Shown here piece by piece: positions 1 to 25,412 of a stretch of DNA of 25,412 bases. Position numbers and translations under genes: made by a program. Origin of the DNA: a virus. Taxonomy: Duplodnaviria; Caudoviricetes. The stretch's first letter is position 1. Each line of letters begins with the position of its first letter. The stretch is taken from positions 1 to 25,412 of the IMG/VR virus record IMGVR_UViG_3300017722_004908. The stretch is one strand, 5' to 3'. The notes below the pieces were generated by a model. It searched no databases, had not been told where the DNA came from, and saw only the letters and a list, made by a program, of their open reading frames with translations.

Positions 1-2
1 AT

Positions 3-2597
3 GAACAGAACATTGTAAATGACAAGTCTGGTGGCACAACATTTGGAGGACTACTTAATGTGTCTTCTAATGGGAAAATTGTTCAAGTCATCGATCCAAG
101 TGCACCAAGTCAAGACTATCTAGAACAATTTATCACAGCAGATCAATACTATTTGATTGGTCCGCTTGCTAATGAAGACACGGCTGCGTTGACATCAAGA
201 TCAGATGATTTTGTAGCACAAGTCAATGAGTGTCAAGACAGTCTGAACGAAGTCAAGAGTGTTCTTGATTGTGAATATGATAATTTGATGATAACGCAAT
301 TGCTTGAGTGCATTTCAAGTATCATAGGGGATATCTTTTTGACAGCATATCCTGTTGATTTCAATGCAAGAATCTGGACAATGTCTAAGTTCCTGCTTTT
401 GATGAAGTCAACAGAAGACAACAACATGTTGAATATTCTATTTCGAATAATGATGCTTCGAGACAGACTTTTAAATCCAAGTGACTACGCAGACGGGAGT
501 TTTGTTGTAGACGAAATAAAGGCAAGAGCGAAAAGTCAAATCATCGGTGAGATTGATCGACTTGCATCGAAATTAGGATTAGAGCAATCTACGATTTACA
601 ATCCAGATACGGGTGAAAGCAAAGTCGTTCGAGGCTCATATGAAGACTCGAGCAACACAATAGAAAAGAATCTTGACATTTTCAATTTTTCAATTCCTGG
701 CGGGACAGGACGCAATATCAATGCTTCAAGTCAAGAACTGAGTGCTAACGGAATCTCGAAAGTCTGGATAGATAATCTTTTAAATCCATTGCAATCAGAA
801 GAGAAAACTCAATACGATTATTTCCACACATACGCGAAGAATCTTGAGTCAGACTCATTAATTACATTTGGAATAGATTCATTCACAACAACTAGCGAGC
901 TTTTGACAGGAAGAGTTGGAATAACTCAACAGTTTATCAAAACTAATCGAGACCACCGGGCATTCGCATTATTACTCAAGACAATCTTTTGGTTCAAAAA
1001 TGCTTCAACGCAAAACAGAGACGTATTATTCAGAGTAAATAATGCGTCAACTGTGGATACATCATCAGCAGATATAGGCGATGGTGATACGTCTTCTGAC
1101 GATACGACTGCAACTCTTACAGTGACGTTAGAATACAACCCATCAATATGGGCCGAGATCAAGGGAATTATTGATAAAATGTTGTCTCTTAGCGGAGATA
1201 TAACAAATTCTCAAACAGACTCATCAGATAAAGCAGATGGAAATTATCAAATTAAGATCAAGCTGGACGCATCATTCGACGTACTGCTTTCAACTATCAC
1301 TAATGAGGAAATTGGATTAGTAATTGCAACTTCCCTAGGAATCGCAGAGGATGCAGTTTCTGCGCTATATGTGAGTGAAGGTAGTGAGTACTCTGTTGAA
1401 ATAACTAAGTCTTTCTCCTCCAATGCAGCATATCTCTATAATCTCAATGTCTCATCAATATACGATGGTAATTTGAGGAACATCATGTCTCGTTCGCAGA
1501 CGTTGTATGATGTTTGTAACTACATTTCAAGCTGGTTAAGTCAAGCTGCATCACTACTTAATGAAGCATCAACAAATGCTGCAAATTATACATCAAGATA
1601 CGGTGAAAAACTAGCAACGCTGTATACGGGAAACTCCGTCACTAATCTCATTAGAACATACGCTAACGGACTAAAGAATTCAATAGAATTTCCATATTAC
1701 ACGTCAGACTTTTATCGAAGCTCTAAGTTCCTCTCAGGCATGCTTAATTACGCAGATTACGCGCTTGGTGTATCTGGGTATGAGGACAGCTTTGTCATAG
1801 TTTGTGGCATTCCTTACGGATTAATTGAAAGAATGGGTGGTTTTGAGATTGGCGATGAGAAGAACATTAAAATCACTTTGACTTTTAGAGACGTTAATTT
1901 TGGAACTCCAACAAATGCTGAATTGGTGTATAAGTTTCCTGCTGCTTCCTTCATAGATCCATCAAGTCAGGTTTACACAGAAGACCAACTGACTGTCGTA
2001 GATCTTCCAGCAGGTAACGAGACTATCCTAGAAGCAACAAATCTTTACTATCTCACTCAGGATGGGACTATACAACAGGACACTTTTACAGACAGCGACG
2101 TAAAAGCACAAGAGCTTTCCAGCACATCGATACTTGAGTATCTTCGTCTCCTGTATGGACTCGACTTTAGTTTGAATGCTTTCTCACAGAATGAAAATGT
2201 CAATGTTGATTCTGCTTATCCGAACACAGATTCAACTGCAACGCTTCTTCAAAATTATGTCGCAGGCCTCAAATACGATCCGCTAATATCGTCTAGATTC
2301 TCAACGACAATTGCAAATTCTAAGGGAATTCAAAAGAAAAAGATCATGAAGGAAGCATTGCAAGGTCCTGTCTTTGACAAGATTGTTGCAATTCCCATAG
2401 ATGGAAGTTTACTTCGAGGAGAAGGAAGCTTTTACATGTGTGATGTCATGGCATCTATTGAATTTGAGAATGTAGGTGAGATAGTTGTTGTCAACGATGT
2501 GAATACATTCAATCTAGAAGACGCTATCTCAAACTTTACAGAATCTTTGAATACCGGCCTCTCCATTAGCAACATCATTTCGCCAACAGGAGCGTAA
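3..2597 (+). CDS. Large hypothetical protein, probably virion structural (5'-truncated)
   Basis: The frame is open from position 3 (EQNIVNDKSGGTTFGGLLNV...), so the GTG at 60 is unlikely to be the true start. The product is >860 aa and S/T/D/N-rich with no recognisable catalytic motif. It lies in tandem with structural-type genes. Confidence 0.6.
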   Translation, partial: EQNIVNDKSGGTTFGGLLNVSSNGKIVQVIDPSAPSQDYLEQFITADQYYLIGPLANEDTAALTSRSDDFVAQVNECQDSLNEVKSVLDCEYDNLMITQLLECISSIIGDIFLTAYPVDFNARIWTMSKFLLLMKSTEDNNMLNILFRIMMLRDRLLNPSDYADGSFVVDEIKARAKSQIIGEIDRLASKLGLEQSTIYNPDTGESKVVRGSYEDSSNTIEKNLDIFNFSIPGGTGRNINASSQELSANGISKVWIDNLLNPLQSEEKTQYDYFHTYAKNLESDSLITFGIDSFTTTSELLTGRVGITQQFIKTNRDHRAFALLLKTIFWFKNASTQNRDVLFRVNNASTVDTSSADIGDGDTSSDDTTATLTVTLEYNPSIWAEIKGIIDKMLSLSGDITNSQTDSSDKADGNYQIKIKLDASFDVLLSTITNEEIGLVIATSLGIAEDAVSALYVSEGSEYSVEITKSFSSNAAYLYNLNVSSIYDGNLRNIMSRSQTLYDVCNYISSWLSQAASLLNEASTNAANYTSRYGEKLATLYTGNSVTNLIRTYANGLKNSIEFPYYTSDFYRSSKFLSGMLNYADYALGVSGYEDSFVIVCGIPYGLIERMGGFEIGDEKNIKITLTFRDVNFGTPTNAELVYKFPAASFIDPSSQVYTEDQLTVVDLPAGNETILEATNLYYLTQDGTIQQDTFTDSDVKAQELSSTSILEYLRLLYGLDFSLNAFSQNENVNVDSAYPNTDSTATLLQNYVAGLKYDPLISSRFSTTIANSKGIQKKKIMKEALQGPVFDKIVAIPIDGSLLRGEGSFYMCDVMASIEFENVGEIVVVNDVNTFNLEDAISNFTESLNTGLSISNIISPTGA

Positions 2598-2606
2598 GGC
2601 AAGACA

Positions 2607-4418
2607 ATGTCTAATGATTTCACATATCCATCGCTTCCAGGAATAGTTGCAGGCCTTAAAAATCCTGAGATTGTTGAATCAAAGTTTGTGTACAACTTTT
2701 TCATGTCTGATGAACGTGTCAACGAGCGTTCTCAAGTGAACTACCTTGACTTTTTAACAGACACAGCAACATATGTTTCAAGAATAGCAAAAGCGCCTCG
2801 ATACGTCCAACTTAAGCTAAAGCAAGACTGGTCAACATCGACATACGTTGATTTATCAAGGCTCAGGGCGGGTGAAATTCAAATCCTCTATGAGGATGCA
2901 CCATTTGGACGAAATTTCTCATCGGTTGTTGTTCAAGATACATCAGCAGATGCAAGATCATACTACATGATATCAGGATCATCTGATGCAATTTTTACAT
3001 CTGATTTAGGAGTGGCCTCTCTTGATGTTGCATCAGAATCTGTGGAAGATAGGGCTAGTTCTTTGTCAGCATCAACAGTAAATGAGAAAAGCTTTCTATT
3101 CAACTCCTTGAAAAACATCCAATCAGCAGGATACCAGTACGCAAGCACGGACATATCAGGAATAGCTCAGAATGACTTTCTGCTAGACGTGAAAGGTTTT
3201 TCTGCGTCTGTATCGATGAATAATTTGTTCATTTATGATATCACAAAGAGAATTCTTGATAACGAGATGTCGATATTTGCTGATGAATTTGCAGCTGCAA
3301 GCACAACATCAAAAAAGATACAGAAAAAGTCTAGGAGGCAATCGACACCGTACTCAGTGTCATCAGAAGAGTACGATCTCACCATACCGTACCAAGAATA
3401 TGAGCTACTTGATAGTTCCACTATTTCTGATACAACGATGACGGCATCTCACGTCGGTTTTGTGATAGAAAAATACGCACAAAATACAGATGCAACAGTC
3501 ACGCCAGGTGAGATCACATATCTTGACGCAAAAACGACAGACTTCTATGATGAAGCCATTAGATATGGTGGTCTGTATTCTTATACTGTTAGAGCGCTGT
3601 ACGAAATAACGCTTTATGCGTCTGTAGAAACAGACTCATCAAGAGGTCTTGATCTTGCGAGAGTGAAATTATTCTTTGCGACATCAGGTCAGAATGTTGA
3701 TATTTTTTGTGTTGAAACAAGGCCTCCGCCCCCACCAGAAGATGTGTATTTCAAGTACACACCAGAGGGCAATCTTTTCATTGGGTGGCAGTTTCCTTTC
3801 AACAAGCAGCGAGATATCAAAAAATTCCAAATCTTTAGGCGAAAGTCGCTAGATGAACCGTTCAGGCTCATAAGACAAATTGATTTTGATGACTCTGTTG
3901 TCAAGACGCCAAGCGCTGATTTGATCCCACGGCGGTTGATAAGCTACAAAAAGATCCCGACATGCTTTTTTGTTGACAATGATTTTAATTTCAATTCAAA
4001 ATTCATCTATTCGATCGTGTCTGTCGATGCTCACGGTTATACATCAAACTACTCGACACAATTCGAAGTTAGCGTCAACATATACACAGAGACATTAGTC
4101 ATCAATGATGTTGTCAGAAAAGGCTGCCCAAAACCTTACCCGAACCTTTTTCTAAACAGAGACTTTTTCATTGATCTTGCCAAGGATTCAAATCACACAA
4201 GAATGACTGTTTACTTTGATCCTGATTACACAGATCTTGTTGACAAACGTGGTAACAGTCTTAACTTGATCAATTTCAACAAGAAAAGGCCTTCTTATAA
4301 GATTCATATTCTTGAGACCAATCTGGCGCAAGACCAGATTGTCAACATTACTACGACAAATGATAAATCTTTGACGATACCAATCAGTGAAGCAAAGGTT
4401 TACACTCAAGTTGTCTAA
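2607..4418 (+). CDS. Putative virion structural protein with fibronectin type III / Ig-like domains
   Basis: 603 aa. FN3-like patterns: 'FYDEAIRYGGLYSYTVRAL' and 'PPPPPEDVYF...LFIGWQFP...IKKFQIFRR...FVDNDFNFNSKFIYSIVSVDAHGYTSNYS'. Confidence 0.6.
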   Translation: MSNDFTYPSLPGIVAGLKNPEIVESKFVYNFFMSDERVNERSQVNYLDFLTDTATYVSRIAKAPRYVQLKLKQDWSTSTYVDLSRLRAGEIQILYEDAPFGRNFSSVVVQDTSADARSYYMISGSSDAIFTSDLGVASLDVASESVEDRASSLSASTVNEKSFLFNSLKNIQSAGYQYASTDISGIAQNDFLLDVKGFSASVSMNNLFIYDITKRILDNEMSIFADEFAAASTTSKKIQKKSRRQSTPYSVSSEEYDLTIPYQEYELLDSSTISDTTMTASHVGFVIEKYAQNTDATVTPGEITYLDAKTTDFYDEAIRYGGLYSYTVRALYEITLYASVETDSSRGLDLARVKLFFATSGQNVDIFCVETRPPPPPEDVYFKYTPEGNLFIGWQFPFNKQRDIKKFQIFRRKSLDEPFRLIRQIDFDDSVVKTPSADLIPRRLISYKKIPTCFFVDNDFNFNSKFIYSIVSVDAHGYTSNYSTQFEVSVNIYTETLVINDVVRKGCPKPYPNLFLNRDFFIDLAKDSNHTRMTVYFDPDYTDLVDKRGNSLNLINFNKKRPSYKIHILETNLAQDQIVNITTTNDKSLTIPISEAKVYTQVV

Positions 4419-4442
4419 ATTTTAAACGTGACCAGATTTTGC

Positions 4443-4451
4443 AAATAATTA
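4443..4451 (+). promoter_or_regulatory. Putative phage late-promoter motif AAATAATTA
   Basis: The same 9-mer recurs just upstream of starts at 10233 and 19780. Here it is followed by SD-like GAGG and the ATG at 4471. Confidence 0.55.
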
Positions 4452-4470
4452 AACGAAGAGGAAGTCAGTT

Positions 4471-5163
4471 ATGGCATTTCTTAGGCAAGATACAAACAAC
4501 ATAGTAATTGATGCAGTTTTGACTGATGCAGGTCGTGCAAAACTCGCACAAGGCAATTTTTCCATCTTTTCTTTCGCTTTGGGAGATGATGAGGTCGACT
4601 ACGCAAACATCGAAAAATACGGTCAGACTGTAGGAAAGGAAAAGATCGAGAAAAATACACCTGTGTTTGAAGCGCTGACTAACACAAATCTCGCAATCAA
4701 GAACACGCTAACGTCGATCTCAAACCCTAATCAAGTTTACATGCCGATCATGGCAATCAACGGCTTGACAAGCGGCATATTGACGATCGACGAAGGAACG
4801 ACATCATCAGGTGTGTCAATTAATGTTCAGATGAGTTCAACAGTCGGAGGAGCTGTTCCGCCTGAGCTCGTCGACAATGTCTACATTGTCTACTTAAACA
4901 GACTCTTCCTCTACGTGTCAGGTCAAGTGCCAGTCAATTCTCAAGCACTTGCAAATAACCCTACCTTGAACACCGCAAGATATGAGATTCCTGCAACTAG
5001 CGCAACAACACCTTTGACATTCGTCTCAAGAGACGTGTCACAGGCAGTTTATGATGCATATTCTGCATTTTCAGGCGGATCATATATCAGCACGTATGTT
5101 AGAATTGTAGGAAGAAACTCCGGATTAAGCAAAGAGTTCGAAGTAAGAATCTCAGGTACATAA
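4471..5163 (+). CDS. Putative baseplate/tail-collar structural protein
   Basis: 230 aa. The N-terminus 'IDAVLTDAGRAKLAQGNFSIFSFALGDDEVDY' resembles the LT..G...LA.G.....FA.GD start of phage tail-collar fibre (DUF3751-like) proteins. Confidence 0.55.
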   Translation: MAFLRQDTNNIVIDAVLTDAGRAKLAQGNFSIFSFALGDDEVDYANIEKYGQTVGKEKIEKNTPVFEALTNTNLAIKNTLTSISNPNQVYMPIMAINGLTSGILTIDEGTTSSGVSINVQMSSTVGGAVPPELVDNVYIVYLNRLFLYVSGQVPVNSQALANNPTLNTARYEIPATSATTPLTFVSRDVSQAVYDAYSAFSGGSYISTYVRIVGRNSGLSKEFEVRISGT

Positions 5164-5173
5164 GAGGATAATA

Positions 5174-6421
5174 ATGATCAAACTAATCGCTCCTGACGAC
5201 ATCAAGACTAGCACGTCGTACCTTAACCAGCTTGTTGATGTCATACAGGAAAATATCAGTGGTTCTTCTACCAGAAGATCTTATGACGTGTTCGTGACAT
5301 CATCAGTCGATGGTGCAACAACGTCAGCAATCACATCTTCACTTTTCCAGACCGTGTATGACCAGGATTACACTCTGGCAACAGCGAATGAAGTTCTAGA
5401 CATGACGATTGGCTTGTATGCATCATCTAGCACAGTCACTGGATCTTCGTACACAGGCGTCGATTCAACAGGAAAGCTTCTTTTCACGTCACAGTCATTG
5501 ATGATGAGAGAGAAAGTTGCAATATACCAGGAATATGCACAGGTCCTGTTAGGTGGAAAAGATCAGCAATTCACATCTCCTTTCGTTCTTACCACAACTG
5601 ACTCCACAGCTGCTATTAATGAAGCGCTCTTCGTCAATTTCAAGCGCTTGTTCTCGAGAGACAAGATCAAGCCAGAAACATTTGCCATGCGTTTCTTCAC
5701 AACTGCGGCAATAGATAAGACAACTCCCACATTCCCTGACAAGCCAAATATCAATCTAACATCGACATCAGGATCCACGATCTTTTCAGATGTCGGCGCT
5801 GCTTCATCTGTTCAATATTCCTTTGGCGGACAAGTTGGAAACATCGTAAACGCATCTAACACATCTAACAAGGTAGGTTTGATGTTTTATGACCAAGGAA
5901 TTGCTGTGTTAGACCTCAAGAAGATCATGTCAGGATCACAGCACGTATCTGGCGTCATAGGTGGTCTATCCTATGCCTCTTACCGTGATGCAACAGCAAA
6001 ACAAGTCATCATTGGAGACGGCGCAGGCTCAGGTAATCCTAACGCAAAATTTATTCCAGACTTTCTTGTGTCAGGATCAATCAACGACATTGTCAAACAC
6101 GTCGCGTCATGTCGTTTCTCATCCGGTTCAGACACAGCGATAACATTCCAAAATATCACAAACATCAACTCAACTTTAGTCTTCTGTCGAGCCACAGCTG
6201 ATGAGTTCAATTACTCTACAAACCCAACTGCAGCAGATGAAAATGGAAGATTGACAGTGATCGATGTAGGTCAGGAAGACACACAACGGACATTCTCATT
6301 TGTGACGTCTGTCGGATTGTATGACACTGCTGGAGATCTTCTCGCAGTTGCCAAGCTTAGCAGACCTATTGAAAAGAATGACGAGAAAGATTTGACGATA
6401 AGAGTGAGGCTTGATTTCTAG
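5174..6421 (+). CDS. Putative baseplate/tail structural protein
   Basis: 415 aa, SD GAGG, S/T/G-rich. The C-terminus 'FVTSVGLYDTAGDLLAVAKLSRPIEKNDEKDLTIRVRLDF' is of the tail-collar/baseplate type. Confidence 0.6.
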   Translation: MIKLIAPDDIKTSTSYLNQLVDVIQENISGSSTRRSYDVFVTSSVDGATTSAITSSLFQTVYDQDYTLATANEVLDMTIGLYASSSTVTGSSYTGVDSTGKLLFTSQSLMMREKVAIYQEYAQVLLGGKDQQFTSPFVLTTTDSTAAINEALFVNFKRLFSRDKIKPETFAMRFFTTAAIDKTTPTFPDKPNINLTSTSGSTIFSDVGAASSVQYSFGGQVGNIVNASNTSNKVGLMFYDQGIAVLDLKKIMSGSQHVSGVIGGLSYASYRDATAKQVIIGDGAGSGNPNAKFIPDFLVSGSINDIVKHVASCRFSSGSDTAITFQNITNINSTLVFCRATADEFNYSTNPTAADENGRLTVIDVGQEDTQRTFSFVTSVGLYDTAGDLLAVAKLSRPIEKNDEKDLTIRVRLDF

Positions 6422-6445
6422 TCTCTTAACAATGGAAAAAGAGAC

Positions 6446-8734
6446 ATGGCGCTCATACCAATAAACTTCAACAACATTGAAAATGTCACACTTGTATTGC
6501 ATCCTAAGCGATACATTGTGTCATCTTCATCGGGTGTGACTGGTTCGATCGGCTTGATTGAGCGGCCTAGCATATTCATAAAGAATATCCCAGAAGAAAC
6601 CCAGGTTTCGCCTGTTTGGACTCAGGGACAGCTTATTGGAACTACCAAGGCCGCATCAGAAGAAGTAAACAGAGGTACTGCAGATATCTCAGACCTAATG
6701 GAGATATATCTCCGCGATGTTTCATCTTCGTCATTTCCATTTAGAAATGACATCACGTACTCACCTGTCAGGTATCGTCAACCTGTCAATTTTTCTGATG
6801 ACTATAATGGCTCGCCATATTTGATGAAACGAATCATCACAGAAAATTTGATGCCCTTTTATAGGCACGGTTATAGTTTTAGTCAATTTGCTTGCGGAAA
6901 TTATCACACAATCAACTTTTTCTCATCGAGCGCAGGACCGAATAACACAGCAATCATCTACGCTAACACAAGCTCAGAAGGAAGGCCTTACACGCCGTCT
7001 GGTCCATTTTCAATCGATTTTTACATAAATCCTCGTTACAAGTTTTCAAAAGATAAGCCTTACACGGCAGGAACAATTCTTCATCTATCTTCGACATTTG
7101 CCCTGTCCTTAGTATCAGGTTCTAGCGTAGACAATAACAATATGGGCGATGGCTTCAGGCTTCTACTTCAGCTTAGTCAAAGTGCTGATGCTTCACCTAG
7201 CAGTATTAACATTAGCTCAGTGTCTAGCGGTCTTCCATATCCACGTAATTTAACATTTATCACACCTGATAATTCTCTACAGCACAATCACTGGCATCAT
7301 ATTTCTATTCGATGGGGCACGAATAAGCGGAGCTATGGTACAGGAAGTATAGTCATAGATGGATCAACAACGTACTTCAATGTTCCTTCATCATCTATCG
7401 CAACTGGTCTAAATTCTGACGCACTTGTGGTAGGAAACTACTTCGCAGGTCCCGATTTTAACGCAAAGTTCTTTAATACGACTATATCAACAATAGACGG
7501 AATACCTGCAATAAGTGGTTTCACATCAGACCCCACAAATTTTAGTTTCAATAACCAGCTTCAAGCAGAAGTACATGATCTCAAGATCTACAAGCGGTTT
7601 ATTTCTGATACAGACATCCAGAATTTTGCAACTAAATCCGATTATTCCGATAGAGACCTTTTATTTTATGTTCCTGTCACATTTACATCTGACACTAATT
7701 CACGCGAAGTTCTTGTAACACCATTTCAGAAAAAGACCAAGTCAACATCAAGCCCGTTTAATGTTGATATGGCACTTTCTGTCAATGGTTTTTACATGAA
7801 TCTTGAAAATTTTGTGAAAGACTTCAAAACAGGCCAATTTCCACGCTTGTGGAATCTAACTGGTTCAACTGTTACTTCATCAGCTTACGCAACTGCGAAC
7901 GAGATCCTATACCAAAATTCCTCTGTTGCCAAAAGAAATCTCACAATTCTACCTAATGACAATGGAAGAATAATACCAGATTTCAGCGTAATCAAGGACG
8001 AATCTAGCGCATTTTTCCAGACTGACATCGGTACAACAAATCACGGCATCATTTCAATGAGAAATGTTGCATCATCGAGCGATTACTTTCCAGGTCTACC
8101 ATCAGACTTTGATGGTCTAACTGGCGCTTCTCCTAGCGACATGTCTACTCCTATAGGATCTGCTTTGACGATTGCGCAGAGATTTAAGGATGTAAGTTCC
8201 AATCTTGTCATTCTCTTTGATCTAAGCACACTTGGGTATGGAAGAACAATTCTTCCATCGTCGTACAACATCGTCGATCCGTCAATGTCAGGTTCATATG
8301 GCACAGTTTCTGTAAATTTGTCTGATGATGGCGCAGGCACACTTTACAGAAGTGATTGTCTAACAAAACAAGCTAGATGGAATGCTGTTGGCAACGTCTT
8401 CTATGTCGAGGGAGTTTCGATACTGACAAATCCAGCTTTGGCATTGTATGGAAAAGATTCGTTCAATCTCTCGCTGACCGGTGAGCAAAGAACAAACGTC
8501 TTCATTGTTAATGCTCCAGCTCCTGCATCACTCATAAATTCATCATCAAATACATCTTACGAACAGTTTCCTGTCACTGATTACGTCAGTGAGAGAGAGA
8601 AGAGTTTCGTCTACATCACAGGCATCAATCTACACGATGAAAACCTCAATGTGATCATGCGGGCCAATCTCGCTCAGCCTGTTGCCAAGCGAGACTCAGA
8701 TGAATTTCTATTCAGGCTTAAGTATGACTTTTAG
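6446..8734 (+). CDS. Putative tail/baseplate protein with a LamG (concanavalin A-like) domain
   Basis: 762 aa. LamG-like pattern 'FSIDFYINP...HWHHISIRW...SIVIDG...LVVGN...AEVHDLKIYKRFISDTDI'. The C-terminus is paralogous to that of the upstream gene. Confidence 0.65.
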   Translation: MALIPINFNNIENVTLVLHPKRYIVSSSSGVTGSIGLIERPSIFIKNIPEETQVSPVWTQGQLIGTTKAASEEVNRGTADISDLMEIYLRDVSSSSFPFRNDITYSPVRYRQPVNFSDDYNGSPYLMKRIITENLMPFYRHGYSFSQFACGNYHTINFFSSSAGPNNTAIIYANTSSEGRPYTPSGPFSIDFYINPRYKFSKDKPYTAGTILHLSSTFALSLVSGSSVDNNNMGDGFRLLLQLSQSADASPSSINISSVSSGLPYPRNLTFITPDNSLQHNHWHHISIRWGTNKRSYGTGSIVIDGSTTYFNVPSSSIATGLNSDALVVGNYFAGPDFNAKFFNTTISTIDGIPAISGFTSDPTNFSFNNQLQAEVHDLKIYKRFISDTDIQNFATKSDYSDRDLLFYVPVTFTSDTNSREVLVTPFQKKTKSTSSPFNVDMALSVNGFYMNLENFVKDFKTGQFPRLWNLTGSTVTSSAYATANEILYQNSSVAKRNLTILPNDNGRIIPDFSVIKDESSAFFQTDIGTTNHGIISMRNVASSSDYFPGLPSDFDGLTGASPSDMSTPIGSALTIAQRFKDVSSNLVILFDLSTLGYGRTILPSSYNIVDPSMSGSYGTVSVNLSDDGAGTLYRSDCLTKQARWNAVGNVFYVEGVSILTNPALALYGKDSFNLSLTGEQRTNVFIVNAPAPASLINSSSNTSYEQFPVTDYVSEREKSFVYITGINLHDENLNVIMRANLAQPVAKRDSDEFLFRLKYDF

Positions 8735-9245
8735 TGTTTTAGGACTTGACATCTCAACATCTTGCACAGGATACACGATTCTAGATGAGGGCGGTAATCT
8801 CCTTAGAATAGGTCATATCAAACTTGATAATATTGAGTCCTTTTTTGAGAAGTGCAACGTAGTCAGGTCTACACTTGCTGATCTCTGTAAGGAGTACAAC
8901 ATTCAACAGGTGGCAATCGAGCAGAATTTGCAGGCTTTTAGGCCGGGCCTCTCATCTGCTAGTACTATAAACACGCTAGCAAGATTTAACGGAGCAATTT
9001 CGTATATTTGTTTTGACGTATTTAAATTTGAGCCAATCTTCATAAATGTCATAAAGTCTAGATCGTCGCTAGGGATCAAGATTGATTATAAGGATAAGAC
9101 AGTAACAACTAAAGACAAGATATTAATCTGGGTCCAGACACAAATAGATTACAATTGGCCTAAGAAAAAGACAGGTTCCTTAAAAAAGGAATGCTATGAC
9201 ATGGCTGATTCATATGTTATAGCAAGGTCGTCGTTGATCCAGTAA
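8724..9245 (+). CDS. RuvC-like Holliday junction resolvase
   Basis: Likely start is ATG 8724 (173 aa), overlapping the previous stop. RNase H/RuvC acidic motifs: 'VLGLDISTSCTG', 'VAIEQ', 'DMADSYVIA'. Confidence 0.8.
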   Translation: MTFSVLGLDISTSCTGYTILDEGGNLLRIGHIKLDNIESFFEKCNVVRSTLADLCKEYNIQQVAIEQNLQAFRPGLSSASTINTLARFNGAISYICFDVFKFEPIFINVIKSRSSLGIKIDYKDKTVTTKDKILIWVQTQIDYNWPKKKTGSLKKECYDMADSYVIARSSLIQ

Positions 9246-9267
9246 ATTATCGGCGACACGTGTATGT

Positions 9268-10233
9268 TTGGATGTGTCTTCAACTTACACAGAAAGAGTC
9301 GTCTTTATCCAGAAAATACTTGGGAAAGGACAAATTTCGCGCGATGGAAATGATGTTACTGTCGCATGTCCTTTCTGCAAAACTCCAGGAAAGAAGAAGC
9401 TTGCAATTAACCTAGAAAATTGGAAATTTCACTGTTGGGTCTGCAGCAGTAGAGGAAATTCTCTTGTTCCGCTAATCAGGAAGTTTGGAACAAGAGAAAC
9501 ACTAGACTACTACAGATCACACTACCTAAACGACAAGATTCTGTCGACAGACATAGAGATAGAGGAAAAAATCACGCTACCTGATGGTTTCAGGCCTCTC
9601 GTGAACCAGATAGGATCAAAGGATCCTGACATCAGAATGATATTTCGTTATCTCGCTAAGCGATCTGTCTCTGAAGATATGTTCTGGAAATACAGGATAG
9701 GTTCGTCAGATGATCCTAAATTCAAGTCTCGGGCAGTGTTCGCTTCACTCGACATTGAGGGTCAAGTGAACTATTACGTCTCGAGGAACTCTGATGAAAA
9801 ATCAAGGTTCAGATACTTGAACGCAAACAACGATAAGACAGCGATAATTTTCAACGATATCGACATCGATTGGGATAAGCCTATACATCTCGTCGAAGGT
9901 GTTTTTGATCTTATGACGCTGAATGAGAATGGGACGTGTCTCTTGGGTTCAAGTTTGACTGAAAAATCACTTCTCTTCAAAAAGATAGCTGCAAACCAGT
10001 CGCAAGTCATTCTGTGTCTTGATAATGACATGATAGTAAAGACGGGCAAGATTGCAGATTTACTTTCATCGTACGGTTGCGATGTCTCAATAATGAATAC
10101 GGGTGCAGCAAAGGACATTGCTGAGATGTCAAAGCCTCAACTTGATGAGGCAAAACAAACGCTTACAGCGTGGAATCAAACTGCCTCATTTAGGTACAAG
10201 ATCGCAAGTATTAAGAGTGGATCAATGTTTTGA
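9268..10233 (+). CDS. DNA primase (DnaG / T4 gp61-like)
   Basis: Zn finger 'CPFC...FHCWVC' and TOPRIM motifs 'LVEGVFD' and 'LCLDND'. The start is uncertain (TTG 9268 or GTG 9274). Confidence 0.88.
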   Translation: MDVSSTYTERVVFIQKILGKGQISRDGNDVTVACPFCKTPGKKKLAINLENWKFHCWVCSSRGNSLVPLIRKFGTRETLDYYRSHYLNDKILSTDIEIEEKITLPDGFRPLVNQIGSKDPDIRMIFRYLAKRSVSEDMFWKYRIGSSDDPKFKSRAVFASLDIEGQVNYYVSRNSDEKSRFRYLNANNDKTAIIFNDIDIDWDKPIHLVEGVFDLMTLNENGTCLLGSSLTEKSLLFKKIAANQSQVILCLDNDMIVKTGKIADLLSSYGCDVSIMNTGAAKDIAEMSKPQLDEAKQTLTAWNQTASFRYKIASIKSGSMF

Positions 10234-10241
10234 AATAATTA
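10233..10241 (+). promoter_or_regulatory. Putative late-promoter motif AAATAATTA
   Basis: Identical to the copies at 4443 and 19780. It lies 5 nt upstream of ATG 10247, with no SD. Confidence 0.5.
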
Positions 10242-10246
10242 AAGTC

Positions 10247-10537
10247 ATGAACTCAAAAATACAAAAATTGATAGATGAGAGCCTTGAAATACTGAATGAT
10301 GAAGCACTTTTTCATAGACGTGACATCCCAGGAGACCAGGATGAATTCGAGCCTGAGTCAAGCGCGCCTCGCAGCGACCCTGGGATGATAAAATATGAAG
10401 TCTACGCGTCTATTGAGAAGATGATAGAAATATACGATCATCTTAATGAATTAAAGATCTCCAGCGAGATCGAATCTAAGCTTGCAAATGTAAAGAAAGC
10501 AATTAGAGAATTGTCTATGTGTATGGGTAAACGTTAA
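10247..10537 (+). CDS. Hypothetical acidic protein, possibly head-internal
   Basis: 96 aa from ATG 10247 (MNSKIQKLIDESLEILNDEALF...). The longer 10103 start overlaps primase by about 130 nt and is unlikely. Confidence 0.6.
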   Translation: MNSKIQKLIDESLEILNDEALFHRRDIPGDQDEFEPESSAPRSDPGMIKYEVYASIEKMIEIYDHLNELKISSEIESKLANVKKAIRELSMCMGKR

Positions 10538-10554
10538 GCTTGCCAGAATAGAAT
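10527..10554 (+). promoter_or_regulatory. Putative sigma70-type promoter (GTAAA-N17-TAGAAT), leaderless geometry
   Basis: TAGAAT at 10549-10554 ends 6 nt before ATG 10561. There is no SD upstream of this ATG. Confidence 0.4.
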
Positions 10555-10560
10555 TTCTCT

Positions 10561-13500
10561 ATGAAAATTGCTCATTTTGCAGATGTCCATTTTAGAGGTC
10601 TTTCTCGTCATGAAGAGTACCGAAAGTCATTCATAGACGCATTTAGATCTCTTAGAGATGAGAAGCCCGATGTGATCTATGTGGGTGGCGACATCGTTCA
10701 CTCAAAGACACAAGGAATCACACCTGAGCTTATTGATATTTTGACGTGGTGGTTCACAGAGCTCGCTACGATCGCGCCTGTAGAAGTCATCCTAGGGAAT
10801 CATGACGGATTGATCCTCAATAAGGATCGACAGGATGCGATAACACCCATCATCACAGCACTTGACAATAACAGAATACGCCTATACAAGGCATCAGGAA
10901 CATACAATAGTCCTGATGATCGATTTGCCTGGTGCGTTTTTTCGCCTTTTGATGTCGAAGGCTGGAAAAATGTCATTCCGGTAGATGGAAAGATAAATAT
11001 CGCGTTTTATCATGGTGCTGTCAAGGGTGCTAAATCAGACTCAGGCATCGAGCTTGATGGTGAAATCAATCTCGACCTGTTTGAAAAATTTGATTTTGCG
11101 CTATTAGGTGATATCCACAAGCGTCAATTTCTGAATGATGCAGGAACAGTGGCCTATTGCGGGTCAACAATACAACAAAACTACGGTGAAGACTTAGACA
11201 AGGGATACCTGATTTGGGATATCACGAGTCACAATAAGTTCACAACTAAATTTGTCAGAGTCGCTAATGATTCGCCATTCATTACAATTGAATGGCAAGA
11301 CGGATTGAAGCAAACTCTAACAAAGCTCCAGAGCGCGTCAAATCTTGCGAAAATCAGGTACAATGTACCTAACACACTGTCTGATGTAGAAATTAAGTCA
11401 CTTCACGAGCAGACACGCAATGCAGGTAACTTCGCTGAGATTCTCGTCAAGGTCAATGATGACAATTCTCTGAAAAATGCATCTGAACAGACACAGCTTA
11501 AATCTGAGAATCTTAGAGACAAGTCGATCTTAAGAAATGTAATTGATGATTATCTTTCAACAAAAAAGGTCGATCTTGCAAAGAGGCAGTTGTCACTAGA
11601 AAATTTTGAAAGATATTACGACAGCGTGTTGATCGATGATGAGGTTACCAGAAATATTGTCTGGAGTCTCAAGACACTTGAATTTGATAACATGTTTTCA
11701 TATGGGTCGAAAAATTTCATCGATTTCGATAAGCTATCTGGTATCACTGGCATCTTTGGCAAGAATCGATCGGGAAAGTCGTCAATAATCGGCACGATCG
11801 CATACGCTCTATTCAATACGACTGATAGAGGCACGATGAAGAATCTTCATCTAATAAATTCAGATGAAGACATGTGTCGTGCAAAGATCACAATGTCAGT
11901 TGCAGAAGAAGAGTATGAAATTGAGAGAGAATCGAACAAGGTCTATTCCAAGAAGTCAGATACTTCTGCTTCAACTAAGCTCTCACTTAAAAAGAAGAGC
12001 ACGGGTGATGTATTAAAGGACCTCAATGATGAGCAAAGACGCGAAACAGAAAAAATTGTTAGAAAGTTAATAGGAACATCTGACGACTTTTTCTACACGT
12101 GCCTTGCACCTCAAGGCCAGATGAACATGTTCATCAATGAAAAATCGACCAGCAGAAAGCAAATTCTTAGTCGCTTTCTTGATCTCGACATATTTGATGT
12201 CTATCATGACAAAGTTAAGCAAGATCTAGCACCGATCAAGGCAAGTCTCAAGAATTCTGCATCTATTGATGTCTTAACCAAGACCAAAGAAGATCTCATA
12301 ACACAAAAGGAAACGCTCCAAAAGGAGCTTGACGAGTCATCTCAAAAGCTTTCGTCAAAACGAGATCTTCTTGAATCTCTCAAGAAGCCAGATAATGTTG
12401 AGATCATTTCTGATGCAGATGTTGAGAATGCTGGGCTGAGAGTGAAACGCATCGAAGGCGAGATCGCTGATATTGAGAATAAATTGACATCGCTCAAGGT
12501 TGAGATCAAAGATCTCACAGACAAAAGCGAGAAGATCAAGTCAGCAATGTCCGTGATCAGCATTGACGATTTAAAGAAGCAAGAGTCTGATATCAAAGAT
12601 CTTGAGATGAAGTATGCAATCAATCTCAAGGATCACGAATCCAAGGAGCAAGAAGTTGCTCGTCTTGTGAAGAGGTCTAAGATTCTTGATGAAATTCCTT
12701 GCGGTGATAGTTTCAAAACATGCATCTTTATTAAGGATGCACATGAAAGTAAGACACTAATAAAGTCCCAGGAAGATGCTAGAGATGCGATTCAAAGGAC
12801 GCTAGAGATCTTGAAGGACAGGCTCAGTGAGCTTAACTCTGCTGACATAAAGTCCAAGATTGAAAAAGTTTCAAAGCTAAGCGAACTTAAAAATGATATC
12901 TCGCAGCAAATAGTCAAGCTAGAATCTAGTATAACAATCTACGATGAGAGGCTTTCTAATAAGCAGAGCGCTCATACAATAGATCTAGATAAATTGAAAT
13001 CAATCAAGGAAAAGAAAGCAAATCAAGAAGATTCTGATGTGGAGAAGATCCATCAAGAATACCTCACGATTCGCCAGGAGATTTCGAATCTCGAGAAGAA
13101 CAATCTTTCAATTTCTACCAATATCGGTAGGTGCGATGAAAAGATTCTAAACACTACAAGGCAGATTACTGAGCTTCTTGATGCGATCAAGCGACAAGAA
13201 ACGCTCACGATTCTTGAGAATGCCTTCTCTAAGAAAGGAATTCCACAAAGCATAATTTCTAAGAATCTACCTCTCATCAATTGTGAAGTATCCAAGATTC
13301 TGGATGGAATTTCTGGTTTCACAGTCGAAATAGAGTGTGATGACTCTAATAATATCGAGATCTACCTCAACTACGGTGACAGGAGAAGAATCATCGAGTT
13401 AGGATCTGGAATGGAAAAGATGATAGCATCGATTGCAATTAGAGTTGCCCTAACGAACATTTCATCACTTCCAAAATCAGATATGCTCATTATTGATGAA

Positions 13501-13677
13501 GGCTTCGGGGCGCTAGATGAGAACAACTTAGAGGCATGCTCACGTTTACTTCAGAATCTGAAGAGTTATTTTAAGAAAATTGTAATAATCTCCCATGTCG
13601 ATGCAATAAAGGACGTTGTTGATAACATGTTGAGCGTTGAATCGCACAACAATAGATCGAAAGTTATCCATGTCTAG
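10561..13677 (+). CDS. Fused Mre11/SbcD phosphoesterase - Rad50/SbcC ATPase recombination nuclease (T4 gp47-gp46-like)
   Basis: 1038 aa. Phosphoesterase motifs: ADVH, GGD, GNHD, YHG, GDIH. ATPase features: Walker A GKNRSGKSS, Q-loop APQG, long coiled coil, Walker B LIIDEG, H-loop IISH. Confidence 0.92.
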   Translation: MKIAHFADVHFRGLSRHEEYRKSFIDAFRSLRDEKPDVIYVGGDIVHSKTQGITPELIDILTWWFTELATIAPVEVILGNHDGLILNKDRQDAITPIITALDNNRIRLYKASGTYNSPDDRFAWCVFSPFDVEGWKNVIPVDGKINIAFYHGAVKGAKSDSGIELDGEINLDLFEKFDFALLGDIHKRQFLNDAGTVAYCGSTIQQNYGEDLDKGYLIWDITSHNKFTTKFVRVANDSPFITIEWQDGLKQTLTKLQSASNLAKIRYNVPNTLSDVEIKSLHEQTRNAGNFAEILVKVNDDNSLKNASEQTQLKSENLRDKSILRNVIDDYLSTKKVDLAKRQLSLENFERYYDSVLIDDEVTRNIVWSLKTLEFDNMFSYGSKNFIDFDKLSGITGIFGKNRSGKSSIIGTIAYALFNTTDRGTMKNLHLINSDEDMCRAKITMSVAEEEYEIERESNKVYSKKSDTSASTKLSLKKKSTGDVLKDLNDEQRRETEKIVRKLIGTSDDFFYTCLAPQGQMNMFINEKSTSRKQILSRFLDLDIFDVYHDKVKQDLAPIKASLKNSASIDVLTKTKEDLITQKETLQKELDESSQKLSSKRDLLESLKKPDNVEIISDADVENAGLRVKRIEGEIADIENKLTSLKVEIKDLTDKSEKIKSAMSVISIDDLKKQESDIKDLEMKYAINLKDHESKEQEVARLVKRSKILDEIPCGDSFKTCIFIKDAHESKTLIKSQEDARDAIQRTLEILKDRLSELNSADIKSKIEKVSKLSELKNDISQQIVKLESSITIYDERLSNKQSAHTIDLDKLKSIKEKKANQEDSDVEKIHQEYLTIRQEISNLEKNNLSISTNIGRCDEKILNTTRQITELLDAIKRQETLTILENAFSKKGIPQSIISKNLPLINCEVSKILDGISGFTVEIECDDSNNIEIYLNYGDRRRIIELGSGMEKMIASIAIRVALTNISSLPKSDMLIIDEGFGALDENNLEACSRLLQNLKSYFKKIVIISHVDAIKDVVDNMLSVESHNNRSKVIHV

Positions 13678-13912
13678 CATGCCTATTTTTTGCACAGTTT
13701 GTGATTGTGCGCTTGACTACAGGTTAGACTACAACTATTTTCAAACATTCAAGTGTTGTAGACATTGTGCAATGAAATGGGCTGAGCCCCAAAGAAGCAA
13801 ATGGATTGAAGGATGGCGGCCACAACCTGAAGATGTTGATAAATATAGAAATGAGCGTATTGAGCTGATTCTCAGTGCAAAAAGGATAAAAAATGACATT
13901 CGAACAGATTAA
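13670..13912 (+). CDS. Small Zn-finger protein
   Basis: 80 aa from ATG 13670, overlapping the upstream stop. Cys pairs 'CTVC' and 'CRHC'. Confidence 0.65.
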   Translation: MSSMPIFCTVCDCALDYRLDYNYFQTFKCCRHCAMKWAEPQRSKWIEGWRPQPEDVDKYRNERIELILSAKRIKNDIRTD

Positions 13913-14273
13913 CGCACTTGGACAGATACTTGACACAACATTTGGAAAAAGTTCTACTGTCAAGAGCGCAACGTTTTCAATCAAGACAAAGATGTCAGGT
14001 GATCAAATTCATGTGATGTATACAACAATCAGCAACATCGTTGCTGATAAGCCATCAAGAGACCAAGTCAGAGAGCAGGAAAGAATCTCTGAGAAGTTGA
14101 TCGATGATTTCATCACGCAAGTCAAGAAAGACTACAAGACGGCAACAGGATCAACTCTAAAGCTCAAGAAGGGTGATTCAACAGACGAGATCGAGATGAT
14201 CTCAATGTCTGCATACAACCCTAAGAAAACTGCGTACTACCGCAGGAGGGCAGTTTATACTGTTAATGGATAA
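13893..14273 (+). CDS. Hypothetical protein coupled to the large terminase
   Basis: 126 aa. Its stop overlaps the terminase start (TAATG at 14271-14275). Confidence 0.7.
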   Translation: MTFEQINALGQILDTTFGKSSTVKSATFSIKTKMSGDQIHVMYTTISNIVADKPSRDQVREQERISEKLIDDFITQVKKDYKTATGSTLKLKKGDSTDEIEMISMSAYNPKKTAYYRRRAVYTVNG

Positions 14274-15871
14274 TGACTATCGTCAATAAACAGCGACAAG
14301 TTGCAGAAATCATAAGATGTGGTAAAGATCCTGCGTATTTTTTCAATAGCTATGTGAAGATCCAGCATCCAACAAAGGGAACGATTCCATTCAAGACATT
14401 CCCATTTCAAGATGACTGTGTAAAAGAATTTATAGACAATAGATTCGTCATTGTTGTGAAGGGTCGACAGCTAGGCCTGTCGACCCTTGTGGCTGCTTAT
14501 GCAGTATGGCTTGCACTTTTCCAGCGCGACAAGAACATCTTGATTATTGCAACAAAGTTACAAGTTGCACAGAACTTCATCAAGAAGTCTAAGACGATTC
14601 TCAACAATTTGCCAGCCTGGCTGATGTTATCACAGGTCACGGCTAACAATAAACAGCTAGTTGAATTCAGTCACGGCTCATCAATCAAGGCCATCCCAAC
14701 ATCAGAAGATGCAGGACGCTCAGAAGCACTTTCTCTATTGATTGTTGATGAAGCAGCATTCGTTAGAGACTTCGACACGCTTTGGACAGGTCTTTACCCG
14801 ACGCTATCGACAGGTGGAAGAGCTATCGTCCTTTCTACACCTAATGGTGTCGGAGGTCAATACTACAAGCTATACAAGGATGCCGAAGCAGGTCTGAATG
14901 AATTTAAATCGATCAAGTTTAATTGGGATGTTCATCCTGAGAGAGACCAGGCTTGGTTCGAGAAAGAGACGAGGAACATGTCGCCTCGACAAGTGGCGCA
15001 GGAGCTTCTTTGCGATTTCGCGTCATCGGGCGAAACTTTCTTAGGCGATAACGAGCTGAAGTGGATACACTCGAACATCATGTCGCCTGCTGAGAGGACA
15101 GGTTTTGATCGGAACGTCTGGATATGGAAATATCCTCTCAGCGAACACAAGTATTTGTTGTCTGCTGACGTTGCCCGAGGAGATGGAAAAGATTATTCAT
15201 CATTTCACATAATTGATCTATCGACAGGTGAGGTTGTCGTAGAGTATAAAGGAAAAGTTGCACCAGACAGATTTGGTGACCTTCTAAATGAATTTGGCCT
15301 GATGTATAACAAAGCTTTGTTGTGCCCAGAGAACAACAGCTTTGGATATGCAACAATAATCAGGCTTAGAGATCTAAATTATCCGAAAATGTACTACCAG
15401 AGAAACAATGCTGTCTATATCGGAGGTTACATCCCGCCGGGCGAGACATCATCTGCAGGATTCAACACTAATGGCAAAACAAGGTCGCTAATTCTCACAA
15501 AACTTGAAGAGCTTCTCCGAAACAGACAGATCATTACTTACTCACAAAGGTTTTATGACGAACTTAAGACTTTCGTCTGGAATGACAACAGAGTTCAAGC
15601 CATGAAGGGTGAGAATGATGATCTTGTCATGAGCTTGGCTATTGGAACATGGCTCTATGACACATCTGCAGAAAATAATAAAGATTCTAACACACTTAAT
15701 CAAGCGATGCTGGCCGGTATGTCTGTTAAATCCATGAATTTCAATGGCGCTGCTAACGATATACTCACGGGAGAAAGTAAGCGTAGAGTTGATTCTAAGC
15801 GAGATTTAGTGAATGGTCGATCTTTAAACAGATATAATATTCCAGCAGATCTTGCATGGGTCTACAAGTAG
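14273..15871 (+). CDS. terL: Terminase large subunit (T4 gp17-like)
   Basis: 532 aa. Walker A 'KGRQLGLST', Walker B 'LLIVDEAAF', coupling motif 'STPNG', nuclease motifs 'ADVARGDGKDYS' and 'DDLVMSLAI'. Confidence 0.95.
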   Translation: MTIVNKQRQVAEIIRCGKDPAYFFNSYVKIQHPTKGTIPFKTFPFQDDCVKEFIDNRFVIVVKGRQLGLSTLVAAYAVWLALFQRDKNILIIATKLQVAQNFIKKSKTILNNLPAWLMLSQVTANNKQLVEFSHGSSIKAIPTSEDAGRSEALSLLIVDEAAFVRDFDTLWTGLYPTLSTGGRAIVLSTPNGVGGQYYKLYKDAEAGLNEFKSIKFNWDVHPERDQAWFEKETRNMSPRQVAQELLCDFASSGETFLGDNELKWIHSNIMSPAERTGFDRNVWIWKYPLSEHKYLLSADVARGDGKDYSSFHIIDLSTGEVVVEYKGKVAPDRFGDLLNEFGLMYNKALLCPENNSFGYATIIRLRDLNYPKMYYQRNNAVYIGGYIPPGETSSAGFNTNGKTRSLILTKLEELLRNRQIITYSQRFYDELKTFVWNDNRVQAMKGENDDLVMSLAIGTWLYDTSAENNKDSNTLNQAMLAGMSVKSMNFNGAANDILTGESKRRVDSKRDLVNGRSLNRYNIPADLAWVYK

Positions 15872-15876
15872 GTTAA

Positions 15877-17853
15877 ATGGCAAAAGAAGAAAATATCTTT
15901 ACACGTCTTACAAAACTCTTTAGGAGTGGTCCTGTCGTCAAGCGTAGAGTGCGTGATTTCACACCAAGCGCTAAGAATACGACAGCATTTGAGCTTTTTA
16001 GAAAGACACAAAGTCACGTGTACAGCTCTGCTATGTCTGCTTACGGTTCGTATGACAGAATGGCAAGGTATTCTGATTTTCAAGAGATGGAATATACTCC
16101 GGAGATCGCTAGCGCCCTGGACATCTATGCTGAAGAATCTGTGGCACCGGATGAGCTAGGAAATGTTCTTCACATCTACTCAGAAAATGCCCAGATCAAT
16201 AAGATCCTCAATGAGCTTTTCTACGATACATTGAATGTGAACTTTAATCTGACTGCATGGGTCAGAAATATGTGCAAGTATGGTGATTTTTTCTTATTCA
16301 ACGATGTTTCACCCGATCAAGGTGTTATCAATGTCTACCCTATTGCTGTCAATGAAATCGAGAGAGAAGAAGGGTTCGACAAGGATGACCCACTCGCGGT
16401 TAGATTCAGGTGGATGACTCAGGGTAATCAGATACTTGAGAACTGGCAGGTCTCACACTTTAGAATATTGGGAAATGATGCATTCCTTCCATACGGAACT
16501 TCAGTTCTTGAAGCAGCACGAAGAATATGGAGGCAATTGATCCTCATCGAAGACGCAATGCTCGTCTATAGAATTGTTAGAGCACCAGATAGAAGAGTGT
16601 TCTATATCGATGTAGGCAACATACCTCCAGAAGAAATTCCAAACTACATGGAACAAGCACAGTCGCAGCTGAAGAAGAACCAGGTCGTTGATCGAAACAC
16701 AGGAAGAGTTGACTTACGATACAACCCATTGTCAGTTGATGAAGACTACTTTCTTCCAGTTCGTGGAACTGCGACAGGTACAAAGATTGAAACACTCGCA
16801 GGCGGTTCGAATGCCGCCGCTGTTGAAGACGTTCAATACATCCAGAAAAAACTTTTTGCTGCCTTAAAAATTCCAAAAGCTTATCTCGGGTATGATGAAG
16901 GCTTGGGCGCAAAAGCAACACTATCACAAGAAGACATCAGATTTTCTAGATCAATCAATCGAATTCAGAGAACTATTCTGTCTGAATTAAACAAGATCGC
17001 AATCATTCATCTACATTCACATGGATTTGATGGCGATGATCTTCTTGACTTTGAACTCAAGCTCACAAACCCTTCCACAATTGCACAGCAGCAAAAGCTT
17101 GAACTTTTCAATACAAAATTTACGATCGCCCAATCAGCAAATGGCGTCGAAGGGCTTGTTGATAAAAAGTGGATTAGAAAGAACATCTTCATGATGTCTG
17201 ATGAAGAGATCAAAAACATCGAGAAGGGCCTGCTTAAGGACAAGGAAATGTCTCTGCGAGTTGAAGCAGTTAAATTGCCTGATGCTGAAGAGCCTGTCGG
17301 TGATCTTGAATCACCTGAGATCGGTGCCGCCGGAGGTGGTGGTCTAGGTGCTGAACCAGCGTCACCAGGATCAACAGGCACAACAGAATTGAGCACTGCA
17401 CCTGCAATTTCTGAGATTGATGATGTTGAGGCTAAAGTTCTAGAATTTACACCATTCCCTGTAAAGCCGCGCCAAAACCTCTCATTGAAGTCTAGCCTCT
17501 TAGGTGAGACAGCAGCAGGGCCAAACTATGTCGAGAGAGAGAAGAAGAACAAGGCGCGCAGAGTGAGCCCGAATAATCAAAAAACAGACCATGCTAGACT
17601 CGTGTCACATGATCGAAAAAACCAGAGTGACTCTATAACTCACCCGTTCGGTCACAAGAATGATCTCATAAACCCGTTTAAAAATCCTTTGTCAGAAGAT
17701 GATGACGATGCTGTTGATGAATACTTAGATGAGAGATTTGTGTTTGGTGATACAAGGATGTCTGAGATCGAATCGATCGTAAAGACACTGACTAAGTCAG
17801 GTAAGAAAATCTCTGAGTCTGAGAATACATCAGGGGATGACAATGAATCATAA
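15877..17853 (+). CDS. gp20: Portal protein (T4 gp20-like) with long C-terminal extension
   Basis: 658 aa. gp20-type motifs 'EDAMLVYRIVRAPDRRVFYIDVGNIP', 'EDYFLPVRG', 'IETLAGG', 'KKLFAALKIPK'. It follows the terminase. Confidence 0.93.
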   Translation: MAKEENIFTRLTKLFRSGPVVKRRVRDFTPSAKNTTAFELFRKTQSHVYSSAMSAYGSYDRMARYSDFQEMEYTPEIASALDIYAEESVAPDELGNVLHIYSENAQINKILNELFYDTLNVNFNLTAWVRNMCKYGDFFLFNDVSPDQGVINVYPIAVNEIEREEGFDKDDPLAVRFRWMTQGNQILENWQVSHFRILGNDAFLPYGTSVLEAARRIWRQLILIEDAMLVYRIVRAPDRRVFYIDVGNIPPEEIPNYMEQAQSQLKKNQVVDRNTGRVDLRYNPLSVDEDYFLPVRGTATGTKIETLAGGSNAAAVEDVQYIQKKLFAALKIPKAYLGYDEGLGAKATLSQEDIRFSRSINRIQRTILSELNKIAIIHLHSHGFDGDDLLDFELKLTNPSTIAQQQKLELFNTKFTIAQSANGVEGLVDKKWIRKNIFMMSDEEIKNIEKGLLKDKEMSLRVEAVKLPDAEEPVGDLESPEIGAAGGGGLGAEPASPGSTGTTELSTAPAISEIDDVEAKVLEFTPFPVKPRQNLSLKSSLLGETAAGPNYVEREKKNKARRVSPNNQKTDHARLVSHDRKNQSDSITHPFGHKNDLINPFKNPLSEDDDDAVDEYLDERFVFGDTRMSEIESIVKTLTKSGKKISESENTSGDDNES

Positions 17854-18679
17854 CAAAAAGCGAAATGTTGGAATCATATACGAGCTTCTAGTTCGTGCCG
17901 TATCTTCATATCTTGTCGACAACGATAAGGGAAGAGCACAGATTGCACTCGACATTCTGTCTAGGCACTACAATAAGCACACAGAGTTGTATAAAGAATT
18001 TAGATTGTTCAATGCACTTGCCAAGACAACTGTCAAAGACACGTCTGTCGCAGCTGCAATCCTTACAGAATCTAGATCAGCATCAAAGAGATTTGATTCA
18101 GTCAAGATAGACAAGGAAAAGTCCTCACTAATAAAAGAAATTAACTACAATCTTGTTGATACAAACTTCTATAGAAGGAACGTTCCTGATTATCGAGTTT
18201 ATGCAACAATCCAAACTCTATTGAATCAATGGCGTCAGGGTGATAGATCAAATCTTGCAGAATCTGTCATTATTGAGTCAAATCTTATTGAGTGGCTCAC
18301 GTCTGAGAAGCAAGTTGAGACTATTCAAGAAGTCAACCCAAATGTTGATGCTCTCGTTGTCAAGATCATGAACGAGAAATTCAACAAGAAGTACAATGAT
18401 AAATTGACGCTTGAGCAGAAAGAACTTATCAACGATTACGTATTTTCAATGAAGAACGACGATGGTAGGTCGATCTCTTATAAGGCAGAGATACTAAGAA
18501 AGTCTACTATCAATAAGTTGAATGAACTTAGAAGTGACGAAAAAAATCCTGTTCTACTTGAAAAGTCAGAGATTGTTCTTGAGCGTCTTAACTCACTGAA
18601 TTTTGACAAGATTGATGATGAGAAAATCTCAAAGCTCATGACAATGATACAGCTTGTCAAAGAGATAAAGGAGACATAA
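17837..18679 (+). CDS. Hypothetical head-module protein between portal and protease
   Basis: About 280 aa, helical and charged ('HNKKRNVGIIYELLVR'). ATG 17843 is better spaced from SD-like AGGGG than ATG 17837. Confidence 0.7.
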   Translation: MTMNHNKKRNVGIIYELLVRAVSSYLVDNDKGRAQIALDILSRHYNKHTELYKEFRLFNALAKTTVKDTSVAAAILTESRSASKRFDSVKIDKEKSSLIKEINYNLVDTNFYRRNVPDYRVYATIQTLLNQWRQGDRSNLAESVIIESNLIEWLTSEKQVETIQEVNPNVDALVVKIMNEKFNKKYNDKLTLEQKELINDYVFSMKNDDGRSISYKAEILRKSTINKLNELRSDEKNPVLLEKSEIVLERLNSLNFDKIDDEKISKLMTMIQLVKEIKET

Positions 18680-18680
18680 C

Positions 18681-19280
18681 ATGTCAATGACATTACTCAA
18701 AGAATGGACAACATTACAATATAATCCGGCTGTCATAAAAGAGTCACGTACTCAAAATGGCGGGAAGATTATGCTAAAAGGAATCATCCAAAGAGCTGAT
18801 ACTATCAATCAAAATGGTAGAATCTATCCTCGAGGAATTCTTGAAAGAGAGATAATCAACTATCAAAAGTTTATTAGAGAGAATAGAGCACTCGGCGAGT
18901 GTGATCATCCTGACACATCTGTTGTTGAACTTAAAAATGCCTCTCACCTTGTAAAAGAAGCAAGAATGGATGGTGACAATGTTTTTGGAGTCATCGAGCT
19001 TCTTGACACACCTAGCGGAAAAATTCTTCAAAGTCTTGTTGAAAGCGGTGTAACACTCGGGATATCATCAAGAGGTGTAGGTTCAACTAAGCAACAAGGA
19101 AGTGCACTCATAGTTCAAGACGATTTTCAACTAATCTGTTTCGACATCGTATCAGAACCCAGCACACCCGGGGCGTTCATCAATGAGTCAAAAAACATAG
19201 ATGCGAGAGAATTGAATAAAACGTTTAATCGTTCAGATAGGATCGATAGAATATTCAATAGCATAATTACATGGAAATAA
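18681..19280 (+). CDS. gp21: Prohead core protease (T4 gp21-like)
   Basis: 199 aa, SD GGAG. Motifs 'NQNGRIYP', 'ALGECDHP' (catalytic His), 'LGISSRGVGS' (catalytic Ser) and 'FDIVSEPSTPGAF'. Confidence 0.92.
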   Translation: MSMTLLKEWTTLQYNPAVIKESRTQNGGKIMLKGIIQRADTINQNGRIYPRGILEREIINYQKFIRENRALGECDHPDTSVVELKNASHLVKEARMDGDNVFGVIELLDTPSGKILQSLVESGVTLGISSRGVGSTKQQGSALIVQDDFQLICFDIVSEPSTPGAFINESKNIDARELNKTFNRSDRIDRIFNSIITWK

Positions 19281-19281
19281 T

Positions 19282-19761
19282 ATGAAATTGTCAAGAGATG
19301 ATCTCAAAAATATTGTAAAAGAGTGTCTAGTTGAGATCCTTTCTGAAGGTCTTGTAGGAGCTTCTCAACAGATTAATGAGAGACGTACTTACGAATCTCA
19401 TGAAAAAGTGCCTACAAAGCAGCAGAGCTATCAAAATCCTAGAGCAGCAGTCGCAGACAAGATCAGCTTTCTTCCAAAAGCACAAAATGCTCCAAAGCAA
19501 GAGAGTCCAAAAGTCAATAAAAGTGCCATCAAGGCTGCGACATCTGATCCTCTCCTTCAAGAGATGCTTGCAGATACGGCGCTTCGTGGGACACCTATTG
19601 TTGAAGATTCTCGTCGTGGCCCAACACATGAAGTAATGATAGCATCACAAGGAGATGCTGCAGCAAAAGCAATGCTTAGAAGTGATCCTGAGGACGTTTT
19701 TGGAGATTCGGCTTCTAAGTGGGCAGTTCTTGCATTTTCTGAGAAAAAGATCAGTGCATGA
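19282..19761 (+). CDS. Hypothetical protein, probable prohead core/internal protein
   Basis: 159 aa. N-terminus 'MKLSRDDLKNIVKECLVEILSEG' with (L/I)xE sites (LVE, LSE, INE). ATAATTA lies upstream at 19263-19269. Confidence 0.65.
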   Translation: MKLSRDDLKNIVKECLVEILSEGLVGASQQINERRTYESHEKVPTKQQSYQNPRAAVADKISFLPKAQNAPKQESPKVNKSAIKAATSDPLLQEMLADTALRGTPIVEDSRRGPTHEVMIASQGDAAAKAMLRSDPEDVFGDSASKWAVLAFSEKKISA

Positions 19762-19779
19762 TGTCTTTTTAATAGATCG

Positions 19780-19788
19780 AAATAATTA
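19780..19788 (+). promoter_or_regulatory. Putative late-promoter motif AAATAATTA
   Basis: Intergenic third copy of the 9-mer, followed by SD AGGAG (19806-19810) and ATG 19818. Confidence 0.55.
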
Positions 19789-19817
19789 TAGTTTGACCCC
19801 CTAGTAGGAGATTTCAC

Positions 19818-20120
19818 ATGCCAACTGTTAAACTTACACCAGCTCTCCTGAAGAGAATGGTTCTTGAAGAGAAGAAGAAGATCGAGTCCAAGCACGCAAT
19901 GGAAAAGAAGGCTCTAAAAGACATGGACATGGACATGGACGAGGCTGATTTTGCCTCTGGCGATGTCGTCAAGGCTCAAAAGCCACCCAAGGGCCACGGA
20001 GCTGGCGAGGTCGCACAGTATAAGACACTTAAGAAGCTTGAGGAGAATCTCTCACGCAAGCTTGCAGAAGTTCGCGACACGAGACTTCGTCTTCGTAGCA
20101 GAATTCTAGCTTCACGATAA
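19818..20120 (+). CDS. Small charged protein, probable head-internal protein
   Basis: 100 aa with a strong SD. N-terminus 'MPTVKLTPALLKRMVLEEKKKIES' and a basic coiled-coil-like C-terminus. Confidence 0.7.
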   Translation: MPTVKLTPALLKRMVLEEKKKIESKHAMEKKALKDMDMDMDEADFASGDVVKAQKPPKGHGAGEVAQYKTLKKLEENLSRKLAEVRDTRLRLRSRILASR

Positions 20121-20149
20121 GTAATGCACTAATGTGTTAGGAGGTTTAT

Positions 20150-20704
20150 ATGTCATCAATGAAAACTGCAACTGTTGAACCCGATGGTGGCGCTCGCACC
20201 ACTGGAGGCCTTGGGAGCAGGAATGACACTAACCTCAAGGCAATTTTTTCTGCATCACCTCTATACAGTGAGTATGGCGTCACAGCTGTTGCCAATGCAG
20301 GTCTATCAGCGCTAAATGGTGCAGGTGGGCCTGGTGACAGTATACCCAATATTGGGATCGCAAGTGGACAAATCAATGATTCTACAGCATACTATGGATT
20401 CCCTACAGCTGTGGATTTGAATTACACCGGCGCTCCAAATATTGAAACTGAAGTTGCCACAGGAGGTGAAGGATTACCTGCATCTCCTTACGTTCCTAAT
20501 CTTTCATCAACGCCAAATCCGAACGATCCACTGTCGCAGCCTGCCTATACGGGCGATCTGCCTACAAGAAGCGTTCAATACGGCTCAGGAATAGGCTCGG
20601 CACTCACTCCAGCTGAGTCATCTGCAGGTATATCAGACCAGACGATCGGATCATACTTATCAGGTAAATCTTACTTAGGAATTGTGGGAGCGTACTCGTC
20701 ATAA
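20150..20704 (+). CDS. G/P/S/A-rich hypothetical protein, putative capsid-associated
   Basis: 184 aa, perfect SD AGGAGG (20139-20144), few charged residues, located in the head module. Confidence 0.65.
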   Translation: MSSMKTATVEPDGGARTTGGLGSRNDTNLKAIFSASPLYSEYGVTAVANAGLSALNGAGGPGDSIPNIGIASGQINDSTAYYGFPTAVDLNYTGAPNIETEVATGGEGLPASPYVPNLSSTPNPNDPLSQPAYTGDLPTRSVQYGSGIGSALTPAESSAGISDQTIGSYLSGKSYLGIVGAYSS

Positions 20705-21267
20705 TGATGAAAGCTGTCCACAATAGACTTGGTGATCCTCACACCGGCGGAGGCTACGGCACCACCAAAGCAAAATCGTCTGGTCTTGATTATAAGACAC
20801 AAGACGTGTACCCATACCATGAAAAGCAAGATGAATTAGAAGATTTTGATCTAGATGATGAGGAACTTTTTGATAAAATAGCAAAAAGAATAGACTTGTC
20901 CAATATTGCAAAGCCTGCTACAACAGGCAGAACTGATCGAGGAACATTTACCAAGATGAGACTTGACTTAATGGAAGATGCAAGTGACACCAAGATCATG
21001 ACAGGCATGGTTCCATTTCCATTCTCATCCTTGTACGAGAAATTTGATGGACCTGCACTTGGCGGTTTTAGCACAAACCAGGCTTACAAAACAGGTCCTG
21101 GAAGAAATAGTTTTGGAACGGTTAGAGGCTGGTCTCAAGCTCCTGATACAAATCCAGTTGGTGATAAACTAACAATGTTTAACATCCATGACATGATTGA
21201 TCCGGGAGTAAGATCTTTAGCAAAATCAAACTTAATGATAAAAATAGCACAGCAAGATTTAGACTAG
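20704..21267 (+). CDS. Hypothetical head-module protein
   Basis: 187 aa, with a TAATG overlap with the previous gene and an acidic patch 'DELEDFDLDDEE'. Confidence 0.65.
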   Translation: MMKAVHNRLGDPHTGGGYGTTKAKSSGLDYKTQDVYPYHEKQDELEDFDLDDEELFDKIAKRIDLSNIAKPATTGRTDRGTFTKMRLDLMEDASDTKIMTGMVPFPFSSLYEKFDGPALGGFSTNQAYKTGPGRNSFGTVRGWSQAPDTNPVGDKLTMFNIHDMIDPGVRSLAKSNLMIKIAQQDLD

Positions 21268-21271
21268 CTGG

Positions 21272-21278
21272 ATATTTA
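21272..21278 (+). promoter_or_regulatory. Putative late-promoter variant ATATTTA
   Basis: One mismatch to the ATAATTA core. It is intergenic, upstream of SD AGGAG and the scaffold ATG at 21299. Confidence 0.4.
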
Positions 21279-21298
21279 ACTGCTGTATAGGAGCTGAA

Positions 21299-22651
21299 AT
21301 GTCGACATCGCTTTTCGAAGAGGCAATTGCAGAAGCAAAACAATTGCGATCTGTTGCCGAACAAAATGCGAAGAATGCCATCATTGAGGCAGTGACTCCT
21401 AAGCTCAAGGAGTTCATTGAAAGACAACTCACTGGTGACACAGACTCGGTCGTCGATGAGTCAAATTTTATTATGTCTTCTCTTGATGAAATGGACGAAG
21501 AAGAAGACAAGCTAATTCATCCCAAGAAGGCGCAAGCTCAACTAGATGAAAGAAGAGACGAAGAGGAAGAAGTAGAACTTAGTGAGTCTGCATTGACATC
21601 GCTTGTGAGCCTCTTGAATTCTAAAAAGATGTCTGATTCTAATGCACTTCGTGAAGCATTTGACATGCTCTCTAAGAATGAGCAAGATGCGCTGATGGGT
21701 ATGGTTAGAGAAACACAAGATGATGTGTATGAAGTAGATCTTGGTAAAATGAAGAAACAAGGCGAGATCTCATCAAAGTTATCAGGAGACAAAAACATGA
21801 GAATGAAAGACGAAGATCTTTATGAGCTCGACCTTGATGAGCTCAACGAAGATAAGATAACAATTGATTTCGGGAAAGACGTCAAATTTGACAGAGAGAA
21901 TCCATACTCTGTTGTAATCGATGATTCTGACGAAGAAGAAGAAGACGTCGAACTCCAACAGCTTGATTCTGAGGAGGACATGGAAGAGCCTGAGGGCGAA
22001 GAAATGTCACCTGAAGAGATGGCAGTTTCGGATGAAGAAGAAGCAGCAGCTGAAGGTATGACTTACGAGATTGATGAGTCAATGCTCCGCCGCGAGCTTC
22101 TAAGGCTACGTGAAGCAAAGTCTGACAAGAGTAAGACCGAGGCTTCTGGTAAGAAGTCACCACACGCAAAAGCAGCTGCCAAGGCTTTTGGTGATGGTGA
22201 ACTTAAGGAAATGGACGAAGTTGTTATAAACAAATTCGCAAAGCTTAAGGAATCACACAGCAATGAGGTCCGCAAGAATCGAGTCCTCCAGCAGCAGCTC
22301 AATGAATACAGGAACGCTGTCGAAACGCTCCGTGAGCAACTCTCAGAACTGAATCTCTTTAATGCTAAACTGCTTTATGTCAATAAGCTAACTCAGCAAA
22401 AAGATGTCACGACATCACAGCGTCGTGCAATTGTTGAAGCTCTTGACGGAGCAAAGAACCTTAGAGAGGCGAAGCTTCTTTACAAGAGCCTGTCTGAATC
22501 ACTAGATAAGAGCAATTCTGCATCTTTGAACGAATCAGCACGCAGGCTCTCACCCGGTCATGCATCAAGGCCAATCACATCAGGTGGATCAAAGCGACTC
22601 GATGAGTCAGTTGCACTTGATCGTTGGTCAGTTCTAGCCGGTCTCAAGTAA
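21299..22651 (+). CDS. Prohead scaffold/core protein (positional and functional analogue of T4 gp22)
   Basis: 450 aa, highly acidic, coiled-coil, directly upstream of the MCP, with many (L/I)xE putative protease sites (LDE, LSE, LRE, LNE, LKE). Confidence 0.78.
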   Translation: MSTSLFEEAIAEAKQLRSVAEQNAKNAIIEAVTPKLKEFIERQLTGDTDSVVDESNFIMSSLDEMDEEEDKLIHPKKAQAQLDERRDEEEEVELSESALTSLVSLLNSKKMSDSNALREAFDMLSKNEQDALMGMVRETQDDVYEVDLGKMKKQGEISSKLSGDKNMRMKDEDLYELDLDELNEDKITIDFGKDVKFDRENPYSVVIDDSDEEEEDVELQQLDSEEDMEEPEGEEMSPEEMAVSDEEEAAAEGMTYEIDESMLRRELLRLREAKSDKSKTEASGKKSPHAKAAAKAFGDGELKEMDEVVINKFAKLKESHSNEVRKNRVLQQQLNEYRNAVETLREQLSELNLFNAKLLYVNKLTQQKDVTTSQRRAIVEALDGAKNLREAKLLYKSLSESLDKSNSASLNESARRLSPGHASRPITSGGSKRLDESVALDRWSVLAGLK

Positions 22652-22668
22652 ACTATCTGGAGTTCAAT

Positions 22669-24600
22669 ATGTCAAGATCATTCTCTCTCAATACGCTCAC
22701 CGAGGGAATCACCGAGCGCAATAACAGCGCCGAGGGTCAGCGCCTCGTTGAGAAGTGGACACGCACAGGCCTCCTCCGCGGCCTCGACGGCGTCAAGCGC
22801 GATAACATGGCTCGCCTCCTCGAGAACCAGGCAGCCCAGGTCCTTCGTGAGTCTAACAGCCTCTCGACAGGCGGTGGCAACCTCGCATCCTCAGGCGACC
22901 TTCGTGGATTCACATCCATCGCCTTCCCCATTGTCCGTCGTGTCTTCGGCGGTCTCGTGGCAAACGAGCTCGTCTCCATCCAGCCCATGAGCCTTCCATC
23001 CGGTCTGCTCTTCTACCTGGATTACACCTACGGCACCAACGTCGGCGGTGACTCATCCATCACGGATGGTTCTTCAACACACGCACAGACCTACACAGCG
23101 GGTCAGTCAATCTACAACCTTCCTACCGGCAAGGGCGTCCAGTCAGGATCTCTTGCAGTTGGCGGTCAGTACGATCTGGTTGGAACATCCTACTCCAAGG
23201 TTCACTCCACCACAGCAATTACGCTTCTTGCTTCTGGCGCATTCCACACAGCAATTGGCGCTAATTCAAACACGATCGTTGCAGGTCAGGCCTGCTTTGC
23301 AACAGGCACAGACGGTCGCTTCCTCCAGTTCGACCCACAGGTCACGAACCTTATTGAGAACAACAGCGCAGGTGCAGGTGCAACCACAGGCGACGGTGCC
23401 TTCTCATTCCTGGTCGTGAGCCTCGGCTCAGGATTCACCAGCTTTGACACGACTCAGGTCAAGGACGTAACTCTCTATTCGGCAGCCGTTGGTAACACCG
23501 GCCTCGGAACAGTCGGTAACACCATACAGGGTGGCACAAACGTCCTTAACGTTCGTCGTCTCAGCCAGCTTGGAACATTTACAGGCGGTGTCTTCACACC
23601 CAATGCTCTTGCAACAACCAGCACTGCAAACGCCGCGCTTCTGCTCGTCGTCTCAGGTACGGTCTCAGCTGCAAGCTCTGTTCCTTCTGGCGCAACCAAG
23701 AACCTTACTGGTTCATTCGCAATAGCTGATACATTCTCAGCTGATGCAACTGGCGGCGACACTCTCGTGATTCCAAGCTTCGAGTCGAACTTCGGAACAA
23801 CGCCCTCACCACTCATCCCCGAGATCGACATCAAGATTGAGTCCATCGCGGTCACCGCGACGACCCGCAAGCTCCGCGCTCGTTGGTCGCCAGAACTCGC
23901 TCAGGACCTCAATGCATACCACTCGCTGGATGCCGAGGTTGAGCTCACACAGATCCTCTCTGAGCAGATCGCTCTCGAGCTCGATCGTGAGATCCTCAAC
24001 GACCTCCTCACCCAGGCAAATGGCGCTAACTACTTCTGGTCACGTTCACCAGGCAAGTTCGTCAACAAGACCAACGGTGCTGAGATCACTCGTGCATCCA
24101 CACTCAACCCCGGCCCGAACTTCACTGGTACGGTCCGCGAGTGGTACGAGACCCTCATCGAGACCGTGATCGACGTGGCTAACGAGATCCACCGCAAGAC
24201 CCTTCGTGGTTCGGCTAACTTCATCGTGGTTTCACCCGATGTCGCCACCGTCCTCGAGGCTTCGGTGCTCTACAAGCCCAACTACAGCCTCGATGGTCAG
24301 GGTCAGGTTGGATCCTCCTTCTCGATCGGTGCTTCACCCATCGGTAGCCTCTCCAACCGCTTCACCGTCTACAAGGATCCTTACTTCCCCCGTAACAAGA
24401 TCCTCGTCGGCTACAAGGGCGGCAGCTACCTCGAGACAGGTTATGTCTACGCTCCTTACGTTCCACTCATCGTGACTCCAACCATCTTCGCTCCCGAAGA
24501 CTTCACCCCACGTAAGGGCGTGATGACCCGCTACGGGAAGAAAATGGTGCGCAGCGACTTTTATGGCACTGTCACGTGTCTCGACATGAATATTATATAG
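22669..24600 (+). CDS. gp23: Major capsid protein (T4 gp23-like)
   Basis: 643 aa from ATG 22669 with SD GGAG. gp23-type motifs: 'LVEKW', 'LLENQ', 'LVSIQPMSLPSGLLFYL', 'TRKLRARWSPELAQDLNAYH', 'YAPYVPL', 'GVMTRYG'. Strong codon bias. Confidence 0.96.
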   Translation: MSRSFSLNTLTEGITERNNSAEGQRLVEKWTRTGLLRGLDGVKRDNMARLLENQAAQVLRESNSLSTGGGNLASSGDLRGFTSIAFPIVRRVFGGLVANELVSIQPMSLPSGLLFYLDYTYGTNVGGDSSITDGSSTHAQTYTAGQSIYNLPTGKGVQSGSLAVGGQYDLVGTSYSKVHSTTAITLLASGAFHTAIGANSNTIVAGQACFATGTDGRFLQFDPQVTNLIENNSAGAGATTGDGAFSFLVVSLGSGFTSFDTTQVKDVTLYSAAVGNTGLGTVGNTIQGGTNVLNVRRLSQLGTFTGGVFTPNALATTSTANAALLLVVSGTVSAASSVPSGATKNLTGSFAIADTFSADATGGDTLVIPSFESNFGTTPSPLIPEIDIKIESIAVTATTRKLRARWSPELAQDLNAYHSLDAEVELTQILSEQIALELDREILNDLLTQANGANYFWSRSPGKFVNKTNGAEITRASTLNPGPNFTGTVREWYETLIETVIDVANEIHRKTLRGSANFIVVSPDVATVLEASVLYKPNYSLDGQGQVGSSFSIGASPIGSLSNRFTVYKDPYFPRNKILVGYKGGSYLETGYVYAPYVPLIVTPTIFAPEDFTPRKGVMTRYGKKMVRSDFYGTVTCLDMNII

Positions 24601-24640
24601 TTGAATGTAATCTAATCTAATCAATTAGATCAACTATATA
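24594..24640. repeat. AT-rich inverted repeat (long hairpin) covering the MCP stop codon
   Basis: TATATAGTTGA (24594-24604) is the exact reverse complement of TCAACTATATA (24630-24640). There is an inner TCTAAT/ATTAGA pair and (TAATC)x3 at 24608-24622. Confidence 0.8.
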
Positions 24641-24676
24641 GGTGGCGCCCCCTAAAAAGGGCGCCACTTTTGTTTT
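24641..24676 (+). terminator. Rho-independent terminator after the MCP
   Basis: Stem GTGGCGCCC (24642-24650) / GGGCGCCAC (24659-24667), 8-nt loop, then TTTTGTTTT. Confidence 0.9.
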
Positions 24677-24691
24677 GTGAGCCATATAACG

Positions 24692-24713
24692 TTCATATTG
24701 ATATGAATATAAT
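24692..24713 (+). promoter_or_regulatory. Palindrome (putative operator) abutting a consensus -10 box
   Basis: TTCATAT-tg-ATATGAA (24692-24707) is immediately followed by TATAAT (24708-24713), which ends 6 nt before ATG 24720. Confidence 0.5.
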
Positions 24714-24719
24714 ATGTGT

Positions 24720-25412
24720 ATGAAGACCTGCAAAATCTGCGACAAGACGTTCACTCGCCTGGCATCTCACGTATCCTCTGCACACGAGATCACATATGAG
24801 TCATACCTTCTCAAGCATGACTTCGGTGGAGTCAATCCAAAGTGTGAATGCGGTTGCGGATTAGATGCGCCCTTTTCAAAATCTCAAGGCATGAGATTTC
24901 TTCGATACATCCATGGACACTCAGCAAGAATTGAAGGTCGCCTAACAGCAGAATCAAAAGCAAAAATTGGGGAGAAGAACAGAGAAAACTTAATTCGCTA
25001 TAGTAGCAAGAATCCAGATAAAACTAAAGCTCAAGCGGAGTTAATGAGGAAACATATCACTCCTGAAATCCGTAAGCGCTCAGCTAAAACAAATGCTGAA
25101 AATTGGCAAAAACCAGAATCATCAGAGAAGAGAAAGCGGCAGACAGAGCACGCCATCAACCTCCTGGAGCAGGGGAAGATCGGGCCGCAGGCACCCTACA
25201 GGACCGAGTGGAAGCTCAACCCATTCACTGGCCAGGAGGAATACATGCACTCATCCTGGGAGACTCGATTCCTCGATGAGTGCATCGAGCGGAGCATTCC
25301 GGTCACCAAGCAGCACGGCATCCGCATCCCATACGTGGACCCGAACGGCATCGAGCGGGTCTACATCCCAGATTTTCTGACGCTTGACAGAAAGACACTG
25401 TACGAGGTGAAA
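24720..25412 (+). CDS. Putative free-standing homing endonuclease: Zn-finger modules + PD-(D/E)xK (TnsA-like) nuclease, 3'-truncated
   Basis: Translated by hand (absent from the ORF track because there is no stop in the window): MKTCKICDKTFTRLASHVSSAH (C2H2), 'PKCECGCG...FLRYIHGH', basic helical linker, then 'MHSSWETRF...IRIPYVDPNGIERVYIPDFLTLDRKTLYEVK'. An alternative ATG is at 24714. Confidence 0.8.
   Translation, partial: MKTCKICDKTFTRLASHVSSAHEITYESYLLKHDFGGVNPKCECGCGLDAPFSKSQGMRFLRYIHGHSARIEGRLTAESKAKIGEKNRENLIRYSSKNPDKTKAQAELMRKHITPEIRKRSAKTNAENWQKPESSEKRKRQTEHAINLLEQGKIGPQAPYRTEWKLNPFTGQEEYMHSSWETRFLDECIERSIPVTKQHGIRIPYVDPNGIERVYIPDFLTLDRKTLYEVK

Follow-up and report, generated by a model that had tools for sequence, protein, structure and literature searches.

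A TnsA-fold nuclease gene that moves with the silently diverged end of the major capsid gene in uncultured T4-like phages

A nuclease gene behind the major capsid gene

We analyzed a stretch of phage DNA of 25,412 nt (the window), in which an unannotated open reading frame (ORF) follows the major capsid protein (MCP) gene. The features of this locus are as follows.

22669..24600, plus strand: MCP gene, the host gene (T4 Gp23 family, 643 aa; Pfam PF07068, E 6e-78; phrog_138)
24535..24597, plus strand: silently diverged MCP tail, the last 21 sense codons (GKKMVRSDFYGTVTCLDMNII), differing at 12/63 nt from loci L002 and L163; candidate co-converted, cut-resistant allele
24584..24598, plus strand: MCP-end motif, codons D-M-N-I-I (repeats D1, I1); candidate binding site of the window's nuclease type
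24594..24640, plus strand: hairpin including the last MCP codon and the stop (I5, 11-nt perfect arms; region folds with z -5.4)
24601..24615, plus strand: degenerate tandem repeat of the MCP end just after the stop, reading L-N-V-I-stop
24640..24669, plus strand: stem with U tract, resembling an intrinsic terminator
24684..24715: two MCP-end-like motifs in inverted orientation (24684-24698 minus, 24701-24715 plus; I4); putative promoter/operator region of the nuclease gene
24720..25170, plus strand: N-terminal part of the nuclease ORF, with C2H2 finger, CxCGCG module and long helices (GC3 0.40)
25171..25412, plus strand: TnsA_N-fold PD-(D/E)xK domain, truncated by the contig end (GC3 0.80)

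The start of the nuclease ORF is at 24714 or 24720, and its 3′ end lies beyond the contig; a near-identical contig (L280) encodes the complete protein of 262 aa. All the motifs that a preliminary description had assigned to the ORF past the terminator (C2H2, CxCGCG, S.WE..F and Y.PDF...EVK) were found as claimed. Residues C4, C7, H17, H22, C42 and C46 of the N-terminal part are invariant among aligned homologues. This part gave weak Ros/C2H2 matches and is helical in the structure model, and is predicted to be a DNA-binding arm.

The catalytic residues of the nuclease domain are intact, as in a free-standing homing endonuclease: E181, D218, E229 and K231 (P0003 numbering) are invariant in 74/74 aligned homologues. 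Tn7 TnsA was the top PDB fold match (E 6e-3, prob 1.0), with nothing at E ≤ 0.001 in the Foldseek search of the PDB, and PF08722 matched weakly in the window's ORF and above cut-off in its relatives. A PDB sequence search returned weak zinc-finger and T7 endonuclease I matches at most, NCBIfam yielded no match above cut-off, and no GIY-YIG or HNH catalytic domain was matched in P0003 by Pfam or PHROG. The invariant residues and the fold match bear out the earlier assignment to TnsA-like PD-(D/E)xK enzymes.

Repeated gain and loss at one locus

Among viral homologues, 56/60 lie directly behind an MCP gene and the other four begin at contig edges. Similarly, 56/77 metagenome homologues follow an MCP gene; 19 have less than 250 nt upstream, and two are on short contigs with other upstream DNA. 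From 110 MCP-anchored loci, 89 were readable, comprising 13 with the nuclease gene, 12 with a Hef-like gene, 6 with a zinc-finger-only gene and 58 that were empty. Nuclease carriage is about 15-20% of capsid loci in the phage group (13/89, or up to 19 with truncated cases), which makes the 3′ end of the MCP marker gene recombinant in these phages.

A 102-row MCP tree required 17 gains or losses of the nuclease gene, 12 of them forced by starred branches. The 100%-complete genome G009 lacks the gene behind its MCP gene and has weak paralogues at most elsewhere; a search of four long empty contigs gave a match in 0/4, and a further four gave weak paralogues at most, in 1/4. Broken copies occur at L144 and L147, and the DNA downstream of the MCP gene is variable among empty loci. 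The nuclease gene has thus been gained and lost repeatedly at a single locus. It lies outside introns and inteins, between conserved genes and behind an uninterrupted MCP ORF, and its patchiness, its gains and losses and its absence behind the MCP gene of G009 show that it is not a syntenically conserved core gene.

The gene occurs in uncultured giant phages of T4-like type, which form a large group; among cultured phages, the best MCP match reached 52%, and neither a close MCP nor a close nuclease was found. Four public runs contained freshwater phages with several nuclease variants, and nuclease-free alleles of the same population were not resolved in them. RNA cover over the nuclease gene was absent in X7, which is uninformative.

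Silent divergence of the capsid-gene end

Conserved parts of the MCP gene had been described as using almost exclusively TTC, AAG, AAC and ATC and mostly TAC. Codon counts in the C-terminal conserved core agree (TTC 9/TTT 0, AAG 10/AAA 0, AAC 11/AAT 2, TAC 12/TAT 1, ATC 16/ATT 1/ATA 0). From 24535, GGG, AAA, TTT, TAT, AAT, ATT and ATA appear abruptly, as described; the 22 codons of that description are 21 sense codons plus TAG. The codon adaptation score of this tail is -1.11, the lowest window of the gene, against about -0.27 for the body. Simulations of a 21-codon stretch, picked post hoc, were as low in 0/200,000 cases with whole-gene codon use and in 1/200,000 with core use. Compared with the closest nuclease-free relatives (L002 and L163), 12/63 tail nucleotides differ, all silently, against 4/60 just upstream. 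General decay of codon use at 3′ ends was rejected: neither 12 other genes of the window, whose last 21 codons score -0.27 to -0.74, nor nuclease-free MCP genes show it to a comparable degree. Since the rest of the genome has a GC3 of 0.30-0.43, most "off-bias" tail codons are genome background codons, and drift may account for some of the shift.

We then compared tails between loci with and without the nuclease gene. Of 266 sequences, 212 combined an MCP gene complete at its end with a length of at least 200 codons, and de-duplication reduced these to 140; the main test excluded 21 short rows and 6 zinc-finger-only rows. Tail scores below -0.55 occurred in 41/47 loci with the nuclease gene and 6/55 without (p 5e-15; GC3-matched test, p 3e-13), with medians of -0.86 (n=47) and -0.29 (n=55), respectively. 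By contrast, the 30 codons upstream of the tail did not differ between carriers and empty loci (p 0.49). Independent pairs pointed the same way in 11.1/12 cases and the opposite way in 0.1 (median p 0.001). The exceptions were 6/47 carriers with near-normal tails and 6/55 empty loci with shifted ones. Carrier and non-carrier alleles therefore differ in the MCP tail, the predicted target, by changes none of which is universal. Relatives lacking the ORF mostly keep well-adapted tails; neither a terminal shift generally shared by such relatives nor a core-gene status of the ORF, the two computable grounds for refuting the proposed link between nuclease and recoded capsid end, was found, and the link is supported.

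Transfer of the tail and the nuclease gene as one cassette

L097 and the nuclease-free L025 are identical at 434/435 nt of the MCP body and at 37/48 nt of the tail. Against L096, L097 is identical at 378/435 nt of the body, 47/48 nt of the tail, 122/126 nt of the intergenic region and 664/690 nt of the nuclease gene. The match to L025 is regained 45 nt beyond the stop codon of the nuclease gene. In these three loci, the tail, intergenic region and nuclease gene thus moved as one cassette of roughly 1 kb, a direct view of the co-inheritance that had been proposed. Further close pairs also showed lateral transfer in which neighboring gene sequence was co-converted, with crossovers inside the tail or at its start. 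Given these crossovers and the return of L097 to the L025 sequence, the converted tract holds little conserved DNA besides the tail. At L089, direct repeats of 88 nt flank the nuclease gene, and the displaced copy has at its end the ATC ATC of the nuclease-free type. Displaced MCP ends were not enriched behind the nuclease gene, either overall (2/71 loci vs 2/55 controls) or by PWM (3/68 vs 1/54).

Silent marks that follow the nuclease type

We compared silent marks between the N-terminal types. V12=GTG was present at 17/18 NUMOD3-type loci, compared with 2/21 loci of the other two types and 3/54 empty loci. The same mark was found at 12/14 NUMOD3-type loci vs 1/11 among new metagenome loci, of which 27/51 remained after dropping those at least 95% identical to earlier loci. 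G10=GGG occurred in 18/47 carriers and 0/55 nuclease-free loci. Where the Hef-like gene is present, a different silent substitution (GAT; 19/20 vs 8/54) is found 12 codons ahead of the tail. The silent marks thus track the DNA-binding type of the nuclease, a relation new here; linkage alone could produce them, because the tail and the N-terminal coding DNA are adjacent. For two further marks, the difference between types in the first set was hardly repeated in the second: I20 (20/22 vs 9/18, then 8/11 vs 8/14) and TAC-GG (18/22 vs 8/18, then 7/11 vs 7/14). No single universal immunity mutation was found across carrier loci, and L289, of the window's type, has an intact ATG AAC ATC ATC end. One shared cleavage motif near codons 9-12, reached from either side, fitted loosely and replicated poorly, and we do not propose it.

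Motif copies between the capsid and nuclease genes

The tandem MCP-end copy reached p 0.06 in the window and was significant in 7/9 and 8/8 relatives of the same type. The inverted motif pair overlaps a TATAAT box (24708-24713), a position that a sigma-70 scan of the window did not list as a promoter. Promoter copies were significant in 9/9 and 6/8 relatives of the window's type vs 1/54 nuclease-free loci, the motif windows having been selected after scanning 24 windows and the same-type loci sharing ancestry; L062, which carries a carrier-type end, was excluded from the background. A target-like motif at the putative promoter was present in 15/17 loci of the window's type, and copies were weak in the other types (3/13 and 3/18 in the first set, 0/3 and 1/14 in the second). 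The capsid-end motif copies flanking the putative promoter are a candidate operator, which is new here. I-TevI also has target-like sequence over its own promoter (PMC2988022); its autorepression was shown for an intron-encoded GIY-YIG enzyme, whereas ours is a sequence pattern at a free-standing gene.

Comparison with known systems

Intronless homing endonucleases of T4 include SegF/gene 56, SegG/gene 32 and MobE/nrdB (PMC2988022, PMC2790892). Features common to both systems are an optional gene between conserved genes, a target in the neighboring essential gene (here predicted), carrier polymorphisms at the site (also predicted here), co-conversion tracts, an adjoining terminator and a modular binding-plus-catalytic build. 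The T4 enzymes have GIY-YIG or HNH domains and cut hundreds to thousands of bp off. By contrast, the window's enzyme has a TnsA_N PD-(D/E)xK domain and neither of those domains, its predicted site lies within about 120-190 bp of the start codon, and a single locus accommodates several N-terminal types that can be swapped. Free-standing nuclease genes also adjoin the major capsid gene in T4, with segD between genes 23 and 24 (PMC2988022), and in LIMEstone1, where F-LimVII is the Hef-like ORF137 beside gp23 ORF138 (PMC3296691). SegD is a GIY-YIG enzyme, encoded antisense and with its target unlisted, and F-LimVII is Hef-like; the window's ORF is neither, and a recoded capsid end is not mentioned for either gene in the available parts of these sources.

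The catalytic fold and PD-(D/E)xK residues are common to the Tn7 TnsA N-terminal domain (PF08722; PDB 1t0f, 1f1z), T4 gp4-like proteins and phrog_15427. In phiR1-RT, PD112 and Thanatos-2, the terminase gene is interrupted by distantly related genes of the phrog_15427 type. Tn7 has tnsB/tnsC partners and a TnsA C-terminal domain, whereas the window has no TnsB/C/D genes and its nuclease, which is no transposase subunit by these features, lacks that domain and has an added zinc-finger/helical arm. Nor is it a gp4 orthologue: gp4-like proteins are conserved and stand-alone, of about 150 aa, whereas this protein has 262 aa with the added arm and is patchy.

WHO elements are intein/LAGLIDADG-like. 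At yeast FBA1, they consist of a resistant target-gene 3′ end and a downstream zinc-finger nuclease (PMC7282813). Discordant histories of the gene's 5′ and 3′ parts and displaced old ends (here L089 and tandem relics) are common to both systems. In WHO, about 400 nt are replaced and the downstream fragment is regular, whereas here 10-21 codons are replaced and a displaced fragment is rare (2/71). We found no description of such a capsid-end system in the literature, mainly openly accessible papers, and the cassette appears to be a hitherto undescribed variant of intronless homing with a TnsA-fold nuclease.

Proposed mechanism and alternatives

Taken together, these findings point to a mobile free-standing nuclease gene that moves with the last 10-21 MCP codons and quite probably spreads by intronless homing. 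The nuclease would cut the MCP end, with odd codons conferring immunity; the odd tail is likely its cut-resistant target. During co-infection, the N-terminal zinc-finger/helical arm would bind to a motif at the end of the MCP gene (D-M-N-I-I-stop in the window's type, K-M-V-R in types with NUMOD3). Close by, at a site predicted within the tail codons, the TnsA-like domain would introduce a nick or a break into the well-adapted allele of the rival; with the carrier as template, repair would install both the silently changed tail and the nuclease gene. A few silent changes would block self-cutting; many of the odd codons are probably passengers of repeated sweeps and earlier nuclease variants. 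The least certain step is that the motif copies over its own promoter would make the nuclease an autorepressor, by analogy with I-TevI, a tentative proposal about which we are evenly divided at best.

Should the nuclease instead cut elsewhere (upstream in the MCP gene, in the intergenic region or in the next gene), the tail would be a mere hitch-hiker that had drifted AT-ward or been mutated during repair. The scatter of the tail changes and their variation between carriers fit this, as do the background GC3 (0.30-0.43) and the distant cutting by T4 free-standing nucleases (PMC2988022). We consider it unlikely, however, given crossovers in or at the tail in close pairs, the return of L097 to the L025 sequence 45 nt past the nuclease gene, the variable downstream DNA of empty loci, and GGG and GTG marks that are not AT-ward and that AT drift cannot produce. 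It is very unlikely that overlapping RNA structure or regulatory signals, rather than escape from the nuclease, shaped the tail: the last codon is base-paired within a stable hairpin, and the promoter region has the motif again, but the hairpin spans just the last 1-2 codons, a similar one lies behind the MCP gene of the nuclease-free L025, and the changes at codons 0-15 and the cassette transfer would be left unexplained.

An active nuclease without homing drive, whose cassette spreads by ordinary recombination, would resemble T4 SegD beside gene 23. SegD reportedly cuts without homing, according to a 2018 report. The activity of segD, between genes 23 and 24, is given as "not determined" (PMC2988022). 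Repeated gains, tract-limited conversion and tail divergence in 11/12 independent pairs would be unexpected without drive, which makes this highly improbable. Least credible is a conserved gp4-like head-completion or other housekeeping nuclease with an incidental tail shift. In its favor are the relatedness of the domain to phrog_218 (head closure by its label; weak matches in relatives) and matches to BFVD head completion nucleases at E about 1e-4; yet 58/89 readable loci lack the ORF, pseudogenes occur, the long empty contigs and G009 contain weak paralogues at most, and G007 has the nuclease gene plus a separate stand-alone gp4-like gene of 132 aa. These observations ruled out a core gp4 and largely refute the housekeeping reading.

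Under the preferred homing reading, homing enzymes would include a TnsA_N/gp4-like catalytic fold in addition to those already in use, and selfish nucleases would impose a silent-site cost even on a capsid gene with strongly optimised codons. A bolder extension, which we think possible but doubtful, is that the last ~35 MCP codons are a battleground in which swappable arms re-aim one TnsA-fold domain at various sub-sites of the MCP end, the Hef-like enzyme hits just upstream and each leaves its own silent immunity mark, the arm motifs being copied as decoy at the stop and operator at the promoter. Target specificity would then be readable from DNA, and the loci would form a natural collection of PD-(D/E)xK nucleases that are modular and programmable. 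Matched alleles, predicted to be cuttable and resistant (L025 vs L097; L002 or L163 vs the window), together with codon-level predictions make immunity and autoregulation testable in vitro without culture.

Recoding at the end of the capsid gene

The major capsid protein (MCP) gene, of the T4 Gp23 family, lies directly upstream of the nuclease ORF:

22669–24600, MCP gene with strong codon bias

GC3 outside this gene is 0.30–0.43 across the remaining genome. The preliminary description had reported an abrupt codon shift at the MCP end, and per-codon adaptation along the gene bore this out: the tail (last 21 sense codons, 24535–24597) scored -1.11 versus -0.27 for the body and was the gene's lowest window, a level reached by at most 1 in 200,000 simulated tails. 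Relative to the closest nuclease-free loci (L002 and L163), 12 of 63 nucleotides differed from 24535 on, all silently, compared with 4 of 60 just upstream, matching the boundary originally placed there. Many off-bias tail codons are probably passengers, because most lean to the AT-rich genome background; GGG and GTG do not run in that direction. An MCP insertion of ~250 aa (about 23060–23820), rich in Gly/Thr/Ala/Ser, has a GC3 of 0.52 and thus a weaker codon bias than the conserved MCP parts.

After de-duplication, the median tail score was -0.86 in loci with the nuclease (n = 47) and -0.29 in those without (n = 55; p = 5e-15), so that ORF-free relatives do not generally share the shift; the 30 codons upstream showed no such difference. 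In independent pairs, the tail shift went with the nuclease in 11.1 of 12. Exceptions were 6/47 carriers and 6/55 nuclease-free loci, and one locus, L062, looks like a former carrier that has since lost its nuclease.

A TnsA-fold nuclease behind the MCP

The nuclease ORF is open at the contig end, and the near-identical contig L280, whose genes 3' of the nuclease are unrelated, supplied the 262-aa protein. We found 99 homologues; the zinc ligands and E181, D218, E229 and K231 were invariant in 74 aligned homologues. The AlphaFold model (pLDDT 88, pTM 0.56) predicts small modules at the N-terminus along with four long helices and an alpha/beta domain. As first proposed from sequence, the protein resembles TnsA: the top PDB structural match was Tn7 TnsA (E = 6e-3, probability 1.0; no PDB match at 1e-3), and BFVD matches were phage TnsA_N and endonuclease proteins. 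GC3 was 0.40 in the N-terminal half versus 0.80 in the nuclease domain, and N-terminal types were interleaved on the nuclease-domain tree (bootstrap rough); this shows that the arms are being exchanged. One homologue, P0085, joins an arm of the window's type to a more gp4-like nuclease domain and ends in CLDMNII, the MCP C-terminus, which suggests read-through into a displaced capsid end.

The MCP gene was directly upstream in 56 of 60 viral homologues; of the other four, two start at base 2 of the contig and two with terminator-like DNA, the L147 stretch matching exactly the DNA that follows the MCP gene in L069. Among 77 metagenome homologues, upstream DNA matched the MCP tail pattern in 51 and a variant MCP end in 3 more, 2 lay behind an MCP with an orphan Zn-finger ORF intervening (L337 checked), 19 had no upstream DNA, and 2 short contigs had other upstream DNA. 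The L337 ORF (2481–2975; Zn-finger, CxCGCG and helical parts, no nuclease domain) may represent either a remnant or a repressor. Across 110 distinct MCP-anchored loci, the nuclease was present in 13, a Hef-like gene (phrog_3339) in 12 and a truncated Zn-finger start in 6; 58 had none of these, and 21 were too short to class. On an MCP tree of 102 rows, presence or absence of the nuclease switched 17 times. The Hef-like gene at L087 (4882–6294; 470 aa) has C2H2, NUMOD3, Vsr-like and GNAT/Mom-like parts; at L016, L017, L024, L056 and L070 it also lies behind the MCP, alone or 3' of the TnsA-fold gene.

Transfer of the nuclease with the tail

The carrier L097 follows nuclease-free L025 as far as tail codon 4, with 434 of 435 nt matching. 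Past this codon, its tail, intergenic DNA and nuclease are all as in L096, a locus with just 87% identity in the body, and 45 nt past the nuclease stop L097 rejoins L025. The left crossover in other close pairs fell between tail codons -1 and 10. Such a footprint is expected from homing, and it limits conversion of conserved DNA to the tail. In these alignments, mobility and co-conversion of the nuclease cassette are shown.

MCP ends are also repeated elsewhere. In L089, 88-nt direct repeats of MCP end, hairpin and terminator flank the nuclease, the second copy, 13 nt past its stop, being a displaced MCP end of nuclease-free type; this arrangement is rare. The last 5-6 MCP codons are duplicated in tandem right past the MCP stop in L041, L062, L063, L065, L106, L111 and L141, reading DMNVI-stop or DMNII-stop (in L062 without a nuclease). 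In nuclease-free L061, the MCP end and 3' UTR of the locus recur downstream of the following gene, about 814 nt past the MCP stop.

Type-specific marks and a candidate operator

GTG at V12 occurred in 17/18 loci of NUMOD3 types, 2/21 of other types and 3/54 empty loci, and this was repeated in new loci (12/14 versus 1/11); the I20 and Y9-G10 marks set types apart in the first locus set, not clearly in the second. GAT at PEDF was found in 19/20 loci with the Hef-like gene, 9/29 with the TnsA-fold nuclease only and 8/54 empty loci; the window has GAC (24499–24501), and L280 lacks a Hef-like gene.

Copies of tail motifs also occur in intergenic DNA between MCP and nuclease:

24684–24715, two facing motif copies across a TATAAT box, a candidate operator

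In the window's type, M-N-I-I-stop followed the MCP stop in 7/9 loci (new loci 8/8; empty 3/54) and preceded the nuclease start codon in 9/9 (new loci 6/8; empty 1/54), in windows picked after a scan, among related and hence non-independent loci, and with the -10 box adding letters to the match. L291 has an 18-nt D-M-N-I-I-stop copy ahead of the nuclease start codon. NUMOD3 types had an inverted K-M-V-R motif past the MCP stop in 7/18 loci (new loci 5/14). A 1-nt indel at 24699–24700, mid-spacer in the putative operator/promoter, distinguishes the window from L280.

Proposed mechanism and alternatives

The best reading, and a probable one, is intronless homing at the MCP end. The nuclease would cut within the tail, and a carrier's silently changed tail would give immunity, more likely through loss of the cut site than through loss of binding, because the window's own MCP end matches the promoter copies. 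For MobE, immunity is likewise proposed through loss of the cleavage site, not the binding site (PMC2790892), and the I-TevI operator offers a parallel for binding kept without a cleavage site (PMC2988022).

A distant cut site, with the whole tail as a passenger, is unlikely: the AT-leaning codons would suit it, but crossovers at the tail itself speak against it. We give very little weight to constraint from RNA structure, and marginally less to a nuclease active without homing. Least probable is a core gene: the complete genome G009 has no nuclease at its MCP locus, and G007 carries both the nuclease and a separate 132-aa gp4-like gene. Identity with gp4, raised earlier as an objection, was rejected accordingly.

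Homing as proposed here resembles that of T4 Seg/Mob, although the nuclease lies outside that family, and the system is similar to yeast WHO elements without being a member (PMC7282813). Nucleases adjoining gp23 are already known: segD (PMC2988022) and LIMEstone1 F-LimVII (PMC3296691). The accessible text of PMC10448857 contains neither 'TnsA' nor 'synonymous'; that of PMC12908238 describes a homing endonuclease active in jumbo-phage competition. New at this locus are a TnsA fold together with a clean recombinant, silent marks specific to the arm type, and the candidate operator.

Genome setting and distant relatives

The 25.4-kb virus contig encodes T4-like primase, RuvC, SbcC-like, terminase, portal, protease and Gp23 proteins; a single 1038-aa ORF (10561–13677) fuses a metallophosphoesterase with an SbcC/Rad50-like ATPase (gp47/gp46-like). 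No cultured phage is close (top MCP match 52%), contigs with related MCPs reach 250-320 kb, and the sequencing runs containing the stretch are freshwater. In the 318-kb G006, the contig of L109, the nuclease profile and phrog_218 each match nine times, pointing to many TnsA-fold paralogues at other loci.

Distant relatives of the nuclease split the terminase large-subunit gene in the cultured T4-like phages phiR1-RT and PD112; in Thanatos-2, the match falls within the first annotated terminase piece. Literature searches gave no description of this layout, which was seen at three loci:

L276, 2893–3492, terminase-locus distant relative
L277, 734–1333, terminase-locus distant relative
L279, 467–2212, terminase-locus distant relative
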